Source: Dehalococcoidia bacterium (lineage in GTDB: Bacteria > Chloroflexota > Dehalococcoidia > Lucifugimonadales > UBA3495). Taken from it: DNA of 48,785 nucleotides. The stretch spans positions 1 through 48,785 of the forward strand of contig JAJDXU010000234.1 in the NCBI GenBank assembly GCA_022823105.1. The letters run 5' to 3'. The notes beneath the pieces are model-generated. The model ran no database searches. It had not been told where the DNA came from and worked only from the letters and a program-made list of their open reading frames with translations. Positions 1-48,785 of this stretch are shown here, piece by piece. A program made the position numbers and the translations under genes. Positions within the stretch are counted from its first letter, which is position 1. Each line of letters opens with the position of its first letter.

Positions 1-1025
1 CCCACGATGGCCGAACCGCGCTGGTGCGCCGACGCCACCGCCTGCGACAACCCTTGCCGTTCCATCCACAGCAGGTCGGGAATCGTCGTCTTGCTGCCGG
101 GCAGTATCACCAGGTCGGGGCTGCCCAGCCGGTCGCCGTGCTGAACGTAGCGCAGGTTCACGCCCGGCTCGCGGGCCAGCGGGTCGAAGTCGTCGAAGTT
201 GGAGATGTGAGGCACCTGCACCACCGCCACGTCCAGCACCGCCGTTGCCGTGGACGCCGGCGGCGTGATGTCCAGCGCGACCGAGTCCTCCTCGGGAATG
301 TGGATGTCCCGGTAGTGGTGTACGACACCCACCACGGGCTTGTTGGTGTAGTCCTCCAGCCACGTCAACCCGTCGGTGAGCAGACCCACGTCGCCGCGAA
401 ACTTGTTGATCAGCAGGCCCTTGACCGCCGCGCGCTCCGCGTCGTCCAGCAGTTGCAGCGTGCCCACCAGCGACGCGAACACGCCGCCCCGGTCGATGTC
501 GCCGCACAGCAGCACCGGCGCGTCGGCGTGCAGCGCGACCCGCATGTTCACGATCTCGGTGGCTTTCAGGTTGATCTCGGCGGGGCTGCCCGCGCCCTCG
601 ATCACCACCACGTCGTGCTCCCGCCGCAGGGTGTCCAGCGACTTCGCCACCGACTCCCACAGCGTGGCCTTCATTTCGAAGTAGTCGCGGGCGCGGGCGG
701 ACATCCACGGCCGGCCCATCAACACCACCTGGGCGTGGCTGTCGGCCTCCGGTTTGAGCAGCACGGGATTCATCTCGGCCCGCGCCTCCACGCCAGCGGC
801 CTCGGCCTGCACCGCCTGGGCCCGTCCGATCTCCGCGCCGTCGGGCGTCACGTACGAGTTGTTGGACATGTTCTGCGCCTTGAAAGGGGCGACTCGCAAC
901 CCGTCCTGGCGAAAAATCCGGCACAGCGCGGACACCAGCACGCTCTTGCCCACGTGCGACGCGGTGCCCTGCACCATCAGCACCCGCCCCAGCGGCGCAT
1001 TACTTCCATTTCCGGCAATTGTCAT
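1..1025 (-). CDS. cobQ: cobyric acid synthase CobQ/CbiP, N-terminal ~341 codons (3' end lies beyond the left window edge)
   Basis: Absent from the ORF track because it has no stop in the window. Reverse-strand translation from the ATG at 1025-1023 (GGAGG about 8 nt upstream) gives MTIAGNGSNAPLGRVLMVQGTASHVGKSVLVSALCRIFRQDGLRVAPFKAQNMSNNSYV...VIEGAGSPAEINL...GDIDRGGVFASL...LINKFRGD, all CobQ hallmarks. The tracked + ORF 24..1046 is its antisense shadow. Confidence 0.9.
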   Translation of the reverse strand, partial: MTIAGNGSNAPLGRVLMVQGTASHVGKSVLVSALCRIFRQDGLRVAPFKAQNMSNNSYVTPDGAEIGRAQAVQAEAAGVEARAEMNPVLLKPEADSHAQVVLMGRPWMSARARDYFEMKATLWESVAKSLDTLRREHDVVVIEGAGSPAEINLKATEIVNMRVALHADAPVLLCGDIDRGGVFASLVGTLQLLDDAERAAVKGLLINKFRGDVGLLTDGLTWLEDYTNKPVVGVVHHYRDIHIPEEDSVALDITPPASTATAVLDVAVVQVPHISNFDDFDPLAREPGVNLRYVQHGDRLGSPDLVILPGSKTTIPDLLWMERQGLSQAVASAHQRGSAIV

Positions 1026-1110
1026 CACCAACCTCCGCCGGAATGATACCGCATTTGTAGGGCGATGGACTCGTGGACGCGGTCCTCTTGCGATACCGAC
1101 TGAATCCCTT

Positions 1111-1119
1111 TGCTATACT
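1111..1119 (+). promoter_or_regulatory. extended -10 element TGCTATACT
   Basis: TGnTATACT lies 26 nt upstream of the ATG at 1145. The same 9-mer type recurs at 14790-14798 (minus strand) and 38681-38689. Confidence 0.4.
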
Positions 1120-1144
1120 CGAATCACCGCGAGGGAACATCAAC

Positions 1145-1503
1145 ATGTCAACTGATTCATACCGGCAGGGCGCGTTCGAACTGCTGCAAAAAGCCCGAGA
1201 CGAACTGGGCGCTGGCGACGTCCGCCAGGCTTCCGAAAAAGGCTGGGGCGCAACGGCGCAGATGCTCAAGGCCATTCCCAGAAGGATGGAATCCCGCACC
1301 ACAGCCACGCGGCCCTCGCGCGCATTGCAAGCGACGTGCACCGGCAAACGGGAGAGGAAAACATCGCCACCTGGTTTGCCGTCGCCCAGAACCTGCACGT
1401 CAACTTCTACGAGGACAATCTCTCCCCGGAGTTCGTCAGAATCTACCTCAACCAGATGACACTGATGGTCAGTCGCCTGGAACGCTATCTCACCGAGGCC
1501 TGA
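1145..1503 (+). pseudogene. PaREP1-like small helical protein, split by a 1-nt frameshift in a CCC run (1277-1279)
   Basis: Frame 2 from ATG 1145 reads MSTDSYRQGAFELLQKARDELGAGDVRQASEKGWGATAQMLKAIP, then turns to Arg/Thr/Ser-rich junk. Frame 1 from 1279 reads QKDGIPHHSHAALARIASDVHRQTGEENIATWFAVAQNLHVNFYEDNLSPEFVRIYLNQMTLMVSRLERYLTEA and stops at 1501-1503. One extra C would join the two parts. It resembles the pair at 32681-33446 (LHxxFYxxNL motif). Confidence 0.55.
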
Positions 1504-1582
1504 GAGCAAACCCTCTGGTTGGACGTGCAAGAGGGAGAAACAGGCTTCGCGCATATTCCCTCGGATACGCAATCGTCCTCGC

Positions 1583-1591
1583 TGATATAAT
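1583..1591 (+). promoter_or_regulatory. extended -10 element TGATATAAT
   Basis: Perfect TATAAT preceded by TGn, 40 nt upstream of the ATG at 1631. Confidence 0.45.
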
Positions 1592-1630
1592 GCGATTCAC
1601 AATCTGCCCTGCCAATCCGCCAGGTGCGCT

Positions 1631-2365
1631 ATGACTACCAACGCCGGCAAACCCGTTGTTACGGCATTACCATATGCCCCGGAATCCTTCGTGTTCCCGG
1701 ACCCGCCGGAGAACCCAGATGACAAGATGACCGCGTTCAAGCAACTGGCTCCCAACGGTAACGTTCATCATCTCGTTCAGCACCTGGGCAATCCCGATAC
1801 CACCCTGGTTTCCGGCGAACTCTACATCACCCCGATACCGACCCGGGACCTCACCGGGGTGCATTACCCCGACCTGCTGATTGCCTTTGACGTGGACCCG
1901 GCGGCCTACTACCGGAGCAACGCATACGTGATTTCGGAGCAGCGTAAGCCGCCGGATTTCGTGCTGGAAATCGCGTCCCGGTCGTCCGGGCGCATTGACA
2001 CCGAGACGAAGCGTGAGGCGTATGCGGCGCTGCTGATACCCGAGTACTGGCGATTTGACGAGACCGGACGCTACCATCGGACGCGGTTGGCCGGGGATCG
2101 TCTTGAGGGGGATGTGTACGCACCAATACACATTGAACAGTTGGCTGAGGACGTGTTGCAAGGATACAGTCCGGCATTGAACCTGCTGTTGCGGTGGGAG
2201 CGCGGCGTATTGAAATGGCACGACCCGGACACGGAGCGGCATATCGTGACCTTTGACGATCTGCAAGAGCACCTTGACCGGGAGACAGCAGGCCGTCTCC
2301 ACGCCGAGGCCCGCGTGCGGGAGCTGGAAGCCGAACTGCGCCGCCTGCGGAACCCGTCGGCATAA
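1631..2365 (+). CDS. Uma2 family endonuclease (DUF820, PD-(D/E)xK fold) with C-terminal coiled coil
   Basis: PDFVLEIASRSSGRIDTETKREAYAALLIPEYWRFDETG is the Uma2 core. The C-terminal tail is EARVRELEAELRRLR. Paralog of 5175..5900. Confidence 0.85.
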   Translation: MTTNAGKPVVTALPYAPESFVFPDPPENPDDKMTAFKQLAPNGNVHHLVQHLGNPDTTLVSGELYITPIPTRDLTGVHYPDLLIAFDVDPAAYYRSNAYVISEQRKPPDFVLEIASRSSGRIDTETKREAYAALLIPEYWRFDETGRYHRTRLAGDRLEGDVYAPIHIEQLAEDVLQGYSPALNLLLRWERGVLKWHDPDTERHIVTFDDLQEHLDRETAGRLHAEARVRELEAELRRLRNPSA

Positions 2366-2387
2366 ACGAAATCTGACCGGCCTCCAC

Positions 2388-2468
2388 TCACTCCAGCCGG
2401 CGGATGCGCGGCAGGCTCACTCCAGTCACCACGTTCAGCCCAGCCCCGTTGATCGTCAACCCGTCGGC
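2388..2468 (-). pseudogene. remnant of an MFS-transporter 3' end (last ~25 codons plus stop)
   Basis: Reverse translation gives ADGLTINGAGLNVVTGVSLPRIRRLE*. The intact MFS gene ends ...LLINGAVLAGLNVVTGVGLPRIRRLE* at 3798. Nucleotide identity is roughly 80% by eye, with a 2-3 codon gap. Confidence 0.55.
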
Positions 2469-2479
2469 CCGTCGCGTAT

Positions 2480-3796
2480 CTATTGCGCGCCGGAGACATC
2501 TCTCTCCGGTTCAAATACCAGCGCGCCATCATCCAACGTGATGATTACCAGCCGTTCTCCGAACACGGTATAACGTTCCGAGGTCGGCAGCACATCCAGA
2601 TACCGCTGCTGCTTGGGCGAAAGGCTCGCTCCGTCGTCGCATGAATTCTCAACGACCTGGGCGGTGGCGATGGAGATTGTTTCATCCGCTCCTACCAATC
2701 GCGTCCCGTCTTGTCCAACTGCTCGGTACGTGCACGAGTTTTGTCCAAGCGACCCCTCGATGGATCCTATATCAAACATGGCGGTTATCTTCTCACCAGG
2801 AGTCACGTCGGATTTTTCCGACAACCTCGTCCCTGAACTATCCGTCCGGGGATTCAGAAATCGTATCAACCGCCACCGTTTGTTGAATATGTCCCCGGCC
2901 GGCTGGGGCAGCGATTCGAACGTCAAAGTCTTGCCCCGGCTGGTGCGCACGACCAACCTTTGAGATCCGTCCGTTTCCGCTATCGCATACTCATCCGCCC
3001 ATCCGAAGTCCTCTACATACTGGTGTTCTTGATAGATTGCGTCCTGCGTGCATGGTTCTACAGAGCCTGACATACCCTTGTAATGACTCCGGATTCTTCC
3101 CGCAGACACTGCGTAGCCCACAGTGTAGTCGCGGCAGACGGTGGTTCCGGTGGCCAATCGTGAATTCAGGAACAATAGCGTCGTATCTCCTTCACTATAG
3201 ATCCCCTCTTCGTCCACCAGCCGCCAACTGGTGCCCACCGGATCCTTGGGCTGCCCCGCCAATGGCTGTTCCCGAACGAACACCAGCACGACCTCTCCCG
3301 AACCATCGAGCACATGCAGGCGGTCATCGACGACGCGAGCCTTGGCGTCCTGTTTCATAGCATCCAGGTAGCGGTCTGCCTGATCGAGAATCCCGGGTGG
3401 AGTCACGCAGCCTTGCAAGGTTGTAGCTATTGGGGGCAACGAGATAGTTCCATCTCGTTCAATGATCGGTTGCCCGGATTCATGCCGGCCGCCGAAATCA
3501 TTGCAGCCATCGAACCCGGCAAACCACGGCTCGTTGAACGTCAACGTCAGGTGCGTTCCCGCGATCGGCGGTTGCCCGTCGATGGACGCCAGGATCCAGA
3601 TCGCGCCTTCAATTGGCAGTCTGGTGGGAGTCGGCTCCGGCGCGACGGTAGCGGTGGGAGTTTCCAACTGCGGTGTGGGTTGCGGCCCGGCACAGGCTAT
3701 GCAGACAACCAACATCGCCACAATTGCCGGTACCACCGTCGGCAGTGCCGCTCGGGTAATTTTCTCTGGCCCGAGTTTGCATACCCAGTTGCTCAT
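2480..3796 (-). CDS. secreted/lipoprotein with three META (HslJ-like) domains
   Basis: N-terminal TM/signal segment AIVAMLVVCIACAG. Three repeats of the W-x-L...G-C-N/R...C pattern: WILASIDGQP..FAGFDGCNDFGG..LQGC; WRLVDEEG..TVCRDYTVGY..EPC; WRLIRFLN..QNSCTYRAVG..ENSC. Confidence 0.8.
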   Translation of the reverse strand: MSNWVCKLGPEKITRAALPTVVPAIVAMLVVCIACAGPQPTPQLETPTATVAPEPTPTRLPIEGAIWILASIDGQPPIAGTHLTLTFNEPWFAGFDGCNDFGGRHESGQPIIERDGTISLPPIATTLQGCVTPPGILDQADRYLDAMKQDAKARVVDDRLHVLDGSGEVVLVFVREQPLAGQPKDPVGTSWRLVDEEGIYSEGDTTLLFLNSRLATGTTVCRDYTVGYAVSAGRIRSHYKGMSGSVEPCTQDAIYQEHQYVEDFGWADEYAIAETDGSQRLVVRTSRGKTLTFESLPQPAGDIFNKRWRLIRFLNPRTDSSGTRLSEKSDVTPGEKITAMFDIGSIEGSLGQNSCTYRAVGQDGTRLVGADETISIATAQVVENSCDDGASLSPKQQRYLDVLPTSERYTVFGERLVIITLDDGALVFEPERDVSGAQ

Positions 3797-3797
3797 T

Positions 3798-5030
3798 TCA
3801 CTCCAAGCGGCGGATGCGCGGCAACCCCACTCCCGTTACCACGTTCAGGCCGGCCAGCACGGCCCCGTTGATCAGCAGGGCCGCCGGCGCACCCACCGCT
3901 CCGGCCAGCGCGCCGACCCCGACGTGGCCCACCGGCGCGAAACCGACGCTCAGCACCCACGTGCCCATGGCGCGGCCCCGCTCCTCGTCGGGCACCAGGT
4001 CCTGCATCAGCGCCTTGTAGAGTGTGTCCACCGCCATGGCGCAGGCGTTGACGAACAGCAGCACAACTATGAACGTGTAGATGTTGGTGGTAAGTGAAAA
4101 CGCCATCAGGCCCACGCCGAACCCGATGGCAGTGGCAAACGTCAGCAGTCCCTTGCGCCGCGTGGTGCCCAGGCCGGCCAGCAACCACAAGCCCAGCAGC
4201 CCGCCGGCCTGTCGTCCCGCCGTCATGATGCCCAGGCCGGTGGGGCCGACGCGGAGCACCTCCTTGGCGAACACCGGCAGGAGCGTCATGTGAGTGAACC
4301 CCAGCACCTCGGTCGTTGCCGTCAGCACCATCAGCACCAACATGAGGCGGTGCTCGCGCATCAGGCGGGCGTACCCGACCAGGTTCTGCAGCACCGACTC
4401 CGCCGACGTGCGCAGCGTGCGCCCCGGATTGGCGATTGCCAGGGTCGCCGCCGCCGACAGCAGGTAGGCGCCCGCCGACGCCAGGAACTGCCAGCCCGGA
4501 CCCACGAACTCGATCACCGCGCCCGACACCAGCGATCCCACGATGCCGCCGCCCTGCATCGCCATCGCGCCCAGCGCCAGCCCGTTGAGCGCGTGACCCG
4601 ACCCCACGATGTCGTAGGTGAAGGTCTGGCGCACCGTGATGGTGAACGCCATCGCGCTGCCCAACGCCAGCACCAGCGCGATGATGACCCACTCGTTGGC
4701 CAGTCCCCACAGCAGCAGCAGCGCCATCACGAACGCTGCTGCCGCCGCTCCCACAGTGCCGATGCGCAACAGCGTGCGCCGATCCCACCGGTCGGCGATG
4801 GCGCCCGACAGCATGCCCAGCACGAAGAAGGGCAGCATCCGCGCGGCCGCGCCCACGCCCACCATGAACTCCGACCCCGTCAGCTCGAAGATCAGCCACC
4901 CCACCGACACCTGCTCCATCCCCGTGGCCAGGGAGTAGAAGAGCGTGGATAGCCAGAGCAGGCGAAAATCCCTGAAGCGCAGCGAGGCCGCCCAATTCCC
5001 GATAACCGTCACGATTGGCGGATGATACAC
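3798..5030 (-). CDS. MFS transporter
   Basis: 12-TM-type hydrophobic profile. N-terminus is LRFRDFRLLWLSTLFYSLATGMEQVSVGWLIFELTGS, and SGAIADRWDRR is an MFS motif-A-like loop. Its stop lies 1 nt from the META gene start. Confidence 0.85.
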   Translation of the reverse strand: MYHPPIVTVIGNWAASLRFRDFRLLWLSTLFYSLATGMEQVSVGWLIFELTGSEFMVGVGAAARMLPFFVLGMLSGAIADRWDRRTLLRIGTVGAAAAAFVMALLLLWGLANEWVIIALVLALGSAMAFTITVRQTFTYDIVGSGHALNGLALGAMAMQGGGIVGSLVSGAVIEFVGPGWQFLASAGAYLLSAAATLAIANPGRTLRTSAESVLQNLVGYARLMREHRLMLVLMVLTATTEVLGFTHMTLLPVFAKEVLRVGPTGLGIMTAGRQAGGLLGLWLLAGLGTTRRKGLLTFATAIGFGVGLMAFSLTTNIYTFIVVLLFVNACAMAVDTLYKALMQDLVPDEERGRAMGTWVLSVGFAPVGHVGVGALAGAVGAPAALLINGAVLAGLNVVTGVGLPRIRRLE

Positions 5031-5109
5031 CCGCGGCCGCGCAATCGCGCCGTTCAGGACACGCCATTTCCAGTGGTATCATTGCGCCCGAGGATCCTGC
5101 CCGGTTCGG

Positions 5110-5115
5110 TATAAT
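5110..5115 (+). promoter_or_regulatory. -10 box TATAAT
   Basis: Perfect TATAAT 60 nt upstream of the ATG at 5175. Confidence 0.35.
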
Positions 5116-5174
5116 CCGATGCACGGGCCCGCTCGGCTGTAATCCGCCCCTACGCTGGCCCCAGAGGTTTCAGC

Positions 5175-5900
5175 ATGACCACCAAAACGCCAACATCCGC
5201 GAGCCGCTACCGACTGCCGGACCCGCCCGAACGCCTGCCCGAAGAAATGACCGCCTTCAAGCACTTGACCACCACCGGCAGCGCGTACCTGCTGGTCCAG
5301 CACCTCGGAAATCCGGAAACCACACTGGTCGGCGGCGAGCTTTACATGAGCCCGGTACCGACTACTGACATCACCGGTTTGCGTTTCCCAGATCTGCTGG
5401 TCGCCTTCGGCGTGGACCCGGAAGCGTACTACGAAAGCAACGCATACATCGTCTCGGAACAGGGGAAGCCGCCGGACTTCGTGCTGGAAATCGCGTCCCG
5501 CAGCACGGGCCGAATCGACGTGGTCGACAAGCGCGAGCACTACGCGGACCTGGGCATACCTGAGTACTGGCGCTTTGACGAAACGGGCGAATTCCACGGG
5601 GCGCGGCTGGCCGGCGACCGGCTGATCGATGGCCGGTACGAGGCATTGCCCATCCAGGAACTGCCGGATGGCGTGCTGCAAGGGTACAGCGCAGTCCTGA
5701 ACCTCAACCTCCGCTGGAATAGCGGCCGCCTCGAATGGTACGACCCCGACACCGGACTCCACATCGCCACACTGGAAGATGAACGATCCGCCCGAGTCCA
5801 AGCGGAAGCCCGCGCCACGAGCGCCGAAACCCGAGCTGAGAGCGCCGAAACCCGGGTGCGAGAACTGGAAGAGGAAATCAGGCGCCTCCGCGGTTCATAG
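5175..5900 (+). CDS. Uma2 family endonuclease (DUF820), paralog of 1631..2365
   Basis: PDFVLEIASRSTGRIDVVDKREHYADLGIPEYWRFDETG. Collinear with the first copy over the whole length (roughly two-thirds identity by eye). C-terminal coiled coil ETRVRELEEEIRRLR. Confidence 0.85.
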   Translation: MTTKTPTSASRYRLPDPPERLPEEMTAFKHLTTTGSAYLLVQHLGNPETTLVGGELYMSPVPTTDITGLRFPDLLVAFGVDPEAYYESNAYIVSEQGKPPDFVLEIASRSTGRIDVVDKREHYADLGIPEYWRFDETGEFHGARLAGDRLIDGRYEALPIQELPDGVLQGYSAVLNLNLRWNSGRLEWYDPDTGLHIATLEDERSARVQAEARATSAETRAESAETRVRELEEEIRRLRGS

Positions 5901-5908
5901 CAGTCTGG

Positions 5909-5958
5909 CCACTCATGGTGCGGCACGTCCGCCTCCGGCGGGAGCCTGTCGAACCACG
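5909..5958. repeat. short interspersed repeat CCRCTCATGGTG...GAGCCTGTCGAACCACG (copy with 21-nt insert)
   Basis: Shares CC(A/G)CTCATGGTG and an identical 17-mer GAGCCTGTCGAACCACG with 16042-16069. This copy has an extra palindromic insert (CGGCACGTCCGCCTCCGGCGG). Confidence 0.6.
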
Positions 5959-6001
5959 GACACAACTCGCGCCCACGCCAACCTGATCAGGAGGTATCAA
6001 A

Positions 6002-7018
6002 ATGCCATTCGGAAACAATGACTGGCTGGCCCTGACCCAGGAAGACCCCATCGAACCCGAAATCCCCCTCTGCGACCCGCATCATCACTTCTGGGACGGC
6101 CGAATGGGGAGCGTCCCATACCAGCGCTACCTGCTGCATGAGTTGATGGCCGACCTCGAGTCCGGCCACAACGTCCGCTCCACGGTGTTCGTGGAAGCTC
6201 GCTCCATGTACCGCGCCGACGGCCCCGACGAGTTGAAACCCGTGGGCGAGGTGGAGTTCGTGCAGGGTCTGGCAGCCGCCAGCGCCAGCGGCACCTACGG
6301 CGAGGCCCGCGCCGCCGCCGCCATCGTCGGCCACGCTGACCTCAAGCTGGGCGACAACGTGGCGCCCGTGCTGGAGGCGTTGCAAGCCGCCAGTCCCAAC
6401 CGTTTCAAGGGCATCCGCCACAACGTGACCTGGAGCCCCGACCCGTCGATTGAGAATCGGGAAACGGAAGGCATCCTTGCCAACGAGACCTTCCGCGCCG
6501 GCGCCCGCGTTCTGGCGCGCATGGGCCTGTCGCTGGACATCATGCTGTCTTTCCCGCAACTCAACGAGGTGGCCGAGTTCGCCCGCGCCGTACCCGAGGT
6601 GACCATCATCCTCAACCACGTCGGCGGCGTGAGTCGCACCGGCATCTATGCCGGCAAGGACGACGAGGTCATTCCCGCCTGGCGCGAGGGCATCGCCGCC
6701 GTCGCCCAGAATCCCAACGTCGTCTGCAAGCTGGGCGGCCTGGGGATGCCGCGCTGGGGGTTCGGCTGGCACGGCCGCGACATCCCCATCGGCTCCGAGG
6801 AACTGGCCGAGGCCATGGCCCCGTGGATGAACTACTGCATCGAGCAGTTCGGCCCCGACCGCTGCATGTTCGAGAGCAACTTCCCGCCAGACAAGGTGTC
6901 ATTCTCGTACAACGTCATGTACAACGCCTTCAAGCGCATGTCGAGCGGCTACAGCCCCACTGAGCGCGCCAACCTGCTCCACGACACCGCCGTTCGCGCC
7001 TACCGCATCCAGACGTGA
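6002..7018 (+). CDS. amidohydrolase family protein (amidohydrolase_2 / metal-dependent lactonase-like)
   Basis: AGGAGG RBS. The LCDPHHHFWD motif near the N-terminus, then ILNHVGG, then the FESNFPPDK tail, are typical of PF04909-type TIM-barrel hydrolases. Confidence 0.85.
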   Translation: MPFGNNDWLALTQEDPIEPEIPLCDPHHHFWDGRMGSVPYQRYLLHELMADLESGHNVRSTVFVEARSMYRADGPDELKPVGEVEFVQGLAAASASGTYGEARAAAAIVGHADLKLGDNVAPVLEALQAASPNRFKGIRHNVTWSPDPSIENRETEGILANETFRAGARVLARMGLSLDIMLSFPQLNEVAEFARAVPEVTIILNHVGGVSRTGIYAGKDDEVIPAWREGIAAVAQNPNVVCKLGGLGMPRWGFGWHGRDIPIGSEELAEAMAPWMNYCIEQFGPDRCMFESNFPPDKVSFSYNVMYNAFKRMSSGYSPTERANLLHDTAVRAYRIQT

Positions 7019-7185
7019 CCAGGTATCCAGAACTCCTTCTCTCTGGAGCGAGGGGGTTGGAGTGTAAGTAAACCTTGATGGATAGCACTCAATGAAAGTG
7101 CCCATATCGGCATGGCATGCAAATGCAAATGACATGGATAGATGTTTGAACCTTCATCATTCGTGAGCAACGGCGTCGAGCTGTT

Positions 7186-7557
7186 TTGATACAATCACTG
7201 CATGGAGAGTTTACGCAGGTGGCTAACTCAAGACCGTTTGTTGAGGGCGTGGGAGTGATCCTGTACGGTATGACCGCGGTTGCTGTTGATCTGGGAGGTC
7301 AGACGATGTTTTATACGATAGCGGCAATCCTGAATTACGTACATGAAAGGAAGCAGGAACGGAATGCCAATGCAGTCCGTATTGTGAGCGAAAGCACCGA
7401 TTTGACCACTCAGGTGATCCGGGAGAATCCAACTTTGGCAGCCCAGGTTCTCAGGGAAAATCTTACGCTGACACCTCAGATGATCCGAGAGAATCCCGAG
7501 TTGGCAGCTCGGATACTCGAGCAGTTGGATCGCGAATCGACTGGGGAAGCTAAGTAG
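7186..7557 (+). CDS. hypothetical small protein with four 11-aa tandem repeats (start uncertain; best SD favours ATG 7306)
   Basis: Only plausible ORF in a lower-GC gap. GGGAGG lies 7 nt before ATG 7306 (MFYTIAAILNYVHERK...). No family recognised. Confidence 0.35.
   Translation: MIQSLHGEFTQVANSRPFVEGVGVILYGMTAVAVDLGGQTMFYTIAAILNYVHERKQERNANAVRIVSESTDLTTQVIRENPTLAAQVLRENLTLTPQMIRENPELAARILEQLDRESTGEAK
7399..7530 (+). repeat. 33-nt x4 in-frame tandem repeat
   Basis: The four units encode DLTTQVIRENP / TLAAQVLRENL / TLTPQMIRENP / ELAARILEQLD. Confidence 0.7.
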
Positions 7558-7623
7558 CCGCGATCCGTGGTATATGTTGGAAATAGACAGGCAAGGATCT
7601 AAACGCAGGCGGGTGGTTGACCA

Positions 7624-9165
7624 ATGAAATACGACATTATCATCATCGGCGCCGGTTCCGCCGGCTGCGTCCTCGCCAACCGTTTGTCCGAGGACCCCGA
7701 CCGCTCCGTTCTGCTGCTGGAGGCTGGGCCGGACTATACGTTCGACCAACTGCCGGCCGAACTCAAGCACGACATGAACCAGGCCGCCTCCGAGCAAGGC
7801 GCGGACCACAACTGGTCATTTGTCGGCCAGTCCACGCCGCAGAATCCGCGTCCTATCCACGTCGCGCGGGGCAAGGTGACGGGTGGCAGCAGCGCCATCA
7901 ACCACCAGATCGTCATACGCGGCGCACCCGAGGACTTTGACGCCTGGGCCGCGGCCGGCAACGACGAGTGGGCATACCAGAAGACGCTGCCATACTTCCG
8001 CCGCCTGGAATCCGACGCCGACATCCACGACGACTTCCACGGGACGGACGGGCCCATACCCGTGTGGCGGCACGCCCGCGAGGACTGGCTGCCCCTGCAC
8101 GCCGCCTTCTACCAGGCCTGCCGCGACGCCGGTTTCCCCGACGACCCCGACATGAACCATCCCGACTCCACCGGCGTCGGCCAGGTGCCACTGAACAACC
8201 CAGGCGGCGTACGCATGAGCACCGCAATCACCTACCTGGACGCGTGCCGCCATCGCCTGAACCTCACCATACGCGCCAACGTTACGGTTCGCCGTGTCGT
8301 ATTCGACGATGGTTCGACAGGCTCACCCCGAGCAGTCGGAGTCGAGGTTGAGAGCGGCGGCGAGTCCTTCATCATCGACGGCGACCAGATCATCCTCGCC
8401 GCCGGCGCCATCGCATCGCCCCAACTGCTGATGCTGTCGGGCGTGGGACCCGCCGACCACCTGCGCTCCGTGGGCGTCGACCCGATCCACGACCTGCCCG
8501 GTGTGGGCCGCAGCATGAAGAACCACCCGTCGGTGTCCATCGTGTACCGCTCGCAGCCCGAAAACCACCTGCCGGCCGACGCGCCGCGCAACCAGGTCGG
8601 CCTGCGTTTCACCGCCGCCGGGTCCACCGAGCGCAACGACATCCAGGTGCAGCCCACCACGTCCTATCCCGAGAGCCGCACCGCGCCCGACATCCGCGTC
8701 GGCTGCCGCCTGGAGTACCCCTACAGTGAGGGCATCCTGACCCTCACCTCAACCGACGTCGACGTGCAGCCCCATCTCGATTTCCGGTTCCTCACCGACC
8801 CGCGCGACGTCGACCGTTTCCGCGACGCCGTGCGCCGCACCTGCGCCGTGTTCGAGCATCCCGCCTTCGCCGACCTGCTGGCCGAACGCCTCTCGCCCAC
8901 CGACGCCGACCTGGCGACCGACGACACGCTGGACGGCTGGCTCCGGCAGAACGCCGGCATCGCCGGCCACACCTCCGTGACCTGCAAGATGGGGCCGTCC
9001 TCCGACCCGCTGGCGGTGGTGGACCAATATTGCAACGTCCACGGGCTGGGCAACCTGCGCGTCATCGACGCCGCCGTCATGCCCGACATCGTCCGCGCCA
9101 ACACCAACGCCACCATCATCATGATGGCCGAGCGAGCCGCCGACTTCATCCGAGAGGGCAAGTAG
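7624..9165 (+). CDS. GMC family oxidoreductase (choline dehydrogenase-like flavoprotein)
   Basis: MKYDIIIIGAGSAGCVLANRLSEDP FAD-binding fold, GKVTGGSSAINHQ, and a C-terminal LRVIDAAVMPDIVRANTNATIIMMAERAADFI signature. Confidence 0.9.
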   Translation: MKYDIIIIGAGSAGCVLANRLSEDPDRSVLLLEAGPDYTFDQLPAELKHDMNQAASEQGADHNWSFVGQSTPQNPRPIHVARGKVTGGSSAINHQIVIRGAPEDFDAWAAAGNDEWAYQKTLPYFRRLESDADIHDDFHGTDGPIPVWRHAREDWLPLHAAFYQACRDAGFPDDPDMNHPDSTGVGQVPLNNPGGVRMSTAITYLDACRHRLNLTIRANVTVRRVVFDDGSTGSPRAVGVEVESGGESFIIDGDQIILAAGAIASPQLLMLSGVGPADHLRSVGVDPIHDLPGVGRSMKNHPSVSIVYRSQPENHLPADAPRNQVGLRFTAAGSTERNDIQVQPTTSYPESRTAPDIRVGCRLEYPYSEGILTLTSTDVDVQPHLDFRFLTDPRDVDRFRDAVRRTCAVFEHPAFADLLAERLSPTDADLATDDTLDGWLRQNAGIAGHTSVTCKMGPSSDPLAVVDQYCNVHGLGNLRVIDAAVMPDIVRANTNATIIMMAERAADFIREGK

Positions 9166-9329
9166 CCCGTAAATCCCCTCCGAAAATCCGGGCGTATCTA
9201 GCAGACACGGCGGCCTCAGAATCACCGGCAGACGCTCCAATCGCTGCTCTGGCGACCCCGCGTCATCCGGTAAAATTAACCCAAGGCCACCGTTACTCCG
9301 TGCACCGGAGAGCACGACAAGGAGGAGAG

Positions 9330-9575
9330 ATGAACTCATACCGTTGGACCAAACGCATCGGCCTCGCCGGACTCGCCTTCCTCGCGGCCATCGCCGTATT
9401 CGTGACCGCCGTGAGCATCATGGACGTGCGCGTAGCCGGCGTGTACCCCGAGGCCTTCCGCCTCACCGCCATGATGACTGCCCCATTCACCCTCGGCCTG
9501 GTGGTCGTGACCACGCTGGCAACTGCGCTGGTGGAGACGCTGCGGCGGTTTAGGCGGCGCCCGGCCGGGGCCTGA
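9330..9575 (+). CDS. small membrane protein (2 predicted TM helices)
   Basis: AAGGAGGAG RBS immediately upstream of ATG 9330. Sequence MNSYRWTKRIGLAGLAFLAAIAVFVTAV...FTLGLVVVTTLATALV. The upstream part of tracked ORF 9030.. is Arg/His junk. Confidence 0.45.
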   Translation: MNSYRWTKRIGLAGLAFLAAIAVFVTAVSIMDVRVAGVYPEAFRLTAMMTAPFTLGLVVVTTLATALVETLRRFRRRPAGA

Positions 9576-9612
9576 TGGCGGGCGGTGGCGGCCGCTACGT
9601 AGCACAAATAGG

Positions 9613-9644
9613 TGCAGGCTCCTGAGGGGGCCTGCATTATTTTA
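9613..9644 (+). terminator. intrinsic terminator-like hairpin
   Basis: TGCAGGCTCC-TGAG-GGGGCCTGCA, a 10-bp stem with one G-U pair, followed by TTATTTTAG. It lies 38 nt after the stop at 9575. By eye, G+C drops directly after it. Confidence 0.5.
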
Positions 9645-9897
9645 GTCGATCCCCTCACACGGCGGTTCCATATTTGCATTGTAACATTTTCTCTGACACT
9701 GTCGGATTACAGAGCCAATACCTTCGTACTTGGCTGCACAAACGTCCCCAACATCTCGGTGCCTGATTAGTCATGCCATCGAGTCCGCGACCAGGCCGCA
9801 ACGTTCTGAAAGAAGTGCAATAGAGGCCAATCGCAAGTTGCAGCGGAGAAATCCAAATGATATCGTGAATACTGAGCAAAAAGTGAGAGGAGATAGG

Positions 9898-10983
9898 ATG
9901 CTGACCGTGCAACAGGATAGTGAGTTCCAGGTAGACGACCTTCGGGTGGAGGACACAGAACCCACTGACGACGATGAACTCCAAGATATCCGTTACGAGA
10001 TCTCGACTTTCCCGACTGATTTTACCGTGCGGGTGATGTACGAGAAATGGAAGTCTGGGCAACTCGTCATCCCTGAATATCAGCGGCGCTACGTCTGGAG
10101 TCTACCCCAAGCTAGTCGGTTAATTGAATCGTTCCTATTGGGACTCCCGATCCCTCAAGTTTTCCTTTACCGGGAACACTCTGGTCCAGAACTCTACGTG
10201 GTCGACGGTCATCAACGACTGGCGACTATCGCTCATTTTTATGGTGGCACTTTTTCGGACGATCGCGAGTTCCGATTACGGGGTGTCGGTGCTGCCTGGG
10301 TCGACCGCACTTACGAAGAACTCAGTGAGGACGATAGATTGACCCTTGACGATGCTACATTGCGGTCCATCGTTATCCGACAGATCCAGCCCAGCGACAA
10401 CTCAAGCGTCTACCAGATTTTTGAGCGGCTAAACACCGGCGGCACCCAGCTCAATCCAATGGAGATCCGCAGGGCAATCCATCGTGGGCAAGCAAATGCT
10501 CTCCTGGATAGATTGAATGCAAACCCCGATTGGCGCATTTTGATCGGTCGAACTGAACCGGATCCTCGACTTCGCGATGTTGAAATGCTCCTTCGAGTTT
10601 TGGCCTTAGCTGATAGATGGCGAGAATACAAGAAACCCATGAAAAAATTTATCACTGACCATATGCAAATCCTCGATAAAGCGGACGAGCTTTACATTGC
10701 AGATATTGAACAGCGGTTCGCGGAAGCGTGCGGCCTGGTGAAGAATGCTTTAGGCGAAAAGCCCTTCCATCTCAGGCAAAGAATCAACTTGGCCGCTTTA
10801 GACGCAATCATGGCTTGCGCCGTTGAGCTGGGCGAACTTATGCACCGAAATCTTGCAGATGCGTATGGCGACCTCAAGAACAATTCCGTCTTTATGGAAA
10901 CGGTGACATACAACACCAGCGACGCCTCGGTCGTGCAACAACGAATGGAACTGGTCCACAATGCGGTGGGTTCGAAAATATGA
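9898..10983 (+). CDS. DUF262 domain protein (ParB/Srx-like N-terminal domain as in GmrSD/SspE); no DUF1524 nuclease domain recognised
   Basis: GGAG RBS before ATG 9898 (the tracked TTG start at 9730 adds non-coding-looking sequence). Motifs LVIPEYQRRYVWSLPQASRLIESFLLGLPIP and YVVDGHQRLATI (DGQQR-type), then FERLNTGGTQLNPMEIRRA. Confidence 0.8.
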   Translation: MLTVQQDSEFQVDDLRVEDTEPTDDDELQDIRYEISTFPTDFTVRVMYEKWKSGQLVIPEYQRRYVWSLPQASRLIESFLLGLPIPQVFLYREHSGPELYVVDGHQRLATIAHFYGGTFSDDREFRLRGVGAAWVDRTYEELSEDDRLTLDDATLRSIVIRQIQPSDNSSVYQIFERLNTGGTQLNPMEIRRAIHRGQANALLDRLNANPDWRILIGRTEPDPRLRDVEMLLRVLALADRWREYKKPMKKFITDHMQILDKADELYIADIEQRFAEACGLVKNALGEKPFHLRQRINLAALDAIMACAVELGELMHRNLADAYGDLKNNSVFMETVTYNTSDASVVQQRMELVHNAVGSKI

Positions 10984-11468
10984 CGACGATGTATCTGCCA
11001 CTTACGCAGACCGCGATTGCTGATTGTAGGGAACTAACGGTACAAAACCCGGATATTGACCCCGTCATCGGGGCATATTTAACCCGATACGTGAACGGCC
11101 TGATGTGCGCTGAAATCGAAGCTGTCGTGAGTGATCTGATCAAACGAAGATTGAAAGACGGATGTGCGGACACAGCGACGTCAAATTTTCTTTCATCAAT
11201 TGGTCGTAGCGCGATTAGGAACGCGACCGTATCTGAAATACGGGATAAGATGAAGCTATTCGGGACGGAGTATGCGAATCGATTTGATAATATTATTGAT
11301 AATGCTATTGGAGAATCGGGCCGAGAAAAACTTGGCGTGGCGGTACGTAACAGAAACGATAATGCCCATGACAAACCGGTCGATATCACGTTCAACGAGT
11401 TGGAAGAAGCATTTCAGGTTGCGACCAAAGTAGTAGACGCCGTGAGCAGCACGCTATCCAATCGCTGA
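10980..11468 (+). CDS. small all-helical protein with an Rx4H motif; putative HEPN-domain RNase
   Basis: ATGA overlap with the upstream stop (10980-10983). VAVRNRNDNAHDKP contains R-N-D-N-A-H in the C-terminal third, the expected HEPN helix-4 position. Size of 162 aa fits stand-alone HEPN proteins. Confidence 0.6.
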   Translation: MTTMYLPLTQTAIADCRELTVQNPDIDPVIGAYLTRYVNGLMCAEIEAVVSDLIKRRLKDGCADTATSNFLSSIGRSAIRNATVSEIRDKMKLFGTEYANRFDNIIDNAIGESGREKLGVAVRNRNDNAHDKPVDITFNELEEAFQVATKVVDAVSSTLSNR

Positions 11469-11502
11469 ACCGCGCCCGTGTCAAAGACCACCCGTAGCGG
11501 CA

Positions 11503-11835
11503 TCAACCGTCCATAGCGCGAACGATGTCGTCCTCGGTGAGGCCGTTGCTCTGAAACTCAGCCAGCGCGTCCTCGAATGCCATCGGCTCTGACGGTGTCA
11601 GAACCACACCGTCCGCATGCCGGCGCACCACCATGAACCCCTCAGCCAACATCCGGGATTCCATTTGATGCGGCACTGTGAATTGAGTGCCGGTCTGGGA
11701 GGAAAGCGCCCCGACGTAGGTGCAAACCAGGTACTTTAAGAACTCGTCGGCACCAATGGCACGCTCGGCGCATTGAGCCTTCAACTCGTCGTACGCCCAC
11801 TCCGGAAGATCAAAAGCCTCGACTTGAAACAACAT
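11503..11835 (-). CDS. hypothetical protein
   Basis: AGGAG lies 10 nt upstream of ATG 11835, with TACAAT (-10) at 11871-11866 on the minus strand. Sequence MLFQVEAFDLPEWAYDELKAQCAERAIGADEFLKYL... No family recognised. Confidence 0.45.
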   Translation of the reverse strand: MLFQVEAFDLPEWAYDELKAQCAERAIGADEFLKYLVCTYVGALSSQTGTQFTVPHQMESRMLAEGFMVVRRHADGVVLTPSEPMAFEDALAEFQSNGLTEDDIVRAMDG

Positions 11836-12047
11836 GGCGTCAGGTCTCCTATCGGGTCGATAGCTATTGTACATTAACGCCGATGTCGCCAATTCCATCC
11901 ATGCGGCAAGCCGACGTGACAACAAGCCCTTGACCTACCCCGCGCGGAACATGGACGCCGATATCGTCCGCGGCGACAAGCGCGTTATCGCCCGATGCCG
12001 GCGCGACGTGATCCCGCATCGACGGCCGACCCCATCAAAGTAGAAAC

Positions 12048-12078
12048 GGCAGGGGCGAAAATTGCTTTCGCCCCTGCC
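12048..12078 (-). terminator. 13-bp perfect hairpin of the GGGGCGAA...TTCGCCCC family, downstream of the BNR gene
   Basis: GGCAGGGGCGAAA-ATTGC-TTTCGCCCCTGCC, 45 nt after the stop at 12123. Same stem family as the REP hairpins at 38467, 39659 and 41417. Confidence 0.55.
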
Positions 12079-12122
12079 CGCACTTACCGTCAGAACGGCT
12101 TGTCGCGTTGCCGGTGGGTGGG

Positions 12123-13094
12123 CTAGTTGGGAACCCACACCATTGCGCCCACTTCCGTGAATTCCCGATTCATCTTCTCCCACGAGTCGCCGGCGTCGCT
12201 GCTGGAATACAGCTCACCCATCAGGCTCGACGCCAGAACGAAATCCGGATCGGCCGGGTGGGTGGCGAACTGCCAGATGTTGGAATTGGGCTCCACCGGC
12301 AGCGGCCGTCTCTCCCATGTCTGCCCGCCGTCCCTGGAACGGTGTATGGCGCCGGCGCCGCCGATGGCCGTGTCCCCAACGGCGGAGAAAAGCACGTCGG
12401 GATCGTCGGTTTTGACGGCAATCCCCCGGCTGTAAGGCAGCACGAACTGGTCGGTCGTAACCACCGATTGCCAGCTTTCGCCCATGTCGGTGGTCGCGTA
12501 AATCTCCCGGGGCGTGCTGGCGATCACCCGATTCGGCTCGCCCGGGCTGATGGTCATCCCGTGGATGTCCGGATGTACGCCGCCCTCAACGTGGGTCCAC
12601 GTATCTCCGCCGTCCAGGCTCCGGTACACGCCGTCCACCTCAACGCCGGCCCATACGGTTAGGTGGTCCTTGGGGTCCACTACCAGCATGGTCACCATCG
12701 GCGGCCCGATGTGGCATTCCTGCGCCATCTGCACCGACAGCTTGGTCCAGCTCCCGCCGCCGTCCCGCGACCGGAACAGCGCGGCCGGCTTGATCCCCAC
12801 GAAGATGGTGTCGGTGTCCTCAGGGTCGATGGCAATCGACCAGATCGGCACGCCGTCCATCGGCGACCACAGTTTCTCCCACGTGGCCCCCTTGTCCTCG
12901 CTGCGATATATCCCGTTATCCGCCCCCGCCAGGATGCGGTTTGAGTTATCGGGATACACCGCCATCGCCCGGACCTGGCTGCCCAGCGGGAACGGGTCCC
13001 TGATCCGCGTCCAGCTGTCTCCGCCGTCGGGGCTGTGCCAGACGCCGCCGCCGAACCCCGTCGCGCCTACGCAGATGCTGTAATCCTTACTCAT
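12123..13094 (-). CDS. BNR/Asp-box repeat beta-propeller protein (Ycf48/sialidase-like fold)
   Basis: Seven SxDxGxTW-type Asp boxes: SPDGGDSWTRI, SEDKGATWEKL, SRDGGGSWTKL, SLDGGDTWTHV, TTDMGESWQSV, SRDGGQTWERR, SSDAGDSWEKM. GAGGAGG lies 7 nt before ATG 13094, and the tracked start 13127 would include this RBS. Confidence 0.8.
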   Translation of the reverse strand: MSKDYSICVGATGFGGGVWHSPDGGDSWTRIRDPFPLGSQVRAMAVYPDNSNRILAGADNGIYRSEDKGATWEKLWSPMDGVPIWSIAIDPEDTDTIFVGIKPAALFRSRDGGGSWTKLSVQMAQECHIGPPMVTMLVVDPKDHLTVWAGVEVDGVYRSLDGGDTWTHVEGGVHPDIHGMTISPGEPNRVIASTPREIYATTDMGESWQSVVTTDQFVLPYSRGIAVKTDDPDVLFSAVGDTAIGGAGAIHRSRDGGQTWERRPLPVEPNSNIWQFATHPADPDFVLASSLMGELYSSSDAGDSWEKMNREFTEVGAMVWVPN

Positions 13095-13120
13095 GACAAC
13101 TGCCTCCTCACATGGTGCTT

Positions 13121-13160
13121 GCGTCACTTAGTATTTGCGTCACTTAGTATTTGCGTCACA
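13121..13160. repeat. 16-nt tandem direct repeat x2.5 (GCGTCACTTAGTATTT)
   Basis: Two perfect copies (13121-13136, 13137-13152) plus GCGTCACA. It lies 27-66 nt upstream of the BNR gene start. Confidence 0.7.
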
Positions 13161-13188
13161 TCGTCGTTGCGTCGCCGGATGTTCCCGG

Positions 13189-14214
13189 TTACCCCGGCAA
13201 CTCCGTTATCGAAATCCAGCCCGGCCCCTCGCCCAGCGAATGCGAACCCAGCCGGGTCAACTCACCCGTATCTCCGTCGACGCCGAAGATCGCCATCTGG
13301 CCTGAGTCCTGCCCCGCCGAGTAGATGAACTTGTCCTGGAGGTCCAGGCACAGCGCGTTGGGCCTCGGTTCGGACTGAACGATGCCGTTGGATGTCAACG
13401 CGCCCGTCGCACCGTCCACCGTGTAGCACGCGATGCTGTCGTGCCCGCGGTTGGGCGCGTACAGGAACCGGCCCGACGACGTGATCTGAATCTGGGAGCA
13501 GGTGTTGCGCTCCTCGAATCCCTCCGGCGGCAGGGTGGTCACGGTCTGGGCCAGCGAGAGCGTGCCGTTGGACGTGTCCAGGTTGTACGCGCTCACGCTA
13601 CACCCCTGCTCGTTGGAGAAGTACAGCACGTCCAGCGAGGGGTGGAAGCAGAAGTGCCGGGGACCCAGGAACTCCTCGGGATCCACAGTCGCCGGCGAGT
13701 TGGGCGTGATCTGTCCCGTCTCCTCGTCGAACCGGAACTGCCAGATGGAGTTGGGGCCGTTCCCAGCGATGTGGGGCACGAACGCGTAGGTGTTGGTCGG
13801 GTCGGTCTGCATGGCGTGGGCGCCCGTGGCCGTTTCCAGTTGTACGACGGGGTCTCCGCCCACCGAGCCGTCATCGCCGATGGGATGCACCGCCACCCGC
13901 GCGCCCTGGTAGTAGGACGACAGCACGAATTTGCCCCGGCGGTCGGTGGCGACGTATACGGGCCAGGCGTCCAGCGCGACGGACCCGTTCCGCGTCAGCC
14001 CTCCGTTGGCCTGGTCAATCTCGAAGCTGACCAACTGCGTGATCTCCCGGCATCCCACGTACAGGAACCGACGGTCCGGACTGATCGCCATGGTGAACGG
14101 CCCTCCGTCCACGGCCACGTCATGCTGCAGCGTCATCCCCCCGCTGTCCGGGTCGATGGTGAAAACCGAGATCTTGTTGTCTCCCTGCACGGCTACGTAC
14201 ATGTAGTAAGGCAT
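13189..14214 (-). CDS. lactonase family protein (7-bladed beta-propeller, 6-phosphogluconolactonase-like)
   Basis: MPYYMYVAVQGDNKISVFTIDPDSGGMTLQ..GGPFTMAISPDRRFLYVG..., with a repeated blade pattern. GAGGGGG RBS. Confidence 0.85.
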   Translation of the reverse strand: MPYYMYVAVQGDNKISVFTIDPDSGGMTLQHDVAVDGGPFTMAISPDRRFLYVGCREITQLVSFEIDQANGGLTRNGSVALDAWPVYVATDRRGKFVLSSYYQGARVAVHPIGDDGSVGGDPVVQLETATGAHAMQTDPTNTYAFVPHIAGNGPNSIWQFRFDEETGQITPNSPATVDPEEFLGPRHFCFHPSLDVLYFSNEQGCSVSAYNLDTSNGTLSLAQTVTTLPPEGFEERNTCSQIQITSSGRFLYAPNRGHDSIACYTVDGATGALTSNGIVQSEPRPNALCLDLQDKFIYSAGQDSGQMAIFGVDGDTGELTRLGSHSLGEGPGWISITELPG

Positions 14215-14263
14215 ATTTACCCCCTCACTCTCGAACGGCGCGACGGATGGATTCGCGTTCGCG

Positions 14264-14719
14264 TCATCCCGTGGGCGGGCCGAAGCCGGGATTGCGGGCC
14301 CACACCATGCCGTCGGGGTCGTGGGCGATCTCCACGGTGTTGCCCTTGGAGTCGCGCAGGCCCATCGGGTGCTGCACCAACTCGATCATGTTGCCGTCCG
14401 GGTCCTTGATATAGGTGGAATGGACGTTGGCATACTCACGGACGGAGGGCCGGCTGTAATCCACGCCCAGCGCGTCCAGGTTGGCGATCATCTCGTCCCA
14501 GTCGGCGATCTCCACCGCAAAGTGGCCCGACGGGCTGGGATTGGGTGTATGCGTGCTGTGAATCTCGGCATTGCCGATGCGCAACTGCAGCTGTCGGGAG
14601 TTCAGCTCGGGACCCCGGTCCAGGAACTCCGCGCCGAACACTTTCTCATACCAGTCCCGGGTTCGATCCTTGTCGCTGATCTCGATGTTGATGTGCTGAA
14701 TCATCGTAACTCTGGACAT
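14264..14719 (-). CDS. VOC family protein (glyoxalase/bleomycin resistance/dioxygenase fold)
   Basis: AAGAGGTGA RBS before ATG 14719 (tracked TTG start 14776 is upstream of it). IQHINIEISDKDRTRDWYEKVFGAE...GHFAVEIADWD...YIKDPDGNMIEL. Confidence 0.85.
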   Translation of the reverse strand: MSRVTMIQHINIEISDKDRTRDWYEKVFGAEFLDRGPELNSRQLQLRIGNAEIHSTHTPNPSPSGHFAVEIADWDEMIANLDALGVDYSRPSVREYANVHSTYIKDPDGNMIELVQHPMGLRDSKGNTVEIAHDPDGMVWARNPGFGPPTG

Positions 14720-14789
14720 GATTTCACCTCTTTGCGCTCTTGGTCGGGATATTTCTGCGGAAACGCGCCATCCCAAGTGTCTTGGCGTG

Positions 14790-14798
14790 AGTATAGCA
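14790..14798 (-). promoter_or_regulatory. extended -10 element TGCTATACT (minus strand)
   Basis: The reverse complement of AGTATAGCA is TGCTATACT, about 70 nt upstream of the VOC start. Confidence 0.4.
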
Positions 14799-15152
14799 CC
14801 ACGCGGCCATTCTCTCCCGCTGACGAACAGGCCGCGCTATTGCCCCGCACGCCTCAACCTCGCTTATGCTTGGAGAATGCGTGCAGGCGATCCCCGGTGC
14901 GGACCCTCCGCGGACCGCGTTCATAACTCTCAGCAACGGATAGCAGGATAGCTGCCTCCCGACCTGCGGCTTGGCTATTCCGAAGATGTGGGCGAGTCAC
15001 AGCTCCTGCGTTCCTGCATAAAATCCCCGCGCCAGAAGCTTGGCGACAACGCCAGGAAGTCATCGTGCATCTGTACCGAACCGAGCGTGGAATCGGCTAC
15101 CGCATGGCGCGGCCTGACCTGACCTGTAATTGCACGGTGGGGATCTTTTGAT

Positions 15153-15926
15153 TCATGGGCCCCAGGTAACTCCAAATTCCGCCCGCGACACCAACTCGCC
15201 CGTCAGCGTTTCGGCGGTCTGGCCGGCGAGCCATACCCCCGGCGCGGTCAGGGCGTCGGGCTGCACCATCGGTATGTGCGAAGTCCCCGGCCAGTCTCCG
15301 CGCCGGTTCATCCACGTGTCCACCCTGCCAGGTTCCAGCACGTTGACAGCGATGTTGTGAGGCCTGACCTCCTCGGCCAGGCTGAAAAACATGCGCTCCA
15401 GCGCGGCTTTACTCATCGAGTAGCCGACGCGGCCCTCGCGATAATTCCTGGCGGAGCCTGAGGTTACGCAGTAGATGGAGCCGCCCTCTCCCTGGGAGAT
15501 CATCGACGGCAGGGCGTACTTGCAGAGGAGCAGCGGGCCGCGCACGTTGACCGCCAGGCATTGGTCCAACAACTCGACGTCCAGGTCCACGACCGGCGAC
15601 TCGCAGTCCATTCCAGCGTTGCAGACCAGGATGTCGATGCGGCCGAAGTGGTCCAGCGTGGCGGCCACCAGGTTCTGGATGTCCTGGACATGCGCCACGT
15701 CGCAGCGCACCCCCAAGGCCGTTCCGCCGTTGGCGGTGATCTGCGCCGCCGTGTCGTGGATGTCTCCCGAACCATACGTGGCGTACTCCGTGCCCGCCGA
15801 CCTGTCGACCTCGGTGCGGGATGCCACAACCACCCTGGCTCCGGCTTCGCCCAGGCCGAGGCAGATGGCCCGCCCGATCCCGCGACTTCCGCCCGTTACA
15901 ATCGCTACTTTGCCGTCCAGTCTCAT
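15153..15926 (-). CDS. SDR family oxidoreductase
   Basis: MRLDGKVAIVTGGSRGIGRAICLGLGEAGARVVVASR is the TGxxxGIG Rossmann motif, with NAG and YSMSKAAL (YxxxK) downstream. The tracked start 16049 lies in a REP element. Confidence 0.9.
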   Translation of the reverse strand: MRLDGKVAIVTGGSRGIGRAICLGLGEAGARVVVASRTEVDRSAGTEYATYGSGDIHDTAAQITANGGTALGVRCDVAHVQDIQNLVAATLDHFGRIDILVCNAGMDCESPVVDLDVELLDQCLAVNVRGPLLLCKYALPSMISQGEGGSIYCVTSGSARNYREGRVGYSMSKAALERMFFSLAEEVRPHNIAVNVLEPGRVDTWMNRRGDWPGTSHIPMVQPDALTAPGVWLAGQTAETLTGELVSRAEFGVTWGP

Positions 15927-16041
15927 GCGCACCTGCCTGGGGTCTATCCACGTCGCCCGAGAATAAGTACCAACGCCTCGTCCGTCAAGACGCATACACG
16001 CCCACGCAGGGCGTTCGATTACCCACACGCACCGATGTAGC

Positions 16042-16069
16042 CCGCTCATGGTGAGCCTGTCGAACCACG
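16042..16069. repeat. short interspersed repeat CCGCTCATGGTGAGCCTGTCGAACCACG
   Basis: The identical 17-mer GAGCCTGTCGAACCACG is also at 5942-5958. Confidence 0.6.
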
Positions 16070-16188
16070 AGGGGGACGTGTGGCGACTTTAGAACGGCCC
16101 TAATGCCCACAACGCTTCTCATGGCGGCGATGCCTTTCGGTCGTTGCTGCCGCCTTCGTGTCCCTACACCTGGGACAGGGCCGGTCTG

Positions 16189-17811
16189 CTACCGGCCGGA
16201 CCGGATGAAGTCCGCGATCCGTTCCGCCACCATGATCACCGCGGGGTTGATGGGCGCACGCACCAAGTCGGGCATGATCGACGCGTCGACGATGCGCAGC
16301 CCTTCCAATCCGAGCACTTTGCCATATTGATCGACCACGGCCAGCGCGTCGCCGGGCGGCCCCATCCTACAGGTGCAGGATATGTGGGAGAAGGTGGTCG
16401 CTTCCCGCAGCAGCCACCGATCCAGCGCGTCGTCGGTGGCCAGGTCCTTGTCCTCCGGCTCAATCCGTGGGCCGAGCAGGGGCGCCAATTCCTTGCTTGC
16501 CGCCAGTTCCAGCGCCTGGTGAATGCCGGCCCTCAGCCGCTCCCGGTCGAAGGGTTCGGCCAGGTAGTTGTAGTGCATGGCCGGCTGTACCCGGTAGTCC
16601 GCCGAGGTCAGGGTCAATTCGCCCCGGCTTTCCGGCAGCAACAGGGCGACCATCATCTCCACGCAGCGGGTCGCGGAGATCTCCTCCCCAGGCCCTAGCC
16701 CATCCGTCATCGGGCCCGGCGCGGCATCCTTGACCCGGGGCGTCACCAGTGCGGAAAAGCCGATGGAAAGATCGCTCCTGAGGTGGGAACCGGGAGCGGT
16801 GAGCCGCAGCGTAGCGCTGCCGGCCCCTCGGTTGGACTGGGCAGCAAGACCGCCGCCAACCTCCCACGTGACGTACACCTTGGGATGGTCTTTCAGATTC
16901 CGGCCCACGCCCGGCGTGTCCTGTACGACGGGTATTCCCAACCTCTCCAGCTGCCCGGCCGGACCGACACCGGACAGCAGCAACAGGTGGGGCGACCCGA
17001 CGGCGCCCGCGCTGAGGATAATCTCACCGGCTTCAACGGTGAACGTCTCATCGCCGCTCTCCACCAGGAGCCCGGTCGTCCGTTTGCCTTCGAAAATCAC
17101 CCGTCGAACGTGGCAATCGGGCCGCACCGTCAGGTTGAGTCGATGGCGCGCCTGCCCCAGGTAGCCCAGCGCGGTGCTGAACCGGACCCCGTTGTGGTTG
17201 TTGGTTATCCCCGGTCCCACCCCATTTGAATCCGGATGGTTGTGGTCGTTGGTTTCCTCGAAACCGCTGGCGACACATGCACCGACGAACCGTTTCTGGG
17301 TGTCGTCCCATGCGTCCGGGTTGGAATGGTGGACGAAGATGGGCCCATCGGAGCCGTGATAGTCGCCGTGCCGGTCAACGTCGGTTTCCGACTTGCGGAA
17401 GAACGGCAGGACCTTTTCGTAACTCCACTCGTCGTTGCCCAGAGATGCCCATGCGTCGAAATCCTCGGGCACGCCCCGGTAGAAAGCGGAGGAATTGATT
17501 GCGCTGGAACCGCCGGTGACTTTGCCCCGGGGCACCAGCATCGGCGGCGCAAGATCCGTCGCGGTTGCTGTGAACTGCCAGTTGTGGGGATTTGAGCCCA
17601 ACCAGTCGGGATGGCCGCTTGCCGTTCGAGCCACGGGCGGCGTCGGGTAGGCGGCGAACCCGTATTTCAGCTCGTCCGGCAGCAGTTCGAAGTTCGGGTA
17701 ATCCGGCCCGGCCTCCAGGAGCAGCACCGAGCGGTTCGGATCCTCCGAAAGGCGGGTCGCCAGAACCGAACCGGCCGAACCGGAACCCACAATCGCCACA
17801 TCGTATTTCAT
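16189..17811 (-). CDS. GMC family oxidoreductase
   Basis: MKYDVAIVGSGSAGSVLATRLSEDPNRSVLLLEAGPDY, GKVTGGSSAINS, and a C-terminal LRIVDASIMPDLVRAPINPAVIMVAERIADFI. The start is chosen by analogy with 7624 (MKYD...); ATG 17820 or 17838 is also possible. Confidence 0.9.
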   Translation of the reverse strand: MKYDVAIVGSGSAGSVLATRLSEDPNRSVLLLEAGPDYPNFELLPDELKYGFAAYPTPPVARTASGHPDWLGSNPHNWQFTATATDLAPPMLVPRGKVTGGSSAINSSAFYRGVPEDFDAWASLGNDEWSYEKVLPFFRKSETDVDRHGDYHGSDGPIFVHHSNPDAWDDTQKRFVGACVASGFEETNDHNHPDSNGVGPGITNNHNGVRFSTALGYLGQARHRLNLTVRPDCHVRRVIFEGKRTTGLLVESGDETFTVEAGEIILSAGAVGSPHLLLLSGVGPAGQLERLGIPVVQDTPGVGRNLKDHPKVYVTWEVGGGLAAQSNRGAGSATLRLTAPGSHLRSDLSIGFSALVTPRVKDAAPGPMTDGLGPGEEISATRCVEMMVALLLPESRGELTLTSADYRVQPAMHYNYLAEPFDRERLRAGIHQALELAASKELAPLLGPRIEPEDKDLATDDALDRWLLREATTFSHISCTCRMGPPGDALAVVDQYGKVLGLEGLRIVDASIMPDLVRAPINPAVIMVAERIADFIRSGR

Positions 17812-17839
17812 GACATCCATCCTGTGCCGGGCAGGCATC

Positions 17840-20131
17840 CTATCCCGCCGCCACGCCGTCGGTCAGAATCACTCCTGAATCCAGCAGGGTTTCATAACGG
17901 CTCGCGAGGCCATGCTCCTCCAGGATCTGCCTGGCGTGGGAACCGGGCCTGGGCGCGGGGATGCCCGGGCGCACCGGGGTGCGAGACAGTCGCGGCGCCG
18001 GGCCGCAGGTGGTCACCGGGCCCAAATCGTCGTGCTCTCGCGTGAGGCTGAGCCCGTGGGACTCCACCCACGGGTCGGTCATCAGCTCCCGGACGTTGGT
18101 GATGACCCGCTGCGCGCCGACGCCGGCTGCGGCCAGTCTGTCCACCCAGAACGCCACGCTGTTCCCCTGGAACCGCTCTTCCAGCGACGAAGCCAGCGCA
18201 TCGCCCCGCAGCGAGTCTATTCCGGAGAGTCCATCCAGGCCCGCCAGCCCCGGCAGGGCCGATTCCGGCGCTCCGATGAAGAACCAGCCGTCGCTGGCCT
18301 GATAGGCCCGGTGCAGCGGGCCGGTACCCAGGGCGTCCTGCCCGCTGGTCTCGTTCCACTCCTTGCCGTCGTACATCTGCATGAAGGGGGATTGCAGCGT
18401 CATGGCGGTGTAGGCCAGGGCCGAATCGACGTGCTGGCCCTCTCCGGTGCGCTGCCGGTGCAGCAGGGCCAGGGCCACCCCGTACGCGCCCATGAAGCCC
18501 GTGCCGTAGTCGTTCACCGGGTTGGGTTGCGACTCGGGCACACCGTCCCCGCCGAAGCGACGCGTCATGCCGGCCGTGGCCTGGGCAAACCCCTCGTGGC
18601 CGGGGCGCTCCGCCCAGGGGCCGATGTGCCCGTAGGCGTTCAGCGAAGCGTAGACGATGTCGGGCTTGCGCTTTCGGACCTCTTCGTAGCTCAGTCCAAG
18701 CCTCGCCAGGCTGCCCGCGCGGTAGTTCTGGGCCACCACGTCGGCATCCTCCAGCAACTTCCAGAAAACGTCGCGTCCCTCGTCGGATCTCAGGTCCAGC
18801 AGGATGCTGCGCTTGCCCCGATTGATGTCGTTGTGCCGGGCCACGGTGGAGCCGCGCCTGGGGTTATCTATCTTGATGACGTTGGCCCCGTACTCGGCCA
18901 GCGTCCGGCCCATGGTCGGGCCGGCCAGGATGATGCACAGGTCCAGCACCTTCACGCCGTCAAGGGCGGCGCGCATGGTGTCCTCGGGCGAAGGCGCTCC
19001 GGATCCTGATGCGTCAGAAGCTCGGCGGGGCTTCAACTCCGCGAGAATTTCCTCCCGATGCTGGTCGGGCTCCGGCGCCGGCCCGCGCACCCTGCCGGGC
19101 GTCAGCGACATCCGGGCGTTGATCCCCGGCTGCAGCATCTTGCCGTAGGTGGGGTCTTCCACCTCCACCACCATCTCGGAGGCCCGGGCGTGCGGGTGGT
19201 CAAACCACTCGGCGCTGGTGCGGCACACCGCGCCCTCGCTGCCCGCCTCGGCGATCAGGTCCTCCCATTCCTGCGCGGTGCGGGTCAGGAAGAGATCGTG
19301 AATCCGCTGCTGGGCGTCGGCGCGGAACTTGGGGTCGTCCAGGGGGTGGTCGAAGTCGGTCAGCCCCTCCGCGTCCCATGACGTTATCCCGGCGGCCTCC
19401 ACGAACTGCCGGAAATTCTGGTTGCCGGGGCCGCCGAAGCGCACGTACTCGCCGTCGCTGCATTGGAAGATGCCGCCCCACAACTCGCCCAGCATGGGAG
19501 CCGACGGCGGCGCGTTGTGCACCCGCACTCCGAATCGGCCGATGGACTGGAACATGCTGTCGAACAGGGGGACTTCTATGCGCTGCCCCACGCCATCGCG
19601 TTCGCGGACGTTCAGCGCGATGGTGATGGCTACCACCGACTGGAATGCGCCATACACGGAGGCGATGGGAATGGCCGTGTAAACCGGACGCTTGCTGTCA
19701 GGGTCGGACGGGCGGAAGGTGGCCGACGCCGCGCCCACAACCCCCTCGTAAGCCGGCATGCCGGCCCTGGGGTCGTCCGCCGCGAATCCCGGTATGGAGC
19801 AGTACACCAACTGAGGGTTGGCGCGGGTCATCTCGTCGGGTCCAAGCCCCAACCGGTCCATGGCGCCGGGCCGGAAGTTCTCGATCACCACGTCGGCGCC
19901 CTCTATTAGAGACTTGGCGATGGCCACATCGTCCGCACGCTTGAGGTCCAGGGTGATGCTGCGCTTGCCCCGGTTCCACGTGGAGTTGGCCGGAGTGTCC
20001 CAGCGAGGCCCGCCGGGAGGGTCGATACGCACCACGTCCGCGCCCTGGTCCGCAAGCAACATGCCCGCCAGGGGGCCCGAAATATACTGCCCGAAGTCAA
20101 TTACCCGAATGTGTTCCAGCGCTCCCGCCAT
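17840..20131 (-). CDS. fused tandem CaiB/BaiF (family III) CoA-transferase, two complete units in one chain
   Basis: Unit 1: IRVIDFGQYISGPLAGMLLADQGADVVRIDPPGG. Unit 2: VKVLDLCIILAGPTMGRTLAEYGANVIKIDNP. GGGGAGAG RBS. The stop abuts the downstream GMC gene. Confidence 0.9.
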   Translation of the reverse strand: MAGALEHIRVIDFGQYISGPLAGMLLADQGADVVRIDPPGGPRWDTPANSTWNRGKRSITLDLKRADDVAIAKSLIEGADVVIENFRPGAMDRLGLGPDEMTRANPQLVYCSIPGFAADDPRAGMPAYEGVVGAASATFRPSDPDSKRPVYTAIPIASVYGAFQSVVAITIALNVRERDGVGQRIEVPLFDSMFQSIGRFGVRVHNAPPSAPMLGELWGGIFQCSDGEYVRFGGPGNQNFRQFVEAAGITSWDAEGLTDFDHPLDDPKFRADAQQRIHDLFLTRTAQEWEDLIAEAGSEGAVCRTSAEWFDHPHARASEMVVEVEDPTYGKMLQPGINARMSLTPGRVRGPAPEPDQHREEILAELKPRRASDASGSGAPSPEDTMRAALDGVKVLDLCIILAGPTMGRTLAEYGANVIKIDNPRRGSTVARHNDINRGKRSILLDLRSDEGRDVFWKLLEDADVVAQNYRAGSLARLGLSYEEVRKRKPDIVYASLNAYGHIGPWAERPGHEGFAQATAGMTRRFGGDGVPESQPNPVNDYGTGFMGAYGVALALLHRQRTGEGQHVDSALAYTAMTLQSPFMQMYDGKEWNETSGQDALGTGPLHRAYQASDGWFFIGAPESALPGLAGLDGLSGIDSLRGDALASSLEERFQGNSVAFWVDRLAAAGVGAQRVITNVRELMTDPWVESHGLSLTREHDDLGPVTTCGPAPRLSRTPVRPGIPAPRPGSHARQILEEHGLASRYETLLDSGVILTDGVAAG

Positions 20132-20381
20132 GTTTGGACTCTCCCCGTGATCGGCCGGAAAGATTGGCTTGGTCGATCAGGGGCACGCTAACATCGCGGG
20201 TATGAGCGGTCAACTGCCGAAGTCGTAAATACCGCGGGCCGCGAGAAACCCCGAAGGACTAGGAATCCAGAGTTGTCACGCCTCAATGGTTGCCTTGACT
20301 TAAGGCTTGCCAACTTGTGCCGGAGACGTGTTCAGGGGCCAGGCGCGGCACGATTGGCCAAGGCGTTGATCGACCCATGTT

Positions 20382-21296
20382 TTACTGGGGCTGAAAGGCT
20401 TCCTCGGGTAGCTGGTACCAGAGGACCGTGCCACCGTCCAACAGCTCCTGGATCGCCTGGTCGTTTTGACGACTGGCGACGGCGGCATAGGCCGTCAGGC
20501 CGGTGATGTGGTTCAGGAACCGGGCGTTGCGCAGCGCCCGTCGGGTGTCCCTTTCGTCTGCGGTGTACGAGACTTCCACGGCGAGGTACGCAGGGTTTTC
20601 CTGCCGGTCTTGCACCATCATGATCAGGTCGGCGTGATAGAAAGAGCGCCGGTCGCCGGGGGTGAAATCCGGGGGAGGGTTGGAGCGGAACAGCTCGCGC
20701 AGTGGGAGACCAGCTATGATATCTATGACAATGAAGCCCAGTTCCTCGGCGATCTCATCAGCGCGCTCCCGGCAGATCCGGTAGGCAACGTTGCCCCGTA
20801 GTTCTCCGATCGCGGTCTCCAGGCGCCGGTTGGTGGCCCGTTGTTCCTCTATGAAGTCATCCACACGTTGGTTGGTGGCCCGCTGCTCCTCGTTCACCTC
20901 GCGCTGTTCCTCATTGAATTGGCGCTGTTCCTCGTTGACCTGGCGCTGCTCCTCGTTGACTTGGCGTTGTTCTTCGATGAAGTCATCAACGCGCTGATTG
21001 GTGGCCCGCTGTTCCTCGTTGACCTGGCGTTGTTCCTCGATGAAATCATCAACGCGCTGATTGGTGGCCCGCTGCTCCTCGTTGACCTGGCGCTGTTCCT
21101 CGTTGACCTGGCGCTGTTCCTCGTTGACCTGGCGCTGTTCCTCGATGAAGTTATCCACCCGGTTGGCCAGAGCGGCGAACCGTTCGGGCAACGCCAGGAG
21201 TTCCTCACTCAGAATCAGCCGGCGGGCATCCGCATAGAAGGTGGCGTCTTCCCTGAGCAGCCGAAGCAGGTCATCGGATGTGTTGATGGTGGTCAT
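20382..21296 (-). CDS. coiled-coil protein with 16 heptad repeats and a C-terminal PD-(D/E)xK-like domain (paralog of 42323..43111)
   Basis: Start is set at MTTINTSDDLLRLL because TATAAT at 21323-21318 overlaps the tracked ATG 21314, and the paralog starts M(VM)IHTSDDILRVL. The C-terminal region reads RRSFYHADLIMMV...YLAVEVSYTADERDTRRALRNARFL. Confidence 0.7.
   Translation of the reverse strand: MTTINTSDDLLRLLREDATFYADARRLILSEELLALPERFAALANRVDNFIEEQRQVNEEQRQVNEEQRQVNEEQRATNQRVDDFIEEQRQVNEEQRATNQRVDDFIEEQRQVNEEQRQVNEEQRQFNEEQREVNEEQRATNQRVDDFIEEQRATNRRLETAIGELRGNVAYRICRERADEIAEELGFIVIDIIAGLPLRELFRSNPPPDFTPGDRRSFYHADLIMMVQDRQENPAYLAVEVSYTADERDTRRALRNARFLNHITGLTAYAAVASRQNDQAIQELLDGGTVLWYQLPEEAFQPQ
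20829..21161 (-). repeat. 21-nt (heptad) tandem array, 16 units, with a nested 63-nt higher-order unit
   Basis: The units encode EEQRQVN, EEQRATN and QRVDDFI. On the + strand this appears as GTTGACCTGGCGCTGTTCCTC repeated. Confidence 0.85.
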
Positions 21297-21317
21297 GTTG
21301 CGTTCCTGATACATGCC

Positions 21318-21323
21318 ATTATA
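21318..21323 (-). promoter_or_regulatory. -10 box TATAAT (minus strand)
   Basis: The reverse complement of ATTATA is TATAAT, about 22 nt upstream of ATG 21296. Confidence 0.4.
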
Positions 21324-21387
21324 TACGATGCTCGGGACGGGTGAGTGCAGCGGGGCAGCCTATCCATTTCCCTCGACGTGCCCAAAA

Positions 21388-21416
21388 TTGACCCTCTCGG
21401 TATGCGTAACTATAAT
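21388..21416 (+). promoter_or_regulatory. sigma70-like promoter TTGACC-17-TATAAT
   Basis: TTGACC at 21388-21393, a 17-nt spacer, and TATAAT at 21411-21416, about 85 nt upstream of ATG 21501. Confidence 0.55.
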
Positions 21417-21500
21417 CGGCAGAGCCCATAGCAATAGCGGCCTTTGCCCAGGCAGCGGAATCGCGCTGCCGGGTTCATCGCGCACGTGAGGAGATCTTTC

Positions 21501-22019
21501 ATGGTTACACAACAGGCAGCAGTGCTGAGCCCTGAGGCTCTGATAGAGGAGTTCGAGAAGAACGGCGTCACCCACGTGGTGACCATTCCCGACAGCGAGA
21601 CCAACTACCTGTACGAGTTGATGAAGGACCAGTCCTGGCTGGACATCGTTCCCACCTCCAGGGAGGGCGAGACCTTCGGCATCGCCCTGGGGCTGCTGGT
21701 CGCCGGCAAGAATCCGGTGGTCCTGATTCAGAACACGGGCATGATGGAATCGGGCGACTCCATCCGCGGCATGGTGCTGGACGCCGGGTTCCCGCTGGTA
21801 ATGGTGGTGGGCTACCGCGGCTGGAACCGCCACGGTATCATCACCGACTCGGCGGCCACCTACACCGAGCCGTTCCTGAACGCTTTCCGCATCAACTACT
21901 ACCTGGTGGAGCAGGACGCCGACAGCACGCGCATCTCCACGGCCTTCGAGGAGGCGCGGGCCACCAAGCGGCCCGTGGCCATTCTGGTTGGCGACGAATA
22001 CCACGGGTTCAACCGCTAG
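21501..22019 (+). CDS. TPP-dependent decarboxylase, alpha (pyrimidine-binding) subunit; sulfopyruvate/phosphonopyruvate decarboxylase-like
   Basis: GAGGAG RBS before ATG 21501. VTHVVTIPDSETNYLYE...VPTSREGETFGIALGLLVAGKNPVVLIQNTG matches the ComD-type N-terminal TPP domain. Confidence 0.75.
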   Translation: MVTQQAAVLSPEALIEEFEKNGVTHVVTIPDSETNYLYELMKDQSWLDIVPTSREGETFGIALGLLVAGKNPVVLIQNTGMMESGDSIRGMVLDAGFPLVMVVGYRGWNRHGIITDSAATYTEPFLNAFRINYYLVEQDADSTRISTAFEEARATKRPVAILVGDEYHGFNR

Positions 22020-22134
22020 ACGGCGCGACCCTTCACAAAAAACGATTGCCCGTCGGCGCCTTGCCGAACACAACACGTGCCCCGGCGAAGCGCGTCGTAC
22101 GGAGCAAGCAAGATTCACGTAACGGAGGCAAAGA

Positions 22135-22725
22135 ATGATTCATGCTGCGGACGTATTCCGAGTATTCCAGGAGCACCGGGGCGATGCCATCGTGATTCCC
22201 ACCGGTACTTCCGGCCGCCACTGGCGCGAATTCACCACCAACGAGAACCGGGACCTGAACATGGGCGGCGCGATGGGCCAGACCACCTCGGCGGCCCTGG
22301 GACTCGCCCTCGGACTGCCCGATGAAAAGGTCGTGCTGTTCGATTCCGAAGGCGCGCTGCTGATGAACATGGGCATACTGGCCACCATTGCCGGCAAGCA
22401 GCCCGAAAATTTCTGCCACATCCTGTTGGACAACGAATGCTACGCCACCACCGGCGGGCAGCCGGTTCCCAACGCCCAGGATATCAACTACGCCGGCATG
22501 GCCAAGGAATCCGGTTATTCCTCTGCCTACAGCTTCGACGACCTGGAAGAGTTCGCCACCAACGTTGAGGAAATAATGCAGGCAACCGGACCGGTGTTCG
22601 TCGCCATCAAGGTAGTGCCGGAAGTGGAGAACGAGCCCATCGGCATGCGCGTGCGTCCCCCGACCCGCAGCCGCGCCGAGACCATCCGGGACTTGCAGGC
22701 GGAGTTGGGAATCAGCGCCGGTTAG
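22135..22725 (+). CDS. TPP-dependent decarboxylase, beta (diphosphate-binding) subunit; ComE-like
   Basis: GGAMGQTTSAALGLALGLPDEKVVLFDSEGALLMNMGILATIAGKQPENFCHILLDNECYATTGGQP matches the TPP-binding motif region, but with SEG where GDG is expected. Confidence 0.75.
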   Translation: MIHAADVFRVFQEHRGDAIVIPTGTSGRHWREFTTNENRDLNMGGAMGQTTSAALGLALGLPDEKVVLFDSEGALLMNMGILATIAGKQPENFCHILLDNECYATTGGQPVPNAQDINYAGMAKESGYSSAYSFDDLEEFATNVEEIMQATGPVFVAIKVVPEVENEPIGMRVRPPTRSRAETIRDLQAELGISAG

Positions 22726-22755
22726 TATCCGGAACTGTCAACGCCCGGAGAAAAT

Positions 22756-22779
22756 GCCCGGCTGAGCGTTCAGCCGGGC
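22756..22779. terminator. bidirectional intrinsic terminator hairpin between convergent genes
   Basis: GCCCGGCTGA-GCGT-TCAGCCGGGC, a perfect 10-bp stem, flanked by GAGAAAAT on the left and GTTTCAAACGTCTTT on the right. Confidence 0.55.
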
Positions 22780-22863
22780 GTTTCAAACGTCTTTGCCCGG
22801 GTTCCGCCAGGGAACCCGCCAGTGGTTCGCCCGGTCCGACGTGGGTCCGTTATGCCAGCGTCA

Positions 22864-24180
22864 TCACGACGGGTACTTGCCCAGCATCAGCCAGCCGCCG
22901 CTGCTGGGCGTGGAGAACGCGCAAAGCGCGGTCTCGGCACGCACGGTCACCTGGCGGTCGCCGGCAGTGCCCCGCAATTGCTCGATGCTGTCGGTGTACA
23001 TGGCGGTGCGGGTGCGGCCGTTGCCCAGATTCCCTCCACTGGAACTGAACGGATGCGGCCCCTTGACGCTGATGTCGCCGGCGTAGAAGGACAATGCCTC
23101 GCCCCGCTTGACCCCGTGCCACTGGAAGCCCTCCAGGAAGAACTGGGTCATTATGGAGTAGCCGTCGTAGGGGTTGAAGATGTCCACGTCGGCGGGGCCC
23201 AGGCCGGCGCCTTCGTACATGCGGGCGGCCTGCCGGTCTGTCCACATCTCCACTTCGTCCAGGTCGGGCTGGGTGGTCCGGAAGCGGAAGTTGTGCTGGG
23301 AATGGTTTAGCACATACACCGGTTGGGATTTCATATCCTGCGCCCGTTCCGCGGTGGTGAACAGATACGCCGCCGAGGCGTTGACGGGCCGGTCGCAGTC
23401 CCAGATGCGCAGGGGATTCAGGATCGGCCGGGAGCCTATGTAGTCTTCCACGGATATCGGTTGGATGTTGTGGGTGGCGTTGTATCCCCAGGGGGTGAGC
23501 AGCCCGTTCTTGTGCTGGTTTTGGACAAAGTGGACCAGGTCCTCATGCACGCCGCCATACCTCATCAGGTACTGTCGATGGGGAAAGATGTTGATGAAGT
23601 CGTTGCCGCCGTGGTTGCCCCAGGGCACGGTCCACTGGCGGGCGCCGCGGGCATAATCGTCGGCGTTTTCGCCGCCCCGCCGATAGCGTCCCTCCAGGTT
23701 GCCGGTGGGATAGATCACCAGGCAGGTGGAACACACTCCGTCGCCCACTGCCTGGGAGGCCATCCCCACCATCTCGCCGATGGTCGGCACCCCGGTGGGG
23801 GCGAATTTGACGTTCTTGAAGCCCATGGTGTCGATGAGCCACTGGGCGTTGATCAGGGTCAGGCCGTACTCCGAGTCGTAGGGCGGATCGAAGTAGGGCC
23901 GCGGCGCCCACTGGGAGGCGGTGCCGCCGCTGCCGCCGGCAATGTGGCTGTCGCAGCAGACGATGCCGTCCACCTCGTCCATGGTCACTCCGGCCTGCTC
24001 CATTGCCTTTTCGCAGGCCATGATGGTGTAAGCGCCCAGGGAGGTATCCAGGTTCGTCTCGTCCCACCGCCGGTCCACCGGCGAATGTCCGTATCCGGCG
24101 ATCGCCACCTTGCCCCGATGTTCCCACACGCCCAGTCCGTCCCGGTCCCTGCGCCACTGGAAGTTATTGCTGCTGGTCAT
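22864..24180 (-). CDS. thiolase-like (SCP-x/non-specific lipid-transfer type) protein
   Basis: 438 aa. KVAIAGYGHSP..., AMEQAGVTMDEVDGIVCCD, and a C-terminal SSSGGNLGNGRTRTAM. Canonical partner of the upstream DUF35 gene. Confidence 0.85.
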   Translation of the reverse strand: MTSSNNFQWRRDRDGLGVWEHRGKVAIAGYGHSPVDRRWDETNLDTSLGAYTIMACEKAMEQAGVTMDEVDGIVCCDSHIAGGSGGTASQWAPRPYFDPPYDSEYGLTLINAQWLIDTMGFKNVKFAPTGVPTIGEMVGMASQAVGDGVCSTCLVIYPTGNLEGRYRRGGENADDYARGARQWTVPWGNHGGNDFINIFPHRQYLMRYGGVHEDLVHFVQNQHKNGLLTPWGYNATHNIQPISVEDYIGSRPILNPLRIWDCDRPVNASAAYLFTTAERAQDMKSQPVYVLNHSQHNFRFRTTQPDLDEVEMWTDRQAARMYEGAGLGPADVDIFNPYDGYSIMTQFFLEGFQWHGVKRGEALSFYAGDISVKGPHPFSSSGGNLGNGRTRTAMYTDSIEQLRGTAGDRQVTVRAETALCAFSTPSSGGWLMLGKYPS

Positions 24181-24232
24181 ATTCCGTCCTCTTGTCGCTC
24201 GTCCACGAATCAGCGCTAGTTTACGGTGGTGG

Positions 24233-24643
24233 CTACTCCACCACCTGCCACTCGTGTATCAACTGGCCGGGGGCCACTTCTTCGAAGGTTACCTCCACGG
24301 CCGCGCCCACCGGCACCTCGTAAGCCGGGACGCCGGGCAGGTTGGAGTAGAAGTTCACCGTGGGATCCTGGTCCAGCGTTACCAGCGCCAGATTGTAGGG
24401 CTGGTCGGGCATCCGGCGGTTGAGTCGGCCGTCCTCGATGACAATGTAGGCGGCGATGTGGCCCTTGCCTTCCACCTCCTTCCACTCCAGCCCGTCCGCG
24501 GAGCCGCACGCCTGGCAGGCCGCTTGGGGCGGATACTGCAGCTTGTCACAGGCGGTGCAGTTCTGAAGCATCAGGCGCTGCTCGTTCACCGCGTCCCAGA
24601 ATGGCTGGCTGAGCTCATCAGGTACCGGGATAATCTTTGGCAT
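24233..24643 (-). CDS. Zn-ribbon/OB-fold protein (DUF35 family)
   Basis: LSQPFWDAVNEQRLMLQNCTACDKLQYPPQAACQACGS is the rubredoxin-like CxxC..CxxC element, followed by an OB fold. GGAGA RBS. Confidence 0.85.
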   Translation of the reverse strand: MPKIIPVPDELSQPFWDAVNEQRLMLQNCTACDKLQYPPQAACQACGSADGLEWKEVEGKGHIAAYIVIEDGRLNRRMPDQPYNLALVTLDQDPTVNFYSNLPGVPAYEVPVGAAVEVTFEEVAPGQLIHEWQVVE

Positions 24644-24678
24644 TGGTTGTCTCCAATCGTTTCGTTTCGGGCAACGCC

Positions 24679-24684
24679 ATTATA
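24679..24684 (-). promoter_or_regulatory. -10 box TATAAT (minus strand)
   Basis: The reverse complement of ATTATA is TATAAT, about 35 nt upstream of ATG 24643. Confidence 0.4.
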
Positions 24685-24769
24685 GAACACTGCGTGCTGC
24701 CGCGGCAGGGTCTTACAACGTTGCACCTGCGGAGCCGCGTGGCACGAAGAACGCCGCCGCGTCTTCCGT

Positions 24770-24803
24770 CCAACCGGAGCGGTGTTCCAACCGGAGCGGT
24801 GTT
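24770..24803. repeat. perfect 17-nt tandem direct repeat x2 (CCAACCGGAGCGGTGTT)
   Basis: Copies at 24770-24786 and 24787-24803 are identical. They lie about 90-120 nt upstream of the -10 box of the DUF35-thiolase operon. Confidence 0.75.
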
Positions 24804-24927
24804 TGCAGGCGAAGCGCCGGGGCAGAGCGCATCACCCCCAGGACCTCACGCGTACTCAGTTTGTTATTGCCAGTAGCGAACCCGCCTCCAGCGGACTCGC
24901 GGTGACCGTTCCGGCGAAAATGGGCAT

Positions 24928-25300
24928 GGGTGAGGCGCTTGAGGATGGCGTCGCGGCGGCGGACTTGGGAGATGGTCGTGGGATCGCATCATGATTGTCA
25001 TCCGCCGGTGGCGGAAGGATTCACGGCATTTCCGGACTGGCAGGACCGGGGACGGCGGAGATTTTGGGAAATCCCGCTCATTTCCGCTCATTTCCGCTGA
25101 TTTGAGTAGGGCTGTGGGGTCGGTCATGGGGGCGGAAAGCGCGGTTTTGGCGGTCGGGTGAGCGGTTTTGGTGGAGCGGCATTTGGAGTGCGGCATGGGA
25201 CCGGTCCCCGGTGAGGGGTGGGACGACGGGTTGGACGCGGGCGTTCCGGTAGTTTGATGGTAAGGACGGAGGGATGGCAGGGGCAATGGGGAAGTGTCAC
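24928..25300 (-). repeat. ~375-bp strand-asymmetric interspersed element, copy 1 (G-rich on the + strand)
   Basis: Reverse complement aligns in blocks with 47465-47860. The near-identical core 25054-25106 matches 47689-47742 and contains GGAAATCCCGCTCATTTCCGCTCATTTCCG. Confidence 0.65.
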
Positions 25301-25404
25301 CGGACCGGGCCGTTTCAAAGTCGCCGTTGTCATTGCGCGTCCGACTATGGCACACGCGCGATGACGGTTCAACCCAAAGTATACGTGTTGGATGTCAAGG
25401 ATTT

Positions 25405-25800
25405 TCACGCTACTTGCGGGGATGGGGCAGGGATCCAAGGGGCGCCACGCTGTGCGACGGCGTGGAGGCGCAGCAGGAGCTTGCGCATGACCGCCACCAG
25501 AGCCACCTTGCCGGGTTTGCCCCGCTGCAGCAGTCGCTGATGAAAGCAGCGCAATTCAACGTCACCCGAGGCGACGTGGCAGGCGCGCGGCGGTTGGATC
25601 GGCCCGGTAACGTCAGGCGGAGCATCAGGGTTCGCCCCGACCCAAAAATGATGTGGTGGCGACGCTTCCCATCCCCGCGTACTGCGGCGATCAGGGCGCG
25701 ATCTGCGCCGCACATGGCCAGGGCTGTCCGAACCGGCCACGGCGACAGTGTCCGCGCCGGGCTCAGGCAATTGATCCGACTGCATCGCCCGGTTTGGACC
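25405..25800 (-). mobile_element. IS110-family transposase remnant (C-terminal part only, frameshifted)
   Basis: The tail ...LRCFHQRLLQRGKPGKVALVAVMRKLLLRLHAVAQRGAPW* matches the conserved IS110/IS116/IS902 C-terminus. Upstream similarity (ADRALIAAV..DGKRR) is in another frame. Only about 500 bp are available before the NHL gene stop, so the DEDD N-terminal domain is absent. Confidence 0.55.
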
Positions 25801-25910
25801 TGCGCCCATCACTGCCAGACCACAATTGGCCACAGGCAAGCGCCGCCCGCCCATCCGCGCCTGGACTGCGTAAAGGGCGGCGCCTGCCTGGTAGGCCGAT
25901 CGTCCGCGAT

Positions 25911-26948
25911 CTAGGACACCACCCGCACCCGGTGGTTGTTGCTGTCGGCCACGTAGATGGCTCCGTCGGACGCAATTCCGCATCCGTGCGGCCGGTCCAT
26001 GCCGGCATCCGTGGCCGGCCCGCCGTCGCCGTGTCCACCCAATTCGCCGCCGGCGATGGTGGTGACGATGCCCGTGTTGGCGTCGATGCGGCGGATGGCG
26101 TGGTTCTCGGTGTCCACCACGATGATGTTGTCGTTGGCGTCGCACCGGATGGCTTTCGGCGCTCCCCAGGTTGCGGCCAGCGCCGGCCCGCCGTCGCCGG
26201 TGTACCCGCGCTCGGCGTCCGCTCCGGCCACAGTCCCCATGATGCCGCCGGCGGTCACGATGCGCACGCCGTTGCCCTCACGTTCGGCGATGAAAGTGTT
26301 TCCCCGGCTGTCCATGCACACGGCCCGCGCGCCCAGGATGCTGGCCTGCGTGGCCGGCATGCCGTCGCCGCCGCGTACCTTTTCTCCGTTGCCGGCGAAC
26401 GTGCTTATGATCCCCGTCGCCAGGTCGAGACGGCGGATGCGCTGGTCCTGGATGTCGGCAATCAGCAGGCCGCCCCGACCGTCCAGGAAGCAGTCGTTCG
26501 GCTCGCGCAACTGCGCCGCATGGCCGGGGCCGCCGTCGCCCGAGTATCCCGGCTCACCCGTGCCGGCCACCGTGGTGATGATGCCCGTCGCGCCGTCCAC
26601 CCTGCGCACGGCCGCGTTGAGGCGGTCCACGATGTAGATGCTGCCGTCGGCGTCCACCTCCAGCGAGTACGGTTCGTTCATGGTGGCCGCCGTGGCGGGA
26701 CCGCCGTCGCCGGAGTAACCCTGCTCTCCATTGCCTGCCACCGTGGCGACGACCCCGGTGGCAGCGTCCACCCGCCGCACAATGTGGTTGCGGGCTTCGC
26801 AGAAGAACAGGTTGCCAGCCTGGTCGAAGGCGCACAGGAACGGCTCTCGCAGCGTGGCATCCGTAGCCGGGCCGCCGTCGCCGCTGTAGCCGGCCTCTCC
26901 GGTTCCCACGACGGTCCGGATAGTGGGAGCATTATTGGCTGTGGTCAT
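25911..26948 (-). CDS. NHL-repeat six-bladed beta-propeller protein
   Basis: Six repeats of about 57 aa of the type VAGTGE(P/A)GYSGDGGPAT.A.L..P......D..GN.YI.D..N..IRR. Confidence 0.85.
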   Translation of the reverse strand: MTTANNAPTIRTVVGTGEAGYSGDGGPATDATLREPFLCAFDQAGNLFFCEARNHIVRRVDAATGVVATVAGNGEQGYSGDGGPATAATMNEPYSLEVDADGSIYIVDRLNAAVRRVDGATGIITTVAGTGEPGYSGDGGPGHAAQLREPNDCFLDGRGGLLIADIQDQRIRRLDLATGIISTFAGNGEKVRGGDGMPATQASILGARAVCMDSRGNTFIAEREGNGVRIVTAGGIMGTVAGADAERGYTGDGGPALAATWGAPKAIRCDANDNIIVVDTENHAIRRIDANTGIVTTIAGGELGGHGDGGPATDAGMDRPHGCGIASDGAIYVADSNNHRVRVVS

Positions 26949-27370
26949 GTTGGTCTCCAGATCGGGGTCTCGTGAGATCGGGGTCTTGGATCGTGTCGCC
27001 GTACTATAGCAGGGACGGCCGACGCCATCGGCGCGGACCGGCGGAACAAACGCAGGATTCGACCGTTCAGATTCGACCCCTTGCCGGCACAGGCAATCCG
27101 TTATTCCGGCGCCCGTATCCAGTACAGCGCCGGTATTGAGCCGGAATCAGGGCAACTCTCGCCTGGAAACATCTTGATTATCCCACGGATGCCTGGGTTC
27201 TTGCTTGCGCAGACATGACACTCAGGGCATGTCCACACACGATAACGATGAAAGTTCGACTGACGTATTGTCCACCAATACTGCACAGATATTACGATAG
27301 AAATGCATTTGCGCATTGTCGCGGGGCAGGGTATTCTGTCGTGGGCGCCCCCTGTTGCTGAGTCCATCTC

Positions 27371-27811
27371 ATGTGGCAGAATGTGAAATACTACGCGGTC
27401 GCCTACGTTGTCGTCGTAATCGGGGTCCTGGTAGCAACCGGTTTTCAGTTGCTGGAATCTTTATTCCCTGAACTGCACCCGTTAAACAAGCTGGCAGCAA
27501 ACCTGTCCGGCATTTCTGTTGGAACTGTGATTATGGTGGTCGGATTAATCAGAGACAAGCGGGTGGACGACGCCCGTAAAGAGGCTGTCAAGGAACGCCA
27601 GCGCGCGGACAAGGCCGAGGCCGCCATCGCAAAAGCGAACCGGGAAGCCGAGCAGGCGCGCGAACAGGCCGAACAGCAACGTCTGAGGGCCAGAAAAGCC
27701 GAGGCCGAACTGGCCCGGGTACGCGCCGAGTACGAGGCCGAAGTCCTCGCCCGCATCCGCCGGCTGGAGGAATTCACCGGCATGCGAGCGCCGGAACCCG
27801 AGTCGGAATGA
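27371..27811 (+). CDS. membrane-anchored coiled-coil protein (hypothetical)
   Basis: Two N-terminal hydrophobic helices, then a charged helix: ERQRADKAEAAIAKANREAEQAREQAEQQRLRARKAEAELARVRAEYEAE. No clear RBS. Confidence 0.5.
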   Translation: MWQNVKYYAVAYVVVVIGVLVATGFQLLESLFPELHPLNKLAANLSGISVGTVIMVVGLIRDKRVDDARKEAVKERQRADKAEAAIAKANREAEQAREQAEQQRLRARKAEAELARVRAEYEAEVLARIRRLEEFTGMRAPEPESE

Positions 27812-27820
27812 TCCGCCGCG

Positions 27821-29296
27821 TCAGCGCGCGCCCAGGATCTCGCCCTTGATTCTGTCGACGGACCGGCGCAGGCGTTCGTCGGCGGCGATGGCATCGCGCA
27901 CCCTCGCCACGCCGTGAATCACCGTGCTGTGATTCCGTCCGGACAGGAACCGGCCCACGCTGGTCGGCGGCATGCCCAACTCCACGTTGAGCAGGTACAT
28001 CGTGACCTGCCGGGCCTGCGCCACCGGGGCGGTGCGTCCGCGTCCCAGGATCTGCTCCACGCTCACCTGGAAATGCCGGGCCACCGCGTCCAGGATCTGC
28101 TCCGGCGTTACCTCGGTCCGCGGGTCCGGGCCGGCGATGGCATCCAGTTGGTCCGCCACCGATTCGGGAGTCAGCGGGACGTTCATCATCTGCGCCATCG
28201 CCATGATTCGATTGAACGCGCCCCGCAACTGGCGCACGTTCCGGCTCACCCGCTGCGCGATCAGGGCCAGCACCGACTCGGGAGCATCCGCGTTTTGGGC
28301 GGCGGACCATGAGTGCAGAATGGCCATGCGCGTTTCGAGCGAGGGCGGCTGCATGTCGGCCAGCAAACCCCACTGGAATCGTGAGCGCAGCCGCTCCTCC
28401 AGGGGAGAGATCGTGTGCGGCGCCCGGTCGCTGGTGAGCACCACCTGGGCTCCCGACTGATGCAGGTCGTTGAACGTGTGGAAAAGGCTCTCCTGGGTCT
28501 GCTCCTTGCCCGCCAGGAACTGCACGTCGTCCATGAGCAGGAGATCCAACCCGCGATACCGGTCGCGAAATTCCCGCGTCGCCCGCCTCTGGATCGCCGA
28601 AACGAACTCGTTGGTGAACTGCTCCGAGGTAACGTAAAGGACCGAACGACCCTGTTCCAGCGCCCGGTTGCCCACGGCGTGGAGAAGATGGGTCTTTCCC
28701 AATCCCGACCCGGCGTAGATGAACAGCGGATTGTAGCCGCGCCCGGAATCCCCGCCCGCTGGCTCGGCTCCGGCCAGGGCCACGGAAGTGGCCGCGTGGT
28801 AAGCCAACTGGTTGCTCTCGCCCACCACGAAATCGTCAAACGTGTACCGCGGATTGCAGGTGGCTGCATTGACCGCGTCCCAGTCGTACCCGCCGGATGC
28901 GGCCCCGTTCCGTCCCAGATCGTAATCGTCGGGCACCGGCGCCCGTGTTCGGCGGTTAGGCGCCGCCGTTATCGCGTGGACGCTCACCCGATCGCCTGGT
29001 TCGGATGGCTCGCCGCCGGTCGCCACCGCGGGCATCGCCCGGTATTGGACACCGGCCGGCCGGCCCAGCGTTTTGGACAGCGCCTCCCGTGCCATTGCCA
29101 GGTGCAAAGGCAACTCCAGCCACGACACGGCAAACGAACTGGATGCCGCCACCACAAGGTCACCGTCATACCAACTGTGCCCAACGCTCGGACGCAGGAA
29201 CGTATTGAAATGCTCCCTGGGCATTTCCATTTCCAGCCGGCCAAGCGCCGCTTGCCAAACTGATGCGGGGTCTGAAAAATCGGCCACGGTCTGCAA
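27821..29296 (-). CDS. dnaA: chromosomal replication initiator protein DnaA
   Basis: AAA+ core YNPLFIYAGSGLGKTHLLHAVGN, LLMDDVQFLAGKEQTQE, and the C-terminal DNA-binding signature VAQARQVTMYLLNVELGMPPTSVGRFLSGRNHSTVIHGVARV. The tracked start is a TTG with a very short SD spacing; GTG three codons downstream is an alternative. Confidence 0.95.
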   Translation of the reverse strand: MQTVADFSDPASVWQAALGRLEMEMPREHFNTFLRPSVGHSWYDGDLVVAASSSFAVSWLELPLHLAMAREALSKTLGRPAGVQYRAMPAVATGGEPSEPGDRVSVHAITAAPNRRTRAPVPDDYDLGRNGAASGGYDWDAVNAATCNPRYTFDDFVVGESNQLAYHAATSVALAGAEPAGGDSGRGYNPLFIYAGSGLGKTHLLHAVGNRALEQGRSVLYVTSEQFTNEFVSAIQRRATREFRDRYRGLDLLLMDDVQFLAGKEQTQESLFHTFNDLHQSGAQVVLTSDRAPHTISPLEERLRSRFQWGLLADMQPPSLETRMAILHSWSAAQNADAPESVLALIAQRVSRNVRQLRGAFNRIMAMAQMMNVPLTPESVADQLDAIAGPDPRTEVTPEQILDAVARHFQVSVEQILGRGRTAPVAQARQVTMYLLNVELGMPPTSVGRFLSGRNHSTVIHGVARVRDAIAADERLRRSVDRIKGEILGAR

Positions 29297-29660
29297 AATC
29301 TCCTGTTGTATAAGGAGCTATGGTAGTGAGCCGGCGCCCCCATCCGCTAGGCGAGTTGCTAGATATCGCGTTCTGCCTTGTTTCAGTTAACCAACCAAAA
29401 ATATCCGTGGTTTGAAAATACGTATCGGCCATCATCGGGGCCGCGCCGGCGTCCGGCCAATACCGAAAGCGTGTTCCAAAATCTCAGAGGAGCGGCGACG
29501 ACGGCATGGTCCGGCGCAGACCTGCGCAACGTAACAACATCTGGTATTTAGCCCGTCCGGGATGCTCCGGGCCGCAGTTTGGCGCTTGGTTTCCGGGCAG
29601 CCTTGCCCCCCGCCAAAGCGCGGGTCCGACCGCCGCCGGGGCTTCAACGGGCAACAAACG

Positions 29661-30968
29661 CTACGGCCGCACGGCGCCTATCACGTACTCGGTGTGCATA
29701 CGGCGCTCGATACCGGCAAGCTCTGCTACGGCTTTGGCCGGGCGTCGCGCCGGCATCATACGCCGGTCCCGGTCTAGGTTCCGCGGCGCGACACCCACCA
29801 CGTCAAGACCGACGCGCGATGCGATGTCCGCCAGGCACTGATGCGTCGGAACCAGCACGTCGCGCATCACCGACGGACCCACCACGATGATGACGGCCGC
29901 GTTGCGGCGCAACACCCGCGCCATCTCGCCGATCGCTGCCCCCATATCCTGGAAATACCGTTCCAGGACCCTGGCCCTGGCTGCGTCCACCCGGGCCACC
30001 TCGCCGATCACGCCTTGCGCTGATGGCGGAACCGCATCGCTGGCGCTCTCACCCGAGCTTTGCCGCTCGGAGCCGATGTAGCGCCCGCGCAACTCGGACA
30101 GGCGGGGAATCGGGTCGCCCAGCCACGCCAGGGAGAATTTGTGCGCCCGCATGTAGTCCAGCGCGTTGGCGTACGGCGGCGACGTCACGATCAGGTCAAC
30201 GCTCTCGTCCTGCCACGGGAGGCGTCGCGAGTCTCCGGCGGCCACGGCGCTTTGCCCCACCGTGCCTGTGTCCACGGCGCGGTAGGCATCCACGGCGCGG
30301 TTGACCAGGATCTCGAATTGACGCAGGGCGCTGCGGGGCTGCTTCTCCGCCACCCGGTGCGGGCGCGTGTGGGCGAGGTCGCGGGCGCGCGATACCCCGC
30401 CCGACTTGGTAACGATGGTGGAGGAAAAGACCACCTCCAGCAGGTTGCGCAAACCCGGTTCGGGTTCCGCTCGAATGGCCAGGACCAGCGCGGCCAGTTC
30501 CGCCTGCGTTTCCGGCAAAAACCAGTAGTCCAGGAATTTCACCGTGGCATCATCCATGCCGCCGCGGACGAATCCCAGCGGGTCGTGGGGGTGGCTGTTG
30601 CCGGCGTTGAGGTCTTCCGCCCGTTCCAACGCCGCGTGCCCGGCCGCCTTTATGGCGTCCGCATCCAAAGCTGATGTCCGCGCCGCGCTCTGCCGTCGGG
30701 CCAGCGGGTCCAGGTCCACCCCGATCACGTTGCGCCCGGCCAGCCAACCCTCCAGCAGCGTTATCCCTGAACCGCACATGGGGTCCAAAACCACATCCCC
30801 CGGTCGCGTCAGCCCATTGATGAAATGGCCGGCCAATCCGTGGGGAAACCGCGCCGCGAAGGGATGCAGCGCGTGCAGGGGATGCGCCTCCCGCGCCGGC
30901 GCCTGGAAAGCCAGGTCGCCGGCGAGCAGGTCGGTCAGCCTGCGGCGGTCGGAAACTGCGGTCGTCAT
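29661..30968 (-). CDS. SAM-dependent DNA methyltransferase (N6-A/N4-C type, motif I before SPPY)
   Basis: HPFAARFPHGLAGHFINGLTRPGDVVLDPMCGSGITLLEG is motif I/X, and about 200 aa later VDLIVTSPPYANALDY is motif IV. ATG 30968-30966 overlaps the upstream HEPN stop as ATGA. Confidence 0.8.
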   Translation of the reverse strand: MTTAVSDRRRLTDLLAGDLAFQAPAREAHPLHALHPFAARFPHGLAGHFINGLTRPGDVVLDPMCGSGITLLEGWLAGRNVIGVDLDPLARRQSAARTSALDADAIKAAGHAALERAEDLNAGNSHPHDPLGFVRGGMDDATVKFLDYWFLPETQAELAALVLAIRAEPEPGLRNLLEVVFSSTIVTKSGGVSRARDLAHTRPHRVAEKQPRSALRQFEILVNRAVDAYRAVDTGTVGQSAVAAGDSRRLPWQDESVDLIVTSPPYANALDYMRAHKFSLAWLGDPIPRLSELRGRYIGSERQSSGESASDAVPPSAQGVIGEVARVDAARARVLERYFQDMGAAIGEMARVLRRNAAVIIVVGPSVMRDVLVPTHQCLADIASRVGLDVVGVAPRNLDRDRRMMPARRPAKAVAELAGIERRMHTEYVIGAVRP

Positions 30969-31321
30969 GGCGGCGGTCGGCCGGTGATCACTCTGACAAG
31001 TTCGGGCAATGATTGTGATACGGCCGTCCAAATATCTCCCACATCCGGCCGATCATGGGGGTTGGGCTGGTGCGCCAGGGAGTTGCGAAAGTTTACCCAA
31101 TACACCCGGCCGTAATCGGGGCAGATTATTTCCAAATCTCTGGAACGCGCCGACGCAACGTTTCCGATGCGAATCAAGGCGTAACTGGCAGCGTACAGCG
31201 AAAGGGTGTCCCGGCGCATGGATGCCTCATTGAGGCTGCGGATCAACGACCATTCCGTTGTCGCCTGGTCGGCTATCTCGTGCAACCAGGTGGCGTGGGG
31301 CTCGCCGGCGTTATGCAACAT
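30965..31321 (-). CDS. HEPN domain protein, DUF86/HepT-like, with intact RxxxxH
   Basis: YALIRIGNVASARSRDLEIICPDYGRVYWVNFRNSLAHQP...LPELVRVITG. R-N-S-L-A-H is the DUF86 catalytic motif. There is an 11-nt overlap with the upstream MNT-like ORF. Confidence 0.75.
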   Translation of the reverse strand: MLHNAGEPHATWLHEIADQATTEWSLIRSLNEASMRRDTLSLYAASYALIRIGNVASARSRDLEIICPDYGRVYWVNFRNSLAHQPNPHDRPDVGDIWTAVSQSLPELVRVITGRPPP

Positions 31322-31651
31322 AGACCGGCACGCTGTGGGCTATCGCCTCACCACAGCCCGAACCCTCCACCTCATCATCCGGCCGGTGGAGTCGGCCAAT
31401 ATAGGTTTTGACACCAATCGCTTTGCTGATGAGCGGGCCCATGGAGGGATGTTTTTTTATCACCGGCGCGTCATCCTGGTATTTGACCAGAAACACCAGT
31501 TCGACGCCCTCGAAAGGCCCGCTGAAATACATTCCCGACTGGCCCCGGGGGATCATACACATTCTTTGATGCCCCATTCGCGGCAGAAGTCGGCGATGTC
31601 GTCTAACGGCAGGTCTTCAAGTCGCACTTTCGCGCCAATATTCGGCTCTGC
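31311..31651 (-). pseudogene. minimal nucleotidyltransferase (MntA-like), frameshifted or fused and with degenerate catalytic motifs
   Basis: The N-terminal helix (VRLEDLPLDDIADFCREWGIKE) is read in the frame of the upstream HEPN ORF. After a 1-nt frame change the sequence continues MIPRGQSGMYFSGPFEGVELVFLVKYQDD...ISKAIGVKTYI...EAIAHSVPVYV. The expected G-S and DxD motifs are replaced (E-L-V where D-x-D is expected). Confidence 0.5.
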
Positions 31652-31984
31652 GCCGGTGACGTGGCGAACCAACTGCGGAGCGTCTTCCTTAACCGCGCGG
31701 GCGATATCGTCCGCGCTGATCCGCTCCGATTGGGTGGCCAGCTTATCCCGCAGATCAACCCACCAGGCCCAGGGGTAGTCAGGGGAAACCTGTTCCAGCC
31801 GTGAGCAGTGCCGCTCAATCGCATTGCCGATCCTGATCAGGCCGTAAGCGGCGGAGTATTGCATCCGCCGTTCCGTTGGCAAGGTTCGCGGGTCGAGCTC
31901 GCTGAGCACGAAAAGGGTTTCCTCGACCGAATTGACTACCGAATCCGGAGCAGCCTGCTGCGCCTCTGTGGGAACATTCAACAT
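31553..31984 (-). CDS. HEPN (DUF86-like) paralog with His-to-Thr substitution in the catalytic motif, C-terminally continuous with the MNT-like N-terminus
   Basis: YGLIRIGNAIERHCSRLEQVSPDYPWAWWVDLRDKLATQSE...APQLVRHVTG is collinear with 30965..31321, but R-D-K-L-A-T replaces RxxxxH. GAGGA RBS before ATG 31984. Confidence 0.6.
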   Translation of the reverse strand: MLNVPTEAQQAAPDSVVNSVEETLFVLSELDPRTLPTERRMQYSAAYGLIRIGNAIERHCSRLEQVSPDYPWAWWVDLRDKLATQSERISADDIARAVKEDAPQLVRHVTGAEPNIGAKVRLEDLPLDDIADFCREWGIKECV

Positions 31985-32091
31985 GATTTCTCTACGTCCT
32001 CGCGACATCAGCGAGAGCGTCAAAGTCAGGCTCCGCCGGGGGTATTCCGGCTTTTTCCGATGATAACATGGCGAATCGTTGACGGTGGTTT

Positions 32092-32709
32092 ATGACTGAC
32101 ACACTCGCCTTTCACCCCCTGACGCCCGAGTTGATGCACGATTTCGGCGCCGTGCTGCGCGGCAACTATGGCGCGGGTTGCTGGTGCATGTTCCCCCGCC
32201 TCACCCGGGCCGAAACCATCGCGCTGCCCGGCGAAGGCTCTATCAGCCCACGCCGCCGCAGGGTGATGACGGAACTGGCGAAGCGAGACCCGGCCCCTGG
32301 GCTGCTGGCCTACGATGGCGACGAGCCCGTGGGATGGATCGCCGTCGCGCCCCGTGGAGAATTGAACCGCGTAGACCGTTCCCGCGCGACCCCCAGGGTG
32401 GACGACGTCGACGTGTGGACCATTCCCTGCGTAACCGTTCGGAAAGATGTGCGCGGTCGCGGCATCGCCGTAGCCCTGATCCGGGAGGCGGTGCGTTATG
32501 CGGCCCAATATGCCGCTCCCGCCGTGGAGGCATACCCGCGTGACGGCTCCGAACGCACCGGCGACGACAACGCCTATTTCGGCACGGAAACCATGTTTCG
32601 CCGAGCCGGGTTCAGGATACTGCGCGGCCCGCTGGAAAACCGGCCACGCAACTGGATCGCCCGCGTGGTGATGCGCCGCACTATCCAACCTGACCCGGCA
32701 GCGCCGTGA
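32092..32709 (+). CDS. GNAT family N-acetyltransferase
   Basis: VGWIAVAPRGE..., then IPCVTVRKDVRGRGIAVALIREAVRYAAQ (the R/Q-x-x-G-x-G/A acetyl-CoA motif), then FRRAGF. Confidence 0.8.
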   Translation: MTDTLAFHPLTPELMHDFGAVLRGNYGAGCWCMFPRLTRAETIALPGEGSISPRRRRVMTELAKRDPAPGLLAYDGDEPVGWIAVAPRGELNRVDRSRATPRVDDVDVWTIPCVTVRKDVRGRGIAVALIREAVRYAAQYAAPAVEAYPRDGSERTGDDNAYFGTETMFRRAGFRILRGPLENRPRNWIARVVMRRTIQPDPAAP

Positions 32710-33067
32710 CCAGGACACGCTCCAGGTTATCGGCCAGCAGCAGGGCTTGAACGCGACGCTGGCGCAGTTGCTCGGGAGTCAGGTTGCCGTTATAGAAGTG
32801 GCCGTGCAGGCTGCCTGCCCAGGACCAAGATTCATAAATGTAGCGTGTGCTCGGGTTCCCCGCGAACAGTCGATGCGCCAAGTTGCGGCGTTCGGAAAGG
32901 TTGGTGTCGGCATCGTTTTGCCGCTCGTGTTTCAGAACGGCGCTCGCGAGGTGGTTGACCACGCCCCACAACGCTTCGGCGGCCAAATGAACCCGTCCGC
33001 CGTCCCATAGGTCGCTACTGTCGGCGCGAAGTTGGCGCGCCAGCGCCAAATGCTCATCAGGGTTCAT
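32681..33067 (-). CDS. PaREP1-like small helical protein
   Basis: LAAEALWGVVNHLASAVL...ERRNLAHRL...AGSLHGHFYNGNLTPEQL parallels the reconstructed 1145-1503 product (EKGWGATAQMLKAI...AQNLHVNFYEDNLSPEF). Confidence 0.55.
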   Translation of the reverse strand: MNPDEHLALARQLRADSSDLWDGGRVHLAAEALWGVVNHLASAVLKHERQNDADTNLSERRNLAHRLFAGNPSTRYIYESWSWAGSLHGHFYNGNLTPEQLRQRRVQALLLADNLERVLVTALPGQVG

Positions 33068-33446
33068 GCTGTTTTTTGCCCGCGCCGGCCATCAGGGCAT
33101 CGACCAACTGTATCACCGAAGGATAGCACTGCGCCGGCTCTTCGTCGTCCAGCATATGCAAGCGCATATTTTCTTCCATGTACTCGGCCACGCCCAGCTT
33201 GATCAAATACAGCCGTTTGTCGTTGCCGTCTTCCTGGTCAAGGATATCGGCAATCCGCCAGCGGTCCTCTACGGTGTCGGAGGGCATGCCTCGGGCCTTG
33301 CCAAAAACCTTCAGCGCCTGCTCGGTAGCATTCCATAGCAGTTCCGAAATCAGCAGGCCGTTGCCGATTCGCAACGCCAGTTCGGCCTGGTGCAGGTATT
33401 TCTGCACGTTGGCAGCGTGTTGGTCTTTGGTCGTCGCGGCAGTCAT
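33057..33446 (-). CDS. PaREP1-like small helical protein (more divergent), coupled to 32681..33067 by an 11-nt overlap
   Basis: ISELLWNATEQALKVFGKARGMP...WRIADIL...EENMRLHMLDDEEP shows the same helix pattern but lacks the FY motif. Confidence 0.45.
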   Translation of the reverse strand: MTAATTKDQHAANVQKYLHQAELALRIGNGLLISELLWNATEQALKVFGKARGMPSDTVEDRWRIADILDQEDGNDKRLYLIKLGVAEYMEENMRLHMLDDEEPAQCYPSVIQLVDALMAGAGKKQHEP

Positions 33447-33523
33447 GGCTGTTGCTCCCGTGGTAACCGGTTATACGACCATATTGTAGCGCGCAATTGT
33501 CAATCGAACCGTCCAGTGGGGGA

Positions 33524-34951
33524 TCAGGCCGCCGGTTCGGGGGCAATGGTCCCTCCCCCCGGCGCCGCACGCGCCCGACGAGCTTCGTCGCGCTCCCGCT
33601 GCAGCCGCAGTCGCCTGGGCAGCGGCGGACGCGGCAGGAACCAGTAGCCGATGGCCGCCGCGATGTAGAGCAGCACCAGCGGGAACAGAGCCCAGTAGAA
33701 GCTGCCGGTGTAGTCGTAGATCGCTCCCATCCACATGGCAGTCCACATAGAGGCCAGCTGGTCCGGGAGGTGTTGCCAGCCGCGCAGCGTCGCGTAAGCC
33801 CGCCGCCCAAAGAAGTCGCCCATGATCGCCCAGTTCAGCGGATTGGCGCTTTCGGAAAACGCCAGCAGCAGGACGAACACCACCACCTGCCACATTTCCC
33901 CGCTTTGTGTCAGCAGGGAAGCCAACGCCACCGCGCCGGACAACATGCATACCGAGCTCAGCTTTCGCCGGTCCACTCGGTCCCCCAGCCATCCCATGCC
34001 TGGGTTGAACACCATATTCAAGACGGAAAACCCGCTGACGAACGCCGCCGCGATAATGATGAACCGTTGCCCTTGGTCCGACGTTGGATCCACCGGCACG
34101 CCCGCCTCCAGGAACCAGATGATCAGGGGAGCCATCAGGAACGAAGCGCCGGCGTGGACGATGTTACGGAAGCCCGTGGACATCACCAGAAGCCAGTACG
34201 AAGGCGTACGCATGGCTTCCTTGGCCGTGAAGTCCAGTTCTCCTCCCCGACTCCTGCGACGCTGTTGCGATCTGAGCTGATCGTTGGCTGAGGTAGTCGC
34301 GAGCTCAGGCGGGTCGCCGTCCGGCAGCAACCCCATTTCCTCCGGAGCGCGCTTGAGAAAATACGACAGCGGGATCACGACCGCGATGATGACAATACCG
34401 AGGATTGTGCAGGCGTCCCGCCAGCCCACCATGAAAACCAGCAGACCCACCAGGTAGGCGGACGCGCCGCCCAATCCGTTACCCATGCTCACAATTGACA
34501 TCGCAAGGCCGCGCCGCCGCCAGAACCAGTTGTTGACCGCTGCGATGGACGCGTTGTTGTATCCCGAGCGGAACCCGACTGACAGGAACACCACGAACAC
34601 GAAGAGGAACCACCAGAAATTGGTGGCCCGGGCCAGCAGGATGAAGCCAAGACCCGACATCAGGCCCCCGAAGGCAAGCATCACACGGGGACCAAACCGG
34701 TCCGTGCAGTAGCCCATCAGCGGCCCCTGCACGCCCCCCATGAATCGTCCCAGGCCCTCGGCCAGTCCCAGCAGGGTTCGAGATTGCGGGCTGAACCCCA
34801 GCACGTCCTTTGGAAATAGAAGGTCGTTCTCAACCGGCACGTACATGACCGTGAAACCCCGGTTGAAACTGCCGTGCTTCATCCCGTCGGCGATCAGGCT
34901 GACCAGGACGATCCACCATCCGTAGAAGATCTTGGGGCGGCGCAAGCGCAT
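33524..34951 (-). CDS. MFS transporter (oxalate/formate antiporter-like)
   Basis: Start is at MRLRRPKIFYGWWIVLVSLIADG..., where TGATG overlaps the stop of the upstream CoA-transferase. The tracked start 35092 adds Arg-rich junk. 12-TM-type profile. Confidence 0.85.
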   Translation of the reverse strand: MRLRRPKIFYGWWIVLVSLIADGMKHGSFNRGFTVMYVPVENDLLFPKDVLGFSPQSRTLLGLAEGLGRFMGGVQGPLMGYCTDRFGPRVMLAFGGLMSGLGFILLARATNFWWFLFVFVVFLSVGFRSGYNNASIAAVNNWFWRRRGLAMSIVSMGNGLGGASAYLVGLLVFMVGWRDACTILGIVIIAVVIPLSYFLKRAPEEMGLLPDGDPPELATTSANDQLRSQQRRRSRGGELDFTAKEAMRTPSYWLLVMSTGFRNIVHAGASFLMAPLIIWFLEAGVPVDPTSDQGQRFIIIAAAFVSGFSVLNMVFNPGMGWLGDRVDRRKLSSVCMLSGAVALASLLTQSGEMWQVVVFVLLLAFSESANPLNWAIMGDFFGRRAYATLRGWQHLPDQLASMWTAMWMGAIYDYTGSFYWALFPLVLLYIAAAIGYWFLPRPPLPRRLRLQRERDEARRARAAPGGGTIAPEPAA

Positions 34952-37584
34952 CAGTACACCACCTGCCCGGCGACGAGATCGGAGATGCCGGCCTCGTCCA
35001 TGCCCAATAGTTCGGAGAGCACATAGTCGTTGTGCTGGCCCAGCAACGGCGCCGGACTGCGAACGCCTCCGGGAGTCTCGCTGAAACGCCACGGCACCCC
35101 GTACACCATCTCCGCGCCCACGTGCGGGTGGTCGATCTCAACGTACGTTTCCCGAGAGTTCAGGTGGGGGTCGGCGAACTGGTCGGCGATGTTCATCACC
35201 GGCATGGCAGCCACGCCCGCTGCCTGCAAAATCGCAGTCACTTCCTCGGGCGACCTGGCGCGCGTCCAATTCGACACAATCTCGTCCAATTCCCGCCGGT
35301 TCAGCCAGCGAGAAGCGGACTCGCAGAACCTGGGATCCGCATTCAGTCCATCGCATCCGAGAACATCCGCCATCGCCATCCACTCGGCATCGTTTCGCAC
35401 CGCTATGGAGACCCACGCATCATCGCCGGCGCACGGGTAGTTGTTGTGCGGCGCGAAGTCAGGGTCGTCGTTACCCGTCGGCGTGGGAATCTCGCCGGTC
35501 ATCTGGTATTGCAGCATCGGCACACCCAGCAGGGCCGCGGTGCCCTCCAGGTGGGCCGCCTCGACGTACTGTCCGCAGCCGGTTCGATTGCGGTGGCGCA
35601 GGGCAGCCGCGACTCCCAGCGCCGCGCACAGCGCCGCCATGGTGTCGCTCCAGGCTGCCTGCAGTTCTCCAACCAACGGCTCGCCCTCCTCCGGCGGATA
35701 ACCGACCAGGCTCATCATGCCGGACATGGCCTGGATGATCGGCGCATACGCTACCATATCGCGCAGGGGGCCCGTGTCCCCGAAGGCTGGCATCGCCGCC
35801 ACGATTATGTCCGGCTTGACCCTGCGCAGGCTGTCGTAATCCATGCCCAGCCGTTGCAGCACACCGGGCGAAAAGTTTGAAAGCACCACGTCGCTCGCCG
35901 AAGCCAAATTCCTCAGAATCGCTTTTCCCTCGTCGGTCCGCAGATTCAGCGTAACGCTGAGCTTGTTGCGATTCAGCCCGTGGAATACCGGCTGCAGCTC
36001 CGGCCACAGCCCCCGGTCGCCGCCGGCCAGGTCCTCGCCGACCATGGGTCGGCCCAGCCGCATGCCGTCCATGCGGGCGCGACTCTCAATCTTGATCACC
36101 TCGGCGCCCATGTCAGCCAGCAACTGTCCGGCCATCGGCCCGGCCCACGCCGACCCCAAATCAACGATGCGAACATCCCCCAGAGCCGCCGGTTTCTCAT
36201 GCTTCGACGGATTGCCGGACGGTTCGCGTTGTGACGATGCGCGTCGTACGGATGCCGAGCGTTTGGAATCCAGTTCGCCGAACACCTCGGCATTGTGCTC
36301 ACCAAGGGTCGGCGCCGGCCGCGTAATCTTGAGCGGTGAGCCATGCAGACGGACGGGCGGCCCGGGATATTTCAGCCTGCCGGTCCCGGCGTGCTCAACC
36401 TCCCTGAACCACCGGCGGGCCTGCAACTGAGGCGAAACCAGCGCCTCGTCCATGGTGAGCACGGGAGCGCACGGAATCCGGTTATCCAGGCATAGCTGCA
36501 GGATCTCTTCCTTGTCGTGCTCTTTGAACCACGGCGCAATCAGGCTTTCCGCTTCCTCCGGATAACGGTCGCTCATTGCGCGGCGGTCCCGGTAGCGTGG
36601 ATTGTCGATCCACTCCGGGTCGCCCAGCAGATTCAGGAAGCGCTGGTACTGCTCCAGCTGGGGCGCGTCGATGCAGACGTAGCCGTCCCGACACGGCAGT
36701 ACGCAGTTCGGGAACAGCCCCAGACGCATCCGGTTGCCCGAGCGTGAACCTGCGATGCCCCGATAGATGAACGTGGGCAGGTGATAACCGGTCAGCAGCG
36801 TCGCGATGATGCCGGAATCGGCCACGTCGAGATATTGCCCGGCGTCCCCGTAGCCGGACGCCTGCAGCGAATCCCGCGCCAGCAGCGCGACTATCGCCGC
36901 ATACGCGCCGCCCACGCCGGCCATGAACGCCGCCTGCTGGTCCGGAGTGGTCAACGGTTCCCGGTGCGTGTGCCCGGTCCCGAAGCTCATGCCGCTCAGT
37001 GCGTTTACCTGCAGATCGTACCCGGCGTGCCGTTTGTATTCTCCCGTCCGGCCGTAGGGTGAAATGGAAACGGCAATCAGGTTCGGGTGGCGTTTCGCCA
37101 GGTCGTCAGCGGAGATGCCGACCCTGCCCAGCGTGTCGTATGGCTGGTTCTCGACGAAGACGTCCGCGCTGTCAATCAGTTCGTGCAGCCGGTCAACGCC
37201 GGAGCCGGACTCCATGTCCAGGGTCACGCCGATCTTGCCCTGGTTGGCGAACAGGAACAGCCCGCTGCATTCGGGATCTGCAGCGTCCGTTGGGAACGGC
37301 CCACGCCGCCGGGCGGAGTCGCCGGACAGATTCTCTACCTTGATCACGTCCGCGCCGAATTCGGCCAGCAGCTTCGCGCAAAACGGGGCCGATACCATCT
37401 CGCCCCACTCGACGACACGAACGCCCTCCAGAGGAGCAGAGGGCGGTGAAACATGCGTCGGCGTTGATGTACCCGTGTCTGACAATTGCTGCCCTGATTC
37501 GTTCAAGGGTCGGCGACGGCTCGGTGCAGCAGCGGGCCACCATCGGCAGGCGCTCCACGGTGTACGCAGGCCCAACTGTGCCAT
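34951..37584 (-). CDS. fused tandem CaiB/BaiF (family III) CoA-transferase (start uncertain: ATG 37584 or TTG 37485)
   Basis: Unit 1: VRVVEWGEMVSAPFCAKLLAEFGADVIKVEN. Unit 2: VRIVDLGSAWAGPMAGQLLADMGAEVIKIES. TATACT lies 22 nt upstream of ATG 37584. The tracked start 37809 overlaps the divergent NYN promoter region. Confidence 0.85.
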   Translation of the reverse strand: MAQLGLRTPWSACRWWPAAAPSRRRPLNESGQQLSDTGTSTPTHVSPPSAPLEGVRVVEWGEMVSAPFCAKLLAEFGADVIKVENLSGDSARRRGPFPTDAADPECSGLFLFANQGKIGVTLDMESGSGVDRLHELIDSADVFVENQPYDTLGRVGISADDLAKRHPNLIAVSISPYGRTGEYKRHAGYDLQVNALSGMSFGTGHTHREPLTTPDQQAAFMAGVGGAYAAIVALLARDSLQASGYGDAGQYLDVADSGIIATLLTGYHLPTFIYRGIAGSRSGNRMRLGLFPNCVLPCRDGYVCIDAPQLEQYQRFLNLLGDPEWIDNPRYRDRRAMSDRYPEEAESLIAPWFKEHDKEEILQLCLDNRIPCAPVLTMDEALVSPQLQARRWFREVEHAGTGRLKYPGPPVRLHGSPLKITRPAPTLGEHNAEVFGELDSKRSASVRRASSQREPSGNPSKHEKPAALGDVRIVDLGSAWAGPMAGQLLADMGAEVIKIESRARMDGMRLGRPMVGEDLAGGDRGLWPELQPVFHGLNRNKLSVTLNLRTDEGKAILRNLASASDVVLSNFSPGVLQRLGMDYDSLRRVKPDIIVAAMPAFGDTGPLRDMVAYAPIIQAMSGMMSLVGYPPEEGEPLVGELQAAWSDTMAALCAALGVAAALRHRNRTGCGQYVEAAHLEGTAALLGVPMLQYQMTGEIPTPTGNDDPDFAPHNNYPCAGDDAWVSIAVRNDAEWMAMADVLGCDGLNADPRFCESASRWLNRRELDEIVSNWTRARSPEEVTAILQAAGVAAMPVMNIADQFADPHLNSRETYVEIDHPHVGAEMVYGVPWRFSETPGGVRSPAPLLGQHNDYVLSELLGMDEAGISDLVAGQVVY

Positions 37585-37701
37585 ACGGCAACGGGGGTAT
37601 GGCCGCAGTATAGGCCGGCGCCAACCCACGCGCAAGGCAGATACCCTCACCAGACCGCCTATACCTCCTCCCTTCCCGGATGTGCTCAACGAAAACAGCC
37701 T

Positions 37702-37731
37702 TTGACAATCTACGCCCAAAGGACGTATACT
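37702..37731 (+). promoter_or_regulatory. sigma70-like promoter TTGACA-18-TATACT
   Basis: TTGACA at 37702-37707 and TATACT at 37726-37731, about 80 nt upstream of ATG 37814. Confidence 0.55.
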
Positions 37732-37772
37732 CGTTATCGACCCCCCCACCCCTCTTCGTCGGGTGGGCAGCG

Positions 37773-37793
37773 AACCGCCCGCCACGGGCGGTT
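37773..37793 (+). promoter_or_regulatory. 5'-UTR hairpin (9-bp GC-rich stem, 3-nt loop)
   Basis: AACCGCCCG-CCA-CGGGCGGTT lies between the promoter and the AAGGA RBS of the NYN gene. Confidence 0.4.
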
Positions 37794-37813
37794 GCGCATT
37801 TAAGGACACCTCA

Positions 37814-38452
37814 ATGCCGGAAGCTGTTGCTTATATCGATGGCTGGAATTTTTACTACGGCGCCGTCAGGAATCGAGCACGTTTGAAATGGGTGAATCCG
37901 CGAGAAATGCTCCGGAGGCTATTGCCGCACGAGAGCATTGCCACTATCAGGTACTTTTCGGCTCCACTGATCAAAAATGCCGCCGACCCAGGTGCGTTGG
38001 CCCGCCGGTCAGTCTATTTACGCGCATTGGCTACTATACCTGGCCTTATCGTTCATGAAGGTAGGATGGCGATCCGAACAAAGAGGGGCCTCGTGTTGCC
38101 AAAATCGACGCCACCTCAAATGGCAACGATTGAAGTATTTGAGGAAAAGCGTACTGACGTTAACATCGCATCCCATTTGTTGATGGACGCTTTTGCGGGC
38201 CGGTACGCTGCCGCCGTTGTGGTGTCCAACGACTCGGATTTGACCACGCCGATTGAGATGGTGGTGAACCAGTTGGGCAAGAGCGTGATTGTAGTCAATC
38301 CCTACCCTGCCAACCGTCAGAGCAGTGAACTCCGCCGTGCCGCCTCGAGATTCATACCTCAAATCAACGCCTCGGTCCTGCGGTCGTCCCAGTTTCCCAA
38401 GACGCTCACCGATGCCCGTGGCAGGTTTACTCGCCCACGAACGTGGGAGTGA
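37814..38452 (+). CDS. NYN domain (PIN-like, LabA/DUF88-type) ribonuclease-like protein
   Basis: MPEAVAYIDGWNFYYGA..., IRYFSAPL, EEKRTDVNIASHLLMDAF, and AAVVVSNDSDLTTPIEMV are the conserved acidic NYN motifs. Confidence 0.8.
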   Translation: MPEAVAYIDGWNFYYGAVRNRARLKWVNPREMLRRLLPHESIATIRYFSAPLIKNAADPGALARRSVYLRALATIPGLIVHEGRMAIRTKRGLVLPKSTPPQMATIEVFEEKRTDVNIASHLLMDAFAGRYAAAVVVSNDSDLTTPIEMVVNQLGKSVIVVNPYPANRQSSELRRAASRFIPQINASVLRSSQFPKTLTDARGRFTRPRTWE

Positions 38453-38466
38453 AGACCGCATGAATA

Positions 38467-38497
38467 GGGGCGAATCCGCCTGAGGCGGATTCGCCCC
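38467..38497. repeat. REP hairpin, GGGGCGAAT family (14-bp perfect stem)
   Basis: GGGGCGAATCCGCC-TGA-GGCGGATTCGCCCC, directly after the NYN stop. Confidence 0.75.
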
Positions 38498-38531
38498 CAC
38501 ACTCGGTGTCGCAACCCCAATGCGCATCGTA

Positions 38532-38554
38532 GGGACGGGTTTGAAACCCGTCCC
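38532..38554. repeat. REP hairpin, GGGRCGGGTTTGAAACCCGYCCC family
   Basis: CGTAGGGACGGG-TTTGAAA-CCCGTCCC. Confidence 0.7.
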
Positions 38555-38680
38555 GCCCATGGGCTCACGGACCCCCTGTCGCCACGGCGAAGTTCGCATC
38601 CGCTCGGAATGAGACCCGATCGCCTGGCCATCCGGCACGCCTCACCAGTACGCAGCCATGTACGGGGTCGGCGCGCTCTT

Positions 38681-38689
38681 TGCTATAAT
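38681..38689 (+). promoter_or_regulatory. extended -10 element TGCTATAAT
   Basis: About 87 nt upstream of ATG 38776. Confidence 0.45.
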
Positions 38690-38775
38690 TCAAGCATAAC
38701 CTTGCCGGCAGCCCACATCGGGGCGGCCTGAACCACCCAGTACGCCGATAAATCGCTTTCTCATGAGGTATAACT

Positions 38776-39603
38776 ATGACCACCACCGTCGATATCAACG
38801 ATGTCGGCATGACCGCCTTCTTTATCGCCTGGTTCCGCGACGCCGAGCGCACTCGGCGCGACTCCCTATTCTATGACCCATATTCCCGGTGGTTCGTCCC
38901 GGATGAGGTCAAACCGGCCGCCCGTCGCTTTGCCGAACTCTGCCCCGAATTTGATGACCTGATCCGTTGCCGCCTCCTCTTCTTCCGCGAACTGGTCAGG
39001 GCCGAGGTCACAAAGGGCACAGGCCAGATAGTATCGGTGGGTTCGGGCTTCGACACCCGACCGGCAATCTTCCAGACCGACGGCGTGACTTTCTTCGATG
39101 TAGACCAGCCGGCAGTCATCAAGTACAAACGCGAAACCCTGGAGCGAATTGGCCTCCGGCCCTGGCCGTCCCTCCCCTGCGATTACCTGGATGTCAACCT
39201 CCCTGAGAAACTCCAGGAGGTCGGCTTCGACCCCGACCTGCCGTCCCTGTTCATCTGGGAAGGCAACACCATGTACCTCCCCCGGAACCTCATCTTTGGA
39301 TTCCTCACCCAACTGGCCACTCAATTGCCCGCGTTCACCATCGCCTTCGACTACATGTCGGAGAGAGTGATCGACGGTACCAGCGGCGTCGCCAGCGTCA
39401 CCCGGGCGTTCGATTACTTCTACGACCGGTTCGCGCCGTTCAAAACCGGTTTCGACGACCCCGCCGTGTTCGAGAGCAATACTCCTCTCAAAATCGCCGA
39501 TTCCGGACGTATGGAGGACATCGGGGCGCGCCACGCTCCACGATTCGCCGAAAGGCTGGAACCCCTGGCCGGTCTGTACCACTACTGCATCTTGACCAAA
39601 TGA
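38776..39603 (+). CDS. class I SAM-dependent methyltransferase (leucine carboxyl/O-methyltransferase LCM-type)
   Basis: IVSVGSGFDTRP, FFDVDQPAVIKYKRE and LFIWEGNTMYL are the PF04072-type motifs. Confidence 0.85.
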   Translation: MTTTVDINDVGMTAFFIAWFRDAERTRRDSLFYDPYSRWFVPDEVKPAARRFAELCPEFDDLIRCRLLFFRELVRAEVTKGTGQIVSVGSGFDTRPAIFQTDGVTFFDVDQPAVIKYKRETLERIGLRPWPSLPCDYLDVNLPEKLQEVGFDPDLPSLFIWEGNTMYLPRNLIFGFLTQLATQLPAFTIAFDYMSERVIDGTSGVASVTRAFDYFYDRFAPFKTGFDDPAVFESNTPLKIADSGRMEDIGARHAPRFAERLEPLAGLYHYCILTK

Positions 39604-39658
39604 CTCGCACCCATCTTGGTTCCCGCGCTCGCTGTTGAACCGTGATGGCTCGCCCGTA

Positions 39659-39689
39659 GGGGCGAATCCCTCTCAGGCGGATTCGCCCC
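39659..39689. repeat. REP hairpin, GGGGCGAAT family
   Basis: GTAGGGGCGAATCC-CTCTCAGGC-GGATTCGCCCC (11-bp stem). Confidence 0.7.
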
Positions 39690-39908
39690 GTCTTCATTCC
39701 GGCAACTTGATCCGTCCTGACTCCAATAGTCCTGTCTCCCTGCTCATCGATGCGAGACCTCCCTCCTTCCCGCCCCGCCCGTCGATTTGAGCTCGCTCCC
39801 TGTTTGGTTGCAACTCCGTTCACGTAGTACAATCTTCGCCGCATGACGCCATTTCGCCGTCATGTTCCCTCCGGTCAAATCCGGAATCCACGCAAGGAGA
39901 TCCCCACC

Positions 39909-41327
39909 ATGAAGATGTACATTTGCGGCCAGTGGGTTGACCGCGATAACAAGATGCCCGTTATCAATCCCTTCGACCAGAGCGCCTTCGACACCGTGCC
40001 CCGTGGCACTGCCGCCGACGTCGAGGCCGCCATCGCCAGCGCGTCCCGTGGCGCTGCCGTGATGGCCAAGCTGCCGGCCCACCGCCGTTACACCATCCTG
40101 AAGCGCGCCGCTGATCTCATGGACGAACGCGCCGACGATCTCGCCGAGACCATCACCCGCGAGGAGGGCAAGGTAATCGCCGAGGGCCGCGGCGAGGTGC
40201 AGCGCGCCATCCAGACCATCACCCTCTCCGCCGAGGAAGCCAAGCGACTCCACGGCGAAACCGTCCCCCTTGACGCCGCACCCGGCGTGGTCAGCCAGTT
40301 CGGGTTCACCATCCGCGTGCCCGTGGGCATCGTGGCGGCCATCGCTCCGTTCAACTTCCCGCTGAACCTCGTCTGCCACAAGGTCGGGCCCGCCCTGGCC
40401 GCCGGCAACGCCGTCATCCTCAAGCCCGCCGGCGACACCCCGCTGTCTGCCCTCAAGCTCACCGAGATCCTGCTCGAGGCCGGACTGCCCGAGGAGGCCA
40501 TCCAGACCATCACCGGCTCGGGCGCCGAGATCGGCGATGCCATCACCGGGTCGCCCGACGTTCGCAAGATCACCTTCACCGGCAGCATGGAAGTCGGCGA
40601 CCAGATCTGCCGCAACGCCGGCATCAAGAAGGTCACCATGGAGCTGGGCTCCAACAGCCCCCTCATCATTATGTCCGACGCCGACATCGAGAAAGTCGCC
40701 GCCGCCACCGTGGCCAGCGGCTTCGCCAACGCCGGCCAGGTCTGCATCTCCACCCAGCGCGTCTTCGCGGCCCGCACCATCTACGCCGACCTGCTCGACG
40801 CCCTGGTCAAGCCCACCCAGGAGTTCAGCGTGGGCAATCCCTTCGACGAGGACGTCAAGATGGGCCCGATGATCCGCCAGACCGACGCCGAGCGCGTCGA
40901 GAGTTGGATCGCCGAGGCCGTGGGCCAGGGCGCCCGCGTCATCGCCGGCGGCGAGCGCGACGGCACTCTGCACACCGCCACCGTGGTCGCCGACGCGCGC
41001 CCCGAGATGCTGATCTCCCGCGAGGAACTGTTCGGCCCCGCCGTGGCCGTCAGCGCCTTCGACGACATTGACGACGCCATCGCCAAGGCCAACGACACCC
41101 GCTTCGGCCTGTCCGCCGGCATCTTCACCCAGAACGTGGACTGGGCCATGCGGTTCGCCCAGGAGGTCCACTCCGGCAACCTGCACATCAATTCCTCGCC
41201 CCAGTGGCGCGCCGACGTTATGCCCTACGGCGGCCTGAAGGACAGCGGCATGGGCAAGGAAGGACCCGCCTACGCCATCGAGGAAATGAGCGAGCTCAAA
41301 ATGGTCGTCTTCCACATGGGCGGCTAA
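39909..41327 (+). CDS. NAD(P)-dependent aldehyde dehydrogenase
   Basis: AAGGAG lies 9 nt before ATG 39909 (MKMYICGQWVD...). FNFPLNL, VTMELGSNSP (catalytic Glu), GQVCISTQR (catalytic Cys), and EELFGPAV. Confidence 0.9.
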   Translation: MKMYICGQWVDRDNKMPVINPFDQSAFDTVPRGTAADVEAAIASASRGAAVMAKLPAHRRYTILKRAADLMDERADDLAETITREEGKVIAEGRGEVQRAIQTITLSAEEAKRLHGETVPLDAAPGVVSQFGFTIRVPVGIVAAIAPFNFPLNLVCHKVGPALAAGNAVILKPAGDTPLSALKLTEILLEAGLPEEAIQTITGSGAEIGDAITGSPDVRKITFTGSMEVGDQICRNAGIKKVTMELGSNSPLIIMSDADIEKVAAATVASGFANAGQVCISTQRVFAARTIYADLLDALVKPTQEFSVGNPFDEDVKMGPMIRQTDAERVESWIAEAVGQGARVIAGGERDGTLHTATVVADARPEMLISREELFGPAVAVSAFDDIDDAIAKANDTRFGLSAGIFTQNVDWAMRFAQEVHSGNLHINSSPQWRADVMPYGGLKDSGMGKEGPAYAIEEMSELKMVVFHMGG

Positions 41328-41348
41328 CCTCTCGACATGCCCTGTACC

Positions 41349-41377
41349 GTAGGGGCGGGTTTGAAACCCGCCCCTAC
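41349..41377. repeat. REP hairpin, GGGRCGGGTTTGAAACCCGYCCC family
   Basis: GTAGGGGCGGG-TTTGAAA-CCCGCCCCTAC (11-bp stem). Confidence 0.75.
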
Positions 41378-41416
41378 CCATAGCCCGATCCGTCGCGGCG
41401 GAATTCCGGCCACGTA

Positions 41417-41438
41417 GGGGCGAATGATTATTCGCCCC
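41417..41438. repeat. REP hairpin, GGGGCGAAT family
   Basis: GGGGCGAAT-GATT-ATTCGCCCC. The tracked ATG 41424 lies inside this hairpin. Confidence 0.7.
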
Positions 41439-41468
41439 ACCCATTACACGAACCTTTGGAGATCCACC

Positions 41469-42281
41469 ATGACCAGCCGACCCCACGGAATCGACGGATG
41501 GGGCTTTCCCAACCAGGAATATGTCTCCGAACCCATAGTCATGACCGAGGCGCCCCGTTGCGCGCTGGTGGTCACTCCGCACCCTGACGATGCGGAGGGC
41601 GGCTGCGGCGCGACCATGGCCAAGTGGATCTCCGAGTCCGGCACCAAGGTCGTCATCCTCATGTGCACCAACGGCAACAAGGGCACCGGCGACCGCTCAT
41701 TCACTCCCGAAACCCTGGCCGCCACCCGCGAAATCGAGCAGCAGAACGCCTCCAACGTCCTGGGAGTGGCCGAGGTCGTGTTCCTCCGCTACGGTGACGG
41801 CGAGCTGGAGGATACCCACGAGTACCGCGGCGAGGTTGTGCGCCAGATCCGCAAGCACAAGCCCGAGGTGGTCTTTGGCATCGACCCGTACCGGGTCACC
41901 TCCCACACGCACCGCGACCACCGCCACAGCGGGCAGGCCGCCCTGGACGCCGCCTTCTCCTATGCCTGGAGCTGGCTGGACTTCCCCGAGCAGATCACCG
42001 AGGAGGGCCTGGAGCCCCACCAGGTCCGAGAGGCCCTGCTCTGGGGTTCCGAGCGTCCCGATACCTTCATCTCCATTACGGAAGAACACATCCTGATGAA
42101 GGCCGAGGCGCTGAGCAAGCACGCCTCCCAAATCAGCGCGCGCACCAGGTCGCAGCGCCTGGACCGCATGACCGAGGGCAGCCGCCTCCAGGGTGAGCGT
42201 TGCGGCGTCCCCTTCGCCGAGGGCTTCCGCCGCATCCCGTTCAACCTCGGCTCCGACGAATGGTGGCTCCTGAACCGCTAG
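41469..42281 (+). CDS. PIG-L family deacetylase (LmbE-like)
   Basis: GGAG RBS before ATG 41469. ALVVTPHPDDAEGGCGATMAKW and HRDHRHSGQA are the zinc-ligand motifs. Confidence 0.85.
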   Translation: MTSRPHGIDGWGFPNQEYVSEPIVMTEAPRCALVVTPHPDDAEGGCGATMAKWISESGTKVVILMCTNGNKGTGDRSFTPETLAATREIEQQNASNVLGVAEVVFLRYGDGELEDTHEYRGEVVRQIRKHKPEVVFGIDPYRVTSHTHRDHRHSGQAALDAAFSYAWSWLDFPEQITEEGLEPHQVREALLWGSERPDTFISITEEHILMKAEALSKHASQISARTRSQRLDRMTEGSRLQGERCGVPFAEGFRRIPFNLGSDEWWLLNR

Positions 42282-42299
42282 CTGCCCGTGCGGTTGGCG

Positions 42300-42305
42300 T
42301 ATAAT
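42300..42305 (+). promoter_or_regulatory. -10 box TATAAT
   Basis: 17 nt upstream of ATG 42323, with GAGGGG between them. Confidence 0.4.
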
Positions 42306-42322
42306 GGTCGCGAGGGGCTGCC

Positions 42323-43111
42323 ATGGTAATGATCCACACCAGCGACGACATACTGCGCGTGTTGCGCGAGAGGCCGGAGTGGAAAGCGGACGTCCGGCGC
42401 GAGATCCTCTCCGAGGAGCTGATGAACCTGCCCGGCCGGTTCGATCAGTTCGCCGGGAAGACCGAGCAGTTCATGGCCGACACTCAGGAATTCATCGCAG
42501 AGCAACGTCAAATCAACGACGAGCAGCGCCAGTTCAACGACGAGCAGCGCCAGTTCAACACCGACACGCAGGAATTCATCGATGAGCAGCGCCAGTTCAA
42601 CGACGAACAGCGCCGGTTCAACGAGAAGGTCGACGGCTTTATCGACCGGACCAACGCACGGTTTGGCCGCATCGAGAGCGACATCTCGAATATGCGCGGC
42701 GAATACGCCCGGAACAACGCCGTGCGCGAGGCCACGGACATCGCCGAGGACATGGGCTTTCAAATGATTCGGGTTTGGACTGAAGCGGATTTGCGCGAAC
42801 TGATTCGAACCTCGGATACAACAGGGATAGTCGTTGCGGACCTGCGCAGCTTCCGTCGCGCGGACCTGATTATTGAGGCCATGGATGCCGGCGGGTCAAC
42901 CAACTACATCGCCGTGGAAATCTCAAACGAGGCTGACGAGCGCGACACCCGGCGCGCTCTGCGAAACGCCGCCTTCCTGACTCGGTTCACTGGCCAACCG
43001 GCCCGCGCCGCCATCGCCAGCATCCGCAACGACCGACGGATACAACACGTAATCGACAGCGGCGAAATCTACTGGCACGAACTTGCTGACCGGGACACAG
43101 TTCCTGAGTAA
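42323..43111 (+). CDS. coiled-coil protein with about 9 heptads and a C-terminal PD-(D/E)xK-like domain (paralog of 20382..21296)
   Basis: M(VM)IHTSDDILRVLRERPEW..ILSEELMNLPGRF, then the heptad array, then RSFRRADLIIEAMD...YIAVEISNEADERDTRRALRNAAFL. Collinear with the first copy. Confidence 0.7.
   Translation: MVMIHTSDDILRVLRERPEWKADVRREILSEELMNLPGRFDQFAGKTEQFMADTQEFIAEQRQINDEQRQFNDEQRQFNTDTQEFIDEQRQFNDEQRRFNEKVDGFIDRTNARFGRIESDISNMRGEYARNNAVREATDIAEDMGFQMIRVWTEADLRELIRTSDTTGIVVADLRSFRRADLIIEAMDAGGSTNYIAVEISNEADERDTRRALRNAAFLTRFTGQPARAAIASIRNDRRIQHVIDSGEIYWHELADRDTVPE
42461..42655 (+). repeat. 21-nt (heptad) tandem array, about 9 units
   Basis: The units encode TQEFIAE, QRQINDE, QRQFNDE, QRQFNTD, TQEFIDE, QRQFNDE, QRRFNEK and VDGFIDR. 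Confidence 0.75.
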
Positions 43112-43130
43112 CTGCGCTCCTTGCTGGGCA

Positions 43131-43736
43131 TTAACTCCCGATCGCTCCCATCACCTCGTCCGCCGTCGCCACCCACGCCATGCGCGGGAAGATGATGTCC
43201 ATGCACACGTCGTGCTCTGTTGACGTCCCTGCCGCGCAGCAGTCGCGCACAACGATGCAATCGTAGTCCTTGTCCCGCGCGTCACGCAGCGATCCCTCCA
43301 CCACGCCCGTCGTCGAGTAGCCGGTCAGGATCAGCGTGGTGATCCCGAACCGTCGGAGGTACACCTCGATGTCCGTGGTGTTGAACGGACTGGTCGTGTG
43401 CTTGATTACCACCGGATCCTCGGGTCGTGGCGCAAGTTCCGATACCACCTCCGCATCATGAGTGCCGGCGGTCAGGCGAGGGCCGGCGTCGGCGGCGCTG
43501 GCCGGCGCTCCAAACGGTGGACGCGGCGCGTCCCTGCGGTCGGGCCGGCGGTTCACCACCACATAGATCACCGGCATCCCCGCGGCGCGAGCCTTTTCCA
43601 GCAGCCGTACGCTGTTGGCAATGATCTCCTCGCCGGAATAAGGCTGCACGGGCATGGCGTCGCCCTTGATCAACTCGTTCTGCATGTCCTGGATCAGCAG
43701 CGCCGTCTGGCTGGGATCGATCGTAATATCAGGCAT
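43131..43736 (-). CDS. isochorismatase family cysteine hydrolase
   Basis: TALLIQDMQNE (catalytic Asp), VIYVVVNRRPD, and TLILTGYSTTGVVEGSLRDA in the region where the catalytic Cys normally sits. Confidence 0.85.
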   Translation of the reverse strand: MPDITIDPSQTALLIQDMQNELIKGDAMPVQPYSGEEIIANSVRLLEKARAAGMPVIYVVVNRRPDRRDAPRPPFGAPASAADAGPRLTAGTHDAEVVSELAPRPEDPVVIKHTTSPFNTTDIEVYLRRFGITTLILTGYSTTGVVEGSLRDARDKDYDCIVVRDCCAAGTSTEHDVCMDIIFPRMAWVATADEVMGAIGS

Positions 43737-43747
43737 GGTTGTCCTCC

Positions 43748-44506
43748 CTATGGATTGGCTTCGTCTCTCTCGGGGTTTTCCGGTCCCAGAGCGTACGCGG
43801 GCGATCGCTCATCTCCCGGGCGCGGAAACTCCGATCCATCGTTGCCGAACCGTACTCCACGCGCCCGCATCATCGCCGTTGAGTTGGCCCTTGCCACCGC
43901 CCGCAGCACGTTGGACATGATGCCGCTGTTCTTGCGTACGCTCTTGGCCGGCGCCGTCACGACCTCCCGCGGCCCCGGTTCCAGCAAACCCCATCCGTCC
44001 GGCAGCATCTCCGCCAGCACCACTCCCCGGGGCGCCATGATGTAGTGAAAATCCGCGATGCTGAGAAATCGCGAGTCATGGAACTTGGTTGACACCGTAT
44101 CCAGCCGTTCCCGCAAACGTTCCTGCTCACCAAGCAGTCGTTCCAGGTCTGCGGCCGACGCCCGGTACGATGGCGTTTCCGCCAACTCGATCCGCCGCGC
44201 CAGCGAGTCAGCCCGTTTGCGCAGCCGCGCGATGTCGGCGTCGGTGTGGTTGTCCCGGGCAAAATCCGACCGGGAAACCTTGACCTCCACTGCGTAGATC
44301 ACGTTGGCCGGGCCAACGCCCACCACGTCAATCACCGACCCCCACGGCCCCTGCAGGCGTACCTCCAGCCCGATGCAACGACACCGGGCGACGCAATAAA
44401 GCCACTCCCAGGCTTCCCACTTCAGCCGGTAGGTAAGCTCCGATTCGCTGCCCAGCTTGAAGCGCTGCGCGTCTAGTCCGTATTCAGGTTGAGATTCTCC
44501 GGTCAA
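43748..44506 (-). CDS. MmcB-like PD-(D/E)xK nuclease-fold protein with an inserted coiled coil and an extended C-terminal tail
   Basis: SVIDVVGVGPANVIYAVEVKVSRSDFARD gives the D...EVK motif. About 45 aa of charged helix follow, then KFHDSRFLSIADFHYIMAPRGVV..MLPDGWGLLE, resembling the MmcB/DUF1052 C-terminal half. Confidence 0.55.
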   Translation of the reverse strand: MTGESQPEYGLDAQRFKLGSESELTYRLKWEAWEWLYCVARCRCIGLEVRLQGPWGSVIDVVGVGPANVIYAVEVKVSRSDFARDNHTDADIARLRKRADSLARRIELAETPSYRASAADLERLLGEQERLRERLDTVSTKFHDSRFLSIADFHYIMAPRGVVLAEMLPDGWGLLEPGPREVVTAPAKSVRKNSGIMSNVLRAVARANSTAMMRARGVRFGNDGSEFPRPGDERSPAYALGPENPERDEANP

Positions 44507-44515
44507 CTTGCGTTG

Positions 44516-45538
44516 TTATATTTCCTGCAGATCCCGCACGACGCGCCGCAATTGCGCCTGCTCCGCGTCGGTGGGCGCGTCGAACGAGAAGTGCATCTCG
44601 TCCACCAGGTCGCCGTATTTCTCCCGGAACTTACCGGCGATCTCGTCATACTCGCCGATGGTGGCGAAGGCGTGGAGCATCTCGTCGGGCACCAGCCCCG
44701 GCATCTCGTCCCACTTGCCCTCACGGGACAGGCGGTGCAACTCCTTGCCGATGTCCTCGAAACCGTGGCATTCCAACACCGGGAAGTAGGTCCGGGTGGA
44801 CGAGTAGAAGGATATACGCCGTCGTACCACCTCGGCCTGCTGCCGGATGACATCCCGGTTGGGCCCGGTCACGATGAACCCGCCGCCCACAATATTCACG
44901 TCGTCAGGGTTCCGACCAGCCCGCCGTGCTCCCTCCGCCACGTTGGGCTGCACCACCTGCCGGATGTACTCGGGCGACGTGAGGCTGTGCAACATCAGTC
45001 CGTCGCTCACCTCGCCGGCCACCAGGCAGTTGTACCCGTTGACCGCGGCGGTGTACACCTCGGGATGGTTGTACTCGCCGGGGCCTGGGCTGAAGAACGG
45101 CGTCATCAGGGAGAACTGGTAGAAATCGCCGTCGTACTCCAGGTTGCTGCCGGTATCCCAGCAGTTCCAGATGGCGCGGAGCGATTGCACGTATTCGCGC
45201 AGCCGGGATCCTGCCGAGCCCGTCCACCGGGTCGAGAAGCGCCGCTCGATGTGTCCCTTCACCTGGGTGCCCAGGCCCAGGCGGAACCGTCCCTGGCTGC
45301 CGTCCTGCAGGTCGCGGGCGGTGTAGGCCACCACCATGGGCGAACGCGGGAAGGCGATGGCCACGTGGGTTTCCAGTGTGACCCGGCTGGTGGACGTGGC
45401 GGCCACGGCCAGCGGCAGGAACGAATCGTGCGCCGTCTCATTGGTGGACACGCCGTCGTAACCCGCCGACTCCGCCCACGCAGCCTCGGCGGCCACGCCG
45501 TCAAAGTCCCGCGATCTCAGTGAATAAACAACTCTCAT
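44516..45538 (-). CDS. LLM class (luciferase-like) F420/flavin-dependent oxidoreductase
   Basis: GAGGAG lies 10 nt before ATG 45538. AESAGYDGVSTNETAHDSFLPLA..., FRLGLGTQVKGHIERRFS, and the overall TIM-barrel LLM pattern. Confidence 0.85.
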   Translation of the reverse strand: MRVVYSLRSRDFDGVAAEAAWAESAGYDGVSTNETAHDSFLPLAVAATSTSRVTLETHVAIAFPRSPMVVAYTARDLQDGSQGRFRLGLGTQVKGHIERRFSTRWTGSAGSRLREYVQSLRAIWNCWDTGSNLEYDGDFYQFSLMTPFFSPGPGEYNHPEVYTAAVNGYNCLVAGEVSDGLMLHSLTSPEYIRQVVQPNVAEGARRAGRNPDDVNIVGGGFIVTGPNRDVIRQQAEVVRRRISFYSSTRTYFPVLECHGFEDIGKELHRLSREGKWDEMPGLVPDEMLHAFATIGEYDEIAGKFREKYGDLVDEMHFSFDAPTDAEQAQLRRVVRDLQEI

Positions 45539-45591
45539 TTTGTGGTGGCTCCTCTGTTCATAACGAATGCTTGATGAGCGGGTCAACCGGT

Positions 45592-46416
45592 TCACGGCCA
45601 GCGAGCGTTTGACCACAGTGCATTGACCACTGCGCTCAAAAACTCCTCACGATGATGGATTTGGAAAACTGTCAATGGAGGAAATCTCATCGCATTGTAG
45701 AGTTTGAGGGGGAACTCCGTGCTATTCAGCGGCCGTTTTGCCCAATCGACTTGACGGCGGTGCGGGAACGGGCAGCCATCGTCCGGCTCCGGCTGGTAGT
45801 ACACGCCGGATTCAACACGGCCATATTGTAGTAAGGTATATTCCTTGGTTGGCGTAATGATGTAGTCGCCAGGCTTGATCCCCGACAAAAATCGAAGGAT
45901 TTGCCCCACGTTGGTTGCAACCCTGGCGTCGCCATCCTGAGGGTAGGCCATTTTATACAGGCATCTCAGCGCCTCTTTGTCCGTTACTTCAGTAAGGTCC
46001 GAGCCAGGTATCCAGCCGATCCCAGCATACCCACCGGCTACAAAACTATCGGTGTACTTGCCTTTCTCAGCGCCAACGCGCCAGATGTTGGGTGCTTCGT
46101 TTGCCCTTTTGTGATTGGTCGGCTGCGTCCGGTCGATGCTCCAGTTGGTCAGGTCACCGAACACGTCCATCTGCGACCTGTCCTCGGCTTCGGCCAGCGT
46201 CGTGATTGCTTCAGCCACGCTTTCGGCGTAGAGGAGGCCTCCAGCCTCAATCGGGACGGCAATTCCCCACATCCTGCCACGCTCTTCCTTACTGAAGATG
46301 GTGGCCCATGTTCCCCATGGGCGTTCGTCGCCCCATCCGTGCGCTTCCAGGTATGCCCGCAGGTTCGCAATTGCCAGGGACTCCATCGCCTCTTTGTCCC
46401 TAATTTGTACCTTCAT
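45592..46416 (-). CDS. two-domain protein: unassigned N-terminal domain plus PUA/EVE-like C-terminal domain (tentative)
   Basis: ATGA overlap with the upstream gene. The C-terminal half is NIWRVGAEKGKYTDSFVAGGYAGIGWIPGSDLTEV...IKPGDYIITPTKEYTLLQYGRVESGVYY...PHRRQVDWAKRPL...LTVFQI. This pattern recalls N-terminal reader domains of Mrr/McrB-type restriction proteins; that assignment is from memory and unverified. Confidence 0.55.
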   Translation of the reverse strand: MKVQIRDKEAMESLAIANLRAYLEAHGWGDERPWGTWATIFSKEERGRMWGIAVPIEAGGLLYAESVAEAITTLAEAEDRSQMDVFGDLTNWSIDRTQPTNHKRANEAPNIWRVGAEKGKYTDSFVAGGYAGIGWIPGSDLTEVTDKEALRCLYKMAYPQDGDARVATNVGQILRFLSGIKPGDYIITPTKEYTLLQYGRVESGVYYQPEPDDGCPFPHRRQVDWAKRPLNSTEFPLKLYNAMRFPPLTVFQIHHREEFLSAVVNALWSNARWP

Positions 46417-46895
46417 AATGTTTCACCCTTCGCCACCTTGTCCATCATGTCGGTTAACTGCGCACTGCTGAATACGTTGGCCGTCGGAATACGAACCGTC
46501 ACGCTGTTGCGGTTGGGTACAGGATGGTGTCCCACCGAGGAGAGCCAGTAGCCGCAGTGGCGTAAGCAAAGTTTGTCATCATTTTGTGTCAACCATTCGG
46601 TTTGGTCGTCCGGCAGTAGGACAACGATAAGGATGAAAGGATGCTTTTCCACACGAAGGTTATCGTAATCGCGCATAAGCAGGGGAAAATGTACTGCATG
46701 GCCGTCGCTGCTCATAACGCCCCGCGACGTGGACTTGGCCTGGAACCCGATGGTTTCTGAGATTCTAGCCCTTTTCAGAATCCCATCCACGCTTCTCCGA
46801 TCCACCTTCGGTTCTATCACCTCGCAATCTGCATGGGTTGCCACCGCGTTGATGTACGCCAGCGAAAATCTCTCCTTTTTCGTATTAGGATCCAT
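46413..46895 (-). CDS. DUF4365-like protein (PD-(D/E)xK restriction-endonuclease fold)
   Basis: ERFSLAYINAVATHADCEVIEPKVDRRSVDGIL....IGFQAKSTS gives the D...Q-x-K arrangement typical of DUF4365. 160 aa. The region is lower in GC by eye. Confidence 0.6.
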   Translation of the reverse strand: MDPNTKKERFSLAYINAVATHADCEVIEPKVDRRSVDGILKRARISETIGFQAKSTSRGVMSSDGHAVHFPLLMRDYDNLRVEKHPFILIVVLLPDDQTEWLTQNDDKLCLRHCGYWLSSVGHHPVPNRNSVTVRIPTANVFSSAQLTDMMDKVAKGETL

Positions 46896-46971
46896 TCGCC
46901 TTATATCCTGCCACCCTCCGGTATATCATCAACTCGAACTCAGACAAACGACACTCGGTTGCAGCAATTGG

Positions 46972-47331
46972 TTATCCCTCGTCCGGCGCGTGCTCTGCAT
47001 ATAGCTGATCGGTCTTGGCGGCCATGATGAAATCGTTGCGATGCAGGTTCCGGATCTTGTGCGTCCACCAGGTAACGCTCACGCGGCCCCACTCGGTGGT
47101 CAGGCGCGGGTGGTGGCCTTCGGATTCGGCCAGCTCGCCCAGGGCATTGGTGAACTCCAGAGCCTGAACGAAGTTGCGGAACTTGAACTGCCGGTCCAGC
47201 TTGGGAATGCCCGACTCATCAATCAACGACCAGTCGATCACCGATGGGTGCAGCACGGCGATTTCCTCGTCGGTGACGTGCGGCGAATCACGCCGGCACG
47301 CGGTGCATCGTTCGCTGTACAGTTCTGCCAT
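46972..47331 (-). CDS. phhB: 4a-hydroxytetrahydrobiopterin dehydratase (pterin-4-alpha-carbinolamine dehydratase)
   Basis: FKFRNFVQALEFTNALGELAESEGHHPRLTTEWGRVSVTWWTHKIRNLHRNDFIMAAKTD is the canonical PCD signature. GGAG RBS. Confidence 0.9.
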   Translation of the reverse strand: MAELYSERCTACRRDSPHVTDEEIAVLHPSVIDWSLIDESGIPKLDRQFKFRNFVQALEFTNALGELAESEGHHPRLTTEWGRVSVTWWTHKIRNLHRNDFIMAAKTDQLYAEHAPDEG

Positions 47332-47464
47332 TCCGTCAACTCCAATTTTCGGAAATTTGCGCTAATTCTAGCATAGCCCCGCTCAATCCTTCGCGTTCCG
47401 GCGCCTATGGGCCGGGGCTTTCGATTCTCCAGGAATCCCCTCACCCTGTCCTTTCCCGCGGCCT

Positions 47465-47860
47465 GTGACACTTCCCCCTTGCCCCTATCTTCCATCCATC
47501 CTTACCATCTAACTGTCCGACCGCCATGCAACTGCCCGACCGCCCGTATCCAACCCCAGACCCGTCCAATCTCCAATTCCAAACGCCGCTCCGCCAAACC
47601 GCTCACCAGCCCGCCAAAACCGTGAATATCGCCCCCAAAACCGCACTCGCCGCCCCCATTCTCCCCCACATCCCACCCCAATGCCCTGCTCAAATGACCG
47701 GAAATGAGCGGAAATGAGCGGGATTTCCCAAAAATCCCCGCCATCCCAACCCAATCCCCAATCCTGCCCCAGGTCCGCCTCTGGCGGTTCCATCCTGTGC
47801 ATTCAGGTACCTTTGCCCACATCGCCGAAGCCGCCGCCGAAAGCAGGCCGTCGCCCACCC
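47465..47860 (+). repeat. ~395-bp strand-asymmetric interspersed element, copy 2 (C-rich on the + strand)
   Basis: Block-wise homologous to the reverse complement of 24928-25300. The core 47689-47742 reads CTCAAATGACCGGAAATGAGCGGAAATGAGCGGGATTTCCCAAAAATCCCCGCC. Confidence 0.65.
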
Positions 47861-47891
47861 GGCTTCCTGTCCATCCCGGGCGCAAATGCGG

Positions 47892-47897
47892 TATAGT
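47892..47897 (+). promoter_or_regulatory. -10-like box TATAGT
   Basis: 58 nt upstream of ATG 47955. Confidence 0.3.
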
Positions 47898-47909
47898 TTT
47901 CGCCGACGC

Positions 47910-47938
47910 AACGGAGCCTTGAAGTAACGGAGCCTTGA
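47910..47938. repeat. tandem direct repeat AACGGAGCCTTGA x2 (16-nt period)
   Basis: Copies at 47910-47922 and 47926-47938 are identical. They lie between the -10-like box and the GAGGAGGG RBS. Confidence 0.7.
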
Positions 47939-47954
47939 GGCGAGGAGGGCCAGC

Positions 47955-48770
47955 ATGATCTACGGCGCGATAACCAACTCCTGGCGCAACCAGCTTGACG
48001 ACACCGATCTGGGCGACCTGATTTCAGAAGCCCACTCTCGCGGCGCGCGCCACATCGAACTGAGGCAAACCTGTCTCGGCGCCGCCGAATCGGGTGAGGG
48101 CAACGCCTGGCGACCCAACTTGGAAACGCTGGCCAACGTGGTGCACCGGTTCCCGGATCTGACTTTCGACCTGGCGGTAGCCCTGCCCTGCATCACCACC
48201 GACATCGACCCCGAGGGTGGACTGTACCAGTCCCAGCTTGAGGCGGCGCGACTGGTGGGCGGCGGGACCCCACATCTGCGCACCGTAGATCCCGGTACGT
48301 CCGACACTCCGTGGGAGTCCCCGGCCGACGTGGCGGAGGCGGCGGGCCGGATCGTTCCGCTGGTGCGAGAAGCGGCACGACAGGGTGTCATATTCTCCAT
48401 GGAAAACTCCGGGCAGCCGTTACGGTCGATGGCCCTGCTGGTGCAGGAAGCCCGCGGCCAACTCACCGACGAGGAAGGCCGGTACCTGGGCCTGTGCCCC
48501 GATCCGACCAACCAGTTGCGCCGCCATCCCGACAGCCAGCCGTTGGATGAGTTGGCAAACCTGCCCACGGACTACATCAAAATCGTCCACTTCAAGCAGG
48601 CCCGCGACGGCGTCGCGATCGGCAGCGTCGACGACGGCGATCTGGACTGCCACGCCATGCGACGGATCCTGGACGGCAAGGCCTATGACGGCCCGGCCGT
48701 GATGGAGATCCCGTCGGCCGACGACGTGTTCGACAACCTGGCGGCCAGTTTCGCCTACCTCGATGCCTGA
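47955..48770 (+). CDS. sugar phosphate isomerase/epimerase (xylose isomerase-like TIM barrel)
   Basis: GAGGAGGG RBS. HIELRQ, VIFSMENSG, KIVHFKQARDG and AVMEIPS fit the AP-endonuclease-2/xylose-isomerase-like barrel metal-ligand pattern. Confidence 0.65.
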   Translation: MIYGAITNSWRNQLDDTDLGDLISEAHSRGARHIELRQTCLGAAESGEGNAWRPNLETLANVVHRFPDLTFDLAVALPCITTDIDPEGGLYQSQLEAARLVGGGTPHLRTVDPGTSDTPWESPADVAEAAGRIVPLVREAARQGVIFSMENSGQPLRSMALLVQEARGQLTDEEGRYLGLCPDPTNQLRRHPDSQPLDELANLPTDYIKIVHFKQARDGVAIGSVDDGDLDCHAMRRILDGKAYDGPAVMEIPSADDVFDNLAASFAYLDA

Positions 48771-48785
48771 CACGCAGGTGGGAAT

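Follow-up and report, generated by a model that had tools for sequence, protein, structure and literature searches.

What is a DUF262 gene doing when the DUF1524 nuclease domain of its best-known relatives is missing and a small, all-helical gene begins at its last codon? We asked this of a locus in the window, a 48,785-nt stretch of a Dehalococcoidia genome (contig JAJDXU010000234.1) that makes up the whole of the DNA analysed. A first-pass annotation, made from the letters alone, had described the locus as a low-GC islet of three genes built around a split module, with a GmrSD-like DUF262 sensor and an RNase-type HEPN protein as its effector. We examined what the two proteins are, where the foreign DNA begins and ends, and whether the pair belongs to a system that is already known. 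The features discussed below are listed in Table 1.

Table 1. Features of the DUF262-HEPN locus, in window coordinates
Feature	Position	Strand	Basis
Terminator-like hairpin and T-run, upstream small membrane-protein gene	9611-9638	+	12-bp stem, then ATTTTAG
Compositionally foreign cassette (leader, gene 1, gene 2)	9645-11468	+	GC; edges from comparison with L014, L015 and L013
Conserved leader block with a weak, putative promoter-like element (TTGCAG-17 nt-TATCGT)	9830-9866	+	Window compared with L013
Gene 1, 361-aa ParB-like DUF262 protein with helical NsnA-C/ParBDB-type domain	9898-10983	+	Pfam, PADLOC, AF2
DUF262 motif I, QRxxxW (Q62-W67, QRRYVW)	10081-10098	+	Q62, R63, W67 invariant in 31 homologs
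DUF262 motif II, DGxQR (D103-R107, DGHQR), predicted NTP-binding centre	10204-10218	+	D103, G104, Q106, R107 invariant in 31 homologs
DUF262 motif III, FxxxN (F175-N179, FERLN)	10420-10434	+	F175, R177, L178, N179 invariant in 31 homologs
ATGA stop/start overlap of genes 1 and 2	10980-10983	+	Read directly
Gene 2, 162-aa all-helical HEPN_RiboL-PSP protein, predicted RNase effector	10980-11468	+	PF18735, AF2, dN/dS
Rx4H predicted catalytic motif, codons R125-N-D-N-A-H130	11352-11369	+	R125 and H130 invariant
Relic of PIN_3 toxin gene, first 12 codons, MPLRVVFDTGAV	11469-11503	-	Aligns to the PIN_3 starts of L014/L015, MPLRVIFDTSVV
Gene 3, 110-aa, antitoxin-like by position, orphaned	11503-11835	-	Homologs and layout of L014-L016
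Intrinsic-terminator-like hairpin of the BNR/sortilin gene (12123-13127)	12048-12078	-	14-bp stem, T-rich tail on the minus strand

The two proteins and their coupling

Gene 1 encodes a ParB/Srx-fold DUF262 protein with all three family motifs intact, an NsnA-type helical C-terminal domain and no nuclease domain. Its ATG start is preceded by GGAG, and the N-terminus of the protein is acidic and disordered. Pfam assigns it to GmrSD_N/DUF262 (PF03235, E 1.8e-27) and finds no DUF1524 (PF07510) at E <= 1. In PADLOC it matches NsnA (3.9e-61, profile positions 34-379 of 385) and PD-T4-2_A (1.6e-40, 47-356 of 363). The AF2 model (pLDDT 83) folds into an alpha/beta N-terminal domain followed by an all-helical C-terminal domain that runs to residue 361, and its top Foldseek match is BrxU at probability 1.0, with SspE also among the matches. 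We took motifs I-III, and the role of motif II, as defined in PMC12065111. The IPEYQRRYVW and VVDGHQRLATI stretches named in the first-pass annotation are in the sequence, and the lack of a DUF1524-like C-terminus holds in Pfam and in the model.

Gene 2 is a HEPN protein of the RiboL-PSP family, judging by its sequence, and a predicted RNase with an invariant Rx4H motif. It scores 37.9 bits against HEPN_RiboL-PSP (PF18735; cutoff 28.4), which all 29 members of its family also match. Among 129 relatives with a mean identity of 24%, no alignment column but those of R125 and H130 is invariant, and both are likewise invariant in the 29 close relatives. The HEPN assignment first made from R-N-D-N-A-H is borne out at the level of PF18735 and the motif. 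In the AF2 model (pLDDT 85, pTM 0.82) the motif is flanked by helices 111-122 and 138-159. A Foldseek search of PDB and BFVD with this model gave no significant match (best E 0.66), and the HEPN structures 1jog and 1ylm reached TM 0.37-0.45 at E > 6. Nothing meaningful came from a PDB sequence search with the gene 2 profile, and there were no matches in PHROGs or, by tblastn, in phage and plasmid collections. The Chloroflexota HEPN lineage to which gene 2 belongs comprises 429 cluster representatives.

The two genes form a tightly coupled and conserved pair. The ATGA overlap read in the window is one instance of a general arrangement: the junction in all 11 other intact loci is an ATGA or GTGA overlap or a gap of 1-7 nt, so that overlaps do not exceed 4 nt and gaps do not exceed 7 nt. 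Searching outward from the HEPN gene, we found a DUF262 gene directly upstream in every distinct locus (9/9), which answers the call for conserved neighbourhoods that accompanied the first reading. Searching from the DUF262 gene, we found an intact HEPN gene in two of three loci; in the third, L020, the DUF262 gene stands without one and is abutted by an IS element. Strong purifying selection acts on both genes (dN/dS 0.034 for gene 1 and 0.049 for gene 2). A 503-aa protein, P0228, was considered as a Rosetta-stone fusion of DUF262 and HEPN and was rejected, because its similarity to gene 1 disappears around motif III, as is typical of a frameshifted translation. On the points where the split-module reading was most exposed, gene 1 carries no DUF1524, the pair is syntenic and the arginine and histidine of gene 2 are conserved; its HEPN four-helix bundle is a prediction from sequence, with no significant Foldseek match.

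The cassette and its insertion site

The pair and its leader are compositionally foreign to the surrounding chromosome. GC is 0.498 across the cassette and 0.633 in the remaining window, and no other 1824-nt stretch of the window is as low (mean 0.628, sd 0.032, z about -4). Genes 1 and 2 have a GC3 of 0.56 and 0.49, against 0.84-0.88 in neighbouring genes. The drop seen by eye at the left-hand hairpin is confirmed: past 9611-9638, GC values of 0.62-0.70 give way to 0.47-0.55. Comparison with the cassette-free locus L014 places the edges. Homology breaks just past that hairpin and restarts exactly at 11468. The hairpin is common to the window, L013 and L014; it is host DNA that lies outside the cassette, at the left boundary of the inserted segment.

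The right-hand edge had to be redrawn. The foreign segment stops at the gene 2 stop codon, well short of position 12078, to which the low-GC islet had been extended. The hairpin that had served as that boundary, and that had been taken for a REP-type element, is unique in the window and lies 45 nt past the end of the BNR gene on the minus strand, whose terminator it is; we rejected it both as a REP element and as an islet boundary. Within the 250-nt leader, the conserved block is the only well-conserved stretch between the window and L013, and a sigma-70 scan did not flag it. We also considered whether the leader encodes an RNA antitoxin of the type III toxin-antitoxin or AbiF-like kind and discarded this candidate, since the leader has no tandem repeats and no Rfam match, and its folding is unremarkable against shuffles (z -0.7).

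Gene 3 lies outside the cassette. Its GC3 is 0.70, its dN/dS of 0.16 indicates purifying selection, and in L014-L016 the stop codon of its homologs, at 71-81% identity, overlaps the start of a gene for a 143-aa PIN_3 protein. In the window, PIN_3 homology breaks at the gene 2 stop codon, and only 12 codons of the toxin gene are left. Gene 3 is convergent to the HEPN gene, 35 nt away, and no terminator separates the two. None of the other DUF262-HEPN loci has a gene 3, and the protein has no match in Pfam, PADLOC, PHROGs or NCBIfam, the last of which also returned nothing for genes 1 and 2. By these alignments, the cassette replaced a PIN toxin and left its antitoxin-like neighbour behind, gene 3 being part of a separate, older VapBC-like module. 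The count of three genes in the islet accordingly falls to two.

The site itself is one of variable cargo. At the same chromosomal spot, the alternative cargo is a PIN gene and a PLD nuclease. In the window, metabolic genes and no defence island directly surround the cassette, whose flanks showed no direct or inverted repeats, integrase or tRNA to account for the insertion. Elsewhere the flanks of the pair vary by genome; in L001, an MmeI-like methyltransferase and an SNF2/PLD helicase adjoin it. Relatives of the pair were found in a P2-like coliphage, in an Akkermansia phage and in a P4-like satellite hotspot. The cassette was probably acquired horizontally, entering a variable-cargo spot between the small membrane-protein gene and the VapBC-like pair.

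Relation to PD-T4-2 and other DUF262 systems

The DUF262-HEPN pair is a diverged Chloroflexota form of PD-T4-2 and not a new kind of system. Vassallo 2022 lists PD-T4-2 of E. coli ECOR65 as "DUF262, HEPN" and reports protection against T4 both from the cloned system and in the native strain, where the locus was deleted. The paper also describes an H127A mutant of PD-T4-2B and states that the four point-mutated systems lost protection. The first-pass annotation knew of no experimental work on such a pair; PD-T4-2 supplies it. Our comparison used the PD-T4-2 locus of E. coli 2009C-3133 (NZ_CP013025). In both loci the A gene precedes a co-oriented B gene across a 4-nt gap or overlap, and the proteins are of matching size (364 and 167 aa in PD-T4-2, 361 and 162 aa here). 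Gene 1 aligns with PD-T4-2A over its full length (BLASTP, 27% identity over 349 aa, E 8e-30); both A proteins are acidic at the N-terminus, and both lack DUF1524. PD-T4-2B reaches PF18735 by HHpred at 97.8%, and RNxxAH occurs in both B proteins, as R122-H127 (RNAAAH) in PD-T4-2B and R125-H130 in gene 2. Both pairs sit on mobile or foreign DNA.

The HEPN partners have diverged much further than the DUF262 proteins. Compared directly, gene 2 has no detectable similarity to PD-T4-2B (BLASTP E 0.05, hhalign probability 5-9%, HMM 7-11 bits); on sequence, the two share only their Pfam family, size, position and RNxxAH motif. The PADLOC PD-T4-2_B model does not match gene 2, reaches two of the 29 close relatives at E 0.037 and none of the 129 relatives at E <= 1e-3. 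Because this model misses the subfamily, automated tools would not call the system. The partner protein of Akkermansia phage Chambord forms an indirect bridge, with matches of 4e-9 to 6e-9 to the gene 2 family HMM and of 4e-4 to PD-T4-2_B. The settings differ too: Enterobacteria and a P4-satellite hotspot for PD-T4-2, Chloroflexota and a chromosomal toxin-antitoxin locus here.

Other characterised systems share parts of this design. GmrSD, BrxU and SspE, type IV and phosphorothioate-sensing enzymes, have the DUF262 fold and motifs and, after the DUF262 domain, a helical middle domain; in these enzymes DUF262 is the NTPase or sensor, and DUF1524 cleaves. The pair differs in having no DUF1524 His-Me nuclease, its effector being a separate, RNase-type protein and not a fused DNase. 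Anantharaman 2013 describes RiboL-PSP-HEPN as carrying a conserved Rx4-6H, as occurring in an "operon with ParB" and as distantly related to AbiD/AbiF, in line with the statement in the first-pass annotation that HEPN families occur beside ParB-like genes. Gene 2 is the stand-alone, ParB-operon form of this family, without the endoribonuclease L-PSP fusion. PD-lambda-5, a validated defence system, also combines ParB-like and HEPN modules, but fuses them in one protein and adds a methyltransferase, and its ParB is of the ParBc type, with a weak DUF262 score.

Mechanism, alternatives and significance

We consider it likely that the cassette came in by horizontal transfer and that its two genes form a functional defence against phage, of the PD-T4-2 type. 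HEPN enzymes are metal-independent endoRNases that work as dimers. By analogy with GmrSD, BrxU and SspE, in which DUF262 senses phage or modified DNA in an NTP-dependent way, the DUF262 protein would bind DNA through its C-terminal domain. On meeting an infection-specific DNA cue, it may change state through NTP binding or hydrolysis, and this switch would release or activate its co-translated HEPN partner. The HEPN protein would then cut RNA, whether tRNA, mRNA or rRNA, shutting down translation and blocking phage production. Growth arrest or abortive infection would be the likely outcome for the cell.

Two other readings keep the same proteins but assign them different tasks. The pair could be a toxin-antitoxin-like addiction module that stabilises its own DNA without dedicated phage sensing, the HEPN protein being a constitutive toxin and the DUF262 protein its antitoxin. 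Its tight two-gene operon with overlapping stop and start fits such a module, as does the entry of the cassette into a toxin-antitoxin locus. Across the nine loci the HEPN gene never occurs without the DUF262 gene, which is found alone in L020, the pattern that a toxin and its neutraliser would show. A simple antitoxin, however, needs neither NTP-binding motifs nor a DNA-binding-type C-terminal domain, and the homologous E. coli system protects against phage. We regard this reading as unlikely; it also overlaps the anti-phage one rather than excluding it, because many toxin-antitoxin-like systems are abortive-infection defences. We give little credence to a restriction-like, dual-nuclease arrangement, in which the DUF262 domain would itself cut phage DNA, with the HEPN protein in an accessory part as RNA-binding or RNase subunit. 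The division of labour in GmrSD, BrxU and SspE speaks against a cleaving DUF262 domain, as does the lack of a methyltransferase beside the pair in the window and in most loci. In PD-T4-2, moreover, the residue chosen for mutation was the histidine of the HEPN protein, and the point-mutated systems are reported to lose protection. What keeps the arrangement in view is that Anantharaman 2013 takes ParB-like domains in such operons as endoDNases of R-M-type systems, that DNA methyltransferases adjoin relatives in phages Chambord and P2_4B2 and in L001, and that PD-lambda-5 is a validated ParB/HEPN protein with a methyltransferase.

The remaining readings depart further from the PD-T4-2 assignment. 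The foreign composition of the cassette, its patchy distribution among differing flanks, the carriage of the pair by phages and satellites, the alternative cargo (PIN and PLD nuclease) at the same spot and a validated defence homolog all argue against a housekeeping role, for example DndB-like regulation through DNA binding, combined with RNA processing by the HEPN protein. The metabolic genes around the pair in the window would suit such a role, which we hold to be very improbable. It is scarcely credible that the locus is a degenerate or minimal Menshen (NsnABC) system, an orphaned NsnA that lost NsnB and NsnC and gained an unrelated small gene. The resemblance lies in gene 1, which corresponds to NsnA (ParB-DUF262 and ParBDB) over its full length and has NsnA as its best PADLOC match, above PD-T4-2_A, and in a predicted logic that likewise joins a DUF262 sensor to an RNA-targeting effector. 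The ABC-type ATPase transducer NsnB, the inPIN-nuclease effector NsnC and a third gene are, however, absent from the window and from all 12 related loci. Coupled directly to the sensor is instead a 162-aa HEPN protein, a conserved partner under selection. NsnA scores above PD-T4-2_A for phage-borne DUF262-HEPN pairs as well, so the NsnA model is simply broader, and the Menshen paper itself keeps PD-T4-2 loci apart from Menshen.

A more far-reaching version of the PD-T4-2 reading seems quite doubtful to us. The Chloroflexota HEPN protein could represent an effector lineage with a function of its own, differing in RNA target or mode of activation and mounted on a conserved NsnA-type sensor, and gene 3, kept by purifying selection close to the HEPN gene, may have been recruited as a modulator of the new toxin. 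DUF262/ParBDB sensors would then be a general chassis for swappable effectors, such as HEPN subfamilies, NsnBC and DUF1524, and a toxin-antitoxin remnant would be tied to a defence effector.

Assignment to PD-T4-2 places what looked like a GmrSD with an RNase in a validated class and extends that class to Chloroflexota and Dehalococcoidia. We know of almost nothing on phage defence in these bacteria. Defence-finder models see the sensor and miss its fast-evolving HEPN partner, and such systems are under-counted as a result. PD-T4-2 is without a published mechanism, and the family data, with 129 HEPN proteins, their invariant arginine and histidine, the three DUF262 motifs and relatives in phages and satellites, provide targets for mutagenesis. 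With its PIN toxin swapped out and its antitoxin-like gene kept, the locus offers a clean natural case of cargo turnover at a small toxin-antitoxin and defence hotspot.

A diverged PD-T4-2 pair

The cassette carries a real, predicted functional and diverged member of PD-T4-2, an experimentally validated class of E. coli anti-phage gene pairs (A, DUF262; B, HEPN). Its DUF262-HEPN architecture is already known and not new. The first-pass annotation knew of no experimental characterisation; Vassallo et al. 2022 had in fact described PD-T4-2, a two-ORF system spanning 1,540 bp in E. coli ECOR65, as "DUF262, HEPN", with HHpred matches to PF03235 for PD-T4-2A (99.7%) and to PF18735, HEPN_RiboL-PSP, for PD-T4-2B (97.8%, residues 23-162). 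Deleting PD-T4-2 in the native strain greatly increased T4 plaquing. Their plasmid table includes PD-T4-2B H127A, and their text reports loss of protection in the four point-mutated systems. Anantharaman et al. 2013 had already described the Ribo L-PSP-HEPN family as distant kin of AbiD/AbiF, annotating it "operon with ParB" and giving Rx4-6H as its conserved motif. Our literature search found no mechanistic study of PD-T4-2. A search with the published deletion primer located PD-T4-2 in 17 of 5,426 complete E. coli genomes. In 2009C-3133 it sits within a P4-like satellite beside ssrA, between psu and the integrase, and RefSeq names the two genes, 4 nt apart, "DUF262 domain-containing protein" and "HEPN domain-containing protein".

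Gene 1 encodes a DUF262 protein without DUF1524, as first proposed. Pfam matched residues 52-195 to GmrSD_N/DUF262 (E 1.8e-27) and returned no DUF1524 at E <= 1. All three DUF262 motifs are intact (QRxxxW as QRRYVW, DGxQR as DGHQR, FxxxN as FERLN), with key residues invariant among 31 homologs. The AlphaFold model (pLDDT 83) runs from a disordered acidic tail (residues 1-30) through an alpha/beta domain to an all-helical domain reaching the C-terminus. This helical half corresponds to the ParBDB domain of the Menshen paper, which inferred DNA binding by ParBDB from the SspE-M domain, a domain required in experiments.

Gene 2 is assigned to HEPN from its predicted protein, scoring 37.9 bits against Pfam HEPN_RiboL-PSP (curated cutoff 28.4), a cutoff that all 29 close relatives also pass. 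R125 and H130 are invariant across these 29. When 1.84 billion cluster representatives were searched in full with a HMMER profile, 429 relatives emerged at E <= 1e-3, of which 129 were aligned (mean column identity 24%); R125 and H130 were the only invariant columns. The predicted model is all-helical (pLDDT 85, pTM 0.82), with the Rx4H motif between the final two long helices. Foldseek gave no significant structural match in PDB or BFVD, with the HEPN structures 1jog, 1ylm and Roquin matching weakly, so the HEPN assignment rests on sequence. The motifs and helical character reported earlier for these proteins stand.

The two genes differ in how plainly they resemble their E. coli counterparts. 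Gene 1 aligns end to end with PD-T4-2A (27% identity over 349 aa, E 8e-30), whereas gene 2 is not recognisably like PD-T4-2B by alignment (BLASTP E 0.05, hhalign probability 5-9%, HMM 7-11 bits). What gene 2 and PD-T4-2B share is Pfam family, gene position, length (162 versus 167 aa) and an R-N-x-x-A-H motif (residues 125-130 and 122-127, respectively). The PADLOC check suggested in the first pass succeeded for one gene only: gene 1 matched NsnA (3.9e-61) and PD-T4-2_A (1.6e-40), each across practically its whole length, and PD-T4-2_B recovered neither gene 2 nor any of 129 relatives at E <= 1e-3.

Other DUF262 systems account less well for the pair. The closest structural match to the gene 1 model is BrxU, a GmrSD-family enzyme (Foldseek probability 1.0), with SspE, ParB/Noc and sulfiredoxin ranking next; membership of GmrSD/BrxU/SspE nevertheless fails because gene 1 lacks DUF1524. 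Despite the NsnA match, the pair is no Menshen (NsnABC) system, since neither NsnB nor NsnC occurs in the window or in any related locus. An arrangement in which an RNA antitoxin restrains the toxin is likewise unsupported, since the leader has no repeats and no Rfam match and its folding is unremarkable. PD-T4-2 remains the class to which we assign the cassette.

Linkage, selection and phage-borne relatives

The HEPN gene travels with its DUF262 partner. A gene 1 homolog lies directly upstream in all nine distinct loci located via gene 2 (L013, the window's closest relative, and eight reference-genome loci, each from a Dehalococcoidia/Chloroflexota MAG), bearing out the synteny anticipated earlier. 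Two of three loci located via gene 1 hold an intact HEPN gene overlooked by the gene caller. The gene junction is an ATGA/GTGA overlap or a 1-7 nt gap in 11 of 11 other intact loci. Two loci show the system decaying. A frameshift splits the L012 DUF262 gene into two reading frames, with HEPN intact; L020, the third locus located via gene 1, has lost HEPN, and its DUF262 gene adjoins an IS element (rve transposase). HEPN genes in L017-L019 and L021 are missed or shortened in public gene calls yet intact from the DUF262 stop codon by tblastn; protein-database searches therefore under-count the family. Flanks vary by genome; L001, for instance, has an SNF2/PLD helicase and an MmeI-like methyltransferase next to the pair.

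Selection maintains both genes: dN/dS between window and L013 is 0.034 (gene 1) and 0.049 (gene 2). Across related loci, gene 1 (55-70% identity) is more conserved than gene 2 (44-56%).

In profile searches, phage-borne pairs form an indirect bridge between the gene 2 family and PD-T4-2_B. Two such pairs, in Akkermansia phage Chambord and in P2-like coliphage P2_4B2, consist of a gene resembling NsnA/PD-T4-2_A and, after it, a small one encoding RNLLVH or RNDLAH. In Chambord the partner protein matches the gene 2 family HMM at 4e-9 (6e-9 in a re-run on a slightly larger set) and PADLOC PD-T4-2_B at 4e-4; in P2_4B2 it (239 aa) is unrecognised by PADLOC. A DNA methyltransferase gene adjoins both pairs, directly preceding the pair in Chambord.

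The insertion site and neighbouring modules

The cassette is compositionally foreign. In 300-nt windows, G+C falls from 0.62-0.70 to 0.47-0.55 just past 9600 and rises again past ~11500. Cassette G+C is 0.498 versus 0.633 in the remaining window, and no other 1824-nt stretch is as low (mean 0.628, sd 0.032); GC3 is 0.56 in gene 1 and 0.49 in gene 2 versus 0.84-0.88 in neighbouring genes. The lower-GC islet and its start after a terminator hairpin, like the ATGA overlap, were read correctly in the first-pass annotation. Its closing REP-type hairpin was not: that hairpin is single-copy in the window, lies 3' of the minus-strand BNR/sortilin gene and is that gene's terminator, so we rejected it as a REP element or islet edge. 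Gene 1 starts at ATG 9898 and not TTG 9730, a choice supported by homologs of 347-361 aa.

Coordinates of the cassette, its surroundings and related loci
Feature	Source	Position	Strand	Remarks
Cassette	window	9645-11468	+	leader, gene 1, gene 2
Gene 1	window	9898-10983	+	GGAG upstream of ATG
Gene 2	window	10980-11468	+	ATGA overlap with gene 1
PIN gene relic	window	11469-11503	-	first 12 codons kept; MPLRVVFDTGAV vs MPLRVIFDTSVV
Gene 3	window	11503-11835	-	110 aa
Hairpin	window	9611-9638	+	terminator-like, 3' of upstream small gene
Hairpin	window	12048-12078	-	perfect 13-bp stem; T-rich tail on minus strand; 45 nt downstream of BNR/sortilin gene
Variable-cargo interval	window	9330-11835		small membrane-protein gene to gene 3
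Variable-cargo interval	L014	5001-7162
Variable-cargo interval	L015, L016	5001-6982
Gene 3 homolog + PIN_3	L014-L016	5001-5764
Split DUF262 gene	L012	4981-5981
IS element + DUF262 gene	L020	4001-6243
HEPN gene	L017-L019	5062-5544
HEPN gene	L021	5067-5549
DUF262 + small RN..(A/V)H protein	L022, Peduovirus P24B2, NC_049387	30104-31979		annotated hypothetical only
DUF262 + small RN..(A/V)H protein	L023, Akkermansia phage Chambord, ON453894	5262-6964		annotated hypothetical only
Two-gene islet	window	45592-46895	-	GC3 0.61-0.64; 4-nt overlap
Three small genes	window	31553-33446	-
Uma2 paralogs	window	1631-2365; 5175-5900	+	<3 kb apart
Low-GC stretch	window	7050-7560		G+C 0.47-0.51
123-aa ORF	window	7186-7557		GC3 0.55

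Gene 3, once considered a possible third module gene, belongs elsewhere. It is absent from all related DUF262-HEPN loci except L013, and in three other genomes a 143-aa PIN_3 gene follows its homologs (71-81% identical), stop codon overlapping start codon, as expected of an antitoxin-toxin pair of VapBC-like type. L014, the cassette-free counterpart, shares the window's chromosomal neighbourhood (GMC oxidoreductase 89-94% identical, small membrane-protein gene 76-85%, gene 3 72%) and carries PIN_3 plus a PLD-family nuclease, with weak DrmC/MkoB-like matches, where the window has DUF262 and HEPN. The same bracket holds PIN_3 and an unknown 178-aa gene in L015 and L016, and DUF262 and HEPN in both window and L013; the interval behaves as a variable-cargo spot. 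Homology to L014 ends on the left just past the small gene's terminator (~9645) and on the right exactly at the gene 2 stop codon. These breaks and the 12-codon PIN relic imply that the cassette replaced the toxin and orphaned gene 3. Antitoxin-like by position, the orphan is still under purifying selection: its dN/dS (0.16, versus 0.13-0.14 in PIN-paired copies) we count as no higher than in those copies. It converges on the HEPN gene 35 nt away, with no terminator detected between them, and no integrase, tRNA or flanking repeats were found at the cassette.

The window has a second lower-GC islet, at 45592-46895. Its upstream gene encodes a 160-aa DUF4365 protein that matches PDC-M02A, a PADLOC candidate system, from end to end (4.4e-45). 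The 274-aa product of the downstream gene is apparently chimeric: residues 1-96 resemble the PDC-M02B N-terminus (1.5e-18) and 110-265 PDC-S02 (1.8e-50). One gene of the 31553-33446 cluster matches PaREP1 (6.6e-7), which we take to be a HEPN-related family, and another resembles HepT below threshold (9.7e-5); the cluster may be another small HEPN/TA-type module. Uma2 (putative restriction-endonuclease-like) genes occur as two window paralogs and flank the DUF262-HEPN pair in L017-L019. The short low-GC stretch upstream of the GMC oxidoreductase contains a 123-aa ORF with no match in Pfam or PADLOC.

Proposed mechanism and significance

We consider it fairly probable that the cassette is a DUF262-sensor and HEPN-effector system; single mechanistic steps are less sure. 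By analogy with characterised DUF262 enzymes and HEPN biology, the DUF262 protein would survey DNA and undergo an NTP-dependent change of state upon an infection-specific cue. This change would activate or release the HEPN RNase, which would cut RNA and thereby stop translation. The data offer a sensor-type DUF262/ParBDB protein (a predicted role) whose nucleotide-binding motifs are intact and, obligatorily linked to it and closely juxtaposed, a HEPN protein whose invariant R/H dyad is predicted to be catalytic. Purifying selection on the two genes is strong, and the system is compositionally foreign and mobile between unrelated contexts. HEPN never occurs alone, while L020 keeps DUF262 after losing HEPN, an asymmetry consistent with a toxic effector restrained by its partner.

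The cassette extends the PD-T4-2 class to Chloroflexota, with a fast-diverging HEPN partner that slips past current defence-system models. It also captures a PIN toxin cleanly swapped out at a small variable-cargo spot.

Follow-up and report, generated by a model that had tools for sequence, protein, structure and literature searches.

What role is played by two small, overlapping genes of low G+C content that lie between housekeeping-like neighbours in the genome of a Dehalococcoidia bacterium? The window analysed here is the whole stretch of 48,785 nucleotides of contig JAJDXU010000234.1 (assembly GCA_022823105.1), and the two genes, here called A and B, occupy positions 45592 to 46895 of it. 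A first-pass annotation, made from the letters alone, proposed that they form a split type IV-like restriction or abortive module, in which a nuclease and a reader of modified bases are separate polypeptides. That reading is supported at the level of predicted fold and of gene association, and the description that fits the cassette best is that of a new variant, with its sensor swapped, of the candidate system PDC-M02. The features on which the argument draws are as follows:

46413..46895, minus strand: gene A, encoding a 160-aa stand-alone DUF4365 (DREN-type PD-(D/E)xK) nuclease, PADLOC PDC-M02A
46734..46802, minus strand: catalytic-motif codons of gene A, D32, D37, Q52 and K54 (VDRRSVDG ... 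FQAK), recognised by invariance in homologs
46424..46430, minus strand: Shine-Dalgarno-like AAGGGTG in the 3′ end of gene A, its putative role judged from sequence
46413..46416, minus strand: ATGA stop/start overlap of genes A and B, read from the sequence; putative translational coupling
45592..46416, minus strand: gene B, encoding a 274-aa two-domain partner with an adaptor N-domain and a putative DUF8426 reader
46141..46416, minus strand: N-domain of B, residues 1-92 (alpha-alpha-beta3-alpha-alpha), a module common to all PDC-M02B proteins and a proposed A-binding adaptor
46159..46194, minus strand: B codons 75-86 (AEAEDRSQMDVF), a near-invariant motif with which the N-domain ends, coinciding with a recombination junction
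46099..46140, minus strand: disordered interdomain linker of B, residues 93-106 (pLDDT < 50)
45613..46098, minus strand: C-terminal domain of B, residues 107-268, DUF8426 (PF28530), with a YTH/EVE-like PUA-superfamily fold; a putative modified-base reader

Both open reading frames lie exactly where they were first placed, on the minus strand and overlapping by ATGA. The junction reads gaaacattATGAaggtac, the TGA stop of gene A and the ATG of gene B share positions 46413-46416, and AAGGGTG is placed 7 nt upstream of that ATG. The 4-bp overlap was kept in 13 of the 13 loci extracted (11 A-B junctions, the remnant in locus L001 and the DUF1828-B junction of L012) and, judged by gene coordinates, in L019-L021; because it was kept in all loci examined, a chance feature is excluded. 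Two small, translationally coupled genes have the layout of a toxin-antitoxin or abortive-infection pair, and under that explanation, which we consider unlikely, A would be toxic and checked by the N-domain of B, DUF8426 would sense some other trigger (for example a phage protein) or tune stability, and loss or titration of B would free A.

The cassette (1304 bp) has a G+C fraction of 0.546, against a window mean of 0.628, and ranks 17th lowest among 475 sliding windows of the same size; as originally observed, it is poorer in G+C than both flanks (0.651 for the LLM oxidoreductase gene, 0.608 for the pterin dehydratase gene), and its low GC3 persists in every host compared. The identity given to those flanks also holds: at homologous loci they carry the Pfam domains Bac_luciferase and Pterin_4a and are 80-97% identical. 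These two genes are the immediate neighbours, and a methyltransferase is not among them. Scans for promoters and terminators gave results at chance level, and the repeats around the cassette were short matches in two copies, such as chance alone would produce; we therefore recognise no att-like, transposon or mobile-element signature and no bounding repeats. Searches of the window returned no tRNA genes, no Rfam families and no second copy of DUF8426, Mrr_cat or DUF4365 that could act as a local recombination donor.

At the level of sequence and predicted fold, gene A is a PD-(D/E)xK endonuclease with an intact catalytic motif. It matches Pfam PF14280 (DUF4365) over its full length (E 1.5e-14), and its residues 1-159 align with positions 1-164 of 165 of the PADLOC profile PDC-M02A (PDLC04297; E 4.4e-45). 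The DUF4365-type D...QxK pattern noticed at the outset is real, being made up of D32, D37, Q52 and K54, which do not vary across 59 homologs with identities as low as 44% and correspond in order and spacing to D41/Q60/K62 of the NbaSPARDA DREN domain and to Q62/K64 of TmuRE; mutation of the NbaSPARDA residues abolished or impaired nuclease activity. An AlphaFold2 (AF2) model of gene A (pLDDT 83, pTM 0.81) retrieved DREN-APAZ chains of SPARDA as its top 13 Foldseek hits (E 5e-6, TMq 0.62), and dN/dS for the gene is 0.04-0.15. NCBIfam gave no match for either gene, nor did a sequence search of PDB chains. DREN denotes ‘DNA and RNA effector nuclease’, and in SPARDA this domain on its own is monomeric, shows no detectable nuclease activity and is activated by tetramerisation. 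If the same applied here, A might not need neutralising, which counts against the toxin-antitoxin explanation.

Gene B is modelled (AF2, pLDDT 82.8) as two domains joined by the disordered linker, the sequence of which is unalignable between architectures. The exact protein is present in NCBI/ENA without a name, and it has no Pfam-A or NCBIfam match in our local libraries. Its N-terminal domain had been left as unassigned, a description that no longer stands: it is the conserved partner module of PDC-M02B, matching positions 1-96 only of the 380-position profile (E 1.5e-18) and sharing 14 invariant residues with canonical PDC-M02B proteins of Azospirillum and Competibacterales, so that the module spans phyla. 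Conservation reaches 90% or more at seven residues around its end (E78, R80, S81, Q82, V85, F86 and D88). Beyond about residue 95, B and canonical PDC-M02B from Proteobacteria are unrelated; the canonical protein of L013 matches the profile over positions 1-375 (E 2e-128), whereas in B the canonical C-terminal region of about 280 residues, for which we found no Pfam or PDB match, is replaced by DUF8426. The genes are co-oriented and overlapping here as in Azospirillum, Competibacterales and other loci (overlaps of 4-7 bp). PDC-M02 is itself a computational candidate only, and the searchable literature yielded no mention of it and no experimental evidence.

Evidence on the N-domain bears on its proposed role as the constant partner of A and also on the toxin-antitoxin explanation. 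The domain occurs wherever A is intact, and no intact A without it was found among the loci examined; L003 and L004 retain an intact A beside a 102-aa B that consists of the N-domain alone, as if this domain were indispensable while A is intact, and in L012, where A is absent, B lacks the N-domain as well. Identity in A and identity in the N-domain are correlated across loci (r = 0.93), a figure confounded by physical adjacency and drawn from few, related loci. Foldseek gave the N-domain a weak HicA/dsRBD-like fold match, and a 101-aa stand-alone protein of a Nodularia phage matches its fold (TMt 0.80). The joint occurrence and the correlation favour the N-domain as the part that goes with A. 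Its retention beside an intact A and the two fold matches would also suit an antitoxin; the properties of DUF8426, which is under purifying selection (dN/dS 0.13-0.26), is overwhelmingly fused to type IV effectors and has a base-reader fold, do not, and the fusions and fold argue for sensing of a nucleic-acid ligand.

The C-terminal half of B was expected to model as a PUA-like barrel, and in its model, where pLDDT is mostly above 90, it is of PUA-superfamily, YTH/EVE-type fold. Nearly all of the top 26 Foldseek hits of B in the PDB are YTH domains, joined by 2gbs, which we take to be an EVE-type protein. Most of these hits have probabilities of 0.95-1.0 (two have 0.87-0.90), with E about 1e-3 and TMt about 0.5 (range 0.36-0.55); the match is a moderate one, with an rmsd of 7-10 A for a two-domain query. 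Precomputed Pfam assignments on close homologs of B place this domain in PF28530 (DUF8426), which Pfam files apart from EVE and YTH, and residues 110-265 align with positions 3-159 of 324 of the PDC-S02 profile (PDLC04806; E 1.8e-50). Of the profile matches foreseen in the first-pass annotation, that of A to PF14280 was obtained, and those of B to EVE, ASCH and Mrr_N were not; B gave no Pfam-A match at E <= 1 to EVE (PF01878), YTH (PF04146), ASCH or Mrr_N, and a sequence search of PDB chains with B and with its family profile found nothing. The most conserved residues of DUF8426 are kept in B (W112, F125, Y130, W135, F176, D184, R220, R221 and W225), while two arginines found in 77-78% of DUF8426 domains are replaced by G115 and S232, so contacts with the ligand or the backbone may be altered.

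A word-index homolog search with the reader domain reached the close clade only; an exhaustive HMMER search revealed the wider family, which comprises at least 1440 representative clusters. Among 82 longer members, DUF8426 is fused to Mrr_cat in 44, to McrB-type AAA_5 in 17 (often with tandem DUF8426 copies), to GmrSD_N in three and to HEPN_Swt1 in two, which bears out the early impression that this half of B resembles the N-terminal domains of Mrr- and McrB-type proteins. The partners are mostly type IV effector families, in agreement with what has been published on readers of the YTH-like and EVE types. B itself ends six residues past the domain, has no Pfam hit to Mrr_cat and lies in a window in which tblastn with P0050, a full-length PDC-S02 protein encoded at the same site in a relative, found no Mrr_cat-like sequence. 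The modelled fold, the conserved aromatic and basic residues and these associations would suit a domain that reads a modification, whereas the lack of a profile match to EVE or YTH and the two replaced arginines count the other way.

Whether such a reader would act on DNA or on RNA is a separate matter. A YTH-like domain that reads RNA methylation (m6A in RNA of the phage or the host, in tRNA or in rRNA) and brings a DREN nuclease to degrade RNA is a rather improbable explanation, to which the best structural matches, eukaryotic m6A-RNA readers, nonetheless lend some weight, as do the ability of DREN to cut RNA as well as DNA, the YTH-like domains of CoCoNuT systems, which are predicted to target RNA, and the HEPN_Swt1 fusions. 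Against it, most DUF8426 partners (Mrr_cat, McrB-type AAA_5, GmrSD_N) come from DNA-restriction families, an archaeal YTH domain fused to McrB has been reported to bind m6A in DNA, and RNA-specific accessory domains are absent from the cassette.

In every relative examined (Dehalococcoidia metagenome-assembled genomes, where named), the cassette lies at the same site between the Pterin_4a and LLM oxidoreductase genes, even where B is only 45% identical. What varies there is the C-terminal part of B, which may be the reader only, the reader with Mrr_cat, PDC-S11 or nothing. P0055 (431 aa) and P0049 (357 aa) were considered as canonical PDC-M02B proteins, an assignment ruled out by a PADLOC scan, which showed both to be chimeras of the N-domain and PDC-S11. 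HEPN/MNT and PDC-M24-like pairs occur at this site as well, which favours a defence setting; the HEPN/MNT toxin-antitoxin pairs among them, like the free-standing phage protein that has the fold of the N-domain, also fit the toxin-antitoxin explanation. In other phyla, the sites of the relatives are unrelated to this one, and one is a defence island; distant PDC-M02 pairs adjoin a Type ISP restriction enzyme, toxin-antitoxin modules and a Lit-family (PF07314) gene. Because reader-type pairs all lie at one site with housekeeping-like flanks, the argument from association with defence islands carries little weight in this clade. Conservation of the pair elsewhere, on which the first-pass annotation had made its reading depend, is likewise only partly borne out: pairs with the same 4-bp overlap occur in many loci, but those with the architecture of B are confined to one syntenic site in one clade, so their joint conservation is partly vertical inheritance.

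This fixed location, together with co-orientation with the neighbouring genes and the lack of mobile-element signatures or bounding repeats, is what would be expected of a vertically inherited function in housekeeping nucleic-acid metabolism or repair, with no role in defence. We regard that as highly improbable, as identity is 54-94% among the cassette proteins where it is 90-97% in the flanks, the allele classes are older than the flanks, the histories of the modules are incongruent, presence/absence variation and domain swapping occur, codon GC3 is persistently foreign and the relatives in other phyla are found at other sites.

Incongruence is seen most clearly in a nucleotide mosaic, with exchange at the conserved junction (B codons ~75-88). 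Across it, sliding identity of the window rises from 0.66 to 0.88 against L019 and falls from 0.82 to 0.57 against L003, the position of the crossover being resolved only to about 46100-46250. Gene A and the N-domain of the window are 0.80-0.97 identical to those of L003/L005, whereas its DUF8426 segment is 0.88-0.98 identical to that of L019, with a dS of 0.13 against 0.7-0.9 in the flanks. The DUF8426 segment was thus recently swapped between lineages and then retained, and all parts of the cassette are under purifying selection (dN/dS 0.04-0.27).

Decay is nevertheless visible at the site: P0016 carries a Mrr_cat with an internal deletion, A is cut down to 45 codons in L001 and B to 102 residues in L003 and L004. 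These intermediates, with the two conserved DUF8426 arginines replaced in the subclade, raise the possibility that B is left over from an N-domain-DUF8426-Mrr_cat fusion, its nuclease lost and the cassette inert. As a main explanation we rejected a decaying pseudogene, since dN/dS shows purifying selection on both DUF8426 and A, and what is left of this possibility is very unlikely: many distinct sequences with 60-81% identity preserve the form of about 274 residues intact, A has invariant catalytic residues and the recently exchanged DUF8426 segment has been kept.

Comparison with known systems shows how far the cassette departs from each. The statement that the pairing is not a named system has to be divided: A and about 96 residues of B belong to PDC-M02 and the reader is half of PDC-S02, while B as a whole does remain unnamed. 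PDC-S02 is a single DUF8426-Mrr_cat protein of the Mrr family (type IV-like), one representative of which gave E. coli no protection against T4, T5 or T7; B shares its DUF8426 but lacks Mrr_cat, bears an additional N-terminal adaptor domain and would be served in trans by a nuclease of another PD-(D/E)xK family, DUF4365. With SPARDA (short pAgo plus DREN/DUF4365-APAZ), gene A has in common the effector fold and the D...QxK residues, and the proposed logic also agrees, in that a small nuclease without activity in its monomeric state is governed by a sensor, which may be carried on a separate or a linked module. Gene A, however, is a 160-aa nuclease domain alone, without APAZ, and its neighbour is B instead of an Argonaute gene; profiles for Argonaute and APAZ gave no hits in gene B or the cassette. 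The sensor of SPARDA is a pAgo programmed by a guide RNA, whereas here it would be a PUA-type domain, and activation through tetramers or filaments is suggested by analogy.

Restriction enzymes of PUA type (EVE-HNH enzymes such as VcaM4I and TspA15I, YTH-like-McrB, McrBC and YTH-like-PD-(D/E)xK) likewise combine a PUA-superfamily fold with a nuclease, and DUF8426 is joined to McrB-type GTPases and Mrr nucleases as EVE and YTH-like domains are; in our cassette, by contrast, reader and nuclease are separate polypeptides, putatively bridged by a dedicated adaptor domain. Stand-alone EVE/ASCH proteins encoded in one operon with separate nucleases have been described (Bell, Wolf & Koonin, 2020), but their archaeal partners are a SWI2/SNF2-nuclease or type I restriction-modification, where here we find a minimal DREN nuclease and a reader that bears a PDC-M02B adaptor.

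Taken together, the cassette is probably a variant of a candidate anti-phage system whose sensing part was replaced through recombination. In its specific form, to which we give about an even chance, this explanation takes the two proteins to be a defence module that uses a nuclease and has PDC-M02 as its chassis, with B as adaptor-sensor carrying a DUF8426 reader. The N-domain of B (residues 1-92) would be the constant part paired with A, and DUF8426 a reader acquired from Mrr-type (PDC-S02) enzymes. Synthesis of A and B would be coupled, and the two would assemble into a complex by way of the N-domain, with A alone inactive, like the monomeric DREN domain of SPARDA. DUF8426 would then bind a ligand, for which a modified base in invading DNA is the likeliest candidate and one in RNA a less likely one. 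Binding would gather several A-B units, whereupon the nuclease domains of A would oligomerise and cleave the target or, as in abortive infection, cleave without discrimination. The binding of A to B, the identity of the ligand, activation by clustering and the anti-phage function are all inferred.

A broader and more tentative idea is that of a plug-and-play chassis for immunity, in which an adaptor of about 90 residues would tether and control a minimal DREN nuclease, sensor or effector modules would be swapped by homologous recombination at the AEAEDRSQxDVF motif at one fixed site, and the sensor would drive SPARDA-like oligomerisation without Argonaute. The modules observed are the canonical PDC-M02B domain, PDC-S11, the YTH-like reader and a complete Mrr-type enzyme; related strains may exchange specificities in this way, and the stand-alone phage copies of the adaptor fold could be decoys.

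If the defence reading is true, DREN, known until now from SPARDA, where Argonaute controls it, would be an effector of general use in defence that differing sensors drive through a small adaptor, and the DUF8426 family and the candidates PDC-M02 and PDC-S02 would gain their first functional hypothesis. A small two-protein nuclease that senses modification could also find practical use as a reagent with which to detect modified bases. For these Dehalococcoidia, the locus would provide an example of natural sensor exchange by recombination at a domain boundary within a fixed site, in which close relatives that differ only in their sensor could be compared.

The cassette consists of two minus-strand open reading frames, located exactly where the first-pass annotation had placed them:

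46413-46895, minus strand, gene A, ORF of 160 aa
45592-46416, minus strand, gene B, ORF of 274 aa

The two genes overlap by four bases, in which A stops and B starts (the ATGA overlap of that annotation, read in the sequence as ...cattATGAagg...), with an AAGGGTG motif 7 nt upstream of the ATG of B. Pfam annotations of related-locus genes, 80–97% identical, confirmed the flanking genes as LLM oxidoreductase and pterin dehydratase. The cassette is indeed lower in GC content than both (0.546 versus 0.651 and 0.608, respectively; 0.628 for the window) and ranks 17th lowest among 475 equal-sized windows. Bounding repeats, tRNA genes and second copies were all absent from the window. The exact A and B proteins are both present in NCBI/ENA, without a name.

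The assignment of A to the DUF4365 nucleases was upheld by full-length matches to Pfam DUF4365 (E 1.5e-14) and to PADLOC PDC-M02A (E 4e-45), from a candidate defence system. The catalytic motif is intact: all 59 aligned homologs, with identities down to 44%, share D32, D37, G38, Q52 and K54. The 13 best PDB matches of the AlphaFold2 model (pLDDT 83, pTM 0.81) were to the DREN (DUF4365) domain of solved SPARDA complexes (E to 5e-6, TMq ~0.62), followed by weaker matches to a Holliday-junction resolvase and I-Ssp6803I. Because of these matches, the invariant residues and the SPARDA-like model, we consider A a predicted minimal stand-alone DREN-type nuclease with its active site intact. In SPARDA, nuclease activity is lost on mutation D41A or Q60A and impaired by K62A; Q62/K64 are given as potential active-site residues in another SPARDA paper. 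The isolated DREN domain is monomeric and without detectable activity, tetramerisation imposed by the sensor filament being needed; by analogy, A may also require assembly.

Gene B had no match in local Pfam-A or NCBIfam and no sequence match among PDB entries. Its AlphaFold2 model (pLDDT 82.8) comprises two domains joined by a disordered linker: an N-domain (residues 1–92) with the arrangement alpha-alpha-beta3-alpha-alpha and a second domain (residues 107–268, pLDDT mostly >90). PADLOC divides the protein in agreement with this, residues 1–96 matching only the first 96 of ~380 PDC-M02B positions (E 1.5e-18) and residues 110–265 the first 159 of 324 PDC-S02 positions (E 1.8e-50). In homologs of B, the second domain carries the precomputed Pfam label PF28530 (DUF8426). 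YTH domains, which are m6A readers, made up nearly all of the top 26 Foldseek matches of the B model in the PDB (probability ~1.0, E ~1e-3, TMt ~0.5), a match moderate in strength and uniform in family; 2gbs, an EVE-type protein, was also among the PDB matches. At the level of predicted fold, this agrees with the earlier suggestion that the C-terminal half is PUA-like. For the N-domain, Foldseek gave only a weak HicA/dsRBD-like fold match.

An exhaustive HMMER search placed 1440 representative clusters in DUF8426 (E ≤ 1e-3), and fusion partners were counted in 82 members of at least 240 aa. [quoted passage not shown] The remainder include GmrSD_N (3/82), DUF900 hydrolase (3/82), HEPN_Swt1 (2/82) and NERD with a protein kinase (1/82). 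This is the fusion pattern known from EVE/YTH-like modified-base readers of type IV restriction systems; Bell et al. describe YTH-like domains in prokaryotes that are joined to McrB GTPases or PD-(D/E)xK nucleases and hard to distinguish from EVE. Gene B keeps the residues most conserved in DUF8426 (W112, G119, F125, Y130, W135, F176, D184, G199, R220, R221, W225) and has G115 and S232 at positions that are arginine in 78% and 77% of the family, so contacts may be altered in this subclade. Predicted fold, conservation and association thus support DUF8426 as a putative reader.

The explanation that we favour, at about even confidence, is a split sensor-controlled nuclease acting against phages. 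A would be the effector, the N-domain of B a constant adaptor that would bind A, and DUF8426 a YTH/EVE-like reader whose ligand would be a modified base; on the model of SPARDA, a reader that has bound its ligand would bring copies of A together as an active oligomer. Splitting reader from nuclease has a precedent in stand-alone EVE proteins whose nucleases are encoded by separate genes. An RNA-directed version of the system seems to us quite improbable.

The pairing had not been recognised as a named system in the first pass. This stands insofar as the cassette departs from canonical PDC-M02, PDC-S02 and SPARDA, and needs qualification insofar as A and the N-domain match PDC-M02A/B. The cassette shares its chassis with PDC-M02, but is not a canonical member because B covers only one quarter of the PDC-M02B profile; it shares its sensor with PDC-S02, but lacks Mrr_cat and is therefore not a member; and it shares its effector with SPARDA, but is not SPARDA because the APAZ domain and pAgo are missing. 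We found no mention of PDC-M02, PDC-M02A/B or DUF8426 in the literature searched; the only test reported for a PDC-S02 representative, with T4, T5 and T7, gave a negative result.

The coupling of A to B is conserved beyond the window, as the first reading had required of a true pair. All five genome matches were Dehalococcoidia MAGs syntenic with the window, sharing the order pterin dehydratase, A, B, LLM oxidoreductase, PD-(D/E)xK-like protein and isochorismatase, and every further B homolog looked up (identity down to 45%) lay at the same chromosomal site. The content of the site varies.

Table. Forms of the cassette in the window and related loci (L numbers).
Window, L002, L006, L007, L008, L019-L021: reader-only B, ~274-315 aa
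L009-L011, L001: reader + Mrr_cat B, ~430 aa
L005 (B protein P0055): N-domain + complete PDC-S11
L003, L004 (10001-10309): N-domain-only B, 102 aa, beside intact 160-aa A
L012: A absent; PDC-S02 without N-domain, PDC-M24-like genes before PDC-S02

A HEPN/MNT pair (NTase_sub_bind + Polbeta) lies between Pterin_4a and DUF4365 in L001, L005, L011 and L020, and a PDC-M24A/B-like pair (DUF6978 + DUF1828) occupies the site in L006 and L012; in L012, where DUF4365 is absent, there is a 4-bp overlap between the DUF1828 gene and a full PDC-S02. The genomes of L009/L010 have another DUF8426-Mrr_cat gene, stand-alone and encoding 350 aa, which runs off the locus end (1-219); it lies ~6 kb from the cassette and is a possible donor for reader-module exchange. 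The protein P0016 (341 aa, on a 296-kb contig) is an N-domain-DUF8426 protein in which an internal deletion removes the Mrr_cat catalytic core, likely an intermediate between the 430-aa and 274-aa forms.

One copy looks to be decaying or remodelled: in L001, A is cut to a 45-codon ORF without the QxK motif (9867-10004), with the ATGA junction kept, and B (10001-11320, 439 aa) has Mrr_cat and a GWGDERP duplication. That the cassette itself is a decaying remnant is disfavoured by pairwise dN/dS among five loci with the ~274-aa form of B (A, 0.04–0.15; N-domain, 0.12–0.27; DUF8426, 0.13–0.26; flanking genes, 0.03–0.075); these values indicate purifying selection, and therefore a maintained cassette rather than a relic.

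Modules have been swapped at a defined junction. Between the window and L019, DUF8426 is 93% identical (dS 0.13; flanks, 0.7–0.9), whereas identity is 58% for A and 54% for the N-domain, and dS for these is saturated or >1.3. Window A and N-domain instead resemble L003, L005 and L002 (nucleotide identity 0.80–0.97), and from ~46190 downstream it is L019 that the window resembles (0.88–0.98). The switch falls at codons ~75–88, where the N-domain ends in the near-invariant motif AEAEDRSQxDVF. The parts of the cassette have incongruent histories. GC3 of A/B is 0.51–0.73 in every locus, against 0.75–0.90 in the flanks; because it recurs in every locus, this points to a gene pool circulating by recombination, not a recent one-off acquisition. 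A housekeeping role, for which the fixed site might be cited, is disfavoured by this mosaicism, by how variable the cassette is and by its foreign codon usage.

In the ten pairwise comparisons, sequence identity in A is correlated with that in the N-domain (r = 0.93) and not with that in DUF8426 (r = −0.40), which fits a functional A + N-domain unit, physical adjacency being a confounder; the state of L003/L004 likewise fits an N-domain that is indispensable as long as A is intact. We judge it unlikely that the N-domain instead controls A in the manner of a TA module, with no reading of modifications.

In Azospirillum, Competibacterales and others, A homologs (44–51% identical) each overlap a following 375–388-aa gene; the one scanned with PADLOC, in the distant locus L013, is a canonical full-length PDC-M02B, whose C-terminal region had no match in Pfam or PDB. 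The N-domain aligns between clade and distant partners with 14 invariant residues, and the sequences are unrelated beyond ~residue 95. One distant pair neighbours a Type ISP restriction enzyme, TA modules, a Lit-family (PF07314) gene and an NgoFVII-like gene. Searching BFVD with the B model, we found the N-domain fold in a Nodularia phage 101-aa protein (A0A482MK90; TMt 0.80, E 5e-5), a DUF8426 match in a Myoviridae 336-aa protein (E 9e-11) and a match over ~105 columns in a Leptospira phage LE1 381-aa protein; PHROGs phrog_27905 and phrog_10226 match A and B. Both modules are thus carried by phages, and a stand-alone phage N-domain could be a decoy.

Other features of the window are as follows:

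9730-11468, plus strand, second low-GC (0.48-0.52) gene pair with 4-bp overlap: 417-aa GmrSD_N/DUF262 protein (Pfam E 4e-27; PADLOC NsnA E 2e-61, PD-T4-2_A E 2e-40), then 162-aa RiboL-PSP HEPN protein (E 2e-9)
42323-43111, plus strand, 262-aa protein with QRQFNDEQR-type repeats, conserved syntenic neighbour
43748-44506, minus strand, 252-aa protein with motif VIDVVGV...YAVEVKVSRSDF, conserved syntenic neighbour
47350-47950, ORF-poor, strong negative GC skew (-0.44 to -0.48), between pterin dehydratase and an AP_endonuc_2-type gene; no Rfam family or tRNA

The first pair looks like another defence-type module. By eye, the C-terminal motif ADLIIEA...VEISNEAD of the 262-aa protein looks PD-(D/E)xK-like and the motif of the 252-aa protein MmcB-type nuclease-like; neither protein had a significant Pfam or PADLOC match.

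The most interesting aspects of the cassette are the swapping of sensors at a fixed site and the use of DREN independently of Argonaute.
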